DNA of 64,000 nucleotides from contig JBDKUT010000163.1 of NCBI GenBank assembly GCA_039679545.1, forward strand, positions 1-64,000, in the 5' to 3' direction. Origin of the DNA: Thermotogota bacterium. Lineage in GTDB: Bacteria; Bipolaricaulota; Bipolaricaulia; UBA7950; UBA9294. A program made the translations under genes and the position numbers. Each line of letters starts with the position of its first letter. The first letter of the stretch is position 1. This document shows positions 1 to 64,000 of this stretch, piece by piece. Under the pieces are notes generated by a model, which saw nothing but the letters and a program-made list of their open reading frames with translations, did no database searches and was not told the DNA's origin.

Positions 1-187
1 ACGAGAGGCGCGTGCGCGTGCTGGGCTCGAAGAAAAGCGTCGCGAGCACGTTGCCCCGCAGCGCCGAGAGGGTCTTCCCCGCGGCGAGCGCCTTCTCGTG
101 CTTCGCTGCCACCTCGAGCACACGCTCGATCTCCGGCTTCGTGAACTGGTCCGCGCGAAGAACGTCCTTGCCCGATAGCGTGATCAT
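1..187 (-). CDS. pyrB: Aspartate carbamoyltransferase catalytic subunit, N-terminal part (runs off window edge)
   Basis: Hand translation from ATG at 187 gives MITLSGKDVLRADQFTKPEIERVL...ATLFFEPSTRTRLS. FFEPSTRT is the ATCase carbamoyl-phosphate-binding motif. Not in the ORF track. Confidence 0.85.
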   Translation of the reverse strand, partial: MITLSGKDVLRADQFTKPEIERVLEVAAKHEKALAAGKTLSALRGNVLATLFFEPSTRTRLS

Positions 188-219
188 TCCGTGCTCCCTT
201 TCCTCTCCTGAATCCTTCG

Positions 220-1575
220 TCATCGAAGCGCCGCCGGTTCGACGCGCCCCGCCGCCGTCGCCAGGAATTGTCCCCACCCCGGCTTCGCCAGGAGGTGCCC
301 GGCCTCGACGAGGACCCGACCGCGCTGCATGCACAGAACCGGTGCCCCGACGACCTCCCGTCCCTGGTACGCCGTGTACGTCGCGTGGGAGTGCTGGGCC
401 GCGTTGGAGATCCTCCGCTTCGCCTCGGGATCGAAGATGACGAGGTCGGCGTCGCTCCCTGGGAGGAGCACACCCTTCTTCGGGTAGAGGCCGAAGATCT
501 TGGCCGGGTTCTCGCACATCACCCGCACCAGGCGCTCCACCGAAAGCCGCCCCGTCTCCACGCCGCCGTCGTACACGAGCGGCAGCATCGTCTCGACCTG
601 CGGCGAACCGTACGGAGCCGCGAAGAAGTCGTCGTCGGAGCTCTTCGCCTTCGGCGCGTGGTCCGACGCGACCGTGTCGAGCGCTCCTGTGGCGAGCCCG
701 CGCCACAGCGCGTCACGGTCCTCCGCGTCGCGGAGCGGAGGACCGATCTTGAGAAGTGCTTTCTGCCGCAGGAGATCGTCGTTCGTTAGCGTCAGGTACT
801 GCGGACATGTCTCACCGTAGACGCGGAACCCCTTGGCGCGCGCGGCCTCAACCTCGTTGAGCGCGAGGCGTGCGCTCACGTGGGGGATGTAGATCGGACA
901 CTTTGCAACCTGCGCCATCGCGATCGCACGGTGGACGGCCTCCGCCTCCAGGATCGCGGGGCGGGTCTCGACAAAGGCGCGGATCGGGTCTGCCTTCTCG
1001 GCGTTCGCCCGATCCTCCAGGTAATCGGTGGCGAGGCCGTTCTCGGCGTGAACCATCCCCATTCCACCGGTCCGCCCGAGGATGTCCAGAGTCCTCATGA
1101 GTTGGTAGTCGTCGGTCATCCACCCGAGCTTGGCGTACGTCATGAACATCTTGTACGACGTCACGCCCTCGGCCATCGCCTGCGGGATCTCGCCGGACTG
1201 GTTCTTCGGATCGAACACCCCGCCGTGCAGACCGAAGTCGAGGATGGATCCGCCCTCGCCTTCGTCGCGGAACGCGTGCAGCGCGTCGAGGAGCCCCCGG
1301 CCCGGCTTTGCGTATGCGTAGTGAAGGAGCGTCGTCACGCCCCCGTACGCCGCCGTGACCGACAGGGCCCCGAGGTTGTCGAGGTACACCGGGTGGGTGT
1401 GGACGTCGAGGACGCCCGGGAGGACGTAGTGCCCCGACGCGTCAATCTCCCGATCGGCGCCTCGCGGAAGCCCGATCTCGACGCGCTCGATCTTCTCCCC
1501 GACGACGAGCACGTCAGCCTCTCGCACCGCCGACCCGCTCACGACCCGACCGTTGCGAACAATGATCCGTTCCAT
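220..1575 (-). CDS. Cyclic amidohydrolase (dihydropyrimidinase/hydantoinase/dihydroorotase superfamily)
   Basis: PGVLDVHTH, YKMFMTY (carbamylated Lys), VHAEN, PHVS, GETCPQYL and SDHAP metal-binding motifs. Start re-picked at MERIIVRNG behind an AGGA-type RBS. Confidence 0.85.
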   Translation of the reverse strand: MERIIVRNGRVVSGSAVREADVLVVGEKIERVEIGLPRGADREIDASGHYVLPGVLDVHTHPVYLDNLGALSVTAAYGGVTTLLHYAYAKPGRGLLDALHAFRDEGEGGSILDFGLHGGVFDPKNQSGEIPQAMAEGVTSYKMFMTYAKLGWMTDDYQLMRTLDILGRTGGMGMVHAENGLATDYLEDRANAEKADPIRAFVETRPAILEAEAVHRAIAMAQVAKCPIYIPHVSARLALNEVEAARAKGFRVYGETCPQYLTLTNDDLLRQKALLKIGPPLRDAEDRDALWRGLATGALDTVASDHAPKAKSSDDDFFAAPYGSPQVETMLPLVYDGGVETGRLSVERLVRVMCENPAKIFGLYPKKGVLLPGSDADLVIFDPEAKRRISNAAQHSHATYTAYQGREVVGAPVLCMQRGRVLVEAGHLLAKPGWGQFLATAAGRVEPAALR

Positions 1576-1698
1576 GTCCTTCCTCTCCTCGCGAGGCTCG
1601 ATTCTACACGCCTCCTCACGGCGTGCCCACAACCACGACGGGAACTGCTTTTGCGGCCGAATCTCCCGTCCGGTATCCTGTCCGCGGGGGTGCACGGG

Positions 1699-2184
1699 AT
1701 GAAGCGCGCGACGGTCTGCTTCCTCGTAGAAGAGAACCCACGACGGGTTCTTCTTGGCCTGAAGAAGCGCGGATTCGGAAAAGGGAAGTTCAATGGGTTC
1801 GGCGGCAAGATTGCGGGCGGGGAAGACGTCCGGGACGCCGCCGTTCGCGAGATTCGCGAGGAGTGCGGGCTCGAGGTAACCTCAGCCGACCTCATCTCCG
1901 CCGGACGGCTCGTGTTCTTCTTCCCGTTCCGGACGGAATTCGACCACGACGTGAGCGTCTTCCGCACCGGCCGATGGCGCGGCGTACTTTGCGAATCCGA
2001 CGAGATGCGCCCCGAGTGGTTCCCGATCGAGGAGATCCCGTACGAGCGGATGTGGCAGGACGATGCTCACTGGCTCCCGCTCGTGCTCAGCGGAGCCACC
2101 GTCGAGGCCGAGTTTACGTTCGCAGACGACAACGAAACGGTGGCTCGGTTCTCTCTTCGAACGATCCCGGGGGAAACGGCCTAG
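1699..2184 (+). CDS. NUDIX hydrolase, MTH1-like 8-oxo-dGTP diphosphatase
   Basis: LLGLKKRGFGKGKFNGFGGK...AAVREIREECGL Nudix box, plus ESDEMRPEWF and MWQDD, typical of the MTH1 subfamily. Confidence 0.88.
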   Translation: MKRATVCFLVEENPRRVLLGLKKRGFGKGKFNGFGGKIAGGEDVRDAAVREIREECGLEVTSADLISAGRLVFFFPFRTEFDHDVSVFRTGRWRGVLCESDEMRPEWFPIEEIPYERMWQDDAHWLPLVLSGATVEAEFTFADDNETVARFSLRTIPGETA

Positions 2185-4616
2185 CGAACCTCGACGCGAA
2201 ACGCGAAGCGACCTTCACGGAAGAGCCGTACGCAGGCGTCCACCGCGTCCGCGTCGTAGACGGTTCCGCGGCCCTTGACGATCTCTTCGATCGCAGGCTC
2301 GATGCCTAGAGCGGGGCGGTACGGGCGGTGAGACGCCATGGCTTCGACGACGTCGGCCACCGCGAGCACACGGGCTTCGAGGCGGATCGAGTGTCCCGTC
2401 AGCCCTCGGGGATACCCCGTCCCGTCCAGCCGTTCGTGGTGCTCGAGGACGATGTCGGGAACCGGCCACGGGAAGTCCACCGTCTTCAGAATGTCGTACC
2501 CCGCTTGCGGGTGTCCCTTCATTAATTCCATCTCCATCCGCGAAAGCGCGCTCGGCTTGCTCAGAATCTCGGCCGGGATCGCCAGCTTCCCGACGTCGTG
2601 CAGGAGCCCCGCGGCGCGGATCCCGTCGACAACGTTCTCCTCAAGCCCCAACTCCCCCGCAATCGCCACCGCGAGGTCCGTGACGAGCCTTTGGTGGCCG
2701 GCGGTGTACGGGTCTCGCGACTCCGTTGCTTGCCCGATCGCTTCGATCACGCCGTCCAACGTGCGGCGCAGTCTCTTTTCGCTCTCCACGACGGGCGTGA
2801 CGTCCGTCTTCGACAGGAGCACGCGGTCAAGCGTCTCTTCGTGCCCGGGAGGGACACTCCAGCGAATCGCGGTGTAGAGCGTCTGCCCGTCCAGCGTGCG
2901 ATCTTGGTCCACCCTGTCGAACACGCGGTCGCCGCGCCAGATGGCGCACAAACGGTCTCGGAACCCGCTCTTGCCGGTCAGCGGGAAGTCCTGACCGACG
3001 CGGCGGAGGAAGTTCACCTTGTCGGTCGCGTGGTGCATGCGGACTGCGGCCTCGTTCGCGTCGATCACGCGTACCGCTCGGATGCACTCGTCCACCAGTT
3101 CCGGGTGTGCGTCAAGGTAGCCAGCAAAGTCGACCACGCCCTCACGACGAAGGTCGTCGAGTGTGCGTTTGATCCCGGAGAAGTCTTCGACGAACACGGA
3201 GGCAGGTGAGTCCTCGAACAGCGCCCGGTAGTCGGCCTCGCTCCGCTCGAGGGCGATCTCCATTGCACGCCGCCTCGCCGACTCGGCCGCGACGGCTATG
3301 AGCCCCGCCGTCTCGTTCACGAATCTCACTTCTTCGTCGAACCACACACGGGACGGGCCGACGTGCTCGACGGAGAACAAGCCGGTCACCTGTCCTCCCA
3401 CGCGGACGGCCACGTCGATCACCGCCCCGATTCCGAGCGGGATGAAGTGGCTATCGTTGAACTCCGCCGTGCGTGGGTCGCGGCGTGCATCGGAGGCGAC
3501 GATGGACCGCTCGACGCGCAGCGCCGCCGAGTACTTTGGGTGAACCAACAGGGAAGACTTGCGACCGCTCGAGTGCCTCCGAGGGGTGCGCTCGAAGAGC
3601 TCCACGCACCTGGATCCACCTTCTTCGCCTTCTGTAAGCCACACTTCCGCTCGCTCGACCTCGATCGTGTCCGCGACGGTCTCCGCGATCGTTCGCAGCG
3701 TGGCTTCGAGATCCCCCGAGGTGAGCGACGGGAGCATCGCCAGTTTGAGGAGCGCTGCGTCCACGGCGTGCTCCCTCTCTTGGTGCTGCCGCGCTCTCTC
3801 TTCGGCGAGCTTCCGCTCCGTGACGTCGCGCGCGACGTTGAGCGACGCGGGCCGTCCCTCCCAGTCGATCAGGACGGAGCGAAGACGGAGCCACTTCACG
3901 CTGCCGTCGGCGCAGACAATTCGGAACTCATCGAAGTCCGGAACTTGATACCCCTCCAATTGGCCGGCGTACGCGTCGAGCACGGGAGCCCGGTCGTCGG
4001 GGTGAAGCAACCCAGCAAACGGCCGAGTCTGAAGCTCGTGGGTCGAATACCCAGAAATGGTTGTCGCGGCGGCGTTCGCAAACGGAATGACCCCATTCTG
4101 AGCGACGAAGATCGCCTCCGTGGCGTGCTCGACGACGGCGCGGTACCGCGCCTCGCTCGCCCGCAGCTCTCCCGCCGTGCGCACGACCTCCTCCTCGAGG
4201 TGAGACCGGTATCGGAGGTTCTCCTCCTCGAGCCGGCGGCGATCGTCGGCCATCTCCTTGACGCGGGCGGCGCTCGCGACGATCGCCCGGATCTCGGCCC
4301 CGGTGATCGGCTTGGCGAGGTAGTCGAACGCCCCCTGCCGGACCGCTTCCGCTGCAGTGTCAACCGTGGGCTCCCCGGTGATGACAATGACCTGCGTATC
4401 GGGGCGGATCTCGTGGATCCTGCGGAGGAGCGCGATCCCGTCGATCCGCGGCAGGATAATGTCCGTGACCACGATGTCGGGTGCGACCTCCGAGAAGAGA
4501 GCCAGGGCTGCGGTCGCGTTCTCCGCCGTCGAGACGGAGTGCCCGTCCTCCTTCACGAATTCGGCGAGCGTCGTCCGGATGCTCTTCTCGTCGTCGACAA
4601 TGAGAACCCTCGCCAT
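2181..4616 (-). CDS. Response regulator with REC-PAS-GAF-PAS-HD-GYP domains (putative c-di-GMP phosphodiesterase)
   Basis: LIVDDE...DIVVTDI receiver domain, PAS and GAF segments, RDPYTAGHQ, LLHDVGK and HHERLDGTGYP. Confidence 0.9.
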   Translation of the reverse strand: MARVLIVDDEKSIRTTLAEFVKEDGHSVSTAENATAALALFSEVAPDIVVTDIILPRIDGIALLRRIHEIRPDTQVIVITGEPTVDTAAEAVRQGAFDYLAKPITGAEIRAIVASAARVKEMADDRRRLEEENLRYRSHLEEEVVRTAGELRASEARYRAVVEHATEAIFVAQNGVIPFANAAATTISGYSTHELQTRPFAGLLHPDDRAPVLDAYAGQLEGYQVPDFDEFRIVCADGSVKWLRLRSVLIDWEGRPASLNVARDVTERKLAEERARQHQEREHAVDAALLKLAMLPSLTSGDLEATLRTIAETVADTIEVERAEVWLTEGEEGGSRCVELFERTPRRHSSGRKSSLLVHPKYSAALRVERSIVASDARRDPRTAEFNDSHFIPLGIGAVIDVAVRVGGQVTGLFSVEHVGPSRVWFDEEVRFVNETAGLIAVAAESARRRAMEIALERSEADYRALFEDSPASVFVEDFSGIKRTLDDLRREGVVDFAGYLDAHPELVDECIRAVRVIDANEAAVRMHHATDKVNFLRRVGQDFPLTGKSGFRDRLCAIWRGDRVFDRVDQDRTLDGQTLYTAIRWSVPPGHEETLDRVLLSKTDVTPVVESEKRLRRTLDGVIEAIGQATESRDPYTAGHQRLVTDLAVAIAGELGLEENVVDGIRAAGLLHDVGKLAIPAEILSKPSALSRMEMELMKGHPQAGYDILKTVDFPWPVPDIVLEHHERLDGTGYPRGLTGHSIRLEARVLAVADVVEAMASHRPYRPALGIEPAIEEIVKGRGTVYDADAVDACVRLFREGRFAFRVEVR

Positions 4617-7600
4617 CTAGCCGCCCTCTCCGCCGCCCACCGTATCCTCGTCGTACGCCGGCAGCTCAATCGTGAACCGCGTAAATACGTTCTCCTCGCT
4701 CTCGACGGACAGCGTTCCGCGGTGGTCGCGAACAATGCCGTAGCTGACCGCGAGCCCGAGCCCCGTTCCCTGATCGCGCGGCTTTGTGGTGAAGAACGGG
4801 TCGAAGATCCTGTCCTGGATTGCGCGGGGAATCCCGATTCCATGATCCTCAACCATCAACCGAACCCAACGTTGACTGTCGTGATCTGCGGTCTCAGCAC
4901 GGATCTCGATTCTCTTCCGGTCGTCGTGACCCGGGAACCGAGCGTTCAGGGCGTCGCGCGCGTTGGTCAGAAGGTTCAGGATCACCTGTCGGATCTGCTG
5001 ACTGCGACATCGGATCCGCGGAAGGTCGGTCGGAACGTCCACGACGATCTCAATCTGGTCCCTACGCAGGACGGCACCGATTAGCGGGAGAGTCGCGTTC
5101 ACGATGTCCGCGACGTCCGCCGGACTGTGGCTCTCCCTCTCCTGCCGTGCGAACGACAGAAGGCTGCGAACGGTCTTGGCGACACGGTTCCCTTCCTCGA
5201 CGATTCCTTCGGCGAACTCGCGCACGTTCGCCTCGTCAACTCGCGCGCGGATCAACTCAGCGTAGTTGATGATTCCCGTGAGCGGGTTGTTGATTTCGTG
5301 GGCGATCCCACTCGCCAACGTGCCGATCGACTCGAGCTTCTGCGACTGTCGAAGTTGGGCCTCGAGCCGAATCTTCGCCTGTTCCGCCTCCCAACGCGCC
5401 GTGATGTCCTCCACCGTGCCCTCGTAGCCGATGATCCGGCCTTCCGGGTCTCGTACCACAACGGCGTTCTCGCGGACACGGACAACCGAACCGTCCGCTC
5501 TTCTCCACGCCGCCTCGTTGCCCAAGACGAACCCGTCGCGCGCCAGGCGCTCCTTGAACGACGCGCGTGGGGAGCCGTCGCCGTAGCCTTCGACTTCCAG
5601 GTCGCGCTTCGCCAGTTCCTCGAACGAGCCGAAGCCGAGCATTCGGATAAGCGCGGGGTTCGCGACGAGGATCCGCCCGTCCGGAGTGGTCTGGTAGATG
5701 CCGAGGACGGCGTTCTCGAACAGCGATCGATAGCGCGTCTCGCTTCGGCGAAGCGCTTCTTCCGCCGCCCTCCGGGCGGTGATGTCCTCGACGGTCCCCT
5801 CGTAGTAGAGAACCTTCCCTTCTTCGTTGCGGACTGCGATGGCGTTCTCACGAACGTTGACCATCGTGCCGTCCTTCCGCCTCCACCGCACCTCGAGGTC
5901 GAAGACGCGGCCGTCCCGCTCGACCCACGACCGAAACTCGGACCGCGGCAGGCTGGAGTGCGCTTCCTGCTCCAGGTTTCGCATCGCCAGCTCCTCAAAG
6001 GACCCGTAGCCGAGCATCGCCACGAGCGCCGGATTGGCGGCGACGATGCGTCCGTCCGGCGTCGTCTGGTAGATGCCGAGGACGGCGTTTTCGAACAGCG
6101 AACGATACCGTCCCTCGCTCTCCCGAAGCGCGGTCTCGGCGCGCTCCCGCGCGTCCGCCGTGTCGAGGTCGTGGAGGGCGAACGCGAGATCCCCGGCGAT
6201 CTCACGAAAGAGCGCCAGCTCCTCGTCGTCGCTCGCCCACGCCTTCGGGATGCCTACAACGAGAACGCCGTGGATGTGAGTCTCGTGGCGCAGAGGTACG
6301 GCGACCGCCGCCGTGTCCGCGTGTCGACCCCCGACAGGACAGCCGGCACACTCTTCCTCGGGATCCGAAAACACGACGAGCCCTCCGGCCTCGAGCGCAC
6401 GGCGACAGCACGCCGGAAGCTCTCCCTCCACGAGCGGACGGCGCAGCGCCTCGAACGATTCTCCCAGTCCCGCCTCGCCCGAGCGCAGGGGTCTGCCGGC
6501 GGAATCCAGCTCAACAGCCCACGCGTGTCGGACTCCCTCCGTGGCGACGAGCGCGCGGCATCCCTCTTCGAGCAGCCGGCCGCGATCCTTCTCCCGCACG
6601 ATCAGCTGATTGACGTCCCGGATCGCTCGCAGGATCGCGTTAACGTGGGCCAGCCGTTCGGACTGAGCGCGGAGTCCCGTGATGTCCTCCCCCGAACTCA
6701 GGGTGCCGGTGATGCCGCCCTCCGGATCGCGGAGGATCGTGTTGTGCCACAGGATCCTTCGCCGCTCCCCGTCGGGACGAACGACGAAGTTCTCCACATG
6801 TTCGAAGTCGGCAAGATCGCCGGCGACGATCCGGCCGAACACGCCGCGGACGTCGTCGCTCACCTCTGCCGGAAGGCACGTCGAGAACCAGTCGCGTCCG
6901 ACGAGGTCCGCCGGCGACTCGTATCCAAGCACCTCGAGCGCGCGCCGGTTGACCAGCGTGACGCGCCCTTCCGTGTCGAGCGCGACGATCACCGCCCCGA
7001 CGATGTCGAGATAGAGCTGGGCCCGCCCCTTCTCCTGCCGGAGCGCTTGCTCTGTTCGCTTAAGGTCGGTGATCTGCGAGACCACGGCGAAGCTGCCTAC
7101 AAACCTTCCCGCCGCGTCGTGGAGGGCGCGCGGCGCCAAGAGGACGTAGACCGGGGATCCGTCACGATGCTTCAGAGTGACCTCGTAGCTGTCCGTCTGC
7201 CCCGCCCGTCGGAATTCCATCTGGCGTCTGTACTCGTCGCGGAAGTCCTCGTGGAAGAACTCGTCGACCCTCCGTCCGAGAACATCGTGCTTCTGGAACC
7301 CCGTCATCTCGCACAGGCGATCGTTGACGTAGGTGAGTCGACCGTCGGCGTCCTGGAACGCAAGCCCCTCCCCCATCATCTCGACGACGTCTTCGTACCG
7401 CTGCTGCGTCTCCTTCATCCGCCGGACGAGAGGGCGCGAGAGGCACGTGAAGGCCCACGCCCCAAGGAGGATCGCGCCGAACGCCAGCGCGGCGGCCATC
7501 AGCGCGGCCCTGCGAAACGGCGCTTGAACTTCGGCAAGGTCGATCTTTGCGACGATCCCCAGGTTCAGAACATCGACGGGCTCATACGCGGCGAGCACTT

Positions 7601-8066
7601 CATGCCCGCGGTAGTCGAGTCCGATCACCGTTCCCGATTCTCCGCGCAGCGCCCGACGCATCGGCTCTGCGAGCCTCGAGTTCCAGGCGATCTCCGTGGA
7701 GCTCCCCATAGCCGTAGCAGACGCATGGGTCAATAGCAGGCGAATCGTCTCGCCGTCGCGGGACGCAAGGGCGAACTCCCCCGTACGGCCAACGCTCTGG
7801 TATTGGGCGTGGGCGGCGGCGACTTCGTCAATGGTGACGGCTCGCGCCCGCTCAAGATCGCTTCCCGCCTCCCTCTCGTGGCGTGCGATCGACTCGATGA
7901 GTCGGGCCTGGCTCCGCGCCATCTCGGTCAGCCGAGCCCTCTCTTCGATGACCGCGGTCCGATAGAGCGCTTCGATCGTTGAGTAGGTGACCGCGAGCGT
8001 GATCAACGCGAGAAGCACAACAAGGAGGGCCGTGTGCCGACGTTCGAGCGCCGCCCTGACCTTCAC
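4617..8066 (-). CDS. Membrane multi-PAS/GAF sensor histidine kinase
   Basis: Two TM segments around a Cache-like domain, four PAS domains and a GAF domain. H-box GIAHEINNPL, N-box NLLTNARDA, DPFFTTK and GTGLGL. Abuts the response regulator. Start approximate (GTG at 8066). Confidence 0.88.
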   Translation of the reverse strand: MKVRAALERRHTALLVVLLALITLAVTYSTIEALYRTAVIEERARLTEMARSQARLIESIARHEREAGSDLERARAVTIDEVAAAHAQYQSVGRTGEFALASRDGETIRLLLTHASATAMGSSTEIAWNSRLAEPMRRALRGESGTVIGLDYRGHEVLAAYEPVDVLNLGIVAKIDLAEVQAPFRRAALMAAALAFGAILLGAWAFTCLSRPLVRRMKETQQRYEDVVEMMGEGLAFQDADGRLTYVNDRLCEMTGFQKHDVLGRRVDEFFHEDFRDEYRRQMEFRRAGQTDSYEVTLKHRDGSPVYVLLAPRALHDAAGRFVGSFAVVSQITDLKRTEQALRQEKGRAQLYLDIVGAVIVALDTEGRVTLVNRRALEVLGYESPADLVGRDWFSTCLPAEVSDDVRGVFGRIVAGDLADFEHVENFVVRPDGERRRILWHNTILRDPEGGITGTLSSGEDITGLRAQSERLAHVNAILRAIRDVNQLIVREKDRGRLLEEGCRALVATEGVRHAWAVELDSAGRPLRSGEAGLGESFEALRRPLVEGELPACCRRALEAGGLVVFSDPEEECAGCPVGGRHADTAAVAVPLRHETHIHGVLVVGIPKAWASDDEELALFREIAGDLAFALHDLDTADARERAETALRESEGRYRSLFENAVLGIYQTTPDGRIVAANPALVAMLGYGSFEELAMRNLEQEAHSSLPRSEFRSWVERDGRVFDLEVRWRRKDGTMVNVRENAIAVRNEEGKVLYYEGTVEDITARRAAEEALRRSETRYRSLFENAVLGIYQTTPDGRILVANPALIRMLGFGSFEELAKRDLEVEGYGDGSPRASFKERLARDGFVLGNEAAWRRADGSVVRVRENAVVVRDPEGRIIGYEGTVEDITARWEAEQAKIRLEAQLRQSQKLESIGTLASGIAHEINNPLTGIINYAELIRARVDEANVREFAEGIVEEGNRVAKTVRSLLSFARQERESHSPADVADIVNATLPLIGAVLRRDQIEIVVDVPTDLPRIRCRSQQIRQVILNLLTNARDALNARFPGHDDRKRIEIRAETADHDSQRWVRLMVEDHGIGIPRAIQDRIFDPFFTTKPRDQGTGLGLAVSYGIVRDHRGTLSVESEENVFTRFTIELPAYDEDTVGGGEGG

Positions 8067-8286
8067 GCGATCGAGCCCCTTCCGCCCCCGCTCTCTCCTT
8101 CGCTCCGGTCTCGCCAGGCTACACGCGAAACGCCGGAACGTCAATCCTTCCGAGCGCACTGCAAATACGGGCTTGAGCTGCCCCCGCGGCCATGATGACG
8201 TCTCTCCCGAGCCCTAGGATAGAACGCCCGCGACCGAAGCGAGCGAGGCGGCCGATCAGGGTTCTCTTGACCGCGAAGCGTACGTT

Positions 8287-9376
8287 TGGAATCCGCTGGC
8301 CTTAGCTCTCTGTGTCGCCGCCCCGAGCGCAGGCACCCGGGCCGACGCGCCAGGCTGGATCACGTACGTCAACTCCACCGCCGGCCGGATCGCCGTGCGC
8401 GTGTCCGAGCCCGTGCAGCCGCGCTACCCGGACGGGGCCTCACCTTCGAGCTCGACCCGGACGCACTCGGCGCCGTCTGTGCCACCTACCTCCGGCCGGG
8501 GACGACCGACCCGAGGAGCGGTGCCACGAGCACGGGAATGTTTGACTACGGCGGTACGGCCCGTCTTGTCGCCCTGCGGGGCGTCCTTCGCTTCGCCGCG
8601 GGAGAAGCCGCCGATGTCAACGGCCGGAGGTTTCAGGAGTCGGTGTGCGTGCCTGTGGCGTACAACGTCGTCGGACTCTATGCCTTCTCCCACTCCGGCA
8701 TCGCCGCCACGAACGTCCTCGCCCTCTACATTGCCGATCTCGGTGCCGTTCGTTCCTTCATCGGCCGCAAGAACCCAACACGCTCTCCCTCTCGAACCCG
8801 GACACTGGGACAACGACGGCGCTCCCGTCGACAACCCGTTCTACAACCCCGCCGGGTACACGCCGACGTCGACCGCGATCGACTGCTCGACCGTCTACTG
8901 GTCGGAGGGGGACGCGCGCCCCGCGTTCCAGGTTGAAGGCGGCAACGACTACGTCTGGGTCGCCCAAGCATCCCGCGATCGAAGGGAAGGACGCCTGGTC
9001 CGCGGCCCCCCTGCAGGCGCTTCTCGACAACGGAGCGTCGACCCGAGAGACCTGGCCTGCCACCCTCGCGACTCCAGAGAAGGCGAGGGCGTGGGGGGAG
9101 GCTCGGACGCCCGTCTGGAACTACCCTTGCTCACCGACGGCGAGCGACCGCCGCTACCCGACAACTTTGGCTAACCAAAAGCTGGCGTCGTGGCTCGAGA
9201 TTCGCGCGTGGGGATACGACGCCAGGCGCTGGCCGCAGCTCAACACCCTCGTCCCTCTCGCCGCCGTTGCGGAGATGTGCGACCGAACGCGCTACGACGT
9301 CGGAGCGGATGACTTCTGTTCCTTCGTTCTAGTCGGCAGACTCTCCTACATCCCCGGGATTGGTATGCTCCAATCG
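8287..9376 (+). pseudogene. Frameshifted remnant of a secreted hypothetical protein, possibly alpha/beta-hydrolase-like
   Basis: Protein-like segments alternate between three + frames: signal-like LALALCVAAP..RYPDG, then FDYGG..GLYAFSHSGIAATNVLALY..GRKNPT, then LPLEPGHWD..DYVW, then ALLDNGA..WP..LATPE. No intact ORF spans them. Confidence 0.55.
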
Positions 9377-9384
9377 AGTTTAAC

Positions 9385-9407
9385 GGCGTTTATCGGCTTG
9401 ACTTAGG
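9385..9407 (+). repeat. Left terminal inverted repeat of the IS1595 element (TSD AGTTTAAC at 9377-9384)
   Basis: Direct sequence comparison with 11617-11639. Confidence 0.93.
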
Positions 9408-9426
9408 CCGCTGATCGTGCTATGCT
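9398..9426 (+). promoter_or_regulatory. Sigma70-type transposase promoter with -35 inside the left TIR
   Basis: TTGACT-17 bp-TATGCT with a TG extension. AAGGAGG RBS precedes ATG 9447. Confidence 0.7.
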
Positions 9427-9446
9427 CCTTCCTAAGGAGGTTAGAC

Positions 9447-10307
9447 ATGGATACGAGCGAGATCAAATCCTTGGAACAAGCGCGGCGCGAGTTCTCAACC
9501 CGTACCAAGTGCGAGAAGCACCTAGCTGCCTTGCGTTGGCCGCATGGTGTGACCTGCCCAAAGTGCGGCCACACCCACGTCTACTGGCTCAAGAATCAGC
9601 GCCTATGGGAGTGCGCCGCTTGTAAGCATCATTTCAGCGTTACAAGCGGAACGATCTTCCACCGCTCGAAGATCGACCTCCCGCGTTGGTTTGTAGCCAT
9701 TTGGGCCATGTGCCACAGTCCAAAGGGTATCTCGGCCAAGCAGCTAGAGCGCGAGTTGGGCGTCTGCTACGAGACGGCCTGGTACATGGCGAAGCGTATA
9801 CGGCGCGCCATGAAACACGACATCTTCGAGGACAAGCTGTGCGGGATCGTGGAAGCCGACACAGCCTCTGTGAAGTCCGATGGGGGACGGTCTACGGGCG
9901 CTGGATGTAGAGCCCCAAGTACCAACGTCCTCGGCATGGTGGCGCGAGAGTCGGGGGCGCTGCGAATGGAGGTTGTGCGGAGCCTAGAAAAGCACGAGAT
10001 TGAGCGCGTTTGCCTGTCGAACTTCGGTCTTGTCCGTCACCTCTACACCGACGCCGCGAAGTCGTTCAGCCTCATGGCGCTCCACACTCACCTATTCCAG
10101 GTCACCCACGAGCACGAATACGTTCGCGGTGACGTGCATACGAACTACGTGGAGAATGCATGGTCTCTCTTCAAGCGCGGTCTAGTAGGCCAGTTCCACC
10201 ACGTCAGCGCGAGGTTGTTGCAGTCCTACCTCGACGAGTTCGCGTTCCGGTACTCGCACCGCAGAGAGAAGGGGCGGATGATGGATCTGGTGCTAGCGGC
10301 GTGTTGA
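9447..10307 (+). CDS. IS1595-family DDE transposase
   Basis: Zn ribbon CPKC...CAAC, FSVTSGTIF, SAKQLERELGV HTH, VEAD, LYTD and HTNYVENAWSLFKR...YLDEFAFRY. Confidence 0.95.
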   Translation: MDTSEIKSLEQARREFSTRTKCEKHLAALRWPHGVTCPKCGHTHVYWLKNQRLWECAACKHHFSVTSGTIFHRSKIDLPRWFVAIWAMCHSPKGISAKQLERELGVCYETAWYMAKRIRRAMKHDIFEDKLCGIVEADTASVKSDGGRSTGAGCRAPSTNVLGMVARESGALRMEVVRSLEKHEIERVCLSNFGLVRHLYTDAAKSFSLMALHTHLFQVTHEHEYVRGDVHTNYVENAWSLFKRGLVGQFHHVSARLLQSYLDEFAFRYSHRREKGRMMDLVLAAC

Positions 10308-10397
10308 GAGTTGAGAGTACCCGGAGATCCAACGTGGACTGCGCGCTTCTCTTGCGCGGGCTAGGCTGGTATTCTTCGCATAGGAGGTGCGAAGGTA

Positions 10398-10856
10398 ATG
10401 ACGACACAGAGTAGAGGACCTTTTCTTCAGGCGGCTCTGCTGTGTGAACGAGCGCTCCGTGAGAAGGATGATGTCCTAAGCATCATCCGCATTGTCGATC
10501 GTTGGCATGTGGGTATGCCTCCAAGAAAGCCAGAAGATCCTCCCTACGCGGCAACCATTCCGGCAACTGGCGTCATCATGCTAAAATCGGGCGATTATAA
10601 GGGCAAGAAGATGCTCGGCCTGAAGATTGTCGCCCCGGATGGCGTGGTCAGCGACTTGGCGGGCATGCCCCTTCTCTTTGAAGGCGACGAGCGTGGAGTG
10701 AATGTGGTGATGACCGTAAACATCCAAGCGCAGAAAGAAGGTCTGTACTGGATAGATGTCTACCTCGATGATGACTTGCAGACCCGTATCGCGTTTCGGA
10801 TTATGTTCGAGTACGTCATCACTTCTAGCGGCGCATCTGAACAGCAACGACCATAG
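10398..10856 (+). CDS. IS passenger protein 1, DUF6941-like (predicted beta-sandwich)
   Basis: AGGAGG RBS. The AALLCE..D..LSIIRIVD and EGLYWIDVYLD pattern is recalled from the DUF6941 family; not searched. Confidence 0.7.
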   Translation: MTTQSRGPFLQAALLCERALREKDDVLSIIRIVDRWHVGMPPRKPEDPPYAATIPATGVIMLKSGDYKGKKMLGLKIVAPDGVVSDLAGMPLLFEGDERGVNVVMTVNIQAQKEGLYWIDVYLDDDLQTRIAFRIMFEYVITSSGASEQQRP

Positions 10857-11133
10857 TCGTGGACGCTGTTCTGGTGACTGGATTCTGTGGGACCAACTCA
10901 ACCACCTCGGAAGCCAGCGCCGATAGCCTCGCGCGAAGGCGGTCCTCATCAATTGCTCCAGCGCTGTGCTCAACTAAAGCGTGCTGTATCTCTGCGAACA
11001 ACCGAGGAGTTGCATCGCTACAGAATGCGTCCTCGACAAGGATGGGCATGAACCGCTTTACGAATGCACGAAGAGACAGTTCTCTAAGCAGATACCGAAT
11101 CAGCAGCGACCTGGCCTCCAGAGTCATAGCCAT
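10825..11133 (-). CDS. IS passenger protein 2, small helical protein with a colicin-D-immunity-like pattern
   Basis: C-terminal 102 aa of ORF 10825..11616 (MAMTLEARSLLIRYLLRELSLRAFVKRF...AIDEDRLRARLSAL) reads as amphipathic helices. Its 3' end overlaps passenger 1. Confidence 0.55.
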   Translation of the reverse strand: MAMTLEARSLLIRYLLRELSLRAFVKRFMPILVEDAFCSDATPRLFAEIQHALVEHSAGAIDEDRLRARLSALASEVVELVPQNPVTRTASTTMVVAVQMRR

Positions 11134-11571
11134 ATGATAGCCATTATGGTCGCAGGGCGGCCGTGTCACAAGTGGAGCAGTGACAGAGAACTCAGGCGCA
11201 GATTCGAGCGATATGGTTATCTGGCCGCATATCGACGAGAGGAGTTCGATATTGACGTACAGGAATCGACTCCTTTCACCGGCCCCAGTACGGACGATCG
11301 AGCCGGAACTCTCAGCCAGACGGCGTGGCTTAGAGCGCGACCCGGTCACCAGAAGGTCGCCCTGATCCATCGTTACGTCCGGCAGGACGGCACATTGGCC
11401 GCTTCCGGGAAGCCGGACCCCAAGATCGTGGTTTGCGATGGGGTCGCCTACTGTTGGAAAGCGTGGCGAGGAAACCCAGCAAAGACAATGCGCTTTCTCG
11501 CAGACTGGTTCTCGATCTACACACCAACTGCTGTATTCATGCACCAGGTCGCCATCCCCTGCTCCGGCTGA
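11134..11571 (+). CDS. IS passenger protein 3, unknown function, with an HxYxxxDGxxxxSGxPDPK motif
   Basis: Protein-like part of ORF 10981..11571 (ELRRRFERYGY...VALIHRYVRQDGTLAASGKPDPKIVVCDGVAY). Start at 11134 or 11146. Ends 46 bp before the right TIR. Confidence 0.55.
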   Translation: MIAIMVAGRPCHKWSSDRELRRRFERYGYLAAYRREEFDIDVQESTPFTGPSTDDRAGTLSQTAWLRARPGHQKVALIHRYVRQDGTLAASGKPDPKIVVCDGVAYCWKAWRGNPAKTMRFLADWFSIYTPTAVFMHQVAIPCSG

Positions 11572-11616
11572 TCGCTTTGCGAGGAACTTCCCAAGGGGCA
11601 CTCTTCCTGTCCTCAT

Positions 11617-11639
11617 CCTAACTCACCCCGATAAACGCC
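11617..11639 (-). repeat. Right terminal inverted repeat of the IS1595 element (TSD AGTTTAAC at 11640-11647)
   Basis: Direct sequence comparison with 9385-9407. Confidence 0.93.
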
Positions 11640-11702
11640 AGTTTAACTGGCACAATAGGCGCAGTTACCCTACAATTGGTCTATGCCAAGGCGGTGATTG
11701 GT

Positions 11703-13193
11703 ATGACCGTCATCGAACACAAAGGAGAGGGCGGGCCGCTTCACGCACAGATCGCCAGTTCCCTCCGGGCGCGGATCGAGCAGGGCGAGCTGGCGGGCGG
11801 TGAGCGACTCCCGACAACCCGCGACCTGGCGAAGGACCTCGGCGTCAGCCGCAGCACCGTGGTCCGCGCCTACGAGCAGCTGGCTCGCGAGGGCCGCGTC
11901 GAAGGACGAGTCGGAATGGGAACCGTCGTTCGATCCTCCCCTTCGCCGTCCTCCGAGGATCGCGTGAACTGGAATCTCCTCCTCACGCCCAGGGTGCAGG
12001 AACCGGACTCCGAGTACCGGCAGGTCCTTCGGATGCTGTCGCAGACGGACATCTTGTCCTTCGCCGGCGGCCTCCCCTCCCCCGAGTTCTTCCCGGGCGA
12101 CTCCTTCCAGCAACTGGCCGACGGGGTGCTGCGCCAGCAGGGGACGAAGCTCTTGCAGTGGTGCCCGATCGAGGGATACCCGCCCCTGCGGAGCTGGATC
12201 GCGGATCGAATCGGCTGCCCGATGGAGAACGTGATGGTCTTGTCGGGGTCCACGCAGGGAATCCACCTCCTCGCCCAGGCGTTCCTCGAGCCGGGGGACA
12301 CGGTTCTGGTCGAGGCTCCGACGTACGCCGGAGCCATCCAGGCGTTCCGCGGTGCCGGCGCGCGCCTCGTGTCCATCCCTTCAGGCGCCGACGGCATCGA
12401 CCTCGAGCGGCTGGACGCGACCCTCGACCGGGTGCGCCCGAAGTTCCTGTACGTGATCCCGACGTACCACAATCCAACCGGAGGGAGCCTCCCCTTTGCG
12501 AAGCGAGAGGCCCTCTTGATGCTGGCCGCGCGCCGCGGCCTCGCCATCGTCGAAGACGATCCCTACTCCACGCTGCGCTACGATGGCCCACCGCTCCCAA
12601 GCCTGCACTCTCTCGATCGAAACGGATGCGTAATCTACCTCTCCACGTTCTCGAAGTCCGTCTTCCCCGGGCTCCGGATCGGCTGGCTGGCTGCCCCGAC
12701 CAGGCTCCTGCCACGACTTGTGAGCCTGCGGAACGTGATCGACCTGTTTACGAACAGCCTCGCCCAAGGGAGCCTGTACGAGTTCTGCAAACGCGGGATG
12801 TTCGACGCCCACCTGCAGCGGGTGCGCGACGAGTACCGCGTGCGGCGGGACGCGATGGCTGCGGCCCTGCGTCGCTACGCCCCGGACGTCTCGTTCGACG
12901 TTCCGCACGGTGGCCTCTTCATCTGGACGAAGATCCCGAACGAGATCGACGCCCGTCGCCTGCTCGAGGAGGCCATCGAGCTGCACCTCGGGTTCATCAT
13001 CGGCTCGCTCTTCTACGCCGAGCCGGAGGGGCGAGACCGCATTCGTCTCTCGTTCGCTTGCCATCCTCCCGACGCCATCGCCGACGGGATGCGGCGCCTC
13101 GGTCTCGCGCTGCAGCGTTCGCTTTCCTCCGGCGCCGCCGCCTCGGCCGATAGGAAGACCCACGAGCCGGCCGTCGCGAGCGTCGTCGTCTAG
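11703..13193 (+). CDS. MocR/GabR-family transcriptional regulator (GntR wHTH plus PLP aminotransferase domain)
   Basis: RLPTTRDLAKDLGVSRSTVVRAYEQL HTH, HNPTG, IVEDDPY and STFSKSVFPGLRIGW. Confidence 0.92.
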   Translation: MTVIEHKGEGGPLHAQIASSLRARIEQGELAGGERLPTTRDLAKDLGVSRSTVVRAYEQLAREGRVEGRVGMGTVVRSSPSPSSEDRVNWNLLLTPRVQEPDSEYRQVLRMLSQTDILSFAGGLPSPEFFPGDSFQQLADGVLRQQGTKLLQWCPIEGYPPLRSWIADRIGCPMENVMVLSGSTQGIHLLAQAFLEPGDTVLVEAPTYAGAIQAFRGAGARLVSIPSGADGIDLERLDATLDRVRPKFLYVIPTYHNPTGGSLPFAKREALLMLAARRGLAIVEDDPYSTLRYDGPPLPSLHSLDRNGCVIYLSTFSKSVFPGLRIGWLAAPTRLLPRLVSLRNVIDLFTNSLAQGSLYEFCKRGMFDAHLQRVRDEYRVRRDAMAAALRRYAPDVSFDVPHGGLFIWTKIPNEIDARRLLEEAIELHLGFIIGSLFYAEPEGRDRIRLSFACHPPDAIADGMRRLGLALQRSLSSGAAASADRKTHEPAVASVVV

Positions 13194-13208
13194 GTCTAAA
13201 GGAGGGCC

Positions 13209-14132
13209 ATGCAGATCCAAAGCCGCCATGCGTACTTCGAGGGTCGAATCGTGTCGATCGAGAACGCCAAGGTCAGCATTATGACGGCGGCGCTCAACTA
13301 CGGGTTGGCTGTGTTCGAGGGGATCCGCGCCTACTGGGATCGTGCTCAGGAACGACTTCTCGTCTTCCGCCTCGCCGACCACCTCGACCGCTTCTGGCAG
13401 AACGGGCGAATCCTCTTCATGGAGCCGCCCGTGTCCCGAGAGGTCCTCACGGACGCAATGGCCGAGCTGCTACGCCACGAGGCGTTCCGTGGCGACGTCT
13501 ACCTGCGACCGCTCTTGTACAAGTCGACCTGCGAGATCGGCCCGCGCGTCCACGATAGCGGCTGCGATGTGTCAATCTTCGCGACGCCCCTCGACCGGTA
13601 CGTGAACACCCAGGACGGCATCGCCGCGATCGTCTCCTCTTGGCGCCGCGTGGGGGACGCGGCAATTCCCCCGCGGGGGAAGATCTCAGGGTCGTACGTG
13701 ACCGCCGCGCTGTCGAAGTCGGAGGCCCTCCTCGCCGGGGTTGACGAAGCGCTCCTGTTAAACGAGAGCGGCTCCGTCTCGGAAGGGACTGTGTCCAACC
13801 TCTTCATCGTCCGCGACGGGGTCCTGATCACACCTCCGATCTCCGCGGGAATCCTCGAGGGAATCACGCGACGCACGGTCCTCACCCTCGCCAGCGAACT
13901 CGGAATCGAGGTCGCAGAGCGAGCCGTCCTGCGATCGGAGCTGTACGCCGCCGATGAGGTCATGCTGACGGGAACCGCCACGGAGCTGGCGCCGGTCGTC
14001 GAGGTGGACCGGCGGCCCGTCGGAGACCGGACGCCGGGGCCGATTGTCCGTCGCCTCGCGAAGGCGTTTGACGACGTCGCGCACGGACGCTCGGATCGCC
14101 ACACAGACTGGTGCACCCCCGTCTCGCTCTAG
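13209..14132 (+). CDS. ilvE: Branched-chain amino acid aminotransferase (class IV)
   Basis: ALNYGLAVFEGIRAY, K(PLP)ISGSY, SEGTVSNLF, ILEGITRRTV and LTGTATE. AAGGAGG RBS. Confidence 0.85.
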   Translation: MQIQSRHAYFEGRIVSIENAKVSIMTAALNYGLAVFEGIRAYWDRAQERLLVFRLADHLDRFWQNGRILFMEPPVSREVLTDAMAELLRHEAFRGDVYLRPLLYKSTCEIGPRVHDSGCDVSIFATPLDRYVNTQDGIAAIVSSWRRVGDAAIPPRGKISGSYVTAALSKSEALLAGVDEALLLNESGSVSEGTVSNLFIVRDGVLITPPISAGILEGITRRTVLTLASELGIEVAERAVLRSELYAADEVMLTGTATELAPVVEVDRRPVGDRTPGPIVRRLAKAFDDVAHGRSDRHTDWCTPVSL

Positions 14133-14162
14133 ACACTGCCGAGGGCGGCCGGCGCGCCGGTC

Positions 14163-15350
14163 CTACGTGGACGCACGAGCGATCGCGGTCCACGACGCCC
14201 GTTCGTAGAGGGACTGAAGCATGGCCACGATCTCACCAGCGTCCGCGTCGGGCGGAAGGACGAGGCGGCGCATCGGGATCGGCTCGCCTACGTAGAACCG
14301 GATCGGCTCCCGGAGAAGGGGCACGTGGCGTCTCCTGCGGAGGAGTCGATACACCCTACGGTTCGACGAACCGGCCTCGCGTACGGGAACGAGCAGCGCG
14401 TCGGATGCGCGCAGGGCGGCGATGAGCCGACCGAGCCCCGGATACCACCGCCCGTTTTCTCGCCCTCCGTTCGGGAAGATGGCGAGCGCTCCCCCGGCGA
14501 GCACGTGCCGGACTCCCTCGGCAAGCGCCGCGCGGTTGGCGCGCCGCGCCTCTTCCTCGTCGATCAGACCATCCACTTGCCGGAGAGCCGAGAGGGACAA
14601 GGTGTGGGCCGGGCTGGCGAGGCCGCGCCGCTGCGCCGACACGAGGTGGGTCGGCTCGAGCGGAAGGACGTACGGAGCCATGCTCGGAACGAGCGTCGTT
14701 ACATACCGGTGAGCTAGGATCCGGAGGTCGTTTCGATCGAGAGCGGCAGCGAGCAGAAACGGAGTCAGCATTGACGGGTGGTTCCCGAACACGAGGAGCG
14801 GCGCCCGCTGTAGCGACGCACGAGCCGCCTCGAGCATGGGGATCTCCCACCAGTCGGGAAGCCGGGAGAGAAGAGACAACGCAGCGTCCGGCAAGCTCTC
14901 GCGGCACAGCGCTCCCTCCAGTTCGGACCCAAGGTGGAGGAGCGCCGCCATCGGGCAGACACGCTCGATGGCCGAGGATACCCGTCGGTACGCCGCCGAT
15001 CGCTCGGCAGTGCGCAGGTGCTCCTCGCGGATCGCAGGGAGTCCCCCACGCCGATATGCACAGCGTAGGCGCGAAAGCGTCCGCCGCAGCCCCCGGCCGC
15101 GCGGGTCGCTCCAGACTCCAGGCTTCACTCCGGCTGCCTGCCAGACCGCGCCCCGGCTTGCCAGGAATTCGCACCCAACGTGGGCATCGCCAAGCGACGT
15201 GCCCGCCATGGCGGCAACCTCGGACAGCGTAGCGGTTCCGCCGCTCACGAGGAGAGACGCGAGAGCCCTGCCCTGATCTTCAGGCACCCCAAGGGACTCG
15301 CGAAGGTGGACCGCCAGGTCGCGGCAGTAGATGGGACCCCGTGTGCGCAC
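14163..15350 (-). CDS. Lysophospholipid acyltransferase-like protein with an N-terminal wHTH-like region
   Basis: LLVFGNHPS, LAIFPNGG and LLVPV acyltransferase blocks. N-terminal ATLSEVAAMAGTSLGDAHVGCEFLASRG is HTH-like. Confidence 0.6.
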   Translation of the reverse strand: MRTRGPIYCRDLAVHLRESLGVPEDQGRALASLLVSGGTATLSEVAAMAGTSLGDAHVGCEFLASRGAVWQAAGVKPGVWSDPRGRGLRRTLSRLRCAYRRGGLPAIREEHLRTAERSAAYRRVSSAIERVCPMAALLHLGSELEGALCRESLPDAALSLLSRLPDWWEIPMLEAARASLQRAPLLVFGNHPSMLTPFLLAAALDRNDLRILAHRYVTTLVPSMAPYVLPLEPTHLVSAQRRGLASPAHTLSLSALRQVDGLIDEEEARRANRAALAEGVRHVLAGGALAIFPNGGRENGRWYPGLGRLIAALRASDALLVPVREAGSSNRRVYRLLRRRRHVPLLREPIRFYVGEPIPMRRLVLPPDADAGEIVAMLQSLYERASWTAIARAST

Positions 15351-15353
15351 AGG

Positions 15354-15857
15354 CTACTCCGCATGCCGGCGCTCAAGATCGGCGATGAGATCCGGACTCT
15401 CCTTCTCCCATCGAGCGATGAACTCAGGCATCTGCTCGATGATAAACTGAGAGAAGGCCGCCATTTCGATAAGAGGGCGCTTTGCTTCAAGCGGCTGCCC
15501 TCGCAGGAGATCGAGGCCGCGCTTCGCCATCTCCAGGTGATCGCTGAAGTTGGCTCGCTGATCGAGGTACAGCCGCGCCCACAGGTTCCGTTTGAGGCTG
15601 AAGTAGCGTCGGCGGTCTCTCGGCTGAGTGGTCTTCTCGATGATTCCCAGCTGCAGAAGGTCCTTCATTGCCATGCTGATTGCTCCTCGACTCACCTGAA
15701 GCTCCGTCGCCAGGTCGTCGATCGTGCGCTCGGCCGATGGGGAGACAAGCAAGAGCCCCATCACCCGCCCAGCCATCGCGGACGACCGGTGCTCCACCGC
15801 CATGTGCTCGCCAAACGCGGCAGCGAACTCCCTTGCCTTTCGATTCGACTGCTCCAT
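15354..15857 (-). CDS. GbsR/MarR-family transcriptional regulator
   Basis: AGRVMGLLLVS..TIDDLATELQVSRGAISMAMKDLLQLGII...RDRRRYF. GGAGG RBS. Confidence 0.88.
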   Translation of the reverse strand: MEQSNRKAREFAAAFGEHMAVEHRSSAMAGRVMGLLLVSPSAERTIDDLATELQVSRGAISMAMKDLLQLGIIEKTTQPRDRRRYFSLKRNLWARLYLDQRANFSDHLEMAKRGLDLLRGQPLEAKRPLIEMAAFSQFIIEQMPEFIARWEKESPDLIADLERRHAE

Positions 15858-15882
15858 GACACCACCTCCGGAGTCACGAAGC

Positions 15883-15925
15883 ATAATAGCAGCTATATCT
15901 GTCATGTCAAACATTTATGAAAGAT
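15883..15925 (-). promoter_or_regulatory. Promoter and inverted-repeat operator of the GbsR-like gene
   Basis: Minus-strand TTGACA (15905-15910)-16 bp-TATTAT (15883-15888), overlapped by the inverted repeat ATCTGTCAT-N11-ATGAAAGAT (15897-15925). Confidence 0.65.
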
Positions 15926-16120
15926 CCGACTCATACTGATAATCTGGCACGGCCTCCTGGCGGAAGTCGCCTCGTTTGCTCCGGAACTCTCACAGACGGG
16001 TACTCCTTGACGCCCCTCCGATGAGCGCTCCTTGGCGACCCGTCGTAGGTCACCCTTTGACGTTCCCTCAGGAACGGGCATACTCGACGACAGGTTCCAA
16101 GAAGACGTCGAGGAGGACGT

Positions 16121-17998
16121 ATGACGAGATGGGTTCTCTGTCTGCTGGCGATCGCCGCCCTGTTCGGGCTAGTCTTCCTGGAGCAGACACCCGTAACCAA
16201 GACAGCAACGGCTCCGGCGGCAAAGCCCTCCGTGGCGCAGGCGCCCGCTCCGGCTCCGGCGGCCTCTCCTGCGCCCAAGCCCCAGCCGGCCGCTGCGGCC
16301 TCCGCCAATCCGTGGAAGGGCATGTCACTCCAGCAGTTCCTCACGGAAGCCGACAAGTCCCTCATCCTCCTGTCGCCGGAGACCATCACCTTCTACGGAC
16401 TCGCCGAGCAGTTCGGCGTGCGCAACAACCACCTCGACCCGATGACGGTGGAAGCGGAAGAGGCCTACTACGCCCAGTACCAGAAGATCGCCGACCAGCT
16501 CGCGACGTACGACCTATCCAAGGTCAGTTCGACCGAACGGACGAACGCGCAGATCTACGCCTGGCACGTCAAAGACGCTCTTTCCTCGAAGGAGTTCGCC
16601 AACAACGGCTATCTCGTCAGCTCGTACATGGACAGCTATCCGACGTACATCGAGTGGTTTATGACGAGCATGCACCCGCTCGCGACGCTCGCCGATGCGG
16701 AGGATTATGTCTCGCGGCTGTCGGAGATCCCGGTCCGCTTCGAAGAGGTCGAGAAGCGCCTGTGGTTGAGCCAAGAGCTGAATGCCGTTCCGCCCCGCTT
16801 TATGCTGCGGAAGGCCGTCGAGCAGCTCCGCCTCGTCGCGGAGACGGAGCCGGCCGAGACGAGCTACTACGTGACCCTCGACGAGGCGTTCGCCTCGATG
16901 GCCGGAGTTCGCAAAGAAGACCAGGATGAGGTCCTGGAGCAGGCGCAGGAAGCGCTTGAGACGTACGTCCTGCCGGCGTACGAAGACCTCGCCGACTACG
17001 TCGAGGAGATGGCGACGCGCGCGTCCGAGGACGCTGGCGTGTGGAAGCAGAAGAACGGAGCCGCGTACTACGGGCACCTCCTCAAGAGCTACACAACGAC
17101 AACCCTCTCCGCCGACGAGATTTTCAATTTAGGGCAGGAGGAAGTGGCCCGCATCCAAGCGGAGATCCAGACAGCCTCCGTGGCCCTCGGCTTCGCCCCC
17201 GGGCTCTCCATGCCCGAGCTCTTCGGACAACTCGAGAAAAAGACGGGATCGAGCCTCGGCGAGGACACGATCCGACGTTTCCAGGTGCTCCTCGATGACA
17301 TCGGTCCGCGGATCGCGTCAGCGTTTGTCCGCGTGCCCACGGGGAAGATCGAAGTCACGGACGGCGGAAGCGACACCTACTTCTCTCCGGGCACCCCGGA
17401 CGGCTCACGGCCCGGCATGTTCTTCGCCCCGACCCAGACTCCCCAGCCGATCTACGAACTTCCGACCGTTGCGTACCATGAGGGAATTCCCGGACACGGC
17501 TTCCAGGCCGCGTACGCTTACGGCGCCGAGATCCCTCCCTACCTCTTGGGTCTCAGCTTCACCGCCTACTCTGAAGGCTGGGCGCTCTACGCCGAGCGCC
17601 TGGCGTGGGAACTCGGCGTCTACGCTGACAACCCGAACGCGAACCTCGGGCGCCTGCAAGATGAGCTCTTCCGCGCCGTGCGGCTCGTCGTCGACCCCGG
17701 AATCCACGCCAAGCGGTGGACGTACGAGCAGGCGGTCGAGTACATGATCGAGAACACCGGACTCAGCGAGGACTACGTCCGGGCCGAGGTCGAGCGGTAC
17801 ATCGTCTCGCCGGCGCAGGCCGTGACGTACAAGGTCGGGATGCTGAAGATGCTCGAGCTGCGCGCCCGCGCCGAGGAGAAGCTTGGGTCGGCGTTCAAGC
17901 TCGCCGAGTTCCACGACGTCGTCCTCGGACACGGAGAGCTGCCGCTCGACATCCTCGACGAACTCGTCAACGAGTACATCGCGCAACACGGCTCGTAG
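16121..17998 (+). CDS. DUF885-family secreted protein (putative metallopeptidase)
   Basis: Signal/TM segment and Pro/Ala linker, AYHEGIPGHG, TAYSEGWALYAE, RAVRLVVD and EVERYI..PAQA..YKVG. Confidence 0.9.
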   Translation: MTRWVLCLLAIAALFGLVFLEQTPVTKTATAPAAKPSVAQAPAPAPAASPAPKPQPAAAASANPWKGMSLQQFLTEADKSLILLSPETITFYGLAEQFGVRNNHLDPMTVEAEEAYYAQYQKIADQLATYDLSKVSSTERTNAQIYAWHVKDALSSKEFANNGYLVSSYMDSYPTYIEWFMTSMHPLATLADAEDYVSRLSEIPVRFEEVEKRLWLSQELNAVPPRFMLRKAVEQLRLVAETEPAETSYYVTLDEAFASMAGVRKEDQDEVLEQAQEALETYVLPAYEDLADYVEEMATRASEDAGVWKQKNGAAYYGHLLKSYTTTTLSADEIFNLGQEEVARIQAEIQTASVALGFAPGLSMPELFGQLEKKTGSSLGEDTIRRFQVLLDDIGPRIASAFVRVPTGKIEVTDGGSDTYFSPGTPDGSRPGMFFAPTQTPQPIYELPTVAYHEGIPGHGFQAAYAYGAEIPPYLLGLSFTAYSEGWALYAERLAWELGVYADNPNANLGRLQDELFRAVRLVVDPGIHAKRWTYEQAVEYMIENTGLSEDYVRAEVERYIVSPAQAVTYKVGMLKMLELRARAEEKLGSAFKLAEFHDVVLGHGELPLDILDELVNEYIAQHGS

Positions 17999-18022
17999 GC
18001 GGGAGGGATTGCTTCCGCGATG

Positions 18023-18056
18023 AGCGGCCCCCACAAGTGGGGCCGCTTTCTTCTTT
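18023..18056 (+). terminator. Rho-independent terminator
   Basis: AGCGGCCCC-CACAAGT-GGGGCCGCT stem-loop followed by TTCTTCTTT. Confidence 0.75.
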
Positions 18057-18142
18057 GCGAACCCAGGGCTCGCTCCGCGCCGCGTCCGGTTGCCCGAGCG
18101 TACGGAGCTTGTATGATGAGTCCATCGAGGAGGCGATAGCCC

Positions 18143-19153
18143 ATGAGGCGTTCCATGCCGCGCACGTCGCTGACCGTGGCCATGCTTCTGGCCGTCGCGC
18201 GCATCGCCGGGAGCCCTGGAACCACCGAACTCGCAGCTCCTCCGCTCGCCGTCGCCCTCCACCACACCCTTGAAGTCTCGCCCGATTGGGTTCACCTCCT
18301 CGCCTTCCTCCCGGGGAATCGGCTCCTTGCCGCAAGCTGGCGCGAGGCCCGAATCTGGGACACGGAGGCGTGGGTCTGCATCGCCCGCCTGGAACGGGAC
18401 GGCGGACCGGGTGGCGTAATCGGAGTCTCGCCGGACGGATCGATTCTTCTTATCCACACGAGCGCGGGCAAGGTCGAAGTCTGGGATGCGGTCAGCCTCG
18501 AACGGCGGTCGACCCTGTGCCCCCTTGAGGGATCCCACCGCCCACGGACTGCCTTCAGCCCTGACGGGCTCCTCGTTGCGATCAAGACGCAGAGCCACGA
18601 CGCCGAAATCTGGGACCTTGCCTCCGGCCGATTGGTGTACGCCCTTCCGGGCGACACGTCGAGCCTGTTCAGTCTCGCGTTCTCTCCCGACGGCCGCCTT
18701 CTGGCCGCAGGAACGGGACGCATCGAAGGCACGGCCAATGCGTGCGTCGTCCGAATCTGGGACGTAGCGACCGGATCCCTGGTTGTCACAGTCCCCGCAC
18801 CCGCCATCGCCAACGCCCTGGATCTCGACTTCGCCCCCGACGGATCGACGCTCACCGCGTCCGGGACCTACGGGATCCTCACGTTCAGCACAGCGACGTG
18901 GGCCCAGATCCAGGACATCGCGGGGCACCGGGCGTGGAGCCACGGCACCGCCATCTCCCCCGACGGGGACCTCCTCGCGAGCGCCGGTGACGAGGGTGGG
19001 GTTCGCTTTTGGAGCCCTGAATCCGGCGTCCTGCTCGCCGAGTTCCCGCTCCCGGACAAGGTGAGCGCCGTCGCCTTCTCGGGCGACGGCACGCTTCTCG
19101 CGTGTGCGGCGAGCAACGGGTCGATCTACATCCTTGGTCTGAGGGGCAGGTAG
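18143..19153 (+). CDS. Secreted WD40-repeat beta-propeller protein
   Basis: Signal peptide and repeated AFSPDG..LA..G...V.IWD units (about 7). Confidence 0.9.
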   Translation: MRRSMPRTSLTVAMLLAVARIAGSPGTTELAAPPLAVALHHTLEVSPDWVHLLAFLPGNRLLAASWREARIWDTEAWVCIARLERDGGPGGVIGVSPDGSILLIHTSAGKVEVWDAVSLERRSTLCPLEGSHRPRTAFSPDGLLVAIKTQSHDAEIWDLASGRLVYALPGDTSSLFSLAFSPDGRLLAAGTGRIEGTANACVVRIWDVATGSLVVTVPAPAIANALDLDFAPDGSTLTASGTYGILTFSTATWAQIQDIAGHRAWSHGTAISPDGDLLASAGDEGGVRFWSPESGVLLAEFPLPDKVSAVAFSGDGTLLACAASNGSIYILGLRGR

Positions 19154-19182
19154 AAACCTCACGCCACGCGTCGGCCTCGACG

Positions 19183-19770
19183 TCACGATGCGGCGCGGCG
19201 CGCTTCGATCGCTGTGCGAATTGCTTCTGCGTTCTTGGCTCGGTAGTGGTAGCATCGCGCGCCGGTGACGACTCGACCGTCGATCACCGGGGGATGGTCC
19301 TGCCCCACAAACAGTCCGCCCGCCTTCTCGATGGCGTCCTTGTCGTTCATGTGTCCCACGATCTGTTTCCCCGCGATCACGTCGGCGGCCGCCAGCACGC
19401 GCACGCCTCGACACCAGCCGGAGATCACCAGCCCCGCCTCGCTTGCCTGCCGGAGCAGCTGCATCGCCCTCGGGGAGGCGATGAGCCCCGTGTACGCGGG
19501 ACCCGGGAGCACGGACACGGCGTCGTAGGTTGCGATGTCGCCGATTTCGTCGATCGTACGGTCGAGAGCGAGAGGCGCCGCACCTCGCTCGGCCGCGAAT
19601 CCGCACGGGCGGACGACGCGGTCGACCCCGGCGAGGGTTGCCTCCCACCCGTAGCTCGCGAACTTGTCGAGGATCGAGAGCTTCTTCTCACTGGACGTGC
19701 AATTCGCACCGTAGAGGTCCCCCACGAGGAGAAGGATGCGCACCGGGCTCTTCTTCGTCTTCTCCGCCAC
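19183..19770 (-). CDS. DJ-1/PfpI-family protein
   Basis: YDAVSVLPGP, ISGWCRGVRVLAAADVIAGK (nucleophile Cys) and PVIDGRVVTG. AAAGGAG RBS before GTG 19770. Confidence 0.85.
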   Translation of the reverse strand: MAEKTKKSPVRILLLVGDLYGANCTSSEKKLSILDKFASYGWEATLAGVDRVVRPCGFAAERGAAPLALDRTIDEIGDIATYDAVSVLPGPAYTGLIASPRAMQLLRQASEAGLVISGWCRGVRVLAAADVIAGKQIVGHMNDKDAIEKAGGLFVGQDHPPVIDGRVVTGARCYHYRAKNAEAIRTAIEARRAAS

Positions 19771-19972
19771 GCGATCTCCTTTCGCACCGCCTGTGCGACT
19801 CCAATGCCGACATGATCCCTCCTTTTCGTCTCCGTGACGTCTCCGCAACGACGCGGACGACGTGAGCGGAAGCGAGACGGGGTGGGCGCCCAACGCCACG
19901 GGTCTCCCGATCTGCGGCTCGGAATCGCGTACCATGGAGGCAAACGGGAGAACGGGAGAGGAGAGTAGGGCC

Positions 19973-21805
19973 GTGGCGCTTCTGGCTGTGCGGGATCTCG
20001 GGAAGACGTACGCGTCGCACACGCTGTTCGAGCGCCTCTCCCTGACGTTTCACGCCGGCGAGCGCGTCGGTCTCATCGGGCCGAACGGAGCGGGCAAGTC
20101 GACCCTGCTGCGGATCCTCGTCGGCCTCGAGACGCCCGACTTGGGAGTCGTCGAGCGCGCCCGAGACGCGCGCATCGCCTACCTGCCCCAAGTCGACGCC
20201 TTCCCGGCCGGTGTCACCGCCGAGGACGCGCTCTACGCGGCGTCTCGCGAGGTCCCCGCCGAGGAGCACGAGCAGACGGTCCGCGCCAAGAAGATGCTCC
20301 GTCGCGTCGGCTTTGAGCGCGGCGACGTCCGCGCTGACTCCCTGTCTGGCGGATGGCGCAAGCGCCTCGCCATCGGATGCCGCCTCGTTCAAGAGCCGGA
20401 CCTCCTCCTGATGGACGAGCCCACGAACCACCTTGACCTCGCAGGCATCGATTGGCTCGAGCGCTTCCTCGAGCGCGCAAACCTCGCGTACGTCGTCACG
20501 AGCCACGATCGCTACTTCCTCGAACGGGTCACGGACCGCATCGTGGAGATCAACCGCCGCTATCCGGACGGGTTCCTCAGCGTCTCCGGGCACTACAGCG
20601 ACTTCCTCGAGAAGCGAGAGGCGTTCCTGCACATGGAGGACGCCGAGCGCCAGGCGCTCGCCACCGAGGTTCGCCGCGAGATCGACTGGCTTCGCCGCGG
20701 ACCGAGCGCGCGAGAAACGAAGTCCGCGGCTCGGATTGGCTCGGCAAAGGAGAAGATCAGCAAGCTCGCCGAGGTCGGCCGCCGGCAGCGAAGCGACGGG
20801 CGAATCGAGATCGACTTCGCGGCCAGCGGTCGGCGCACGCACGACCTGGTCACGGCCAAGGGGATCTCGAAGGCGCTCGGCGGCCGAGACCTCTTCAGGA
20901 ATCTCGACCTCCACCTCTGCCGCGGAGATCGACTTGGAATCGTAGGGAACAACGCAACCGGGAAGACGACGCTTCTCCGAACGCTCGCTCGTCTCTCGCC
21001 GCCCGACATCGGAACGGTGAGCCACGCGACGGACCTTCGCATCGCGCTCTTCGATCAGCAGCGCGACCAGCTCGACCCGAGCGAGCGCCTCCGCCGGGCT
21101 CTCTCGCCATCGGGCGACACCGTTTCCTACCTCGGCCGGAAGTCGCACATCGTCGCGTGGGCCAAGCGGTTCGGCTTCCGCGCCGATCAGCTCGACACAC
21201 CCGTCGGCGAGCTGTCGGGAGGCGAGCAGGCGCGGGTCCTGATGGCGCTCATGATCCGCGAGCCGGCCGACGTTCTGATGCTCGACGAGCCCACGAACGA
21301 CCTCGACGTCTCGTCGGTCGAGGTCCTCGAGAGCGCGCTCCTCGAGTTTCCGGGCGCCGTCGTCCTGATCACCCACGACCGGTACATGCTCGATCGCGCC
21401 TGCACCGACCTCGTCGGGCTTCACGGAGACGGCCGCTGGGCCAACTACGGAAGCGTCGCTCAGTGGATGGAGCGGGAGACGGAGATCCGCGCCGAGCGGC
21501 AATCTGCAGGCGAAGCCGACGCGCGGAAGTCCGGCGCAAAGGACAGGCGGTCCGCGACGGACGTCGACCCTTCGCCGAGGCCCGGCCTCACCTACCTCGA
21601 GAAGAAGGAGTGGGAGACGATCGAGGAGCGGATCCTCGCCGCCGAGCAGGACGTCGAACGCCTCCGGGCGGATCTCGACGATCCCGCCCTGGCCTCCGAC
21701 CACGAGAAGCTCCACGCGGCCTACGAGGTCCACCAGGCCGCACGTCGCGAGCTCGAGGCTTTGTTCGCACGATGGCAGGAGCTCGAGCGCAAGTTGCTCG
21801 GGTAG
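19973..21805 (+). CDS. uup: ABC-F ATPase, Uup-like
   Basis: Two ABC domains ([25 protein letters not shown] and [25 protein letters not shown]), no TM segments, and a C-terminal [14 protein letters not shown] coiled coil. Confidence 0.8.
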
Positions 21806-21917
21806 CTTTGCAGGCCGGCACCGTTTTGGCTTCGCCTTCCTTGACAACTACGATCAATGATCTCAGGCGAGCAAAGGGTGCATCCCCTGGGTGGCGAAGC
21901 ATCGGCTAGGAGGGAGC

Positions 21918-23234
21918 ATGAATGCAGGTAGGGTGGTGTCGATTGTCGTTGGATCGCTGCTGATTCTCGTCGCGATCGGGCTTCTGCTGGGCGGCGGATC
22001 GTTCCTCTTTCTGGAAAGCATGTACGCGGACGACGACGGCTTCTTGTCGCTCAACTCGATCACCCTTCATCGCGACACGTTCGCCATTGCCGCGCCCGCG
22101 TCCATTGCAGACGACTGGGCATGGATGTGGATGTCCCCGGCCACGCTCCGCGTCGAGGCTAGGGCCGTCTCGCCACACGGCGGGATCTTCGTCGGCGTGG
22201 CACCCCGCGACAAGGTGGAGGCCTACCTGCAAGGCGTCCCGTACGCGGAGATCGATCAGTTCCGGTTCGGGAGAGGCCCAGGAGACGCGATCGAGTATCA
22301 CGACCGAGCCGGCGGTTCCGTTCCCACGGCGCCGACTTCGCAGTCGTTCTGGCGAGCCGCCGTCACGGGCGAAGGGCCGCAGACGCTTCTCTGGGACATC
22401 GAGGCCGGCGACTGGGTTCTCGTCGCCATGAACTCCGACGGCTCGCGCGTCGTCGACATCTCCGGCTCGATCGGAGTCAAGGCTCCCTGGCTCCACGGCG
22501 TCGGAATCGGGCTGCTCGTGGCCGGCCTGATTCTCCTCGCCATCGGCCTCGCCCTCGTTCTCTTCGTCGCGCGGCGCGTGCGCGCCGTGCCGTCCGCCGA
22601 TCAGGCGGTCTCACCCACGGAACCGTTCCCATCGGGGACCTTCCCGCTCACCTTCCGAGCTGAGAAAGACGACGCCCTCTCCCCGGCGCTCTGGCTCGTC
22701 AAGTGGTTCCTCCTGATCCCGCACTGCGTCGTCCTCGGCTTCCTCTTCGTCGGGTTCGCGGTGTCGTGGCTCGTGTCCCTCTTCGCGATCCTGTTCACCG
22801 GCCGGTACCCGCGGGGGTTGTTCGACTACAACGTTGGCGTTCTCCGCTGGGCTTGGCGCGTCGGCTACTACGGATACCAGGCACTGGCAACAGACCGCTA
22901 CCCGCCGTTCACGCTCCACGCCGGCGGCTATCCCGCAGACCTCGATGTGGTTTACCCCGAGCGGCTCTCGCCGGGCCTCGTCCTCGTCAAGTGGTGGCTT
23001 CTCGCCATCCCGCACTACGTGGTCGTGGCGTTCCTGCAGGGAGGAGCAGGCGTGTGGCGCATCGGCCTAGTCCCCATCCTGTCCGTCTTCGCCGGCGTGA
23101 TGCTCCTCTTCACGGGCAGGTACCCCGAGGACCTCAGGCGCCTGATCGTGGGCATGGACCGCTGGACGTACCGAGTCTTCGCCTACGCGGCGCTCTTGAC
23201 CGACGCGTACCCGCCGTTCCGGCTCGATGAATAG
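21918..23234 (+). CDS. DUF4389-domain membrane protein
   Basis: Twice-repeated LVKW.L.IPH...LFTGRYP...YPPF.L at the C-terminus, with an N-terminal extracytoplasmic domain. Confidence 0.85.
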   Translation: MNAGRVVSIVVGSLLILVAIGLLLGGGSFLFLESMYADDDGFLSLNSITLHRDTFAIAAPASIADDWAWMWMSPATLRVEARAVSPHGGIFVGVAPRDKVEAYLQGVPYAEIDQFRFGRGPGDAIEYHDRAGGSVPTAPTSQSFWRAAVTGEGPQTLLWDIEAGDWVLVAMNSDGSRVVDISGSIGVKAPWLHGVGIGLLVAGLILLAIGLALVLFVARRVRAVPSADQAVSPTEPFPSGTFPLTFRAEKDDALSPALWLVKWFLLIPHCVVLGFLFVGFAVSWLVSLFAILFTGRYPRGLFDYNVGVLRWAWRVGYYGYQALATDRYPPFTLHAGGYPADLDVVYPERLSPGLVLVKWWLLAIPHYVVVAFLQGGAGVWRIGLVPILSVFAGVMLLFTGRYPEDLRRLIVGMDRWTYRVFAYAALLTDAYPPFRLDE

Positions 23235-23246
23235 CGCGGCCTTACG

Positions 23247-23909
23247 CTACGCCGCGCCGCTGTCGTACAGCGTCCGCTCGAGGTCGGCGAAGGTCTCGTA
23301 GACGGGCACGCCGAGGGTGCGGAGGCGATTCCCCGACTGATGTCCCCGTGCAACGAGAACCGCGGAAACTCCAAGGTCGCGGGCGACATCGACGTCGTGG
23401 TCCGTGTCGCCGATCAGGAGGGTTTCGCTCGCGGAGAGGCGGAATCGCCCGAGGAGTTCCCTTCCTCGCACGATCTTCGAATCGGCCATCCGATGGTCGA
23501 GCCCGTAGATCGCCTCAAAGTGTCCGCCGATGTCGAGACGTCGGAGCGCCTCACGCAACGTTGTCTCCTCCATCGCGGAGAGGACGAACTGGCGGACCCC
23601 AGCCGTCTCCAGTCGCTCAAGGACTGCCCGCACCCCGGCATGAAGGCCGCACGCGGGCGCGCCCGCCAGGTATACGTCGTGGAACTCGTCGGCAAGCCCC
23701 GCCATCGTTTCGACCGAGAGATCGAAGCCAAGCTTGCGATGGTAGTCGGCCAGAGGGAAGCCAAACACCTGCCGGTACTCGTCCAGGCTCAGGGGAGCGA
23801 GTCGACGCCGTGCCAGCTGGACGTTGATCGCCTCGACCGCGAGCGCGCAGTCGTCGACGAGTGTGCCATTAAAGTCCCAGATCACCGACTGCCAACGTAT
23901 CGTACTCAC
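23247..23909 (-). CDS. HAD-family hydrolase
   Basis: IWDFNGTLVDD motif I and LIGDTDHD motif IV. Confidence 0.88.
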   Translation of the reverse strand: MSTIRWQSVIWDFNGTLVDDCALAVEAINVQLARRRLAPLSLDEYRQVFGFPLADYHRKLGFDLSVETMAGLADEFHDVYLAGAPACGLHAGVRAVLERLETAGVRQFVLSAMEETTLREALRRLDIGGHFEAIYGLDHRMADSKIVRGRELLGRFRLSASETLLIGDTDHDVDVARDLGVSAVLVARGHQSGNRLRTLGVPVYETFADLERTLYDSGAA

Positions 23910-23994
23910 GTCGCGGTCCCCACCTCCGTGACGCAATGGTCGCCGAAGCCGCACCGCCGCGCACGCGGCGGTGACGGCCAGTCCAGCCAATACG

Positions 23995-24032
23995 TAGAAA
24001 GACAGGGCGGCGGCCGTACCGCACCGCCGCCC
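23995..24032 (-). terminator. Probable terminator downstream of the PKD/propeller gene
   Basis: GGGCGGCGG...CCGCCGCCC stem followed on the minus strand by TGTCTTTCT. Confidence 0.55.
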
Positions 24033-24069
24033 GCAGTTTCAGACTACCTCGCTCCTTCGCCGTCGCTTT

Positions 24070-25422
24070 CTAGCTGCTCGCCTCAACCCAGATGAAGCCA
24101 GGGCCGTCGATCTGCGACGAGTCCTTTGTCCCCATCAGGGTCGACTGGCACGGGGAGTTGCCGACCACGCAGGCGTGGAACGTGTTGTTCGAGTAGTTCG
24201 CCCAGCCGATCATGTTCCCAAGCACGGCGATGCCGGTCGGGACGTTGACCTTCGACACTTCCGGGCCGGCAAGCTTCTCCGACTTCGCGGGGAACGACCC
24301 GTTCAAGGAGCAGCGCCGAATCGTGTTGTCGCCTCCATTCGCCCAATAGAGGTAGCCGTCCACAACGCGGATAGCGCCAGGCTGGTCGACTCCGGACACG
24401 ACGGGACCTGCCACCGTGACGGCTTCATCGATCGTGCAGTAGGTCAGAAGGCGGGCACGACGAATCGTGTTGTCCCCGGCGTCCGCCCAGTAGAGGTAAC
24501 CGCCCGCGACCTGGATGCCGTAGGGCTTTCCAAGGAGGAGAAGTGCATCGTACTTGCCGGTCTCTCGAGACACCATAGTTGGATCCTTCGCTACCGAGCC
24601 CTCCATCGTAATGACGCCGATCGTGCCGCCCATGTCCCCGCCCTGATTCGCCCAGTACAGAGTCTTCCCGCCGGCAACGCACAACCCGCTTGGCTGGTTG
24701 ACGCCGTCATCCTTGTCGGCGATCTTGACGGGCAAATCCCCGCTGCCGACCTCCTTGGCGTAGATCGTGTTGTTGCCGTAGTTTGCCCAGACGACCCATC
24801 CTTCCGAGTACTGGATCCCGGTCGGCTTGTTCACATACGGGGCGCCTTCGGCCATCTTGATCGACTTCCCGTACATCCCGCCGGTCGAGTGTGCCCTGCG
24901 AATCGTGTTGTCGCCAATGTTCCCCCAATAAATCGTGAGCGACACCCCGAGCTGCGCCGGCTGGCCGGACTGGTTCTGCTGGCCGCCCGGCAGCGGCCAT
25001 GGCCATAGCCACGGCCACCCTTGCGACTGGCCTTGTCCCTGTTGACTGCCTCCGCCGGACGGCATGACCCAGATGTAGTTCACCCTCGTCTGGGTCAGTC
25101 GGTACATCATTCCCTGCACGTTCAGCGTCAGCACCAGCCGAACGGTGTGCCATCCGACCACGTTGTACGTGTGCGTCGGGTTCTGCTCCGTCGCGTCGAC
25201 CGTTCCGTCGTTCGTGAAGTCCCACTCGTACGCCAGAGCCGGCGCGGCGCTGAAGTGGACTTCCAGCGGAGCCGGCCCCGAGATCGGCGAGGCGCTGAAG
25301 TACGGCACATTGGGGGTATACCCACTCGCCAACCCGCAGGTTGCAAGCACCACGACGAACCCACTCAGCGCAGCGAGGCTCAGTCTGACAGTCCGCGCCC
25401 ACCTTCGCGTTCTCTGTTCCAC
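24070..25422 (-). CDS. Secreted PKD-domain protein with a six-repeat YWTD-like beta-propeller
   Basis: Signal peptide, SGPAPLEVHF..YEWDFTNDG..EQNPTHTY (PKD), Q/G/W/P linker and six Y/VWAN/D.G.NTI.R repeats. Confidence 0.8.
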   Translation of the reverse strand: MEQRTRRWARTVRLSLAALSGFVVVLATCGLASGYTPNVPYFSASPISGPAPLEVHFSAAPALAYEWDFTNDGTVDATEQNPTHTYNVVGWHTVRLVLTLNVQGMMYRLTQTRVNYIWVMPSGGGSQQGQGQSQGWPWLWPWPLPGGQQNQSGQPAQLGVSLTIYWGNIGDNTIRRAHSTGGMYGKSIKMAEGAPYVNKPTGIQYSEGWVVWANYGNNTIYAKEVGSGDLPVKIADKDDGVNQPSGLCVAGGKTLYWANQGGDMGGTIGVITMEGSVAKDPTMVSRETGKYDALLLLGKPYGIQVAGGYLYWADAGDNTIRRARLLTYCTIDEAVTVAGPVVSGVDQPGAIRVVDGYLYWANGGDNTIRRCSLNGSFPAKSEKLAGPEVSKVNVPTGIAVLGNMIGWANYSNNTFHACVVGNSPCQSTLMGTKDSSQIDGPGFIWVEASS

Positions 25423-25858
25423 ACTCTCCTCCTTCGGGCGGCACGAGCGCACCGTGGCGCCGATTCCTCACGCCAGAAGTGCGTCTACTTGCTTCCGAGC
25501 ACAACTACGTTCGGCTCGTTCGCAGGGAAAGGCTCGACGCGGACACCTCGCCGCCCTGATGCACCGGTGTCTGTAGTCAGCATTCTATGTCTGCTCGCAA
25601 TTGATGGTTGTTTAGCTGCAATGCTATCTGGTACATCGTCTCTTGACAGTGGAACGGCCGATCCCTTAGGGTTCCGATGGGAAGGGCTCGAGCACGCGCG
25701 ACGATGATGTTTCTCCAGCCCGCGGAGGCTCACACGCCGCGCACCAAATCCCGACATCCCCTCCTCACGCTGCGCACAGGACTGCCACAGGGCCACCGCA
25801 CTTCCGCCAACTCACGCCGGCACCCTGTCGTCATCCTATGCAGCACGAGGTGCAAGTC

Positions 25859-26227
25859 ATGAACAAACGAAGACTAAGCTGGATCGTCGGAATCGCCGCC
25901 GTGGGCCTGCTCCTTGCGGGCGCTGTCGGTCTCGCCGGCAACGGCTTCGGCCGCGGGGCGAGCAACGGGACACAGACGATGCCGTGCCAGGCGAATCTCA
26001 ATGCCGACACGGCATGTCCGGCGAACCTCGACGCCGACGGCGACGGAACCCCGAACGGCCAGGACCCCGACTGGGGCGCAACGTGCAGTAGAGCGGGGCT
26101 GGGAGCCGCGCTCGGTGGCGCAAACTGTCCCGCATCGTGCCCGAATGCCCAGGCCAGCGCCGGAAGCGGTCAGGGTGGCGCCCGTATGCAGGGCAGTTCC
26201 CGAGGGTGCGGAGGCGGCGGCTCGTAG
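25859..26227 (+). CDS. Small secreted Cys/Gly-rich protein with a DxDxDG motif
   Basis: Signal peptide, DADGDGTPNGQDPDW and a GAGG RBS. Confidence 0.7.
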   Translation: MNKRRLSWIVGIAAVGLLLAGAVGLAGNGFGRGASNGTQTMPCQANLNADTACPANLDADGDGTPNGQDPDWGATCSRAGLGAALGGANCPASCPNAQASAGSGQGGARMQGSSRGCGGGGS

Positions 26228-26262
26228 CAGGTTCACCCGAGGCGTAGAGACCAGGAAGTGCG

Positions 26263-26295
26263 ACGGGCGGCCTAACGGCCGCCCGTTCTTCTCTT
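26263..26295. terminator. Terminator between convergent genes, possibly bidirectional
   Basis: ACGGGCGGCC-TAAC-GGCCGCCCGT followed by TCTTCTCTT. Overlaps the MATE stop codon. Confidence 0.7.
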
Positions 26296-27681
26296 GGGAT
26301 GAACGCCAAGGCGCCCGTCCCGAGACGGGGCGGACGCAGTCGTCATCCGCCGGAGCTTGCGGACCTCAAGGACAAGCATGGGCATGACGATCAGAGCCGA
26401 CACGAAGTCGGCGACCGGGAAGGCAATCCAGACGCCTTTTGTGGAGAAGTGCGACGAGAGGACAAGGACGGCAGGGATGACGAGAATGATGTCGCGCAGG
26501 AACGAAAGCGCGAACGCCCGCCCGGCCCGTCCCATCGCCTGATAAAAGCTGCCGACGATGGGCTGTAGCGCAAGAAGGGGAATCACTACGACGGTAATCC
26601 GTAGTGCCACCGATCCCTCGGCAATCATCGCCGGATCCGAGCTGAACATGGAGAGGAACACGGTCGGCAGGAAGAGGAGCAGCGCCCAGGAGGCGAAAGC
26701 CAGTCCGATGGCGAGAACGAGGGCATGCTTGAGTGCTGAGATCACCCGCGGGTAGTTGCCCGCACCGTAGTTGTAGGCGTAGATCGGTTGGGAACCGTCT
26801 GCCACACCGAAGACCGGCATCCGGGCGAGGGTGACGATGCGGTTGATGACGCTATAGATCGCGAGCGCCACGCCGCCGCCGTACGCTCCGAGAGTGCGGT
26901 TGATAACGACCGCGGCCGCGCTCGAGGCGAAGATCCCGACAAACGAGGGCACTCCTACGCTCACGATCTCCCACGTCGTCCGCGCCTTGGGGACGACGTT
27001 GCGCGGAGAGAAGCGAACCGACGTCTTCCTCTGCAGGACGCTGTAGACGTAGTAGGCCACGCCGATGCTCGAGGAAACCACCGTCGCCCAGGCGGCTCCC
27101 GCCGTTCCCATGTGGAGCACGAAGATGAAGATCGGCTCGAGGAAGATGTTGAGAATGCCGCCTACGATCATCGGGAGCGTGGCGCGCGACGCGTCCCCCT
27201 GCGCGCGGAGAACGGACATGAAGATCGATGGGAAGATGAAGGCGAACGAGCCCGTCAGGACCACGGTCGTGAACGAGTCCGCGTACGGGAGGACGTCCGG
27301 CGTCGCCCCAGCGAAGACCAGGAGCGGGCCTCGATAGAGTCGGCCGAGCACCGCCACGAGGATGCTGGCCACTGCTCCAAGCGTTACGGCGTTTCCGAAG
27401 GCCCGCTCTGCAAGCTGAAGGTCTCCCTTCCCCAGCGCGCGCGACAAGACGGAGGCGCATCCAGCGCCGATGAATTGCCCGATACCGATGACGACGAGGA
27501 AGATCGGGAACGCAACGCCGATCCCCGCCATGGCCAGGGTTCCCACCCCGCGTCCAACATAGATCGCATCGACAACGTTGTAGAACGCCAGGACGCCGAG
27601 TGAAACGATGGACGGGGTAGCCAGCCGCACAATCAGCTTCCGAATCGGGTCGATCCCGAGCGCCTTCGTCTTGTCCCGCAT
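26272..27681 (-). CDS. MATE-family efflux transporter (MepA-like)
   Basis: LATPSIVS..FYNVVDAIYVG, LRAQGD, LNIFLEPIFIF..MGTAGAAWATV and about 12 TM segments. Confidence 0.92.
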   Translation of the reverse strand: MRDKTKALGIDPIRKLIVRLATPSIVSLGVLAFYNVVDAIYVGRGVGTLAMAGIGVAFPIFLVVIGIGQFIGAGCASVLSRALGKGDLQLAERAFGNAVTLGAVASILVAVLGRLYRGPLLVFAGATPDVLPYADSFTTVVLTGSFAFIFPSIFMSVLRAQGDASRATLPMIVGGILNIFLEPIFIFVLHMGTAGAAWATVVSSSIGVAYYVYSVLQRKTSVRFSPRNVVPKARTTWEIVSVGVPSFVGIFASSAAAVVINRTLGAYGGGVALAIYSVINRIVTLARMPVFGVADGSQPIYAYNYGAGNYPRVISALKHALVLAIGLAFASWALLLFLPTVFLSMFSSDPAMIAEGSVALRITVVVIPLLALQPIVGSFYQAMGRAGRAFALSFLRDIILVIPAVLVLSSHFSTKGVWIAFPVADFVSALIVMPMLVLEVRKLRRMTTASAPSRDGRLGVHPKRRTGGR

Positions 27682-27953
27682 CGGCTCGACTCCTTCTTCC
27701 TTGTGCCCCCCTCACCCGCCGGCGCCCGACGCTCTTCCGAGGCCACGTACCTTTCTCACACCGAAGTTAACCCACGTCGGCGCCCCTCGATCCCCGCTCC
27801 CATTGTCGCAGATCAGATCCTGCAACGCGAGCGCGCCCCCCCAAAAAAGCTCCTTTCTTCTCGTTAACACGAATCCCCTCGACAAGCGCCACCCGTCCTC
27901 ACGGGCATGGTCCCCAGGCTTTCACGGAATCGACGGCGAAGCCCAATCCTCCG

Positions 27954-29891
27954 CTACGGCCCGAGGCCGATCCGTCGGAGAAGATCGCCGTACCGGGGAT
28001 CGGAGCGGCACGAAGCGAGTTTCGGATCCGAGCTCATTTCCGTGAGTTCGTGGTCGTGCGCCGCGTAGGCGCGTTCAAGGAGAGCGAACCCTGCGTCGTT
28101 CCGACCGAGCGCGAAGTAGAAGAGGGCAAGGGCGTAGGGGGCCACGGGGTGGCGCTCGGTGTCCTCGAGAACCTGGCCGAGGCACTTCTCGACCGTGCCC
28201 TTCTCACCCGCAGCTTCGCGGAGTTGCGCCAGAGCGAGGGTGACGTGCGGCTCCGGGAAGCCCGCAAGTTCCTTCGCTTTCTCGAGGTCGGCTCGAGCAA
28301 GATCATGCCGGCCTTGGCTGAGATAGCATTCCCCCCGATACAGACGCAGGATCAGGTTGTCCGCCCCGAGGTTGAGAGCCATGTCGAATTCGGCAATGGC
28401 CAACCCGAGAGTCCCGGCGCAGTAGTAAACCTGCCCCAACGCGCCGCGCTGCACGGCAGAGAGGGGGTCGAGAGCTTGAGCAGTCTGGAGCGCAGCGATC
28501 GCCTCGTCGAACCGGCACAGCGTGAGAAGGAGCATTCCGAGCCAGTGGTGCGCGCCAGCGTAGCTCGGTGACGACTCGATCGCCGTCCGAAGCTCGCGTT
28601 CGGCGCCGACCCAATCCCATTCCTCCATCAGGCACACAGCGAGGGCGGCGTGCGCCTCCGGCAGGCCTCCGTCAAGAGCGAGGGCCGCGAGCGCGCTCCG
28701 TTTCGCCTTGGCCTGGACATCTTCCGGAACTCGTGCCGTGTAGTTGGGCAGAATCGCGCGAGCCGCACCCAACGCCGCATGCGCCTCGGCGTACGCCGGG
28801 TTGAGCTCGACGGCGCGTTCGAAGCATCCGATGGCGGCTTCGATGTCCGCCGCGGTTCTCTTGGCGAGAAGGGCGCGCCCCTTCAAGTACGCCGCGTACG
28901 CCTCCGGATCAGCGTGCTCGGGCGGTTTCGCACCCCGAGCAGGCTTCGGCGCGAGCTGCACCTCCAGCGCTGACGCCACGCTCCGCGCGACCTCCGTCTG
29001 CACCGCAAACACATCGTCCAGCGTGCGGTCGTACGCCTCCGACCACAGGTGTCCCTCGCCGACCACGTCGATCAGTTGCAGCGTGATCCGCAGGCGATTC
29101 CCCGCCTTGCGCACACTCCCTTCGAGAACTGCTCCCACCCCGAGTTCATTCCCGATCTCCGCCACCGCCTTCTTCGCCCCGCGGTACTTCATCGCCGATG
29201 TCAGCGCGATCACTTGCAGACCGCTCACCTTCGACAGCGTGAAGATCAACTCCTCCGTCAGCCCGTCGGCGAAATACTCGTCCCCCGCATCGGGGCTCAT
29301 GCTCACGAGCGGCAGCACCGCCAGCCGAGACCGATCCGCCGTCCGCCCCACCGGCGCCTCGGTCTGCATCCACGGAAGAAGCATCCCGTAGACCTCGATC
29401 GGCACCTTCACGTTCTTCAGGTCCTTCTTGCCCAGGCTCGCCATCCGCACGTCGATCTTGTTCCACACCTGGTCGTAGACCTGGCGCGATAGGCAGATTC
29501 CTCCCGGCTCGGCCAGCGGCTCGATCCGCGCCGTGATGTTCACCCCGTCGCCGAAGATGTCCCCGGCTCGGTGCACGACGTCTCCCAGGTGAACGCCAAT
29601 CCGCACCTGGATCGCTCGATCGAGCGAGACCGCCGCGTTTCGCTCGTAGAGCGCCCGCTGGATTTCGACGGCGCATCGGACGGCCTGGAGCGCGCTCGGG
29701 AACTCGACGAGAAACCCGTCCCCCGTTCCCTTGACTTCGCGGCCGCTGTGTTCGGCGAACAGCGGCCGAAGGAGCGCCGCGTGCTCCGCGAGCAGGGCCA
29801 GCGTCAGAGCCTCATCCGTTTGCGTCAGTGCCGTGTAGCCGACGACGTCCGTCAGCATGATCGCGGCGAGTTGCCGGATGTCATTCTCCAT
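27954..29891 (-). CDS. Class III adenylate/guanylate cyclase with TolB-like and TPR domains
   Basis: IMLTDVVGYT, KGTGDGFLVEF, RIGVHLGDV, DIFGDGVNITARIE, LAVLPL..DEYFADGLTEELI and TPR helices. Confidence 0.9.
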   Translation of the reverse strand: MENDIRQLAAIMLTDVVGYTALTQTDEALTLALLAEHAALLRPLFAEHSGREVKGTGDGFLVEFPSALQAVRCAVEIQRALYERNAAVSLDRAIQVRIGVHLGDVVHRAGDIFGDGVNITARIEPLAEPGGICLSRQVYDQVWNKIDVRMASLGKKDLKNVKVPIEVYGMLLPWMQTEAPVGRTADRSRLAVLPLVSMSPDAGDEYFADGLTEELIFTLSKVSGLQVIALTSAMKYRGAKKAVAEIGNELGVGAVLEGSVRKAGNRLRITLQLIDVVGEGHLWSEAYDRTLDDVFAVQTEVARSVASALEVQLAPKPARGAKPPEHADPEAYAAYLKGRALLAKRTAADIEAAIGCFERAVELNPAYAEAHAALGAARAILPNYTARVPEDVQAKAKRSALAALALDGGLPEAHAALAVCLMEEWDWVGAERELRTAIESSPSYAGAHHWLGMLLLTLCRFDEAIAALQTAQALDPLSAVQRGALGQVYYCAGTLGLAIAEFDMALNLGADNLILRLYRGECYLSQGRHDLARADLEKAKELAGFPEPHVTLALAQLREAAGEKGTVEKCLGQVLEDTERHPVAPYALALFYFALGRNDAGFALLERAYAAHDHELTEMSSDPKLASCRSDPRYGDLLRRIGLGP

Positions 29892-29989
29892 GGTGTCTTC
29901 GACCCTCACTGTCGATGGAGCAGTATGGAATGAGCCTCTGCGCGCGGCAAGTGACGTTGTCCCTTCGACCTCGCAAGCCGACCCAGGAC

Positions 29990-31454
29990 GAGAGCACGGC
30001 AAAGCGTTCCCGGGCTCGACGCAGGGCGTCCGCATCGACGCGTCCAAGAGGGGTCTCGGTCCGGCAGGTTCGCTCGGAGATCCGCAGCTATGCGGAGGCG
30101 AACCCCTCACGCGGTTTGAACGTCCACGTTCGCCGTAGCGTGTCGGCACCGATCCGATCAAGGTCGGCCGGGGTCACCGCGACCCCGAGGGGGCGAGCGC
30201 TTGCGCAACGGCGTCCGGCGCGTAGAGCCCGCGGGAGAAGAAACCGCCCACGAGGTTCGACAAAGCCTGTCTCCATCGCTCCTCCGCGAGGAGGACGTCA
30301 ACCGTTTCGTCGTCCGTTCGTGGCACCCCGCCCCCTGAAGCCTTCGGGGTGAGGCGGTCGCCAGCGCTATCGAGGTGGCTGTGACGAGAACCGGTGAGGA
30401 ATCCGAGGGGGCAGGCCGGCCCGGTGTGATACCCGGGCAATCTCGTTTCCATTGAGTGCAAGCGCGAACTCTCTCCCGCCGTAGACGGAGGACGCGTGCT
30501 CGACACCCCGAGTGAGCGGTAGAGGTCCGTGGGCCGACGGACGATTCGGCGGACCGCGGAGGCATACGCCTCCGACTCGCCCCACGCCAAGGGGACGCCG
30601 CCGAGATCATCCTTGGTGACGAGCCCCTTCTCGTACACCTCGGTGGACCAGGCGAGAATGCCCCCTCACTCAGCGCGTCGAGTCCCTGGTTTTCAACCTC
30701 GTCGGCAAGGCGCAGGATCCCCTCGGGATCGGCGACGCCGAGCAGACGCCCGAGGGCATAGATCAACTCACAATCGTAGCCTAGCGTGGATGTCTTGTAG
30801 AAAGTACGGCTCTTGGGGATGAGACTCCGGAGCGCGGCGAAGTAGATGCAGGCCACCGGGCAGTTGGCTGCAGGCGAGTCGGCGCCCAAGGAAGCGTCTG
30901 CCATCGCCTCACCGGAGATCGCTTCGGCCCCCTCGAACTGCGCCGCTTTGAGATTCCGCGCGGGAGCGCCCCGGACTCGTTCAAGGGAAAGACGTTCATC
31001 GGGGTCCCGAGGTTGTGGTACTTCTTCATGGCGGGCGACGTCGCCGCGGCGCGGAAGAGGGCGTCGTACTCGCGCCGGCACGCCGCCGGATCGGCTACCG
31101 AGAGCGTCCGATTCCCGGCAATCACGATCCCTTTACGCCGCTTGCTCCCGAAGACGGCGCCGAACGGGCCAGCATCGCGGCAGTTCCCGCATCCGATGCA
31201 CAGTTCGGGGTGAAGCCGAACCCCGCTGCCTTCGCGGGGCGTCAGAGCATCCGTGGGGCAAACCGCGCGCAGGGAGGCTCGGCGCAGGCACGGCAAACCA
31301 CAACGGCGAACCCCTTTCGCGTCCTGCCCGCTGATCGGACACCGATCCGCGACCCGGCCGTCCCTCCAACGCTCGCCCGCCGCGCACAAGCGAACAGGCA
31401 CAACTGGCAACCGACACAGCGGTCGACATCGATAACGTACAAGCGCCTGGCCAT
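29990..31454 (-). pseudogene. Decayed 4Fe-4S ferredoxin plus aldehyde:ferredoxin oxidoreductase (AOR) operon
   Basis: Ferredoxin motifs (RCVGCQLCLFAC, CRAC..PPC, CPTDAL, CIGCGNC) run straight into AOR motifs (GSK..KGIVI, KYHNLGT, CPVAC, ELIYALG, GLDALS, PGYHTGP, RHSHLD). Several frameshifts and stops. The 3' boundary is approximate. Confidence 0.85.
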
Positions 31455-31476
31455 GGCCTCCTTACCTCGAGCCACT

Positions 31477-33018
31477 CTAGAACGGCGGCGTGGAGGAAGC
31501 AACCGACCGCAGCCGAAGCATGTGCTGTGCCAGGCGATAGCTCACGCCCTTCGGGGTGACCGGGGCGATCTCCCACTCGAGCGTGACGAGCGCCTCGAGG
31601 AAGCGCCGGTCGTGGCTCACAAGGAGGAGCGCGCACTCCGTCTCACGCAGCGCCGATTCGAGGCACTCCACCGACGGCAGATCCATGTGATTGGTCGGCT
31701 CGTCCAGGATGATGAGGTGTGGTTCATCAACCATCCGGACAGCGAGCAAGAGCTTCCGCACCTCGCCGGGACTCGGAGCTCGGCTCTCCAGAACCCTCCG
31801 AGGGTCGGATCCGAGGCGGCTCACCCACTGCATCGCGACGCCGAGGTTTTTCCGGGGAAGGCGCCGTACGTCCTCGAGCAGGCCGGACGAGCTCTCAAGA
31901 GGAAGTTCCTGAGGGACGTAGAGCACTCGCTCGGGCGGAAGCGTCAGTCCCACGACAATGTGGCGGACAAGCGTGCTCTTTCCACTCCCGTTGGGTCCCG
32001 TGAGGGCTATCCGATCCCGGGGCTGAATATTGAGGTCGGGAAACTCCAAACGGCGAGGCGACCCCAGTTCGAGGCTTCCCGCGGCGACTCGCACGACCGC
32101 GTTGCGGTCCGATGGACGGCTGCGGAGGCCGATCCCGAGATCGCGCACCGGGGTTGGCGAGAGGGCCAACTCGCGTTCCGCCGTCTGGCGGAGCCGACCC
32201 TTCAGCTGGCGGAAGCCCTGTCCGGAACCGCGGTCGTGATCGCGTGCGGCCCTCGCCTTCTCCCGCGCGTCGTGATCTCGGGGCGCGACGCCACGCAAAG
32301 ACTTCTCCTGCTCCGCCTTCCACGCGCGGGTTCGACGCGCCTTGACTTCGCGTTCGAGCCTCGCGCACTCCTTTCGGAGCTTCCTGCGAGCCTCGCGCGC
32401 TGCGCTCTCTTCGTCCCGGATGGCACGCATCGCCGCGGTGTACCCGCCGGCGCGAAGCTCGACACCTGGAGGAGACACGAAGAGCGAGTGAGCGCAGAGG
32501 CCGTCCAACAGGTCGCGGTCATGGCTGACCAGAAGTCCGATGCCGCGATACGTCCGCAGCGCCTGCAGAACTCTCTCCCGACCGGCCGCGTCAAGGTGGT
32601 TCGTCGGCTCGTCGGCGGCGAGCAAGTCCGGCTTGAGCCACAGGCTCGTCGCGATCTGCATGCGCTTGCGCTCGCCGTCGGAGAGGGTGTCCCAGCGGCG
32701 GAGCCAATCGTCGTCGATCCCGAGAATGCCGCGCAGTCGAAAGGCCTCCGCGTCGTTCGAAGCGAGGAAGCTCGCCGATTCCGGCATGGGCGCGTCGGTT
32801 CGCTGGGGACAGTACACGCGCGCCGCGGGCGCATCGATCCTCCCGCGGCGGGGAACGAGTTCTCCGCACGCAAGCCGCAGCAGGGTCGTCTTGCCGCACC
32901 CGTTCACACCGATGAAACCTGTCCATCCGGAGCCGACCCCGACCTCGATCCCCGAGAAGAGCGCGTCCGGCGAACCAACGTACGCGAAGGAAACGCTGTG
33001 GAAGATGAGCGACGACAC
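31477..33018 (-). CDS. ABC-F ATPase (candidate ribosome-protection/ARE-type)
   Basis: [25 protein letters not shown] and GPNGSGKST/PSPGEVRK/DEPTNHMD, no TM segments. AAGGAGG RBS before GTG 33018. Confidence 0.85.
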   Translation of the reverse strand: MSSLIFHSVSFAYVGSPDALFSGIEVGVGSGWTGFIGVNGCGKTTLLRLACGELVPRRGRIDAPAARVYCPQRTDAPMPESASFLASNDAEAFRLRGILGIDDDWLRRWDTLSDGERKRMQIATSLWLKPDLLAADEPTNHLDAAGRERVLQALRTYRGIGLLVSHDRDLLDGLCAHSLFVSPPGVELRAGGYTAAMRAIRDEESAAREARRKLRKECARLEREVKARRTRAWKAEQEKSLRGVAPRDHDAREKARAARDHDRGSGQGFRQLKGRLRQTAERELALSPTPVRDLGIGLRSRPSDRNAVVRVAAGSLELGSPRRLEFPDLNIQPRDRIALTGPNGSGKSTLVRHIVVGLTLPPERVLYVPQELPLESSSGLLEDVRRLPRKNLGVAMQWVSRLGSDPRRVLESRAPSPGEVRKLLLAVRMVDEPHLIILDEPTNHMDLPSVECLESALRETECALLLVSHDRRFLEALVTLEWEIAPVTPKGVSYRLAQHMLRLRSVASSTPPF

Positions 33019-33222
33019 GTGCCCTCCTTCGTCTCTAGAGAGACGCACGCGGGCACGCCGTCGAACAAGAGGGAAAAGAGAGACAGGAAAGCAGCCCACG
33101 CGCGTCCATTGCGCGGCTGTACGTCAGCCGCGGATGTTCGCCGCGATCGAGCTACTCCGTCATCGGAATGCCTCCCTGAATCACTGCACTCCAGTATAGC
33201 GGCCGCATCGGCCGTCGCTCAA
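33018..33222 (-). promoter_or_regulatory. Promoter and leader attenuator of the ABC-F gene
   Basis: TTGAGC (33217-33222)-18 bp-TATACT (33193-33198), uORF with RBS, overlapping stems, U-rich tract and RBS hairpin (see findings). Confidence 0.7.
33152..33163 (-). CDS. Leader peptide uORF (Met-Thr-Glu-stop)
   Basis: GGGAGG (33171-33176), 7-nt spacer, then ATG ACG GAG TAG. Confidence 0.6.
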   Translation of the reverse strand: MTE

Positions 33223-33242
33223 CGTCCAGGCGAATTCTCGAG

Positions 33243-34226
33243 CTACAGCTTCATTCCCATCGACTTGTTCGACGTGCGGGGGACAAAGCCGAGTGTCTCG
33301 GCTTCGCGAGCGACGGATGGCATCCACGCAGGTACGAAGATCTCAACCCGCAGCGTCGGGCTCTTCGCGAGAACCTCGGAGAGCGCCTTGCGCACAAGGT
33401 ACGGAGCGAGGTCCGCGTGCGCTGGGTCGAGACGGGCTCGGATAGAGTTCGTCCCCTTTCCCTTCTTCGACACCGACCACCCGGCGCGAGCGACGATGAC
33501 GTGATCGTGGGTGCGCCGAACGATGACATCGCGATCCCGCGCGGTCTCGAAAAGCGGAGCCACGACGCGAATGGGCCAGGGTGTTCGGTAGCGGCCGGGG
33601 GTGATGGGCTCGAACTCCTGGAGGCCGGCAGGTACGACGCGCTTGTCCATCTCGTAGCGCGTACGCCAGTCGAACTCCGCGAGGGCCTCCTCGACGTAGC
33701 CCGCGGGCAACGGTGGCCGGTCGACGCCTCCGGCCGGCGTGAGCGAGTACCGGGTCGACCCGCCGTACTCGACAAACCCAAGCGAGCGGTAGAGGGACTG
33801 TGCAGGTGTGTTCCCGTCGATCACGCCGAGTCGGACCCGGGAGCCGCCTCTTGCCCGCATCATGTCGAGCGTCGCGACGAGCAGCTGCCGCGCCACGCCG
33901 CGCCCGCGCCACGCCGGGAGGACCCCGACAGTTCCGATGTACCACATGGACGTCGTTCCCTCGCGCTGCGCGATCGTCAGTCCGCAGATCGCTCCGCCGC
34001 CCTCCCACACGAAGCCCCGGATCAGGTCGCGCATCCCGGGAGAGACGAGCGCAAGCGCTCGGACGACCGGCCAGATACGGCGGATCCGCTGTATCCCATC
34101 GACAAGCTGTTCCTGTTCGTCCGACCGGACACCCCATTCCGGGTGCTCCGGGTACTGGAACGTCTTGACAAGCATGTCGGCGGCGGGGATCAAGTCCCGC
34201 GGCAGACGCAACGGACGTACGGTCAT
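33243..34226 (-). CDS. GNAT-family acetyltransferase (tandem GNAT)
   Basis: YIGTVGVLPAWRGRGVARQL and NTPAQSLYRSLGF. AAGGAG RBS. Confidence 0.85.
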   Translation of the reverse strand: MTVRPLRLPRDLIPAADMLVKTFQYPEHPEWGVRSDEQEQLVDGIQRIRRIWPVVRALALVSPGMRDLIRGFVWEGGGAICGLTIAQREGTTSMWYIGTVGVLPAWRGRGVARQLLVATLDMMRARGGSRVRLGVIDGNTPAQSLYRSLGFVEYGGSTRYSLTPAGGVDRPPLPAGYVEEALAEFDWRTRYEMDKRVVPAGLQEFEPITPGRYRTPWPIRVVAPLFETARDRDVIVRRTHDHVIVARAGWSVSKKGKGTNSIRARLDPAHADLAPYLVRKALSEVLAKSPTLRVEIFVPAWMPSVAREAETLGFVPRTSNKSMGMKL

Positions 34227-34466
34227 GATGTCTCCTTCGTGGCGAGGCCCTTCGCCATCTGACGTGGCCGCGACGCCGCACCTGCGGCGCGGGCGGGCCA
34301 TCGTACGTCGTCGAAAAGCGACGTAGCGGTTCAGCGGTCGGCGGCCTTCGCGGCGAGCGCTGTGCCCCGTCTCGCAGGGTCTCTCGAGGGGAAGTCTCCG
34401 ATTCGTCACGGATCCACGATCCTCGCTATAGTCGCGGGGGAACAACCCGAAGGAAAGGAGCCGCGG

Positions 34467-34934
34467 ATGAAGGGAAATGCCAAGGTCATTGCCAAACTGA
34501 ACGCTCGACTGGCCGAGGAATTGGCGGCCGTGAACCAGTACATCCTGCATTCGGAGATGTGCGCGAATTGGGGGTACGGGAAGCTCCACGAGGTGATCGA
34601 GAAGCGGGCGATCGACGAGATGAAGCACGCCGAGATGCTCATCGCGCGCATCTTGTTCCTCGAGGGGAAGCCGACGGTGAGCAAGCTCGCCGACATCCAC
34701 GTCGGTGACAAGGTCGAGACGCAGTTCAAGAACGATCTCGCCGCCGAGCACGGCGCCGTCAAGGCGTACAACGACGACATCCGCTCCGCCGACGAGCTGG
34801 AAGACGGCGGAACGCGCGATCTCCTCGAGAAAATCCTGAACGACGAGGAGGACCACGTCGATTGGATTGAGGCCCAGATCGACCAGATCGCGCAGATGGG
34901 GATTTCGAACTACCTCGCGGAACAGCGCGGCTGA
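34467..34934 (+). CDS. bfr: Bacterioferritin
   Basis: MKGNAKVIAKLN..EELAAVNQYILH, IDEMKHAE (heme Met and ferroxidase residues) and DEEDHVDW. Confidence 0.95.
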   Translation: MKGNAKVIAKLNARLAEELAAVNQYILHSEMCANWGYGKLHEVIEKRAIDEMKHAEMLIARILFLEGKPTVSKLADIHVGDKVETQFKNDLAAEHGAVKAYNDDIRSADELEDGGTRDLLEKILNDEEDHVDWIEAQIDQIAQMGISNYLAEQRG

Positions 34935-34956
34935 CGCCGTACCGCTTGGCCGCGGC

Positions 34957-35520
34957 CTACCCCGCGGAGGCTCGCCTCATCCACTCGGCTCGTGAGATCT
35001 CGTAGACGTAGTGCGGAACGGGCGTCGTGAAGTCCCGCATCAACGCGGGAAACCCAGCGACGCCCTCTCCGACGCGCTTCATCGCCGCCGACTCCTGCAT
35101 CCGGATGGAGGCGATGTTCGCCACGTTCGGCGTACCTCGGACAATGACGCACGTTGTGCGCAAGAACGCCTGATCAACAAGCGCCGCCCACAACTCGCGG
35201 CCGTAGCCGCGGCCCCAGAAGGACGGATGAAGCTTGATGTCCGGCTCGCTGACGCCTGACGGACTCGGCTCCCCAAGCATGCACTGGCCAACCGGTTCTC
35301 CGTTGACGCACAGCTCCGCGATGAGGAGCACGTCATCTCCACGGCCGCGCTCGATGCGGCGCGGGACGTCTGTGGCCGCCGTCGGGATTCCGTGTGGGAA
35401 GCCTACGAACCGCATCACTCGAGGATCGCTCCAGAGCGACGCGATGAACGCGGCATCCTCAGGCACGGCGTCCCGGACAACGAGCCGCCGGGTCTCGAGC
35501 CGGACGCGCGTCTTCCTCAC
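34957..35520 (-). CDS. GNAT acetyltransferase, RimJ/RimL-like
   Basis: LETRRLVVR, LHPSFWGRGYGRE and NIASIRMQE. GTG overlaps the upstream stop codon. Confidence 0.85.
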   Translation of the reverse strand: MRKTRVRLETRRLVVRDAVPEDAAFIASLWSDPRVMRFVGFPHGIPTAATDVPRRIERGRGDDVLLIAELCVNGEPVGQCMLGEPSPSGVSEPDIKLHPSFWGRGYGRELWAALVDQAFLRTTCVIVRGTPNVANIASIRMQESAAMKRVGEGVAGFPALMRDFTTPVPHYVYEISRAEWMRRASAG

Positions 35521-36347
35521 GTCTGGCACCGCGGGCAGACGTAACAGGACCCGCCGAGGTACTGCGTCTTCGCGATCGGAGTGCCGCAGGTCGGACACGG
35601 CCGCCCGGCCGCGCGGCCGTCGAGGAGGGGCACGTAGCGCCCGGGTTCGTCGAAGAGATCCCGTTCGGTGTCACGCCCGCCGAGGTTCGCCGCCTCTTGG
35701 AGCGTCTGGCGAAGCGCGCGGTACAACGCCGCCCTCTCCTCCGGCGAGAGGCTCGACACCTTGCGCTTGGGGCTCAAGCGCGCGCGGAACAGGACGTCCT
35801 GCAGGTACCCATTCCCGATTCCCGCGACGTTCGGCGAGTGCGTCAAGAAGGCCTTGATCGGTTTGTCCTGGCCCGCCGCGTGGCGATCTAGCCGCTCGAA
35901 GAACGCAGCCTCCGTGAACCCGGCGTCGAGCGGCGTAAACGCGAGGGTCCCCGCGTAGGGATGCCGGACGATCTCATCCTGTGTGAGCACGCCGAGGAAA
36001 CCCCACATTTGGATCGCGAGCGAGAAGTGCGACCCGTCGTCGAACTCCGCGATCCAGTGTCGCTTGGCGGGAATCGGCGTCCCCGCGGGGTGGAAGAGAA
36101 GGCGCCCGCCGAACTCGCCGAACAGGAGCGTCCGCCCGTCATCCAGGCTACAGAAGATCCACCGCCCGCGGGAAGTTGCCTCCTCGATACGGCGGCCCGC
36201 CAGGGCGCGTTCGAAGGCGGGCGTGTCGGGCGAAAGGAAGAGGAACTTGGGACGTCCGGCTGGCACTTCCACACGCACGATCGTCCTCCCGACAACCGTC
36301 CCCTCAAGTTGCCGCGCCAGATGGATGACCTCCGGGAGCTCGAACAT
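35517..36347 (-). CDS. Fpg/Nei-family DNA glycosylase-like protein
   Basis: MFELPEV N-terminus, AGIGNGYLQDVLFRA H2TH and the C-terminal CPTC...CPRCQ zinc finger. Confidence 0.85.
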   Translation of the reverse strand: MFELPEVIHLARQLEGTVVGRTIVRVEVPAGRPKFLFLSPDTPAFERALAGRRIEEATSRGRWIFCSLDDGRTLLFGEFGGRLLFHPAGTPIPAKRHWIAEFDDGSHFSLAIQMWGFLGVLTQDEIVRHPYAGTLAFTPLDAGFTEAAFFERLDRHAAGQDKPIKAFLTHSPNVAGIGNGYLQDVLFRARLSPKRKVSSLSPEERAALYRALRQTLQEAANLGGRDTERDLFDEPGRYVPLLDGRAAGRPCPTCGTPIAKTQYLGGSCYVCPRCQT

Positions 36348-36356
36348 GCCAACCTC

Positions 36357-36803
36357 CTACTCGATGCGCTGCAGGCCCAAGTATCGTGTCTTGGGAAACC
36401 CGCGCTGCAGGTCGTCCCAAAGGAGTCCCTTCAGGATCGCCGGATGAACGACCCAATCAGCCATTTCGCCGCGGGACGCGAAGCACGCTTCGACGACAAA
36501 GCCTTCGTCGGGGTCTCGGTGCTCGACGGTCGGCGACCCCTCGGCCGCCCGCGCGAGAATCCAGAACTTGCAGAAGTGGAGGTCCCCCTCGAGAAACTCC
36601 TCGATGTAGACGACGCGCTCGGGCACGACGTTGAGGCCCGTCTCTTCATACGTCTCGCGCCGGGCGCAGTCGAAGATCGACTCCTCGCCGCGAAGCCGCC
36701 CGCCGGGGGGGACCCAGAAGTCCTGTCGGCTGTCCAGGTGGTGCACGACCAGAAGAGCGCCCTCCCGGGCGACGATCGCGCCGGCACTGATCGCGTAGCG
36801 CAT
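36357..36803 (-). CDS. NUDIX hydrolase
   Basis: WVPPGGRLRGEESIFDCARRETYEETGL Nudix box. Confidence 0.88.
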   Translation of the reverse strand: MRYAISAGAIVAREGALLVVHHLDSRQDFWVPPGGRLRGEESIFDCARRETYEETGLNVVPERVVYIEEFLEGDLHFCKFWILARAAEGSPTVEHRDPDEGFVVEACFASRGEMADWVVHPAILKGLLWDDLQRGFPKTRYLGLQRIE

Positions 36804-36896
36804 GGTCTTGTGAGTGTCTTCCCGAGGCCGTCCGGCTTCAATCCCTCCCCATGGCGCGCCCAACCTCGATCGGCTATGGTAGCCATCGAGGGGACG

Positions 36897-38921
36897 ATGG
36901 CTCACGATTCCTGGCTTGACGAACTGAATCCCGCACAGCGCGCCGCCGTCACGCACGGCGCTGGCCCGCTGCTCGTCGTGGCGGGTGCCGGCACCGGCAA
37001 GACGAAGACCCTCGCCTATCGCGTCGCCTACCTGATCTCGCAAGGCGTCGACCCAGGGCGGATTCTCCTCCTCACGTTCACGCGCCGTGCGGCGCAGGAG
37101 ATGCTTGAGCGCGCGTCAACCATCGTCGCTCGCGGTGCCTCGTCGGCAGGACGGGTCTGGGGAGGCACGTTCCACTCGATGGCCCACCGCCTGCTCCGGC
37201 TCTACGCTCCGTCTATCGGGATCGCCCGTGACTTCACCGTCCTCGATCAGGGCGATGCAGAGAACCTGATCCACTTCATCCGCCACGAGATGGGCCTCCA
37301 CGAGAAGGAAAAGCGATTCCCTCGAAAGGGAACGTGTCTCGCCATTTACTCGCGCTGCGTGAACTCCGGTGACGACCTCAAGGCCGTCCTCGAGCGCGAC
37401 TTCCCGTGGTGCGATGAATGGGAAGAGGAGCTCCGGACGCTGTTCAGGAAGTACGTCGTCCGCAAGCAGGATCGAAGCGTCCTCGATTATGACGACCTCC
37501 TCCTGTACTGGATGGCTCTGCTCGACGTCCCGCAGCTGGCCGACGAGATCGGCGGACGGTTCGATCACGTTCTCGTGGACGAGTACCAGGACACGAACAT
37601 CGTGCAGGCGCGGATTCTCTTCGGGATGCGCAAGACGTGCCGCAACCTCATGGTCGTCGGCGATGACGCCCAGAGCATCTATGCGTTCCGCGGCGCCACG
37701 GTGCGCAACATGCTCGATTTCCCAGCGCAGTTCCCGGGAGCGACGATCGTCAAGCTTGAGCAGAACTACCGATCCGTCCTCCCGATCCTCGACACGGCGA
37801 ATCGCCTGATCGCCGGGGCAAGCGAACGATTCGTCAAGGACCTCTGGTCGGAACGTCGGAGCACGACCCGACCGAAGCTCGTCACCTGCAAGGACGCCGC
37901 CGAGCAGGACGAGTACGTCGTCGACGCCGTGCTTCGGCACTACGAGGAAGGCATTCCCCTCCGCCGCCAGGCGATCCTCTTCCGCGCTGCCCACCTCTCC
38001 GACACACTCGAGATCGAGCTCGCGCGGCGGAACATCCCGTACCACAAGTACGGCGGGCTCCGTTTTCTCGAAGCCGCTCACGTGAAGGACCTACTCGCCT
38101 TTCTCCGCGTGCTTGAGAATCCTCGCGACGAGCTGGCGTGGTTCCGCATCCTTGAACTTCTGGAGGGAGTCGGTCCGACAACGGCGTCACACGTCGTCGA
38201 GCACGTCGGACAGAGCGGCAATGACCCGCGTGTTGTTCGCTCGTTCGGCGGCTCTGCCGCCGCGCGTGCCGGTCTCGCCGACCTCGCCGATGTCTTCGAC
38301 GACCTCGTCCCGCTCGGACCGAAGAACCCCGAGGCGCAGATTGAGCGGATCCGACGCTTCTATGACCCCGTGTTCGAGAGAACGTATGAGAACCCGGTTG
38401 TTCGGGTCCGCGACCTGATCAGTCTTGAGCAGATTGCCGGGGGATACCGCTCACGACACCAGTTCCTCGCCGACGTTCAACTCGACCCGCCGACCTCAAC
38501 GAGCGATCTCGCCGGAGCCCCCCACCTGGACGAGGATTGGCTCGTTTTGTCGACGATCCACTCGGCCAAGGGGTGCGAGTGGGACGTCGTCTACCTCATC
38601 CACGCCGCCGATGGATTCCTCCCGTCCGACCTCTCGACCGGCTCGCAGGATGAGATTGAGGAGGAGCGCCGCCTCGTCTACGTAGCGCTCACCCGAGCGA
38701 AGGATCACCTCTACATCACGTGGCCTCTGCGCTACTACCACAAGTGGTACGCGCTCGGTGACGACCACGGCTACGCCCAGCTCTGTCGCTTCTTCACCCC
38801 AGACGTGCTCGACACGATCGACAACGTTGCACTCGCGGCACCCAAAGAGAGGGACGACGGAGGATCGTTCTACGACGTCGACGCGGACGTACGGCAGCGG
38901 ATGCGTGACATGTGGGAGTAG
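36897..38921 (+). CDS. ATP-dependent DNA helicase, UvrD/PcrA/Rep family
   Basis: AGAGTGKT, LTFTRRAA, VLVDEYQDTN, VGDDAQSIYAFRGA, LEQNYRS, STIHSAKGCEW and EERRLVYVALTRAK. Confidence 0.93.
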   Translation: MAHDSWLDELNPAQRAAVTHGAGPLLVVAGAGTGKTKTLAYRVAYLISQGVDPGRILLLTFTRRAAQEMLERASTIVARGASSAGRVWGGTFHSMAHRLLRLYAPSIGIARDFTVLDQGDAENLIHFIRHEMGLHEKEKRFPRKGTCLAIYSRCVNSGDDLKAVLERDFPWCDEWEEELRTLFRKYVVRKQDRSVLDYDDLLLYWMALLDVPQLADEIGGRFDHVLVDEYQDTNIVQARILFGMRKTCRNLMVVGDDAQSIYAFRGATVRNMLDFPAQFPGATIVKLEQNYRSVLPILDTANRLIAGASERFVKDLWSERRSTTRPKLVTCKDAAEQDEYVVDAVLRHYEEGIPLRRQAILFRAAHLSDTLEIELARRNIPYHKYGGLRFLEAAHVKDLLAFLRVLENPRDELAWFRILELLEGVGPTTASHVVEHVGQSGNDPRVVRSFGGSAAARAGLADLADVFDDLVPLGPKNPEAQIERIRRFYDPVFERTYENPVVRVRDLISLEQIAGGYRSRHQFLADVQLDPPTSTSDLAGAPHLDEDWLVLSTIHSAKGCEWDVVYLIHAADGFLPSDLSTGSQDEIEEERRLVYVALTRAKDHLYITWPLRYYHKWYALGDDHGYAQLCRFFTPDVLDTIDNVALAAPKERDDGGSFYDVDADVRQRMRDMWE

Positions 38922-39012
38922 CCAGTTCTGTGGGCGACGCCGGCCCTCCGAGGAGTGAGAGCCTCGAGCGCGCCTGTTCCATTCCATTGGGTTGTAGCGA
39001 CATGCGGCGGTA

Positions 39013-39096
39013 TTGACGAGGACCGGCCTCGGATTATAATGGCAACGATTTCGGAAAACGATACACCTTAGAACTGAACAGCGCGAAAACGTTTTC
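39013..39096 (+). promoter_or_regulatory. Sigma70 promoter and LacI-type operators (copy 1)
   Basis: TTGACG-16-TATAAT (39013-39040), GGCAACGATTTC, GAAAACGATACA and the perfect palindrome GAAAACGTTTTC (39085-39096). Confidence 0.8.
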
Positions 39097-39107
39097 CGAA
39101 ACAGCCC

Positions 39108-39398
39108 ATGAACCGACGAGAGCCGAGGAAGCGAGCCACAGTCCGCGACGTCGCACTTCGCGCCAGTGTATCCATCGGCAACGTCTCCCGAGTGATCAAC
39201 TACGGTGTCTCCTCCCAAGTGCACGACACGACGCTCACGCGTCTGACCCAGGGTGCATATCAACTCACGCGATCCACAATTACAGGAGACACCCCGCAAG
39301 CACGAGCGATACGAAAACGCTGCCCGTGCAGCAAGGGAGGTGGTCGCAGAGCCAATGCGCTTGGTGCATTACGTGATGATAATGTCATATACATTTAA
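39108..39398 (+). pseudogene. Internally deleted LacI remnant (HTH only)
   Basis: MNRREPRKRATVRDVALRASVSIGNVSRVIN is nearly identical to the N-terminus of the LacI at 45164. The ligand-binding domain is absent. Confidence 0.85.
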
Positions 39399-39409
39399 AG
39401 GAGGTTGCG

Positions 39410-40996
39410 GTGGTCATTAGGCGTAAGCGCGTGTACGTCGCAGTTCTCGTAGGAGCGCTGTCCTTGTTGCTCTATGGGACGCCTCTGCTCGCTAGTACTC
39501 CTGCAGACACCTTGGTCGTTGGAACCTTGCAGGAGATCTCTCTTGTGGACCCATCTATCGACTACAGCTTCACCGGCGGGCCCATCTTCCCAGCTGCGTA
39601 TGAGCGCCTCGTCACCTTCAATAGCCACACCGGGAAGGTTGAGCCTGAGCTAGCCGTCAGTTGGGACATATCGGAGGACGGCACGGTCTACACCTTCAAC
39701 GTGCGGCAGGGAGTGCAGTTTCACGATGGGTCAGCCCTCAACGCGGAATCTGTCAAGATCGCGTTTGACCGAACGATGAAGATCAACAGGGGACCGGCAT
39801 GGATGCTGCGCGACTACGTCAAGGAAGTCGCTGTCGTCTCACCCTACGTCGTGCAGATTACTCTGAAGGCTCCGTTCGGCCCCTTCTTGAAGGTGCTGAC
39901 CTCCTCTTGGGGTATGTCGATCATGAGCCCGAAAGCCTTGGCCGATCATGAGGAAGCGGGCGATCTCGCGCAAGGCTGGTTCCACGACAATATGTGCGGC
40001 ACGGGACCGTACAAACTCGTCAGCTGGACGAAGGGCCAACAGATGGTGTTCGAGAAGTTCGACGCATATTGGCGCGGATGGGACGGGAACCATGTTGACC
40101 GAGTCATCGTGCGGGTGGTCCCTGACCCTACGACCTTGGTCATGATGCTTCGAAACGCTGATATAGACATCGCCTCGTACGGGCTGGTTTCCGAGTTAGG
40201 ACCAAGCCTCGAGGGTGCCCCCCACTTGGTCACAGAGTCATACGAGACCTACACAACGGAAGCCGCTTTCATGAACACGACACGCGCCCCTCTTGACGAC
40301 GTCAGAGTGCGCCGAGCCATGTCGTACTCATTCCCCTACGAGGGAGCCTTGCAGGCCTATGGCGGCTACGCGGAGCGCTTGATTGGCCAATTGCCGCCCT
40401 CCTTGCCTGGTTTTGATCCCAACAGTCAGGTCTATCATCAAGACCTGGCCCTGGCCAAGAAACTGCTCACGGAAGCAGGAATCAATGAGGGTAGCCTGGC
40501 CTTGGAGTGCACGTGGGTTACTGAACAGCCAACCGGTGGAAGAATCGCCGAGCTCTGGCAACAGGATCTGGCAACGATCGGAGTGACCCTCAAGCTGACC
40601 GAGGTGAACGCTGCCGGCGGTTGGCTCCGAATATCCAGCCCGGAGACAACGGCTGACTTCACGATCACGAGGTGGGGAGTCGACTACCCTGACGCTCTGT
40701 CCAATCTGCTGCCTCTATACAAGAGCGATCTCACACCTGACAAAGGCGGGTACAACATCGGGCGATACAGCAATCCCTACGTGGATCAGCTCCTCATCCA
40801 AGCCTCTCAGGAGGCGAATGTAGAAAAGGCAGTGCTCCTGGAGCAAGAAGTTCAACGCTACATCACGGACGATGCCCCGTCCATCTTCATCGTTGCAGTA
40901 CCGCAGCTTGTCTGCTATCAGGACACCGTCAAGGGGTTTGTCTACGACCCGGGCTACTTCAGCTCCTTCAACCTCTATAACATGTACAAGGAGTAG
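39410..40996 (+). CDS. ABC transporter substrate-binding protein, family 5 (peptide/nickel), copy 1
   Basis: Signal peptide, PELAVSWDISEDGTVYTF, FHDGS, GTGPYKL and DVRVRRAMSY. AAGGAGG RBS. Confidence 0.92.
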   Translation: MVIRRKRVYVAVLVGALSLLLYGTPLLASTPADTLVVGTLQEISLVDPSIDYSFTGGPIFPAAYERLVTFNSHTGKVEPELAVSWDISEDGTVYTFNVRQGVQFHDGSALNAESVKIAFDRTMKINRGPAWMLRDYVKEVAVVSPYVVQITLKAPFGPFLKVLTSSWGMSIMSPKALADHEEAGDLAQGWFHDNMCGTGPYKLVSWTKGQQMVFEKFDAYWRGWDGNHVDRVIVRVVPDPTTLVMMLRNADIDIASYGLVSELGPSLEGAPHLVTESYETYTTEAAFMNTTRAPLDDVRVRRAMSYSFPYEGALQAYGGYAERLIGQLPPSLPGFDPNSQVYHQDLALAKKLLTEAGINEGSLALECTWVTEQPTGGRIAELWQQDLATIGVTLKLTEVNAAGGWLRISSPETTADFTITRWGVDYPDALSNLLPLYKSDLTPDKGGYNIGRYSNPYVDQLLIQASQEANVEKAVLLEQEVQRYITDDAPSIFIVAVPQLVCYQDTVKGFVYDPGYFSSFNLYNMYKE

Positions 40997-41006
40997 TTTC
41001 TTCTTT

Positions 41007-41036
41007 CCCCCTGCGGTGCCTGCGCACCGCAGGGGG
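41007..41036 (+). terminator. Intra-operon stem-loop after the SBP gene
   Basis: Perfect 13-bp stem CCCCCTGCGGTGC-CTGC-GCACCGCAGGGGG with no U tract on +, so probably a transcript stabiliser. Confidence 0.6.
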
Positions 41037-41049
41037 CCCATTCGACATC

Positions 41050-42063
41050 ATGGCCTACGTCATCTACGTCCTGAAGAGATGCGCTCTGCTGCTGCTCGTG
41101 ATCCTTGGGGTCGTGACACTGACCTTTTTCGTATCTCACGTGCTGCCTGCGGATCCCGCCAGACTCAGCGGCGGGATCCGTGCTAGACCGGAACAGGTCG
41201 AAGCCCTTAGGGCAAAACTGAACCTCGACAAGCCCATACTCACGCAGTATTGGCTGTATCTTAGGGGACTGTCGAGAGGCGACTTGGGTACCTCGGTTCG
41301 CACGGAGCAACCAGTGAGTAGAGATCTTCTCACCTACTTTCCCGCTACTCTTGAGTTGACGTTCTCTGCGGTGATGCTTGCCATGTGCGTCGGTATCCCG
41401 CTCGGAGTCCTTTCGGCCACCTCAAGAAGACGCTTCTTCGACTTCGGTGTCAGGACCTTCTCTGTTGGCGCTGTCTCTATACCCTCGTTCTGGCTTGGCC
41501 TGATGCTTCAACTGGTGTTCTACATGAACCTCAACCTGCTGCCTTGCCAAGGACGCCTCAGCCCCTTTGTCGCCCCTCCCAGCCACACTACCGGCCTGTA
41601 CGTTCTAGATAGTCTCTTGGCTTGGAACGGTGCAGCCCTGGTCAACTCTCTGCAGCACCTCGTTCTGCCCACGCTGGCCTTAGGTGCTGGATCACTTGCA
41701 GTCATGACACGAATGACGCGGTCCAGCGTACTTGAGGTTCTTCGTACTGACTATGTTCAGACAGCGTGGGCGAAGGGGCTCTCGAAACAGGCCGTTCTCC
41801 TCAAGCATGTGCTTCGGAACGCTCTCCTGGCAATATCCACCGTGATAGGCCTTCAAATCGGCGCTCTTCTTGCAGGATCTATCCCCATCGAAGTCGTGTT
41901 CTCCTGGCCTGGTGTTGGCTCCTACGCTGCGAAAGCCATCACGTTTGTGGATTTCAACGCCATTCTCGGGGTCACCATCATCAGCGCGGTGGCATATGCA
42001 GTGCTGAATCTCATGATCGATCTGCTGTACTTGTCAATTGACCCGCGTATTAGGTATGTCTAG
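41050..42063 (+). CDS. ABC transporter permease, DppB-like, copy 1
   Basis: GDLGTS, FPATLEL, DYVQTAWAKGL and EVVFSWPGVG. Confidence 0.92.
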   Translation: MAYVIYVLKRCALLLLVILGVVTLTFFVSHVLPADPARLSGGIRARPEQVEALRAKLNLDKPILTQYWLYLRGLSRGDLGTSVRTEQPVSRDLLTYFPATLELTFSAVMLAMCVGIPLGVLSATSRRRFFDFGVRTFSVGAVSIPSFWLGLMLQLVFYMNLNLLPCQGRLSPFVAPPSHTTGLYVLDSLLAWNGAALVNSLQHLVLPTLALGAGSLAVMTRMTRSSVLEVLRTDYVQTAWAKGLSKQAVLLKHVLRNALLAISTVIGLQIGALLAGSIPIEVVFSWPGVGSYAAKAITFVDFNAILGVTIISAVAYAVLNLMIDLLYLSIDPRIRYV

Positions 42064-42417
42064 CGCGCCTGACTCCATGCGAAAAACCGGCAGCCAACCA
42101 GCCAAACATAGGCCAGCGGTTCTCGGTCGCCTAGGCCTCCGCCCTCTATTGTTGTGTTTTCTGCAACGGGGTTGCGTGGGCCTAGAGGGATCGATGTGGC
42201 TGATCCTCGACTATGACTGGCTCCGACGCTGGGCCGTGGCGTTCGGGTGCGCGAAGCGCCTCATGCGGACTGGGACACAGCGAGTGCTGCCCGGCTGCGA
42301 ATCCGACATGTCATGGCGCATCCGGGCGGCGCCTGACCCTGCACGCCGCATCGCCGATAGCCAACCGAGAAGCCCAGTCCCCGCAACGGTCACGCCGCCA
42401 CAATGGAGGTCCGCCGA

Positions 42418-43290
42418 GTGATCAGGAAGAGCTGCTACCTAGCCCGCAAGCTGATGAGCGTCCAGCGGGTCATCTCCAAGGATGCAATCGGCGTAGTGGG
42501 AGCATCGATATGTGTGCTCATGCTGGGCATTGCGCTGCTTGCCCCGCACATTGCGCCCTACAATCCTTTGGCAGCGGACATGAAGATCCGGCTAGTCGCT
42601 CCGTGCGCTGCGCATGTCATGGGAACGGATGAACTGGGCCGAGACGTCCTTTCTCGGGTGATCTACGGCTCTCGGATCTCACTGCTCGTATCGATTTCGG
42701 TTGTCTCTATCGCGTTCCTCGCCGGGGTCCTCTTGGGCGCTGTCAGTGGCTTCTTTGGCGGCTGGGTCGACAACCTCATCATGCGGGTGACAGATGTCTT
42801 CCTTGCGTTCCCCGCATTGATGCTGGCGATGGTTGTTGCGTTCGCCTTCGGTCCCGGAATCCGTTCAACCGTTCTGGCGATGTCGGTTGTCTGGTGGCCC
42901 TGGTATGCACGGCTGGTGCGGGCTTCTGCTCTCTCCATTAGGGAGCACACATTCGTTGAAGCCGCTCGTGCTACTGGTGTTTCGAGGGGGGGCATCCTCT
43001 TCCGCCACATACTCCCAAACTGCCTCGCTTCGTCTCTCGTGCAGGCGACGTTGGATATGGGGTATGCCATCCTTACGACAGCGACTCTGAGTTTTCTGGG
43101 CCTCGGCGCGCAGCCCCCAACCCCCGAATGGGGATCAATGATCAACCAGTCACGATCGTATCTTCTGGTCGCGTGGTGGACAATTACGTTTCCAGGCATA
43201 GGCATCTTCATCACAGTGCTCGGGATCAATCTCCTCGGAGATGCCGTTCGGGATTTCATGGACCCGAAACTGCGCCATGTCAGGAACTGA
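42418..43290 (+). CDS. ABC transporter permease, DppC-like, copy 1
   Basis: HVMGTDELGRDVLSR, FVEAARATG, LSFLGLG..PPTPEWG. GGAGG RBS before GTG 42418. Confidence 0.92.
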   Translation: MIRKSCYLARKLMSVQRVISKDAIGVVGASICVLMLGIALLAPHIAPYNPLAADMKIRLVAPCAAHVMGTDELGRDVLSRVIYGSRISLLVSISVVSIAFLAGVLLGAVSGFFGGWVDNLIMRVTDVFLAFPALMLAMVVAFAFGPGIRSTVLAMSVVWWPWYARLVRASALSIREHTFVEAARATGVSRGGILFRHILPNCLASSLVQATLDMGYAILTTATLSFLGLGAQPPTPEWGSMINQSRSYLLVAWWTITFPGIGIFITVLGINLLGDAVRDFMDPKLRHVRN

Positions 43291-43302
43291 GAATGGAGGA
43301 CC

Positions 43303-44355
43303 ATGATGGCAGAACCAAGATGGAGTGACTATTCTGGTGTTGTGCACGTCCACTCTACGTGTTCTGATGGCTTGGGTTCGATGGAACAGATCATCGATGC
43401 GGCGTGTGCGGAGCACCTGGATTACCTGATTACTACGGATCACAACACGCTGGCACCAAGGCACCATGAAGGATGGCACGGCGATACCCTCGTCCTGGTA
43501 GAAGAGGAAGTCACTCAACCCGCCAACCATCTCTTGGCTTTGAACATCCGCGATGAGATCGTTCCGCCAATTAGCCCACAGCAATCGATCGACGCAGTGC
43601 TCGCACAGGGGGGGCTCGCTTTCATGGCCCATCCCTTCTATCAGGGGAGCAAACTTCTCGGCGATCCACCGATCCCCTGGACTGATTGGAAGGCGACTGG
43701 CTTCACCGGGATGGAGATCTGGAACTTCACGGCGGAATTGTATGAGAGCCTCTCGGAAGAGAAGGAGCTGCGACCGCTCGAGACGTATCGTGCGCTGATG
43801 CGGCCTAAAGCAGAGGTGTTGAGAACATGGGACCGGCTTCAGCAAGAACGCCGCGTTGTAGGCCTTGCTGGGCTTGATGCTCATGCGGAGCAGATCGTGC
43901 AAGGCGGAGAGAGAGTGACTCTATTGCCTTACGCAACGATATTCCGCACTCTCCGCATGCATGTACTCCTTGAGCATCCATTCACCGGTAGCCTGCCAGA
44001 TGACAGACGAGCTGTCTATGCGGCTCTACGAGACGGTCATGGTTATATCGCCTTCGAATACGAGTCCCCAGTAGACTCCTTCACCTTTGCGGCCGTTGAC
44101 AGAACGGGAGCAATTGCAGGGGTGATGGGCGATGAGTTCGGATGGAAGCCTGGCATGCGTTTGTCCATCGCACTCCCCAGACCAGCAGCAATCAGGGTCA
44201 TCCGGAATGGAGAAACGCTCGAAGAGGTCTGCGGCCCTTCACTCCTTCTTTCTGTTGAAGAGGACGGCTGCTATCGCGTAGAGGTCCAGCGGGACGCTCT
44301 CCCGTGGATAGTGTCCAACCCCATATACATTCGAAATGGGCGCTCCTCAACTTGA
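43303..44355 (+). CDS. PHP-domain metallohydrolase (CehA/McbA-like)
   Basis: GVVHVHSTCSDG, TTDHN, MAHPF, GLDAH and C-terminal SNPIY. Confidence 0.85.
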   Translation: MMAEPRWSDYSGVVHVHSTCSDGLGSMEQIIDAACAEHLDYLITTDHNTLAPRHHEGWHGDTLVLVEEEVTQPANHLLALNIRDEIVPPISPQQSIDAVLAQGGLAFMAHPFYQGSKLLGDPPIPWTDWKATGFTGMEIWNFTAELYESLSEEKELRPLETYRALMRPKAEVLRTWDRLQQERRVVGLAGLDAHAEQIVQGGERVTLLPYATIFRTLRMHVLLEHPFTGSLPDDRRAVYAALRDGHGYIAFEYESPVDSFTFAAVDRTGAIAGVMGDEFGWKPGMRLSIALPRPAAIRVIRNGETLEEVCGPSLLLSVEEDGCYRVEVQRDALPWIVSNPIYIRNGRSST

Positions 44356-44370
44356 GAAGAGCAGTACGGC

Positions 44371-44516
44371 GTGTTGGACGGCCGCCTAGCACAGCGGATG
44401 CGGATGCAGGCCATGCGGGCCGAGGTCGGCTGCACAGTTCGCCGGTCGCCGATCGACCGGGCACTCGGGCCTTTGACCGCGCGTTCACCGCAGCGGGAAA
44501 GACGTTCGGCCGCTGA
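44371..44516 (+). pseudogene. Hollowed remnant of the class III aminotransferase (5' end joined to 3' end)
   Basis: LDGRLAQRMRMQAMRAEV vs MDGYLAQRKRMQISQVEI, and FDRAFTAAGKTFGR* vs FDRAFAAAERKFGR* of 49834-51288. Confidence 0.85.
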
Positions 44517-44529
44517 GGTGGGCCACGCC

Positions 44530-44758
44530 ACAAGTCAGCCAGCCAAGGTGCCGTGCTCGGGTCAACCAACGCCGGCCTCGTCGCACGCATGGCCTCGCTG
44601 CCGCAGCCGGGAGAGATGGCCCTCAGTCATGTCGCACTACCCGGGCGGAGAATAGCCCAACCAGGCCGTCGCGGCCGACACGCCGGGAGGTGGACGAGCT
44701 CCTCTACGTCCACCCAAACCACGGGCTCCCCTCGTTCACTGCGTTCCGCAGTGGCTGA
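44530..44758 (+). pseudogene. Hollowed remnant of ribokinase (5' end joined to 3' end)
   Basis: VLGSTNAGLVARMASLPQPGE vs [21 protein letters not shown], and RREVDELLYVHPNHGLPSF vs [19 protein letters not shown] of 51301-52251. Confidence 0.85.
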
Positions 44759-44764
44759 TCGGGG

Positions 44765-44900
44765 CGCGGACGCTCGATGGGTCCATCTCGGAAGCGGTCT
44801 CGGACTTGGCCGCCTCGAGACGATGCCGTGAGCCGACGCCATCACGACTTTTCCTGTCACGATGAGCAGACGCACGGCCGCGGACTCCACACCGGGGAAC
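44765..44900 (-). pseudogene. Hollowed remnant of the Cys-rich secreted gene
   Basis: tctcggacttggccgcctc...tcacgatgagcag aligns with tctccgacttgatcgcctc...tcaccaagagcag (about 52757-52830). EAAKSE vs EAIKSE, and MDPS vs IEPS at the gene end. Confidence 0.6.
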
Positions 44901-45068
44901 CCAGGCAAACGAACAAGAGCGACGGTTCACCGACACGTCCACAGGAACGAGCACTTTTCTGATAACCGCCTCGCGGAGTTGTCAAGTCACGTGAAGGATC
45001 TCCGGAAAGCCGGACGCTGGAGAGGTCTCCTGCTCGACTTTGGCTAGTCGGAGCGGTTTGCGTCGGCA

Positions 45069-45152
45069 TTGACTGGGGGTGAGTCCTGACTATAATGGCA
45101 ACGATTTCGGAAAACGATACCCCGAAGAACCGAACAGCGCGCAAACGTCTTC
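45069..45152 (+). promoter_or_regulatory. Sigma70 promoter and LacI-type operators (copy 2)
   Basis: TTGACT-16-TATAAT (45069-45096), GGCAACGATTTC, GAAAACGATACC and GCAAACGTCTTC (45141-45152). Confidence 0.8.
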
Positions 45153-45163
45153 CGAAACACTCC

Positions 45164-46228
45164 ATGAATCGACGAGAGCCGAAGAAGCGAGCCACGATCC
45201 GCGACGTCGCCCTCCGCGCAGGGGTTTCGATCAGCACCGTCTCCCGGGTGATCAATCACAAGGACTCCTCGCAAATGCGCGACACCACGCGGGAGCGCGT
45301 CGTCGACGCGATGGCGGCCCTCGACTACACGCCGGTGAAGGCCGCCCGCGACCTGCGCCGGCGAAGAACTCACGTCGTGGCCCTCCTCGTCCCCGACATC
45401 TCCAATCCGTTCTTCTCGCTCCTCGCACGCGGGGTCGAGGCCGCCGGATTCAAGGTGGGGTACTCGACGCTGATCTGCGACACCAACAACTCCGGGGACG
45501 AGGAGCGGCAGTACATGAGCGTCCTCCTTCGGCAGAACGTGGACGGGGTGATCCTGGTCCCGGTAGGAAAGCCCGACCGCGCGAGTCTGGAGAGGCTGGA
45601 CCGCTCGAACATCCCGGTGGTCACGGCGGATCGCCGGGCGCCGGGCATCCCGCACGTCGAGGCCGACAACGCCGGAGGCAGCCGCAACCTGGCGAAGAGC
45701 CTCGTCAGCCTTGGGTACCGAAGGATCGCGTACCTCGGAGGCCCGCAAGAGGTCAGTACGGCCGAGGACCGGCTCCAAGGCTTTCTGGAAGGCCTCGCCG
45801 AAGGCGGCGCCGCTCCGGCGGCGGTTCGCCGAGGAGATTTCACGTACGACTCCGGGGTGTCCTTGGGCGCCGAGATTCTGGGGGAAAAGCGCCTGGACGC
45901 CGTCGTCGCCGGCAACGACCTGATGGCGATCGGCGTCCTCCACGCGGCGATGGCTGCGGGGCGAAGAGTGCCCGAGGACCTTGGAGTCGCCGGATTCGAC
46001 GACATTCAGTGGGCGGCCCTCGTGCGGCCGCGGCTCACCACGGTCCGGGTCCCCTTTCTGGAGATCGGGCAGTGCGCGGCACGTGCCCTCGTCGCCCGCA
46101 TCCTGTCCCACGAGAGCGCAGAGGAGCACACCCGTCTCCCCGTCAGCTTGGTAATCGGCGACTCGACGTGTGCACAAAGGAATACAGGACTGGGTCGTCC
46201 TCGGGGAACGGACCCGAAAGCGAGGTGA
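45164..46228 (+). CDS. LacI-family transcriptional regulator (RbsR/PurR-like)
   Basis: TIRDVALRAGVSISTVSRVIN, PDISNPFF, NDLMAIG and VPEDLGVAGFDD. Confidence 0.93.
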   Translation: MNRREPKKRATIRDVALRAGVSISTVSRVINHKDSSQMRDTTRERVVDAMAALDYTPVKAARDLRRRRTHVVALLVPDISNPFFSLLARGVEAAGFKVGYSTLICDTNNSGDEERQYMSVLLRQNVDGVILVPVGKPDRASLERLDRSNIPVVTADRRAPGIPHVEADNAGGSRNLAKSLVSLGYRRIAYLGGPQEVSTAEDRLQGFLEGLAEGGAAPAAVRRGDFTYDSGVSLGAEILGEKRLDAVVAGNDLMAIGVLHAAMAAGRRVPEDLGVAGFDDIQWAALVRPRLTTVRVPFLEIGQCAARALVARILSHESAEEHTRLPVSLVIGDSTCAQRNTGLGRPRGTDPKAR

Positions 46229-46290
46229 TCGAAGGTCGAAGGGCAGTTCGGGAGCGTAGGCTACGGCAAGTGTGCAGGGAGGCTTGAACC

Positions 46291-47850
46291 ATGAGAACCC
46301 GTTTTGCTTGTTGCCTTGTGGCGTTGCTCGGCGTCTCGGCGGTCTCCGCGATCGCCTCCACCCCCGCCGACACCTTGGTGGTCGGGGTTGTGGAGGAAGT
46401 CACGACGATGGATCCCGCTATCGACTACACGTTTGGAAGCGGACCGCTCTTCCGGGCCGCTTACGAAAGGCTCGTGACCTTCAACACGGCGTCCGGGAAG
46501 ATCGAGCCGCAGCTGGCTCTCTCCTGGGACGTGTCGGACGACGGCCAGTTCTACACGTTCCACCTCCGCAAGGGCGTGACGTTCCACGACGGCGCGGCGT
46601 TCAACGCAGCGGCCGTAAAGACGGCCTACGACCGCGTCATGACGATCAACGAGGGTCCGGCGTGGATGCTGACCTCGTACGTCGCGGCAATCGATGTCGT
46701 GGATGACGCGACCGTCCGATTCACAATGAAGACGTACCCATTCGTCCCATTCCTGCGCGTGCTCAGCTCCTATTGGGGCATGTGCATCGCCAGCCCCACC
46801 GCCATCACCCAGAACGCGGGCGACGACATGGGGAAGACGTTCTTCCGAAATCACATCGTCGGAACCGGCCCGTACAAGCTCGTCGAGTGGGTCGAGGGCC
46901 AGCAGATGGTGTTTGAGCGCTTTGACGGGTACTGGGGCGGCTGGACCGGCAACCACGTGAACCGCATCGTGCTGCGGAAGATCCTCGACACGACGACGAT
47001 GGCCCTGCTCCTCGAGAGCGGCGACCTGGACATCGCGTACGGGATCCCGCTCGATGAGCTGACGAGCCTGAACGGCAAGCCCGGCGTCGTCATCGGCGTC
47101 CACGACACGTTCACGACGAACATGATCGCGATGAACACGACGAAGGGCCCGCTCGCCGACGTTCGCGTGCGCCGAGCGCTCTCCTACTCGTTCGACTACG
47201 CGAGCGCGATGGAGGTCTTTGCCGGGTACACAACGCCCCTCATTGGCCAGATTCCGGCCGGCATGCCGGGTCACGACGACAGCCTGCCGCACTACGTCTT
47301 CGACCTCGACGTGGCGAAGCAGCTGCTCGCCGAAGCAGGGTACGCGAAGGGGCTTTCGCTCGAGTACACCTGGGTCACGGAAGAGCCGGAGGGACGCCGG
47401 GTCGGCGTTCTGTGGCAGGACACGCTACGGAAGATCGGCGTCGATTTGAAGGTCACCGAAGTCACGGTCGCCGGACACTGGGACCGAGTCTCGAACATCG
47501 AGACGATGCCGGATCTCGCCAACTACCGGTGGGGCATCGACTACCCAGACCCGTCGTCCGTCCTGGTGCCGCTCTACCACGGCGACAACGCGCCCCCGGC
47601 GGGCTACAACCTCTCGCGGCTCGCGGATCCGCGGGTCAACGCCATCCTCGACGCATCGGGGAAGGAACCCGATGAGACGAAGAGACTCCAACTCCTGGCG
47701 GAGGCCCAGTCGCTCCTGCTGACCGGTGCTTCCAACATCTGGATCACGGCGGTTCCGGTCACGGTCTGCATGCGCAGCAACGTGCAGGGCTACGTTTTTG
47801 AACCGGCCGCGTTCTCATCGTTCAACTTCTACGACATCTACAAGAAGTAG
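46291..47850 (+). CDS. ABC transporter substrate-binding protein, family 5, copy 2
   Basis: Signal peptide, PQLALSWDVSDDG, FHDG and GTGPYKL. Paralog of 39410-40996. Confidence 0.92.
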   Translation: MRTRFACCLVALLGVSAVSAIASTPADTLVVGVVEEVTTMDPAIDYTFGSGPLFRAAYERLVTFNTASGKIEPQLALSWDVSDDGQFYTFHLRKGVTFHDGAAFNAAAVKTAYDRVMTINEGPAWMLTSYVAAIDVVDDATVRFTMKTYPFVPFLRVLSSYWGMCIASPTAITQNAGDDMGKTFFRNHIVGTGPYKLVEWVEGQQMVFERFDGYWGGWTGNHVNRIVLRKILDTTTMALLLESGDLDIAYGIPLDELTSLNGKPGVVIGVHDTFTTNMIAMNTTKGPLADVRVRRALSYSFDYASAMEVFAGYTTPLIGQIPAGMPGHDDSLPHYVFDLDVAKQLLAEAGYAKGLSLEYTWVTEEPEGRRVGVLWQDTLRKIGVDLKVTEVTVAGHWDRVSNIETMPDLANYRWGIDYPDPSSVLVPLYHGDNAPPAGYNLSRLADPRVNAILDASGKEPDETKRLQLLAEAQSLLLTGASNIWITAVPVTVCMRSNVQGYVFEPAAFSSFNFYDIYKK

Positions 47851-47919
47851 GATTCGGCTCTCAGATGGGGGAGTTCCTCCGATGAGGAGAGGGCTCCCCC
47901 CTTGCTGGATCGGCAGGTC

Positions 47920-48924
47920 ATGGTTCGCTACATCGTGAAGCGGTTGGCGCTCTTGACCATCACGCTCCTGGGCGTGTTGACGCTGACCTTCTTTGTCTCG
48001 CACGTCGTTCCCGGAGATCCGGCGCGCCTCGCGGCGGGCGTACGCGCCAGGCCCGAACAGGTCGAAGCACTCCGAACAAGGCTCGGCCTCGACCGCCCGC
48101 TGTGGCAGCAGTACGGCCACTACATCGCTGGCGTGGTTCGGGGGGACCTCGGAGAGTCGATCCGGACGCGCCGTCCGGTCTCCGCCGACCTGGCCGAGTA
48201 CTTCCCGGCCACGGTCGAACTCACCGCATTCGCCATGATCCTCTGTCTTCTCATCGGGATTCCACTCGGAATCGTCTCGGCCGTCAAGCGAGAGTCGGTC
48301 ATCGACCACGTCTCCCGCGTCGCGTCGACGGCGGCCGTGTCCATGCCCACGTTCTGGCTCGGCCTGCTCTTGCAGCTCCTCTTCTTCCGTTGGCTCCAGA
48401 TTCTCCCGGCGACGGGGCGCCTCGGCTTCTACCTCTCGCCGCCCGCCCACGCGACGGGGCTGTACGTGCTCGACAGCCTGTTCTCGGGGAACTGGACCGC
48501 GCTCGGAGACAGCCTCGTCCACCTCATTCTCCCAGCCACGGCGCTCGCGGCGAGTTCCATGGCCGTGATCACGCGCATGACGCGATCGAGCCTCCTCGAG
48601 ATCCTCTCCCTTGACTACGTCCGAACGGCTCGTTCGAAGGGACTGGCCGAGAAGGTCGTCATCCTCAAGCACGCACTTCGCAACGCGCTCTTGCCGAGTC
48701 TCACCGTCATCGGCCTGCAGGTTGGCGTGCTCCTGGCCGGAGCCGTGCTGATCGAAGTGGTCTTCAGCTGGCCCGGGATCGGGTTGTACGCCGTCCAATC
48801 CATCACGTTCGTCGACTTCCAGGCAATCCTCGGCGTCACCCTGATCACGGCGATCGTCTACTCCGGGGTCAACCTGATCGTCGACGTCTTGTACGGGGTC
48901 ATCGACCCACGAATTCACTACTAG
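47920..48924 (+). CDS. ABC transporter permease, DppB-like, copy 2
   Basis: GDLGES, FPATVEL and DYVRTARSKGL. Confidence 0.92.
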   Translation: MVRYIVKRLALLTITLLGVLTLTFFVSHVVPGDPARLAAGVRARPEQVEALRTRLGLDRPLWQQYGHYIAGVVRGDLGESIRTRRPVSADLAEYFPATVELTAFAMILCLLIGIPLGIVSAVKRESVIDHVSRVASTAAVSMPTFWLGLLLQLLFFRWLQILPATGRLGFYLSPPAHATGLYVLDSLFSGNWTALGDSLVHLILPATALAASSMAVITRMTRSSLLEILSLDYVRTARSKGLAEKVVILKHALRNALLPSLTVIGLQVGVLLAGAVLIEVVFSWPGIGLYAVQSITFVDFQAILGVTLITAIVYSGVNLIVDVLYGVIDPRIHY

Positions 48925-48936
48925 GAGAACGGGGAC

Positions 48937-49788
48937 ATGAAGGCATTCTGGGAGAAGCTCGGACGATGGATCGCGGTGAGGCCGCTCGCCGCCGCCGGAG
49001 CGGCGACCCTGCTCGCCATCCTGCTTCTCGCGCTCCTCGCACCGGTGCTCCCGCTTCAGGACCCTCAGTCCGTGAACATGCACGACAAGCTCCTTCCGCC
49101 GTCGGCGGCGCACCCGATGGGGACCGACGACCTCGGCCGCGACATCCTCAGTCGCGTCGTGAACGGTGCGCGGACCTCGCTCTTGGTGAGCGTTGTGGTC
49201 GTCGCCTGTGCCTCCGTGTTCGGCATGGGCGTCGGCCTGACGGCGGGCTACTTCGGTGGAATGGCGGACGAACTCATGATGCGGACGACGGACATCTTTC
49301 TCGCGTTCCCCGGACTCATCCTCGCCATGGCCGTCGCCGTCGTCCTCGGCCCCGGCGTCGTTCCGACGATCGTCGCTCTGTCCATCGTCTGGTGGCCGTG
49401 GTACGCCCGGCTGGCTCGATCGGAGGCGCTGATGCACAAGCAGGCGGACTTCGTGGAGGCGGCCCGAGCAACGGGCGTCCCGACGTGGAGGATCCTCCGT
49501 TCCCACATCCTTCCGAACTCGCTGTCGCCGCTCATCGTTCAGGCGACGCTCGACATGGGGTACGCGATCCTGACGACGGCGTCGCTGAGCTTTATCGGAT
49601 TGGGCGTGCAGGAGCCGACCGCGGAATGGGGCGCCATGCTCAACATCGGCCGAAAGTACCTTCTCTCCGCATGGTGGTTCATCACGTTCCCGGGTCTCGC
49701 CATCTTCATCACGGTTCTGGCGATCAACCTCGCCGGAGACGGCCTTCGAGACTACCTCGACCCGAGAACGAGGAAACGGGGCGCCTGA
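48937..49788 (+). CDS. ABC transporter permease, DppC-like, copy 2
   Basis: HPMGTDDLGRDILSR, FVEAARATG and EWGAML. Confidence 0.92.
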   Translation: MKAFWEKLGRWIAVRPLAAAGAATLLAILLLALLAPVLPLQDPQSVNMHDKLLPPSAAHPMGTDDLGRDILSRVVNGARTSLLVSVVVVACASVFGMGVGLTAGYFGGMADELMMRTTDIFLAFPGLILAMAVAVVLGPGVVPTIVALSIVWWPWYARLARSEALMHKQADFVEAARATGVPTWRILRSHILPNSLSPLIVQATLDMGYAILTTASLSFIGLGVQEPTAEWGAMLNIGRKYLLSAWWFITFPGLAIFITVLAINLAGDGLRDYLDPRTRKRGA

Positions 49789-49833
49789 CCCGCTTCGGGG
49801 CGGGCGCCCCACGTTAAAACAAAGGAGTACGAC

Positions 49834-51288
49834 ATGATGGACGGTTACCTGGCGCAACGTAAGAGGATGCAGATCTCGCAGGTCGAGATCGATCGGCGCA
49901 TCGCGGAAGCCCCATTCGGACCTGCCTCGAAGGAGTGGGCGAGCCGCTGGCTCTCCGCCGAATCGTGGGGGCAGGTCGGCCTCGCGCTGTTCGACCTTCC
50001 GCCGATCGTCGAACGCGCGGAGAACGACCTCTTGATCGACGCCGACGGCAAAGAGTACGTTGACCTCTTGGCGGGATTCTCGGTTTCCTCGCTCGGGCAG
50101 TGCAACGAGGAGATCGCCCAGGTCATCCGCAACCAGGTCGGGAAGCTCGTCCACTACTTCGATCTACCCCACCCCGAGCGGATCAAGCTCGCCGAGCGCC
50201 TGAAGGAGATCTCGCCGATCGCCGGGAGTGACTCGCGCGTCTTATTCGGCGTCACCGGAGCGGACGCCATCGAGTTGTCGGTTCGCGCGGCGCGGTTCTA
50301 CACCGGGCGACCTCTCATCCTGACCGCCTTCGGCGACTACCACGGCGTCACGTACAGCACGATGGCCCTGACGGGCAAGGGCGGCATGTGGGCGTACTTC
50401 TACCCGGTGCTTCCGCACTGCGAAGGCATCGGGTACTTCCCGTTCCCGTATCCATACCAGTCGCCGTTTGGACGCCCGCCGGCCGGCGAAGACGACCAGG
50501 CCTGGTGCCTCGACCGACTGCGCGACTACTTCGAGTACTACTTCAAGAGCAAAGAATCCCCCTACCGTGAAGTGAAGAGCGGAATCACCAACGTCGCCGC
50601 GTTCGTCGTCGAGCCATTTCAGAGTTCCGCCGGGTACATTCTCCCCTCCGCCGGCTACCTGAAACTCCTGCGGCGCTTGGCAGACGAGTACGGAATCCTC
50701 CTGATCATCGACGAGATCCAGACAGGACTCGGGCGCACCGGGAAGCTCTGGGCCACCGACTGGGAGGACGTAAAACCTGACATGCTCGTCACGTCGAAGG
50801 CTCTCGGAGGTGGCCTGCCGCTCTCGGCCGTCGTGGCGCGCGCCGAGATCCTCGAGGCGTGGGGACCCGGAGCCCACGTCTCAACGCAGGCGGGCAATGT
50901 CCTCGCTTGTGCTGCCGGGAACAAGGCCCTCGATCTCCTCACAGCGGACGGCTTCCTCGACAAGGTCCGAGCCCACGGTGCGTACTTCGAGGCCGAACTC
51001 GCGACGCTCGCGAAGAAGCATCCTCTGATTGGCCACATCAATGCCCGCGGCATGTACATCGGACTCGAGCTCGTCCGAAACCGAGACACGCGAGAACCCG
51101 CGCCGGATGAAGCCAGCTTCATTCTCAAGGAGTGCGTCCGCGAGGGGATGGTGTTCGAGAAGGGCGGGTACTTCCACAACCGATTCCAGCTCATCCCGCC
51201 GCTCACGATTCGTCGATCGACCATCGACCGGGCCCTCGGGATCTTCGACCGTGCGTTCGCGGCGGCAGAAAGGAAGTTCGGCCGCTGA
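49834..51288 (+). CDS. Class III PLP-dependent aminotransferase (GabT/ArgD-like)
   Basis: DADGKEYVD, GDYHG, VVEPFQS, IIDEIQTGLGRTG, DMLVTSKALGGGLPL and STQAGN. Confidence 0.9.
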   Translation: MMDGYLAQRKRMQISQVEIDRRIAEAPFGPASKEWASRWLSAESWGQVGLALFDLPPIVERAENDLLIDADGKEYVDLLAGFSVSSLGQCNEEIAQVIRNQVGKLVHYFDLPHPERIKLAERLKEISPIAGSDSRVLFGVTGADAIELSVRAARFYTGRPLILTAFGDYHGVTYSTMALTGKGGMWAYFYPVLPHCEGIGYFPFPYPYQSPFGRPPAGEDDQAWCLDRLRDYFEYYFKSKESPYREVKSGITNVAAFVVEPFQSSAGYILPSAGYLKLLRRLADEYGILLIIDEIQTGLGRTGKLWATDWEDVKPDMLVTSKALGGGLPLSAVVARAEILEAWGPGAHVSTQAGNVLACAAGNKALDLLTADGFLDKVRAHGAYFEAELATLAKKHPLIGHINARGMYIGLELVRNRDTREPAPDEASFILKECVREGMVFEKGGYFHNRFQLIPPLTIRRSTIDRALGIFDRAFAAAERKFGR

Positions 51289-51300
51289 GGCGGGCCAGTC

Positions 51301-52251
51301 ATGAGCCAACCAGCCAGAGTGTCCGTGCTCGGGTCGATCAATGCTGACCTCGTTGCGCGTGTGGTTTCGCTGCCGCGGCCGGGAGAGACGGTCCTGAGCA
51401 GCTCGTTGTCGCACTATTCGGGAGGCAAGGGGGCGAACCAGGCGGTCGCCGCTGCGCGGATGTCGGCCCGCGTCACGTTCTACGGGAAGACGGGGGCCGA
51501 CTCCGCGGGAGACCAACTTCTCGCCGGGCTCCGCACCGAGGGGATCGGCACAAAGCAGATCCAACGGATGAACGGGGTCGAGACGGGGATGGCACTCATT
51601 CTCGTCAGCGACGCAGGCGAGAACACGATCGTCGTCGTTGCGGGTGCCAACGATCACGTCGACGCGGAATACGTCGACGCGGTCATCACCGACGTCGGCT
51701 TTGCCGACACGCTTCTGCTTCAGTTCGAGGTTCCGCCCGAGGCGATCCGCCGTCTGCTCGATCGCCTCCCGCCGAATCGCCCAAAGGTGATCGTCGATCC
51801 CGCTCCCGCGCGGGACGTTACCGACCTTCCGCTCGCCCGGATCGACGTCATGACCCCGAACCGAACTGAGTTGGCTGCGCTGACGGGCGTAGACGACATC
51901 GAGACCGGCGGTCGACGCCTGCTCGATCGAGGCGTCAAGTGCGTCATCTGTACGTGCGGATCAGACGGCAGCTACCTCATCGAGAACAGGGGAACGACCC
52001 ACTTTCCAGCGTTCCCGGTGCACGCCGTCGACACGACGGCGGCGGGCGACGCGTTCGCGGGCGCCTTGGCCGTCTTCCTCTCCAGCGGGGACTCGATCGC
52101 TGTCGCAATCCGCGCAGCAAACGCCGCGGCGGCGCTTTCGACCACACGCCCTGGCGCTCAACCGTCGTTGCCAACGCGGCGGGAGGTGGACCAATTCCTA
52201 CAGGCCCACCCCGGCCACGGCATCCCCTCGTTTGCTCCGTTTCGCGGCTGA
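51301..52251 (+). CDS. rbsK: Ribokinase (PfkB family)
   Basis: [34 protein letters not shown] and [10 protein letters not shown]. Confidence 0.85.
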
Positions 52252-52265
52252 TGCGGCGAGGGCGC

Positions 52266-52859
52266 TCAGTTTCCTGAAGCGGTGATCGATGGTTCGATGA
52301 GTTCTTGCATGCCGCCGCATCCTCCCTGGCTGATCGGAGTCGAGCAAAGGCTACGATAGCACGAGCCTTCGGTCGTCAGGCCGTAAGCGGCCGGGTCGAT
52401 GCCCCGCGCCACCATCTCCGCGGCAACATAGTAGTCCCAGCGAGCGAAGTGGAACCACTGGAGAACGCTTTCACGGACCTGGTCAATCGTGAAGTTGAGG
52501 TCGAGGAGGAGGTGTGCGGCAAGCCCCTTGCCGCTTCGGATGATATTGCACGCCTGGCCCTCTTCCGTCTCGCAGCAGCAATGGAACGTCATATTGTCGT
52601 CACAGCACGGAGCGACAAGCGCCGACAGCGCCTCGACGTATCGCGGGTCCGTTTCCGCGGCCGGAACCAGCGAGTACCACCAGCCGATGAAAAGCGGGAG
52701 GGACTCCCGGGACAGCGGAATCCCGTACTCCGTGGCAGTTCCGAGTGCCGGAACGATCTCCGACTTGATCGCCTCAACAAGATCTCCATCCGCCAGCACC
52801 GCGATTCCTGCGGCGCTCACCAAGAGCAGGCCGACCGCCGTCACACGCCAGCAACGCAT
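52266..52859 (-). CDS. Secreted Cys-rich hypothetical protein
   Basis: Signal peptide, PCCD..HCCCE...ACN and GSCYRSLC...GGCGGM. Confidence 0.75.
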   Translation of the reverse strand: MRCWRVTAVGLLLVSAAGIAVLADGDLVEAIKSEIVPALGTATEYGIPLSRESLPLFIGWWYSLVPAAETDPRYVEALSALVAPCCDDNMTFHCCCETEEGQACNIIRSGKGLAAHLLLDLNFTIDQVRESVLQWFHFARWDYYVAAEMVARGIDPAAYGLTTEGSCYRSLCSTPISQGGCGGMQELIEPSITASGN

Positions 52860-53009
52860 TGCCTTCTCGCTTCTCATCCTCAAGATCCGTCTCCATCTAT
52901 ATTGGACCATGATATCCATATTCGTGGAGGCGACGTGTCGAGAATGTGGACTCTATCTGAAGAGAATCACCGTGCCTTGTGAAACGGGATCAGCCGACTC
53001 CCGTCAGGG

Positions 53010-53768
53010 TCAGGAAGCGGGCGGATGGAGCACAGCTTCCGACTGCGCCGAGAGCCAGCCGCAGAACCGATCCAGGCGCTCCGCGGCCTCGGAGAGGATC
53101 GTCCTCCCCTTCTCCTCGTCGGCCAGCGATGGGTCTCCGACGTTGCCGAGGTCAGAGAACTCAGCGGCGTCAAACGCGACTTGCACCCCTTCGACGAACC
53201 TTCCCCACGGCGCGCAAGCGCCGCGATCGGCGCTCGCATCGCCCATACGCTCCGTGCGGACGGATTCGGGGTCGATGACAAGCATCGCGCTCGTCTCGAC
53301 CGCACCTCCGTGCGCGTCGGTCTTCGGGAAGAGCACGGCAAGCGTCTCTGGGACGGCCAGCCACCAGTTGAACGTGAACGCGTAGACGGACTCCTCGCGC
53401 AGACGGAGGACGGCCTCGGCCAGGGGTGCTGCATTCGAGCCGTGGCCGTTCACGAAGACCAGCCGGCGAATCCCGTGTGCACCGAGCGACCGGCCGCAGG
53501 AGATCGCGAGGTCGCGAAGTTGGTCCGGAGACACGGAGAGGGTGCCGGGGAACTGCCGGTGTTCGTGGGAGACGCCCACAGTCAGAGCCGGAAGAAGGAG
53601 GCGATCGCCTCGGCCCGCCACAGCGCGCCCGAGGTACGAGGCAATTGCGGCATCGGTACCGAGCGGCAGGGCGGGGCCGTGCTGTTCAACGGCGCCGACC
53701 GGAAGGAGAGCCACGCAATCAGCGGGAAGATCAGCGATCTCCTCCCACGTCATCCTGACGAGTTCCAT
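53010..53768 (-). CDS. Creatininase-family protein
   Basis: LPVGAVEQHGPALPLGTD, SHEH..FPGT, VNGHGSN and HGGAVETS. Confidence 0.92.
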   Translation of the reverse strand: MELVRMTWEEIADLPADCVALLPVGAVEQHGPALPLGTDAAIASYLGRAVAGRGDRLLLPALTVGVSHEHRQFPGTLSVSPDQLRDLAISCGRSLGAHGIRRLVFVNGHGSNAAPLAEAVLRLREESVYAFTFNWWLAVPETLAVLFPKTDAHGGAVETSAMLVIDPESVRTERMGDASADRGACAPWGRFVEGVQVAFDAAEFSDLGNVGDPSLADEEKGRTILSEAAERLDRFCGWLSAQSEAVLHPPAS

Positions 53769-53913
53769 TGGATTCCTCCTGAGCAGCCGTCGGCCATGAT
53801 AGCTTTCCCACGACCGCGTGGAAAGCGGTGCCACGGTCCGTGACCGCGGGTTCGCAACCCGGTAGTATCGACCGGTTCGTTGCCGCGCAGAGTCATCGAG
53901 TGAGGGGGCTGGG

Positions 53914-54786
53914 ATGTCGACGTGGGCGATTCCCCTGGCCGTGGGTGCCGCCGCGGCGTGGGCGTTGGGGATGACGACGGCGAAGCCGGCCCTGCGGTCG
54001 TGGGACGGGCTGTCGTACCTTCTTGGACGCTGGGTTCTGGTTGCGCTGCTCGCACTCCTCTACGCCGGGATCAGCGGACGACTCGCATTCCCGGGGTGGA
54101 AACCCGCGGCCATGGCATCTCTCGCCGGCATTCTCGACGCCGCCGCCGGCGGGATCCTCTATGTCACGGCCCTCGAGCGAACGTCGGCGTACCGGGCGAC
54201 GACCCTCTCCAACACAGCGCCCTTCTGGGGTGTCCTTGCCTCCGTCTTGTTCCTTGGCGAGCCGCTGCGGTGGGGCGTCGTCGTGGCAGCGGGGTTGGTG
54301 GTTATCGGCGCGTGGTTCCTGACGGAGCGGGACATCGTGAGCGGGAGGCCGTCGGATCCGTTCGGAACCTTCCTGGCCCTCTCGGCGGGGATCCTCTGGG
54401 GATTCGCCGAAACCGTCCCGTCGAAGCTCGCCCTGGAAGGAGGCCTTTCCCCGTCGGCGCTGCTCTTCGTCTTCGCCGTCGCCGGCGTCCTCGGCCTGCT
54501 CGCGCTCATGCCGCTCCTGCGGCGTCGTGTCCCACGCCGGGCTGATCGCCGCGGGCTCCGCTTCGTACTGCTTTCCGCCGTCGGCGGCGCGTTCCTCGGA
54601 TGGATTCTCTGGCTCGTCGCTCTCACCCAGGCGCCGGCCAGCGTCCTCTCCCCGGTGCGCGGCGCGACGATGATCTTCGCGTTCGCGTACTCCGTTGTGT
54701 TCCTGCGCGAGCGGCCGACACGCCGAGCGATGGCCGGGCTCGCGTTCGCCGTGGCCGGCGTGTTCCTCGTCGTGTTCGCCGTCTAG
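53914..54786 (+). CDS. DMT/EamA-family transporter
   Basis: Ten TM segments in two repeats, ending in FLGEPL and FLRERPT. Confidence 0.85.
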   Translation: MSTWAIPLAVGAAAAWALGMTTAKPALRSWDGLSYLLGRWVLVALLALLYAGISGRLAFPGWKPAAMASLAGILDAAAGGILYVTALERTSAYRATTLSNTAPFWGVLASVLFLGEPLRWGVVVAAGLVVIGAWFLTERDIVSGRPSDPFGTFLALSAGILWGFAETVPSKLALEGGLSPSALLFVFAVAGVLGLLALMPLLRRRVPRRADRRGLRFVLLSAVGGAFLGWILWLVALTQAPASVLSPVRGATMIFAFAYSVVFLRERPTRRAMAGLAFAVAGVFLVVFAV

Positions 54787-55352
54787 GACGAGCGGCCCGC
54801 GGCGATCTGCCGCCCCAGCAAGAACGCCTCCTCGAGCCGCTCGGGAGTCTCGAGGATCGGGATGTCGCGGTCGGCCTCAGGATCGTAGGTCTGGCAGACG
54901 ATCGAATGGCATCGACTCCCAAAGGCACGGGTGATCCGGTTCAGCCACTCGACCATCGACCCGTAGTAGTGGCGGTACCCGATGAGGAGAACGAAATCCT
55001 TCCCTCCGAAGTATGTCGGAGACACGACCGACTCCAGCCGGTCGAAGAGCGTCTTCAGCTGCGACGTCATGTACCCCCAGAACATCGGCGTAGCGACGAC
55101 GACGACGTTGGCCTCCCGCAACGCGGGATACACGGCCTGCATGTCGTCCTGCACGATGCACCCCGCCGTACCGCCGTCGCCGCCGCACGCCATGCATGCG
55201 GCTCCCCGGCAATGAGCGATGTTCATGTCAATCGCATGGAAGTGGCAGACCTCGTGGCAACCTTCTTCGGCCATCCCCGCCAGAAAGCGTTCGGCCAGAG
55301 TGTCCGTATCCCCACCCTTGCGGGCGCTGCCATACAGAACCAGAACCTTCAC
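54783..55352 (-). CDS. Flavodoxin-like NADPH-dependent FMN reductase / iron-sulfur flavoprotein
   Basis: YGSARKGGDT, CRGAACMAC...C, DDMQ and ATPMFWG..TSQLKTLFDR. Confidence 0.88.
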   Translation of the reverse strand: MKVLVLYGSARKGGDTDTLAERFLAGMAEEGCHEVCHFHAIDMNIAHCRGAACMACGGDGGTAGCIVQDDMQAVYPALREANVVVVATPMFWGYMTSQLKTLFDRLESVVSPTYFGGKDFVLLIGYRHYYGSMVEWLNRITRAFGSRCHSIVCQTYDPEADRDIPILETPERLEEAFLLGRQIAAGRSS

Positions 55353-55507
55353 GCGTCCTCCTTCTCGACGGCGCCTCTGCCCAAAGTGGCGGCTTGACGT
55401 CTCGACAGCGTCCCTCCGCCCCGCGGCCCTGGTGCCGCTTGGCGATCCTTCGAGAGCGCGATATCGTACGCGATGGGAGCATACGGGAGTCCAACAAGGA
55501 GGGGCAC

Positions 55508-55759
55508 ATGCATGGGTTCCTGTCGTTTCGGAAGTTCTTCACGCCCGAGCTGATCCACGTTCTTTTCTGGATCGGCATCGGGGTTTGCGTCCTCAGGGGG
55601 ATCACAATGATGGCGACGGCCAGCGTCTACCACCAGGCGATGGGAATCGTGGACGGCCTCATCATCCTCTTCGTCGGCCCCGTCATCGTCCGCGTCGTCT
55701 GCGAGATCCTGATGGCTGTGTTTCAGATGCACGAGTCGATCACCCGAGACCGCGTGTAG
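55508..55759 (+). CDS. DUF4282-family small membrane protein
   Basis: FLSFRKFFTPELIHVLFWIG...RVVCEILMAVF. AAGGAGG RBS. Confidence 0.8.
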   Translation: MHGFLSFRKFFTPELIHVLFWIGIGVCVLRGITMMATASVYHQAMGIVDGLIILFVGPVIVRVVCEILMAVFQMHESITRDRV

Positions 55760-55767
55760 GAGAGCCG

Positions 55768-56370
55768 ATGTCGAAGAAGAACTACGACGCCCTTCGCCAG
55801 GTCATTGAAGCGCGAAGGACCGTGCGCCGGTATACGGACGCTCCGGTTCCGGAGGAGGACGTGCGACGAATCCTCGATGCGGCCCGCTACGCGCCCAGTT
55901 CGGGGAACGAGCAGCCGTGGAAGTTCCTCGTCGTGCGCGATCGAAAACGGATGGACGAGCTGCGCGACGTCGCGGTGCGGATCACGCTCGACTACTGCCA
56001 CACAAAGCTCGGGATGAACGCGGAGCAGATCGAGGAACAACGGAAGACGCAGACGGAGTACGTCGCCGGTTGCCTCTCCGCCCCCGTGCTCGTCACGATT
56101 CTCGTCGACAAGGAAGCGAAGTGGGCCAGCTACAGCCGGCATGACGGAGCGCTGGCGGCGGCCAACCTGATGCTCGCGGCCCGCGCGCTGGGTTACGGCA
56201 CGATTTACGGAACCGACGGCGTGCCCGAGGCTGCCGTCCGTGAGGTATTCTCGATCCCCGAGCGGTACGAGTTCGTGATCCTCACGCCGATCGGTGTTCC
56301 CGAAAGCTGGCCCAAGGCGCCGGAGCGGAAGGACCTCGAGTCGTTCCTCGTCTACGAGCGTTTCGAGTAA
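55768..56370 (+). CDS. Nitroreductase-family protein
   Basis: RRTVRRY, APSSGNEQPWKF and NLMLAARALGYGT. Confidence 0.92.
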   Translation: MSKKNYDALRQVIEARRTVRRYTDAPVPEEDVRRILDAARYAPSSGNEQPWKFLVVRDRKRMDELRDVAVRITLDYCHTKLGMNAEQIEEQRKTQTEYVAGCLSAPVLVTILVDKEAKWASYSRHDGALAAANLMLAARALGYGTIYGTDGVPEAAVREVFSIPERYEFVILTPIGVPESWPKAPERKDLESFLVYERFE

Positions 56371-56409
56371 TGGCCCCATGGCCCATACGTCGAACGAAGG
56401 GGGGACTGG

Positions 56410-56835
56410 ATGAGCAAGAAAACCCAAGCGTGGATTGCCGATGTCGTTCGCGAGATGGAGAAGAACACCGACGCGTCGACGTGCGCGCACATCCTGGAAT
56501 CGTGCGGCCGCCACTGCGCCCCGGCGAGCTTGATCCAGAAGGCCAAGAACATCTACAAGAGCTCAGGGGGGATTCCCGAGTTCCTCGCTCGACTCGGCGA
56601 AGTGTTCGAAGCGCTCCAAATCGAGGACGGCGCCGTGTACGTAGTCTACCCTCGCTGCTATTGCGGCCAGATCAAGGGCATGCCGCCGGCCGACATCCCA
56701 GACGCCTACTGCAACTGCTCCGTGGGGTGGATCCGCGAGGTTTTCGAGCAGGCGATCGGGCGTCCGGTGAAGGTCGAGCGCGTCACGACGGTCGTCTCCG
56801 GCGGCGACGAGTGCCGCTTCAAGGTCGTCCTCTAG
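56410..56835 (+). CDS. DUF6144-like Cys-containing protein
   Basis: CGRHC, YPRCYC, YCNCSVGW..FE and GGDECRF. Family recalled, not searched. Confidence 0.7.
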   Translation: MSKKTQAWIADVVREMEKNTDASTCAHILESCGRHCAPASLIQKAKNIYKSSGGIPEFLARLGEVFEALQIEDGAVYVVYPRCYCGQIKGMPPADIPDAYCNCSVGWIREVFEQAIGRPVKVERVTTVVSGGDECRFKVVL

Positions 56836-56855
56836 CCGCGGCGGCTTCCATGCTG

Positions 56856-57608
56856 CTACGGGTTCGCGTCCCTTTCGAGGGATGACAGCGCTGCGACGAA
56901 CGTCGCAAACTGCAGTTCGTGCCGGCGAGCGATGGACTGGCGGATGAAGCGAAACTGGTAGTACCCGTAGCGATACGGGTCGCCGGCAAGGCTCGGGTAG
57001 AAGGTGTTGAAGTACGTAGCCGCATTGAGTGACGCGGGGGTCGGATCGGAGAGCCGCTCGAGGGCGGCGGCGAGAAGCGCGTCCAAACGGAGGAAGCGGT
57101 CTTCGCTCTCCGAGAACAGGTTGTAGAATGCAACCGCGCCGTCGTTGGCCAAGATCTCGGCGTCGTAGTAGTCCAGCTCGGCGCCCTGCACGGTCTGCAG
57201 CCAGTGCGTCAGCTCATGGGCAACGAGAAACCACTGGAACAGCTCCGCAAACAGCTCCCTCGCAACGGCTTCATCTCCGCCTGTCAGGGTCAGGAAGAAG
57301 CTCACCGTGGATTCCTGCGGAGGCCAGTACGGGATCACGATCCGCTGGGCCTTCGGGCTGAAGTGCGCCAAGTACGGGGTGTTTCGAACGACAACCTCGG
57401 GAAGCGAACCGACGTCTCCCCCAACGTCAGACACGGCCAGCGCGTAGGCCTCTACCGTACGCTCGATGTCTGCCTGGATCGCCGCAACGTCGGCGGGAGG
57501 GCACGGGGTCTGTGCCCGTCCGAGGACGCCGATCCCGCACACGGCGAACCCCACCAGGCACAACGCCCCCGCCCGCTTCCAGCACTCGTCGATGTCCACG
57601 GCCTCCAT
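56856..57608 (-). CDS. Secreted hypothetical protein with an HExxH motif (putative zinc metallopeptidase)
   Basis: Signal-like N-terminus, VAHELTHWLQ and downstream E..AN. Confidence 0.7.
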   Translation of the reverse strand: MEAVDIDECWKRAGALCLVGFAVCGIGVLGRAQTPCPPADVAAIQADIERTVEAYALAVSDVGGDVGSLPEVVVRNTPYLAHFSPKAQRIVIPYWPPQESTVSFFLTLTGGDEAVARELFAELFQWFLVAHELTHWLQTVQGAELDYYDAEILANDGAVAFYNLFSESEDRFLRLDALLAAALERLSDPTPASLNAATYFNTFYPSLAGDPYRYGYYQFRFIRQSIARRHELQFATFVAALSSLERDANP

Positions 57609-57669
57609 CCTCCCGAGAGTCGCGAAGAGGATGCTCGAATCCGCACACCCCTCCGCCATCCTACGCCCC

Positions 57670-57730
57670 TTGACAGATCCCCGAGGACAGGATATCGTTC
57701 GCTACTTAACAATTAGCCGGTTGATGATTG
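57670..57730 (+). promoter_or_regulatory. Promoter and MarR-type operator
   Basis: TTGACA-17-TATCGT (57670-57698), overlapped by the imperfect palindrome ATCGTT-N8-AACAAT. Confidence 0.65.
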
Positions 57731-57743
57731 AGGAGCAAACCGA

Positions 57744-58253
57744 ATGATCCACCACCCACGACAGCCAGAAGAGATGACGCTCGGGCAGCTGCTGACCGAG
57801 GTCGCTCGGCTGACCGGCGACCGACTCCGCATCCAGATGAAGCAGATCGGCCTTCACCGCGCTCAGGCCTTCGCCCTGTTCTGCCTGTGGCACCACGACG
57901 GGCTGGCACAGAACGAACTCGCGAGAAGAGTCCACGTTACGCCGGCGGCGGTCACGCCGATGCTCCAACGCATGGAGCGCGACGGCTGGGTGGAGCGCCG
58001 AACCGACCCGGACGATCAACGCATCTCGAGGGTCTACATGACGGACAAGGCACGAGCGCTCCGCCGGCAGGCATCGAGCGTGTTCCGTGATCTCGACGCG
58101 GAGGTTGCAGGGGCGCTCTCGGCCGACGAGCGCGATGCTCTGCGGAAGCTCCTGATGAAAGTCCATGCGGAGTTCCGACGGCACATGGCACCGCTCCACC
58201 AGCACCGGTTCGGTTGGCTCCCCGGCGATGACGACCAGGAGGAAGGTTCGTGA
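57744..58253 (+). CDS. MarR-family transcriptional regulator
   Basis: GLAQNELARRVHVTPAAVTPMLQRMERDGWVERRTDPDDQR. Confidence 0.92.
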   Translation: MIHHPRQPEEMTLGQLLTEVARLTGDRLRIQMKQIGLHRAQAFALFCLWHHDGLAQNELARRVHVTPAAVTPMLQRMERDGWVERRTDPDDQRISRVYMTDKARALRRQASSVFRDLDAEVAGALSADERDALRKLLMKVHAEFRRHMAPLHQHRFGWLPGDDDQEEGS

Positions 58254-60052
58254 AGTCCCTCATGCGGCTGTACCGGTTCGTGGGGCCGTACAAGTGGAAG
58301 GCGCTCGGCGCGCTTGCCCTCCTGCTGGGCATGGTGGCGGCCGATCTCGCCATCCCGCGGTTGTCGCAGCGGATCATCGATCAGGGCATCGGACACCAGA
58401 ACCTCCACGTCGTCTGGACCACGGCACTCATCATGCTCGGCACGGCGCTCGCGAGCGCCCTGTTCGCCATCGTCAACAACGCGCTCTCCGTCCAGGTTGG
58501 ACAGAGCTTCGCGGCCGATGTCCGCAGCGCGCTGCTGCGGAGGGTTCAGCAGTTCTCGTTCGGGAACCTCGACCGGCTCCAGACGGGGCAACTCGTCGTT
58601 CGCTCGACGAGCGACGTCAACTTCGTTCAGATGATCGTCCAGATGTCGCTCCGCATCCTCACCCGCGCGCCGGTCTGGATGCTCGGCGCCATCGGATTCC
58701 TGTTCGCCACAAGCATCGAACTCGGGTGGATTGTGCTTGCCTTCTTCCCCGTCATCATCCTGTTCATGGTCGTTTTCACCGGCCCGGCGACGAAGATGTT
58801 CCTCGCCGTGCAGAAGCGGCTCGACCGCTTGAACACGGTCCTTCAGGAGAACCTGGCCGGCGTCCGCGTCGTCAAGGCGTTTGTCCGGGAGGATCAGGAA
58901 ATCGAGCGTTTCGGGTCGGCGAACGAGGCGCTGACGGCGCAGTCGATCCGCGTGTTCCGCGTGCTCGCGCTCCTCATGCCGCTCATGATGGTGGTCATGA
59001 ACGCGGCCGTGATCGTGGCCCTGTGGTTCGGCGGGTCGATGACGCTCGAGGGCCGCATGACGGTTGGACAGGTCGTCGCCTCCGTTAACTACCTGTCGAT
59101 GGCCCTCTTCCCGCTCCTCATGCTCGCCGGAATGGTGGCCCCGCTGGCCGCCGCCGACGCCTCGGCCAGCCGGATCCTCGAGGTCCTCGACGGCGAGCCC
59201 GAGGTCAAGGAGCGGCCCGGAGCGAAGACTCTCACAGCTCCGCGCGGCCGGATCGCCTTCGAGAACGTGTCGTTCGCCTACGGCGGCAACGGCGCTGATT
59301 CCGTCCTCCGCGACGTCAGCTTCGTCGCCGAGCCGGGCGAGACCGTGGCGATTCTCGGCGCCACCGGGTCAGGCAAGTCGACGCTCATCCACCTCATCCC
59401 CCGGTTCTACGACGTGACCGCCGGACGGGTAACGTTCGACGGAGTCGACGTCCGCGACCTGACGATCACGTCGCTGCGGTCGCACATCGGCATCGCACTG
59501 CAGGAAGCCGTCCTGTTCAGCGGTACCATCCGAGACAACATCTGCTACGGGCGCCCCGACGCATCGCAGATGGAGATCGAGGCCGCCGCCGCCGCCGCCC
59601 AGGCAGCGGAGTTCATCGCCTCCTTGCCGAACGGCTACGACACCGTCATCGGAGAGCGGGGGACGACGCTCTCCGGCGGGCAGCGGCAACGCCTGGCCAT
59701 CGCCCGCGCGCTCGTCGTGCGCCCTAAGGTCCTCATCCTCGACGACTCGACGAGCGCGGTGGACATCGAAACCGAGGTGAAGCTCCAGGATGCCCTCGAT
59801 CGCCTCGTCTCGGAGTCGGAGCACGCGACGACTCGATTCATCGTCGCACAGCGAATTTCCACCGTGCTCCTGGCTGACAAGATCCTTGTTCTCGACGGCG
59901 GGAGAATCACCGCCGCGGGCACCCACCGCGAGTTGATGGAGACAAGCCCCGTGTACCGTGAGATCTACAACTCGCAGTTGGGGGAAGGCCGGCGATCGCC
60001 GGCGGTCGACGCTGATCGGTCGACATCGGCGGGGGAGGTGCGGCATGGCTGA
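58250..60052 (+). CDS. ABC multidrug exporter subunit 1 (TMD plus NBD)
   Basis: Six TM segments, GATGSGKST, LSGGQRQR and ILDDSTSAVD (degenerate site). Confidence 0.93.
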   Translation: MKSLMRLYRFVGPYKWKALGALALLLGMVAADLAIPRLSQRIIDQGIGHQNLHVVWTTALIMLGTALASALFAIVNNALSVQVGQSFAADVRSALLRRVQQFSFGNLDRLQTGQLVVRSTSDVNFVQMIVQMSLRILTRAPVWMLGAIGFLFATSIELGWIVLAFFPVIILFMVVFTGPATKMFLAVQKRLDRLNTVLQENLAGVRVVKAFVREDQEIERFGSANEALTAQSIRVFRVLALLMPLMMVVMNAAVIVALWFGGSMTLEGRMTVGQVVASVNYLSMALFPLLMLAGMVAPLAAADASASRILEVLDGEPEVKERPGAKTLTAPRGRIAFENVSFAYGGNGADSVLRDVSFVAEPGETVAILGATGSGKSTLIHLIPRFYDVTAGRVTFDGVDVRDLTITSLRSHIGIALQEAVLFSGTIRDNICYGRPDASQMEIEAAAAAAQAAEFIASLPNGYDTVIGERGTTLSGGQRQRLAIARALVVRPKVLILDDSTSAVDIETEVKLQDALDRLVSESEHATTRFIVAQRISTVLLADKILVLDGGRITAAGTHRELMETSPVYREIYNSQLGEGRRSPAVDADRSTSAGEVRHG

Positions 60053-61901
60053 CGCTCGCACCCAGCAAATCTCCAGACCCCACATGCCGGGCCCCGGCCC
60101 CGGACCTCGCGGCCACGGAATGATGGCCGTCGAGCGCGCGAAGAACGTGCGTGGAACCCTGAGCAGGCTGGTGCGGTACGCCGCGCCCTACCGAGCGGCT
60201 CTCGTCGTCGTCATCGTCCTCGCCGCGGTGAGCACCGGCATGGGACTCGCCGGCCCGTACCTCTTGGGGAAAGGCGTCGACGCCATCATCAAGATCGCCA
60301 TGGGCCAAGCCGGGATCGACGTCCTGTTCCGGATCATCCTCACCATGATCGGCGTCTACGTCGTGTCGTGGGTCGCGAGCGCCGCCCAAGGGTGGATCGT
60401 CGCAGGCGTGGCGCAGAAGATGATGCGCGCGCTCCGCGCGGAGCTGTTCGACCACATGCAGACCCTGTCGCTCCGCTTCTTCGACTCACGGACGTCGGGC
60501 GAGTTGATGAGCCGCCTTACGAACGACATGGATGCCGTGAGTCGAGTCCTGTCGCAGAACGTCACACAGCTCTTCTCTGGAATCCTGACCCTGGTCGGAG
60601 TGCTCGTCATCATGTTCGTCCTGAACCCGCTCCTCGCGCTCGGAACCCTCGTGGCGTTCCCGTTGATGGTGGGACTCGTCGGACTGGTCGGGTCGAAGAC
60701 CCGCAAGGCGTTCCGCGGCTACCAGGCGAACCTGGGGGCGCTGAACGGCATCCTCGAGGAGGCGTACAGCGGCCAACGGGTCGTCATGGCCTACGGGCAG
60801 CAGGACGCGGTGCTCCAGAAGTTCGACACAGCCAACGAGGCCGTGCGCAAGGTGGGAACCCACGCGATGACGTACTCCCTCCTCGTCATGCCGCTGATGG
60901 GCATTCTCTCCAACGCCAACATCGCGATCGTCGCCGGACTCGGAGGGTGGATGACGATCGTCGGCATGGCCACCATCGGCACGATTGCGTCGTTCATCGG
61001 GTACTCGAACCGATTTGCCGAGCCGCTTCGCATGCTCGGCGATCTCTACAACCAAGTTCAGGCGGCCGTGGCCGGCGCGGAGCGCATCTTCGGCATCATC
61101 GACACCGCTCCCGACCAAACCGATCCCGAGAACGCGACGGAATTGGGGCGCATCGAGGGCGATGTGCTCTTCGACCACGTGACGTTCTCGTACGTCCCGG
61201 GCGTGCCCGTCCTGAAGGATGTCTCCCTGCACGCGCGACCCGGAGAGCGGATTGCCCTCGTCGGCCCCACCGGTGCCGGCAAGACGACGATGGTGAACCT
61301 TCTGTCGCGGTTCTACGACTTGGACTCCGGCTCCATCAAGATCGACGGAATCGACGTGCGCCAGGCGTCGCGCGCCAGCCTGCGCCGCAACCTCGGAATC
61401 GTCCTGCAGCAGTCGTTCCTGTTTGCGGAGAGCGTGATGGAGAACATCCGCTACGGGCGGCCGGATGCGACGGACGAGGAAGTCATCGCCGCCGCCACCC
61501 TCGCGCGGGCCGACGGGTTCATCCACCGACTGCCCAAGGGCTACTCGACGATCCTGTCGGAGCGGGGCGCGAACCTCTCCGAGGGGCAGCGTCAGCTGAT
61601 TGCGATCGCGCGGGCGATTCTCGCGGATCCGCGCATTCTCATTCTGGACGAGGCGACGTCAAGTGTGGACACGCGCACCGAAGTACGCATCCAGGAAGCG
61701 CTGCTCGCGCTGATGAAGGGGCGGACGAGTTTCGTGATTGCTCACCGCCTCTCGACGATCCGCGGCGCCGACCAAGTGATCATGATCGACCAAGGAGAGC
61801 TCGTGGAGCGTGGATCACACGAGGAGCTCATGCAGGCTCAAGGCGCCTACTACCGCCTCTACATGAGCCAGTTCCGCGGCCAAGCCGCGGCCTCCGCATG
61901 A
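60045..61901 (+). CDS. ABC multidrug exporter subunit 2 (TMD plus NBD)
   Basis: GPTGAGKTT, LSEGQRQL and ILDEATSSVD. TM287/TM288-type heterodimer pair. Confidence 0.93.
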   Translation: MADARTQQISRPHMPGPGPGPRGHGMMAVERAKNVRGTLSRLVRYAAPYRAALVVVIVLAAVSTGMGLAGPYLLGKGVDAIIKIAMGQAGIDVLFRIILTMIGVYVVSWVASAAQGWIVAGVAQKMMRALRAELFDHMQTLSLRFFDSRTSGELMSRLTNDMDAVSRVLSQNVTQLFSGILTLVGVLVIMFVLNPLLALGTLVAFPLMVGLVGLVGSKTRKAFRGYQANLGALNGILEEAYSGQRVVMAYGQQDAVLQKFDTANEAVRKVGTHAMTYSLLVMPLMGILSNANIAIVAGLGGWMTIVGMATIGTIASFIGYSNRFAEPLRMLGDLYNQVQAAVAGAERIFGIIDTAPDQTDPENATELGRIEGDVLFDHVTFSYVPGVPVLKDVSLHARPGERIALVGPTGAGKTTMVNLLSRFYDLDSGSIKIDGIDVRQASRASLRRNLGIVLQQSFLFAESVMENIRYGRPDATDEEVIAAATLARADGFIHRLPKGYSTILSERGANLSEGQRQLIAIARAILADPRILILDEATSSVDTRTEVRIQEALLALMKGRTSFVIAHRLSTIRGADQVIMIDQGELVERGSHEELMQAQGAYYRLYMSQFRGQAAASA

Positions 61902-61981
61902 AGGGCACCGAGGGGCTTCACAAATTGCACAAGGGACTTACGTAGCATCGGTTCTGGAAGTCAGGAAACGAGAGGAGTGAC

Positions 61982-62572
61982 ATGAAAAGGATAGCAGGCT
62001 TGCTTTGCGTAGCGGTGGTTCTTGCGGTGGCGGGCACGGCGCTCGCCCAGACCGACCTCAGCGTGTTCCCGAGCGGAACAACGAAGATGGTCTACAAGAT
62101 GCGAACGGAGGACATGACCCAGCCGATGCCGCTCGAGCTCAGCGTAACCGTGCACGGAGACGGCACGTATACCGTCCGGATGGTGACGGAGGGGACCGGC
62201 ACGGAAGACGAGCTTGGGTCGTTCGGATTCATCGGCGGCATGACCTCCGTCAGCGCCAGCGGTCACGACGTGAGCTACACGTCGCTCCAGGCGCTCATGG
62301 ACCAGCGCAACCGCCTTCAGGAGGGTCAGGAGTATCTCCTCCCCGGCGGCGGCGCGTTCACCAACATCGTGGGCGCGACCATCGCCGGAGTGTGGTGCCT
62401 GCAGGGGACCCTCGTCGATCCGGATAACGCAGACGTGCGGACGACGGTGGCATTCGCCCTGTCCAAACCGGTCTACATCTCGCCCCTCATTCGCGTCGAG
62501 GAGCTGCGCAACGGTCAATGGGTTGAAGTCTTCTCGCTTGAGCTCGTTGAGTACACGGTGACCGGGAGCTAG
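61982..62572 (+). CDS. Secreted hypothetical protein
   Basis: Signal peptide ending TALA-Q, GAGGAG RBS. First gene of the ABC operon. Confidence 0.8.
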   Translation: MKRIAGLLCVAVVLAVAGTALAQTDLSVFPSGTTKMVYKMRTEDMTQPMPLELSVTVHGDGTYTVRMVTEGTGTEDELGSFGFIGGMTSVSASGHDVSYTSLQALMDQRNRLQEGQEYLLPGGGAFTNIVGATIAGVWCLQGTLVDPDNADVRTTVAFALSKPVYISPLIRVEELRNGQWVEVFSLELVEYTVTGS

Positions 62573-62574
62573 GC

Positions 62575-63261
62575 ATGGCACTGCTCGATCTTCAGGGTGT
62601 CACCAAGGACTACCCGCTTGGCAGCACGATCGTGAACGCGCTCCGCGGCCTCAACCTCTCCATCGAGAAGGGAGAGATCGTGGCGATCATGGGCCCGTCG
62701 GGATCGGGAAAATCCACGCTGATGCACATCCTCGGCGCGCTCGATGCCCCGACCGACGGGGAGGCACGGCTGGAGGGACAGGACCTCCGCAGCCTCTCCG
62801 AGAACGAGCTGGTGACGCTTCGGGGGAGGAAGGTCGGCTTCGTCTTCCAGACGTTCAACCTGATCCAAACTCTGACGGCGCAGCAGAACGTCGAGCTCCC
62901 GATGACGTTCCTCGGCGCGCGGCGAAGCGCTCGCGCGGAGCGAGCGCGGGCGCTGCTCGCCAAGGTCGGGCTCGCCGAGCGCGTGGGACATCGGCCGAAC
63001 GAGCTCTCGGGGGGCGAGCGCCAACGAGTCGCCATCGCCCGCGCGCTGGCCAACGACCCGGAAATCCTCCTCGCCGACGAGCCCACGGGGAACCTCGACT
63101 CGGAGACCGGTGCAACGATCCTACAACTCCTGAAGCAGCTATGCGAGGACGAGGGGAAGACGATGATCCTCATCACCCACGACCCCGACGCCGCCGCGAT
63201 CGCGGACCGCATCGTCCGGCTGCGCGACGGTCGCGTCGTCGAGGAGGCGCGCCATGTTTAG
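62575..63261 (+). CDS. ABC ATP-binding protein, LolD/MacB-like
   Basis: GPSGSGKST, GFVFQTFNL, LSGGERQR and ADEPTGNLD. Confidence 0.93.
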   Translation: MALLDLQGVTKDYPLGSTIVNALRGLNLSIEKGEIVAIMGPSGSGKSTLMHILGALDAPTDGEARLEGQDLRSLSENELVTLRGRKVGFVFQTFNLIQTLTAQQNVELPMTFLGARRSARAERARALLAKVGLAERVGHRPNELSGGERQRVAIARALANDPEILLADEPTGNLDSETGATILQLLKQLCEDEGKTMILITHDPDAAAIADRIVRLRDGRVVEEARHV

Positions 63262-64000
63262 GGATTTTCTCCTGCTCGCCGTGCAGAGCATCACGCATCG
63301 GAAGCTGCGAAGCGCCCTCTCCGTGGTTGGCGTCTTCATCGGCATCATGGCGGTCGTAGCCTTGCTCACCTTTAGTCTCGGCGTTGAAAAAGCGATCAAC
63401 GATCAGGTCTCGAAGGTGTTTGGTGTTGACACCTTTATGTTGATCCATGAGGATCTCATGACGTCCAGGAATCACTCTAGCGACCTGAAGGGGTTCGCGC
63501 TCGATATCGAGGAGTTGCGGCGCGTAGACGGAGTGAAGACCGTCGCCGCCATCCGACAACGGACCGGGTTCCTCCAAGGGCCGCCCGGCGAGAGCGGCCA
63601 GAGCCAGCAGGGATTCCTGCCTGTGATGGGATTGACGCCTGAGATGTCGACGGAGTTCAAGTCCTTCCTCGGAGATATCGTCATCGAAGAAGGCGGCCGA
63701 GGGATTGAGCCAGGCGACACTCACACCGCGTTGCTCGGGAAGGAGATTGCGGAGCGCCTGAAGGCGAAGGTCGGCGACCAGATCATCATTGCGGGCGACA
63801 AGAGCGCAGAGATCACGGTCACAGTGGTCGGGGTTCTGACCGAGCAGAAGGAAGAGCAAGGGAGCGGATTCGGGTTTAGCACTGGTCCGAGTCTCGATAC
63901 GGTCTACGTCCCCTACGACTCCATGGACATGCTGTGGCCCGAGTCGAACGACGTTGTCTTCACGCTCGTTCGCACCGAACCGGAGCGGGATGTCGACGAG
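63254..64000 (+). CDS. ABC permease, MacB/FtsX-like, N-terminal part (runs off window edge)
   Basis: Hand translation gives MFRDFLLLAVQSITHRKLRSALSVVGVFIGIMAVVALL. Overlaps the ATPase stop codon. Not in the ORF track. Confidence 0.85.
   Translation, partial: MFRDFLLLAVQSITHRKLRSALSVVGVFIGIMAVVALLTFSLGVEKAINDQVSKVFGVDTFMLIHEDLMTSRNHSSDLKGFALDIEELRRVDGVKTVAAIRQRTGFLQGPPGESGQSQQGFLPVMGLTPEMSTEFKSFLGDIVIEEGGRGIEPGDTHTALLGKEIAERLKAKVGDQIIIAGDKSAEITVTVVGVLTEQKEEQGSGFGFSTGPSLDTVYVPYDSMDMLWPESNDVVFTLVRTEPERDVDE

Follow-up and report, generated by a model that had tools for sequence, protein, structure and literature searches.

Two small genes lie back to back inside an insertion element of a Thermotogota bacterium, and their arrangement raises the question of whether they form a functional unit and, if so, of what kind. 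The initial annotation, made on the whole stretch of DNA analysed here (64,000 nt; the window), read them as a toxin–antitoxin-like pair with an unusual divergent layout, comprising a colicin D immunity-like protein on the minus strand and an enzyme-like protein on the plus strand. We refer to the plus-strand gene as PDPK and to the minus-strand gene as the partner; they are listed with the other features of the element in Table 1.

Table 1. Features of the IS1595-family element and its cargo in the window (positions are those of the window).
Feature	Position	Strand	Remarks
Left target-site duplication AGTTTAAC	9377..9384		
Left terminal inverted repeat, IS1595-family element	9385..9407	+	23 nt
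IS1595-family transposase (zinc ribbon + DDE)	9447..10307	+	PF12760, PF12762 and NF033547 over cut-off
DUF6941 gene	10398..10856	+	PF22091
Four-helix ImmD-like gene (partner), predicted antitoxin/immunity protein	10825..11133	-	102 aa
C-terminal tail of the ImmD-like protein	10828..10905	-	26 residues, Ser/Thr/Val-rich
ATAGCCAT tandem repeat	11126..11144		private to the window
CATATG, abutting start codons	11131..11136		variant of the family's shared CATG
PDPK gene, predicted toxin	11134..11571	+	145 aa; alternative start 11146
Sigma-70-like site TTGTGA-17-CATAAT inside PDPK gene	11143..11171	-	predicted
PDPK residue His79	11368..11370		
PDPK residues Asp-Pro-Lys 95-97	11416..11424		
Right terminal inverted repeat	11617..11639	-	23 nt
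Right target-site duplication AGTTTAAC	11640..11647		

We collected 84 loci through PDPK alone, namely four from the window's phylum and the best 80 of 114 from a genome collection, and found a divergent partner directly upstream of PDPK in 81 of them; the three loci without an intact partner are accounted for by a contig end, by an IS inserted into one copy and by a frameshift in another. All paired loci are divergent in orientation. Both ORFs are conserved, and both genes are real and under purifying selection, with a pN/pS of 0.23 for PDPK and 0.31 for the partner when pooled over 15 non-overlapping close pairs. Two competing reading frames in the window were set aside as shadows: a 92-aa plus-strand ORF (10859-11137) of the conserved partner gene, and a 263-aa extended minus-strand ORF that runs antisense over the conserved PDPK gene. 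The latter frame is present from the window in a protein collection from which PDPK is absent, indicating that gene calling lost PDPK here. Within the window's phylum the pair occurs in 4 of 184 genomes, and the four strong partner hits are the four PDPK loci. Its spread extends to Chloroflexota, Acidobacteriota, Nitrospirota, Actinomycetota, Planctomycetota, one archaeon and five viral contigs (IMG/VR). Among the 115 nearest neighbouring ORFs, taken from a subset of loci cleared of duplicates, most are unrelated housekeeping genes close by; they do not form defence islands and include no recurring secretion genes. Second copies of the pair were seen within 1.5 kb in Tepidiformaceae (L019:4405-5005, L048:2976-3541, L052:2968-3542 and L057:4392-4990), two of them with a frameshifted PDPK, and a single genome, G184, holds six partner copies (G184:C1). 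By eye, the cassette in L007 and L027 appears just past the end of a tRNA gene, on the left flank of DUF6941.

IS1595-family elements habitually carry passenger genes, and the element in the window resembles them in its transposase family, short terminal inverted repeats, 8-nt duplication and cargo downstream of the transposase. Its transposase has the zinc ribbon and DDE domain of the family, the repeats and the target duplication are in place at both ends, and the 2,255 nt between 9385 and 11639 enclose the transposase, DUF6941, the partner and PDPK. A promoter-like site at 9398-9426 faces the transposase and has its -35 inside the left terminal inverted repeat. The insertion carrying both genes is recent; the element has a G+C content of 57% versus 65% for the genome, and an empty site with the flanks joined was found in three of five congeneric genomes, the other two having the flanks on separate contigs or a single flank only. 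The pair itself is not IS-specific. An IS1595 transposase lies beside only 4 of the 84 loci, plus one viral contig, so that the placing of the pair inside an IS in the initial annotation describes the window and not the family, for which the element is merely one carrier. In Acidobacteriaceae, an IS1595 element with 27-nt inverted repeats surrounds the transposase, DUF6941 and the pair (L072:1900-4450), and an IS1595 transposase lies upstream in L025, L033 and the viral L180 too. A transposase-free mini-element with terminal repeats was considered and rejected, as an inverted-repeat score of at least 16 was reached in 1 of 81 loci (L072); this flanking-repeat scan overlooked the window's own repeat, the left boundary having fallen inside the transposase, and among the 80 other loci only L072 has a strong flanking inverted repeat.

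In the window the two ORFs abut head to head at CATATG without intergenic space, exactly as first described. The tandem ATAGCCAT repeat around this junction is likewise there (11126-11133 and 11137-11144), but among 76 loci this 8-nt repeat is found in the window only and is not a family feature. Start-codon overlap, by contrast, is a family trait: both ATGs overlap in one CATG in 58 of 77 scorable loci, the CATATG variant occurs in three (window included), and one relative reading phase is kept in 67. The starts were chosen by script as the pair nearest the CATG layout, a choice of which the phase count is independent. Since any insertion or deletion in a junction without spacer hits a gene, inheritance alone could keep the phase. 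The minus-strand start of the window, 11133, is backed by P0168; the plus-strand start may be 11134 or 11146: the closest relative, P0006, begins MIA yet aligns from residue 5. At L052:3955-3965 a single base change from CATG to CAGG removes both starts, through either mutation or an assembly error. Start-start overlaps are a known and rare type: those of the AT and CATG kinds make up 73% of divergent overlaps, and divergent overlaps 0.9% of bacterial overlaps (10.64898/2026.09.10.750558; here and below, as given in the accessible part of each cited source). The overlap found here is of the same type as these and as that of excludons (PMC7154746), with the differences that a single gene family shows it as a rule, over many phyla and at ~30% protein identity, and that it joins a predicted toxin to its predicted inhibitor, toxins receiving no mention in the accessible parts of either source.

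Expression signals at this junction are unequal. An SD of -5 kcal/mol or better is found at 63 of 76 partner starts versus 17% of controls, with the partner's SD written in the first PDPK codons, and at 29 of 76 PDPK starts versus 14% of controls; neither of the two starts in the window has one. When antisense promoter-like sites were scored with sigma-70 weights, 20 of 57 PDPK genes came within the top tenth of codon shuffles over their first 90 nt (11 and 12 of 57 in deeper PDPK windows), as did 5 of 57 partners over their 5' ends, which equals chance; the test left out 19 near-duplicate or odd loci. The suggestion that each gene has its promoter within the other is accordingly upheld for the immunity-like gene but not for PDPK. 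Judging from these scores, transcription of the partner probably starts at a promoter of its own within PDPK, and in the window the sigma-70-like site is positioned for a near-leaderless partner message. With the signal enriched in PDPK 5' ends and not in those of the partner, transcription of PDPK is more likely due to read-through, either out of DUF6941 or from farther upstream. No -10 peak lies upstream of PDPK starts, and a symmetrical leaderless design was therefore discarded.

Loss of one gene beside the other was surveyed with both profiles in 401 genomes of the phylum of G184, about 11 candidates per genome being scored. An adjacent partner was present at all 41 PDPK loci. Of 60 partner hits, eight weak ones (E above 1e-6, in genomes without a PDPK hit) were left out, five of which were inspected and belong to a separate conserved group. 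The remaining 52 partner loci comprise 31 with both genes intact, 16 with an intact partner next to a PDPK that is stopped, frameshifted, IS-hit, truncated or gone (13 with visible remnants), one with a broken partner beside an intact PDPK (L026, identical to L100) and four that could not be classed. For this 16-to-1 asymmetry the binomial p is 3e-4, which overstates the case in that related genomes do not count independently. Assembly errors may explain some of the frameshifts counted, but not the IS insertions and deletions. In the deletion remnants L109 and L172 only the first 12-18 PDPK codons are left, the site of the partner's ribosome site, and L094, L122, L133, L167 and L168 are partner-only loci. 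A second phylum sample of 391 genomes contained three PDPK loci, all with a partner, and two partner-only hits, too few loci for a decay test. One-sided loss is the pattern expected of a toxin with an antidote.

In sum, both genes are conserved, their start codons overlap or abut, they are inherited together, and their decay is one-sided. We consider it probable that the back-to-back pair is a toxin–antitoxin cassette whose toxin is held off by both a partner protein and an antisense message, and the toxin–antitoxin-like character first proposed fits the co-occurrence, the one-sided gene loss and the charge complementarity of the products (PDPK net positive in 64 of 75 loci, partner core net negative in 74 of 75, although nearly neutral at -1 in the window itself). 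The basic PDPK protein would act inside the cell as a small toxin directed at nucleic acid, and the acidic four-helix partner is predicted to neutralise it by binding. The partner promoter would lie within the first codons of the toxin gene, and the partner's message would cover the toxin start codon as antisense RNA, while the toxin, having no promoter signal of its own, would depend on read-through, out of DUF6941 or from farther upstream, in what would be a noncontiguous operon. Such an arrangement, with the partner promoter inside the toxin gene and the toxin reached only via read-through, would hold the toxin off at the RNA and the protein level. In the two-gene form both outer ends are 3' ends, and the partner should thus stay expressed wherever the cassette lands.

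A third gene, whose link to the partner's tail is absent from the earlier reading, is associated with about half of the loci. The DUF6941 gene of the window matches PF22091 with an E-value of 6.8e-6 and 26.9 bits, just below the cut-off of 27, its structure neighbours in the Atlas are DUF6941 clusters, and it has a strong ribosome-binding site (SD energy -13.5). DUF6941 is adjacent in 42 of 84 loci, co-directional with PDPK and tail to tail with the partner, giving the order DUF6941(+), partner(-), PDPK(+) with an opposite-strand gene between co-directional genes; in the window the last 32 nt of the partner gene, including its stop, overlap the DUF6941 3' end. When a more sensitive profile was applied, partner tails measured 26-74 residues in all 42 scored loci with DUF6941, versus a median of six residues in 32 loci without it, three of which reach 25 (L083 and one short-flank locus were left out of this comparison). 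A divergent DUF6941 subfamily (~20% identity) lies left of the partner in L020, L031 and L058, still with a tailed partner. The cultured strain Thermalbibacter longus carries copies of both kinds, with DUF6941 and without it (L034, L062). No SecB similarity of DUF6941 was detected with Pfam, a profile search of PDB sequences or among the Atlas neighbours, and a literature search returned no paper on DUF6941.

Given a toxin system, the association suggests that DUF6941 may stabilise the tailed partner, which we put at slightly less than an even prospect. It would do so by binding the partner's unstructured tail and keeping the partner stable, much as SecB does in toxin–antitoxin–chaperone systems, and loss or titration of DUF6941 would then free the toxin. 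Somewhat less probable, but still a serious possibility, is that the toxin–antitoxin reading is right and DUF6941 a passenger, the tail being a by-product of convergent overlap that is kept open for RNA-level reasons. The tail partly overlaps DUF6941 in 35 of 39 loci, as such a by-product would; yet 14-50 of its codons lie outside the overlap in all 39 and stay open, the other two frames being open in only 15 and 14. No motif is shared among tails and their third-position bias is mild, both of which suit a passenger, as do the long tails in 3 of the 32 loci without DUF6941, whereas their composition, rich in Ser/Thr and beta residues and poor in charge compared with the core, speaks against it. 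The DUF6941 label changes at least five times on well-supported branches (13 times on the best quick tree), and the tail shortens without DUF6941 in ~4.9 of 5 independent tree pairs and does the opposite in none, a trend for which significance is out of reach with only five well-supported pairs (sign test p 0.06). The fullest version of the stabilisation reading is tentative and on the whole unlikely. It would be a new three-part toxin class with a toxin of unmatched fold, an ImmD-like antitoxin encoded antisense from the toxin's start codon, whose single transcript would serve as antidote message and silencer alike, and DUF6941 in the role of a non-SecB chaperone or sensor, holding the antitoxin by the tail and setting the toxin free under stress or during phage infection.

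What the two proteins of the predicted cassette might do was approached through conservation and fold. Among 50%-identity representatives we found 180 relatives of PDPK, and the family consensus is HxY..DG.LGASG.PDPK. In an alignment of 93 sequences that was not built on the motif, H79, D95 and P96 are each conserved in 92, K97 in 87 and T59 in 85, which bears out the enzyme-like motif first noticed in the plus-strand protein. Its model consists of two helices and an antiparallel sheet (pLDDT 88), residue covariation within PDPK being too weak to fix the strand register. Foldseek found no hit for the model in PDB and viral libraries, no clear match to any known nuclease fold was obtained, and, with regard to the BECR fold of Tox-ColD-type RNases, RelE-type and other toxin–antitoxin chains reached Z 2.2-3.2 at most (7vd7_A Z 3.2, 3g5o_B Z 2.2); with no clear fold match, a nuclease role rests on motif and charge. 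Scans of PDPK and the partner with Pfam, NCBIfam, PADLOC and PHROGs gave nothing at a meaningful level, a word-based search for PDPK homologues found none, a metagenome scan for PDPK none that was confirmed, and plasmid records no match to the window PDPK protein.

The partner is modelled as four helices with a low-confidence tail. Among 48,161 chains its top structural match is ImmD (1tfk_B, Z 9.4, rmsd 2.5, 74 aligned; next 7.9), a moderate score below the ~13 level at which the tool is trusted for helical bundles, and the highest Foldseek TM-scores also belong to ImmD (0.56-0.57 by query, but with an E-value of 5.6). An Atlas cluster with 39% PF09204 members scores 0.89 against the partner. 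At the sequence level PF09204 matched none of 66 partner members at E 0.01 and gave no match at the partner gene in five genomes. The colicin D immunity-like four-helix pattern first noted thus reappears in the model and in its top match, subject to that helical-bundle level, and the fold searches suggested at the time gave no clear match for PDPK. The antitoxin VbhA was matched by 3 of 66 partners with an E-value of 0.001 at best and was not relied on.

The best of the weak PDPK fold matches are PC4-like single-strand binders (5a4n, Z 4.3; 5zkl, Z 4.0), and these point to another reading, quite unlikely in our estimate, in which the genes form a harmless two-protein unit: PDPK would bind single-stranded nucleic acid and the four-helix protein would regulate it or have a use of its own. 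One-sided decay would then follow simply from PDPK remnants retaining the promoter and ribosome site of the partner. The partner-only loci, the one intact PDPK beside a broken partner and the lack of a defence-island context agree with this, but entanglement of the two genes accounts for the partner surviving and not for PDPK being almost never alone: among 33 intact PDPK genes for which the partner state could be scored or a contig end was reached, only one survives alone. The near-invariant His, Asp, Lys and Thr moreover suit an active site, and ImmD as the partner's top fold match argues in the same direction.

Polymorphic-toxin operons run toxin then immunity, an order unlike the divergent layout seen here. 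Besides this layout, the failure of any longer protein carrying a PDPK domain to score among 7,996 candidates (a weak test), the absence of a real long hit among the best 150 of the 180 representatives and the lack of recurring secretion genes among the neighbours make it very unlikely that the pair is a detached polymorphic-toxin cassette, that is, an exported antibacterial nuclease tip with ImmD-type immunity kept mainly against neighbours, even though ImmD-type proteins partner secreted Tox-ColD domains (PMC3482391) and orphan partners and several copies per genome, six in G184, would suit it.

In our assessment the predicted toxin–antitoxin cassette is not a member of the colicin D/ImmD, TAC or classical type II families, each of which it resembles in part. 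As in colicin D and ImmD (1tfk, 1v74; PF09204; PMC3482391), a small acidic protein, here modelled as four helices, goes with a basic alpha+beta protein containing a conserved His and Lys. Unlike ImmD, the partner has no sequence match to PF09204; and unlike Tox-ColD, the PDPK family consensus lacks the [KH]K and Hxx[ED] motif given in the accessible part of PMC3482391, and colicin D is not among the fold matches listed for PDPK from PDB and viral libraries. PDPK also differs from colicin D in having no receptor or translocation domains, and the genes are divergent. A closer parallel in layout is Tha-1/Ith-1 of S. aureus phage 80alpha, a noncontiguous operon whose toxic effector is encoded on one strand and its protein inhibitor, Ith-1, on the other, Ith-1 having its own promoter and a transcript antisense to the effector's operon (PMC11087260). 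The predicted effector and inhibitor described here are likewise on opposite strands, but the proteins are unrelated (Tha-1/Ith-1 involves a HEPN RNase), their function is proven there and inferred here (PMC11087260), and the present cassette has overlapping start codons and is mostly chromosomal, between unrelated genes.

The antitoxins of TAC systems bear a C-terminal extension, ChAD (PMC5105189), and some TAC systems defend against phage (10.1101/2024.02.24.581848). The variable C-terminal extension of the putative antitoxin similarly goes with a third gene (42 of 42 versus 3 of 32 loci). Unlike in TAC, that third gene is DUF6941, in which the searches above detected no SecB similarity, the tails are Ser/Thr/Val-rich rather than aromatic/basic, the toxin and antitoxin are not HigBA, HicAB, MqsRA or CmdTA, and the genes are not one co-directional operon. 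Type II toxin–antitoxin systems share with the pair the two small, adjacent, co-inherited genes (81 of 84 and 41 of 41 loci), from which the divergent layout again departs. Each element of the design has a precedent, and neither the proteins nor the combination were found in the libraries and literature searched. No description of the system was found in the literature, which was mostly open-access; supplements, for example of PMC3482391, may list these families.

The analysis defines two unnamed protein families, PDPK alone comprising 180 clusters at 50% identity, both of which would be overlooked by searches that expect a co-directional toxin–antitoxin operon. Should the favoured reading be true, it would add a toxin without a clear structural relative and a case in which a junction of four letters unites antisense control with control by a protein, and it would give DUF6941 its first testable job. 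All three genes are under 500 bases and testable in E. coli.

Relatives of the partner also occur apart from PDPK. A distant one (L090:1492-2006, L089:864-1121; hhalign probability 86%) lies downstream of, and co-directional with, an unnamed 85-aa protein that carries an HEKYP motif and lacks a Pfam match, and the two are possibly another unnamed toxin–immunity pair; no homology to PDPK was found for the small protein upstream of the relative in L090. In L120 and L174-L177 a stand-alone distant relative of 83-88 aa occupies one conserved chromosomal spot without PDPK.

The genome of the window contains two further IS1595-family transposases (G000:C147:13355-14790 and G000:C8:15068-16800; 76% and 51% identical), which adjoin other ORFs than those in the window, and two related copies are present in a congener (G142:C1:22238-25605). 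Related transposases with different neighbouring ORFs indicate that this element family swaps cargo. On the right side of the insertion in the window, the IS ends ~30-55 nt upstream of a gene, within the stretch 11640-13193, that looks like one for a GntR/MocR-type PLP-dependent regulator, with a promoter-like site beside it at 11647-11676, and the insertion may change the expression of this gene.

Follow-up and report, generated by a model that had tools for sequence, protein, structure and literature searches.

Does the leader in front of an ABC-F ATPase gene of an uncultured Bipolaricaulota bacterium sense stalled ribosomes, and does the protein encoded behind it protect ribosomes from antibiotics or serve in housekeeping? 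The gene lies on the minus strand of the 64,000 nt of contig JBDKUT010000163.1 that we analysed (the window, to which coordinates refer unless another locus is named). Our best explanation, to which we give a probability of about 0.58, is that the leader acts as a translational attenuator sensing ribosome stalling, on behalf of a probable antibiotic-protection factor.

The ABC-F gene (31477–33018, minus strand) encodes 513 aa from a GTG start at 33018. Upstream of it a promoter scan found a sigma-70-type −35 hexamer TTGAGC (33222–33217) and, after an 18-nt spacer, a −10 hexamer TATACT (33198–33193); promoter-like sites of this kind number two in 3.5 kb, where 0.2 are expected. Orthologous leaders also carry TATACT or a near match, and several have, by eye, similarly spaced TTGA-like hexamers upstream. 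Transcription would start near 33187, giving a leader of ∼170 nt. Within the leader lie a Shine–Dalgarno (SD) sequence (33176–33171) and the upstream open reading frame (uORF) it would serve, Met-Thr-Glu-stop (33163–33152), the predicted stall sensor, which was read from the sequence and its conservation. These are followed by the first of four short segments numbered 1 to 4 (segment 1, 33141–33145), an apical hairpin of segments 2 and 3 (2:3; 33113–33131), a switch strand (33086–33107), a pyrimidine tract (33064–33090) and a hairpin (33018–33057) over the ABC-F SD (33029–33023) and its GUG. A sequence-only reading of this DNA had already proposed the promoter, SD, uORF, segments 1–4 and pyrimidine tract, and re-reading of the sequence found all of them in place; it had overlooked the start-site hairpin and a competing 14-bp helix. 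The leader is unusually stable for its composition (−86.5 kcal/mol, z −3.96; none of 200 shuffles equally stable). It belongs to no Rfam family (best E values 3 and 4.5, far under gathering score), and its own genome holds no second copy, the next match having an E value of 2.4. A second uORF, from an ATG near 33109, was considered and rejected: it lacks an SD, and its register with the ABC-F frame varies, by eye, among the four closest leaders.

The protein has the marks of an ABC-F: a single chain with two ABC domains, free of membrane segments, with a DEPTN Walker B motif and intact H-loops. Walker A, Walker B and H-loop are kept at both ATPase sites. The first nucleotide-binding domain (NBD1) is armless, with 99 aa from Walker A1 to Walker B1 (93–106 in Lsa/VmlR-like rows, mostly 140–155 in other ABC-Fs), and the linker is long, with 176 aa from H-loop 1 to Walker A2 (175–176 in Msr, 168–178 in Lsa-like proteins, mostly 142–150 in other ABC-Fs). 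It thus combines the reduced NBD1 arm and extended interdomain linker (ARD) of the ARE1–3 types. A Foldseek search with its AlphaFold model (pLDDT 87.8) returned ARE factors as the six best matches (VmlR2, PoxtA, VgaL, VmlR, LsaA and VgaA-LC), with EttA next. None of the NCBIfam resistance cut-offs is reached: scores against cut-offs are 301 against 380 for NF000355, 178 against 750 for Lsa, 177 against 680 for Msr, 162 against 725 for Vga and 144 against 780 for CplR, and NF000355, which armed ABC-Fs also pass, is a weak marker either way. The signatures LSDGE and PSPGE, which had been taken as atypical, are indeed present but do not point to a special function: PSPGE occurs in 36 of 36 aligned homologues, where the first signature is usually LSHGE, so that they mark the clade, and LSHGE/LSPGE occur in ARE3 proteins too.

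The homologues form one clade, with support of 100 (FastTree, 68 rows) and 99 (IQ-TREE, 43 rows), which adjoins Lsa/ARE3 in three trees (support 97, 82 and 94). The protein shares with Lsa the armless NBD1, the linker length, an LSxGE first signature and the lack of a long C-terminal extension; it differs in its ∼27–30% identity, its separate clade and its PSPGE second signature, and lies outside the Lsa clade. The clade is likely sister to Lsa/ARE3, a placement that long branches and base composition weaken. The AU test does not reject placing it with ARE1/2 (p 0.054) but does reject placing it with L050, an armed 644-aa Bacillus ABC-F that is YdiF-like by reading (p 1e-5). None of the tree references could be assigned with certainty to the VmlR, CplR, Sal, PoxtA or ARE4/5 types.

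In the accessible parts of the 2019 classification by Murina et al. (PMC6723617), ARE function is described as lacking a clear sequence signature and YdiF is called polyphyletic. Its YdiF group lists two 500-aa myxobacterial proteins, Cystobacter fuscus WP_002632592.1 and Myxococcus sp. WP_002640796.1, which have the motifs of our clade, where we place them by eye; both are listed without the arm and C-terminal extension seen in two Bacillota YdiF rows. DAF2 was rejected as a home for the clade, as the DAF2 sequences in the accessible parts of the source are 590–626 aa long, with C-terminal extensions, and are without the clade's motifs.

The closest named homologue comes from Candidatus Bipolaricaulis (85% identity). 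Searches of 184 genomes from the phylum detected the gene in at least 19 (full gene, 8 candidates scored per genome) or at least 20 (N-terminal part, 17 candidates per genome). Presence is patchy even within the genus: one of the five other genomes has the gene, and those without a match are 85–92% complete. Such patchiness within a genus is used as an ARE indicator by Murina et al. (PMC6723617, as far as accessible). Members of the clade are also present in 21 of 201 genomes from the phylum to which Sorangium belongs, 2 of 201 from another phylum and one Verrucomicrobiota genome, and source names add Planctomycetota, Hydrogenedentes, Eisenbacteria and Coprothermobacterota; 2577 of 7997 candidate proteins scored matched at E ≤ 1e-60. 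Among 72,556 plasmids there was no match at E ≤ 1e-50.

Two kinds of gene recur next to the ABC-F. A GNAT acetyltransferase lies just upstream of the promoter in the window (33243–34226, minus strand, start codon inferred from homologues), and 11 of the 24 related loci examined have a homologue (∼330 aa) beside the ABC-F (L002, L004, L005, L007, L009, L011, L012, L016, L018, L101 and L223). In some genomes it precedes the promoter, and in others it directly follows the ABC-F; in L005 and L011 the ends of the two genes overlap, so that an attenuator would control the GNAT as well. A paralogue (54%) is found on contig C125. At three loci a class I SAM methyltransferase gene lies 3′ of the ABC-F (L009:3046–3831, L010:3045–3743 and L101:3054–3863), overlapping its stop codon in two of them. 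These neighbouring methyltransferases and GNATs reach no NCBIfam cut-off. Downstream of the ABC-F in the window (30161–31455, minus strand), ferredoxin and aldehyde:ferredoxin oxidoreductase (AFOR) genes are broken over several frames, through either pseudogene formation or assembly errors; in L002 the AFOR frame is unbroken. The contig has two more ABC-F genes, at 19862–21805 of the window (plus strand) and at G000:C163:75385–76908, with ∼30% identity; the former is Uup-like by eye and is absent from the list of micro-uORFs in its own genome.

We counted as a uORF any ORF of 2–6 codons with an SD of at least 5 nt, 40–300 nt upstream of the gene. The 20 phylum loci, less six that had no callable gene start, gave 14 leaders, and 12 of these have a uORF where shuffles predict 0.9; the expectation that the uORF would be conserved across orthologues is thus borne out. 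Outside the phylum set it is found in 18 of 33 family leaders (1.8 expected), compared with 2 of 7 Lsa-like leaders (0.9 expected) and 5 of 91 other ABC-Fs (7.5 expected), these controls being mostly unrelated ABC-Fs retrieved by generic patterns. A rerun on full-length genes with better starts gave 10 of 12 phylum and 16 of 31 other family leaders; among ABC-Fs with a short linker the count was 5 of 101 (8.5 expected), and among the other long-linker ones it was 3 of 12. In the window's own genome such a uORF precedes 63 of 1390 roughly called genes. Because the leaders share ancestry, all these counts overstate independence. The phylum leaders L013 and L014 have no uORF. With a looser pattern, 18 of 19 selected leaders show a uORF of 3–4 codons (L014, showing none, was left out). 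The encoded peptides are MTE in eight, MRR in three, and MIE, MTS, MKN, MRS, MLR, MTEK and MTDN in one each: length is conserved, sequence only partly. Further afield, three of four related members of the myxobacterial phylum (L185–L188) have no detectable micro-uORF, and L185–L187 share a conserved block immediately 5′ of a perfect SD; this group possibly uses a different regulatory element.

The most serious alternative concerns what is sensed rather than how. The switch might respond to translation stress in general (slowed initiation or early elongation, a shortage of tRNA, or cold), with the ABC-F as a housekeeping rescue factor. The two myxobacterial proteins filed under YdiF in the accessible rows of the 2019 survey, assigned to the clade by eye, are in keeping with such a role, as is the lack of plasmid matches; so too is the uORF peptide, which is kept as Met-Thr-Glu with synonymous changes in 8 of 18 cases. 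The other uORFs, though, vary in sequence (MRR, MKN, MLR, MIE), and other evidence speaks against this reading: the protein has the armless NBD1 and a linker of ARE length, ARE factors are the structures it matches best, the AU test rejects grouping it with the armed L050, and distribution is patchy. On this evidence we regard a general stress sensor as unlikely.

In the free-RNA fold the leader is divided into two parts. In the first, the end and stop codon of the uORF (33151–33158) pair with part of the switch strand (33095–33086) in a helix that we term P1; the stem is extended by pairing of segment 1 with segment 4 (1:4), rather than with segment 2, and of the uORF SD with the beginning of the pyrimidine tract. 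In the second, the separate start-site hairpin hides the ABC-F SD and GUG. Across nine leaders 90.9% of 77 P1 cells are paired, with three pairs changed on both sides; none of 500 shuffles scores as high, and slid controls reach 19–49%. For the whole OFF structure the figure is 96.7% in the four closest leaders, reached by 4 of 500 shuffles. As the leaders are related and the helices were read from the same sequences, these shuffle figures are not probabilities. The 2:3 hairpin is paired in 28 of 28 cells in the four close leaders.

A competing ON helix can form between 33107–33094 of the switch strand and an arm at 33054–33041 that overlaps the anti-SD strand of the start-site hairpin. It has 14 bp and −31.7 kcal/mol (z −4.4), a strength that none of 300 shuffles reaches. 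All nine leaders have an equivalent duplex (−19.7 to −31.7 kcal/mol), which at most 19 of 300 shuffles match in seven of them; in L003 and L223 it is no better than shuffles. In the four close leaders 41 of 44 cells of this helix are paired, with one-sided changes only and no two-sided ones.

We estimated how far a ribosome on the uORF would alter the accessibility of the ABC-F start. With the uORF start covered, opening the start site in the window's leader is modelled to cost 7.8 rather than 18.0 kcal/mol. Among 120 control genes the median cost is 8.9 kcal/mol; one reaches 18 and none drops as far. The cost is lower with the ribosome in 18 of 18 leaders, by 0.8–10.0 kcal/mol (the start of L222 being mis-set), and in 10 of them the drop is larger than in any of 25 shuffles of the middle part. 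It is small (0.8–2.0 kcal/mol) in 7 of 18, and for L002, L018, L019 and L012 it falls within the shuffles. In a short leader variant built on the same uORF principle (L005, L011 and L012), with 77–86 nt from uORF to start, it is 1.6–4.4 kcal/mol. Together with the uORF enrichment, P1 and the protein architecture, this drop upholds the core of the sequence-only reading, a conserved uORF-driven attenuator before an ARE-like ABC-F.

The proposed switch would work as follows. In the OFF state the uORF end would be paired with the switch strand (33107–33086) and the hairpin at 33057–33018 would hide the ABC-F SD and GUG. A ribosome held at the start codon of the uORF, presumably translated from its own SD, would cover the uORF strand; the freed switch strand would then capture the anti-SD arm (33054–33041) over 14 bp. 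Since this arm is made before the SD, the start site would open on capture. The 2:3 hairpin would be present in OFF and ON alike. Energies from the fold model qualify this scheme: ON lies 10.4 kcal/mol above OFF in free RNA, is level with it once codon 1 is covered, and dominates before the SD is made, yet the modelled flip is incomplete. With codon 1 covered, ON is populated in only 0.07–0.30 of full-length molecules, and with codon 3 covered in at most 0.03, so that the model favours start-codon arrest; in the fold model, moreover, the SD can still pair with the first codons. The switch would therefore need co-transcriptional or 30S-assisted capture.

Given a uORF that is very short and conserved in length rather than in sequence, the most likely inducers would be drugs that arrest initiation (lincosamides, pleuromutilins and streptogramin A). 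At short uORFs of Streptomyces ARE5 genes these three classes, and not erythromycin, halt ribosomes on the start codon, according to the accessible part of PMC12421871. The induced ABC-F would clear the stalled ribosome and thereby shut off its own expression.

A different division of labour, in which translational repression is secondary, would have the C/U tract load Rho in the OFF state and be caged in the loop of the ON helix, the leader terminating unless a ribosome stalls. As the genome encodes Rho (623 bits, above cut-off), termination by Rho may contribute. In the free fold most of the tract is unpaired, in the ON fold it lies inside the helix loop, a pyrimidine-rich stretch stands at the same place in nine aligned leaders, and in L009 and L008 the start-site change is only ∼1 kcal/mol; the tract is thus a possible Rho loading site. 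It is, however, only ∼27 nt long, which is short for a rut site. Its complementarity to the SD explains it more simply, and the window has a strong start-site hairpin as well as a strong ON helix. Rho as the main agent is accordingly quite improbable beside the translational attenuator.

The wiring put forward by the sequence-only reading, in which an intrinsic terminator of segments 3 and 4 plus the tract forms together with 1:2 and a stalled ribosome favours a 2:3 antiterminator, is the least probable of the alternatives, and we reject it as the main switch on fold probabilities, terminator scan and shuffle test. The 1:2 and 3:4 pairings do exist, with local energies of −8.1 and −12.4 kcal/mol, against −15.2 for 2:3. 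In snapshots of the growing transcript, with the RNA free or a ribosome over codon 1, 2 or 3, the probability of 3:4 was nevertheless at most 0.01, and that of 2:3 was 0.99–1.00 throughout. Forcing 1:2 plus 3:4 carries a penalty of 9.6 kcal/mol when the RNA is free and of ∼6 when a ribosome is bound. The 3:4 stem, which has a 3-nt bulge, was not called by the terminator scan, and the tract is no U run: the 8 nt from one base past the stem do include five U, of which only three are consecutive. In the four closest leaders 3:4 is paired in 32 of 36 cells, but shuffles do as well (119 of 500), and in the five remaining aligned leaders the same columns fold weakly, at −3.9 to −10.6 kcal/mol. Segment 1 is also too far from the AUG (18–22 nt past it) to be covered by a ribosome positioned on the start codon.

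Terminators do belong to the wider picture: characterised ARE leaders use them, as far as the accessible literature describes, and so do some members of this family. A permissive scan fires in 22 of 50 family leaders, a count that is usable for individual examples only, the scan having had no shuffle control. L102 and L203, both outside the close group, have hairpin-plus-U-run terminators, that of L102 being directly against the ABC-F SD. The family thus appears to use transcriptional as well as translational wiring.

Translational attenuation of the kind we favour has characterised relatives. As described in the accessible parts of PMC9226507, the vmlR leader of Bacillus subtilis (ARE2; uORF MIN) has its three-codon uORF in a 5′ stem, SL-1, as in P1 here; an invariant hairpin, SL-2, of which 2:3 is the analogue; and a hairpin, SL-4, that sequesters the main-gene SD and is opened by a competing helix, the same layout as here. 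It differs in its proven intrinsic terminator (SL-3) and NusG pause signals, whereas no terminator is predicted to form here. VmlR shares 20–30% identity with this ABC-F and belongs to another clade. The cplR leader of Clostridioides difficile (ARE1; uORF MRI), in the accessible parts of PMC10201436, likewise has its micro-uORF in a 5′ hairpin and its main-gene SD in a 3′ hairpin. There the SD-hiding hairpin doubles as a poly-U-tailed terminator, unlike the hairpin here, which has no U tail; with a mutated U tract, cplR stays off by translational attenuation alone. The same source gives the lsaA uORF as MAGN. The present leader therefore has the conserved 3–4-codon uORF with its own SD of the vmlR/cplR type and, from predicted folds and conservation, the uORF in a 5′ stem competing with an activating helix; the intrinsic terminator of that type is absent here and present in some family members (L102, L203). 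The layout is the vmlR/cplR design on an unnamed ABC-F branch: the design is known, while the clade and the terminator-free wiring are new. A literature search covering mainly journals outside subscription found no paper on this clade or leader.

A broader proposal, which we offer tentatively and rate at somewhat below even odds, makes the clade an ARE subfamily that has yet to be named. It would be the sister group of Lsa, have members in various environmental and candidate phyla (Bipolaricaulota, Myxococcota, Verrucomicrobiota and others) and be concealed within 'YdiF' in the classification of 2019. Its members would provide drug-inducible ribosome protection, in Bipolaricaulota through a terminator-free, solely translational micro-uORF switch, and some genomes would co-induce a GNAT or a SAM methyltransferase.

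As the regulatory design is already familiar, the finding should be useful to specialists rather than surprising. Protective and housekeeping ABC-Fs are not separable by sequence alone, and the characterised inducible ARE ABC-Fs in the cited papers, in their accessible parts, come from Bacillota and Actinomycetota. A conserved stall-sensing leader would be independent evidence for a large clade as a candidate resistance family, one that current NCBIfam cut-offs miss.
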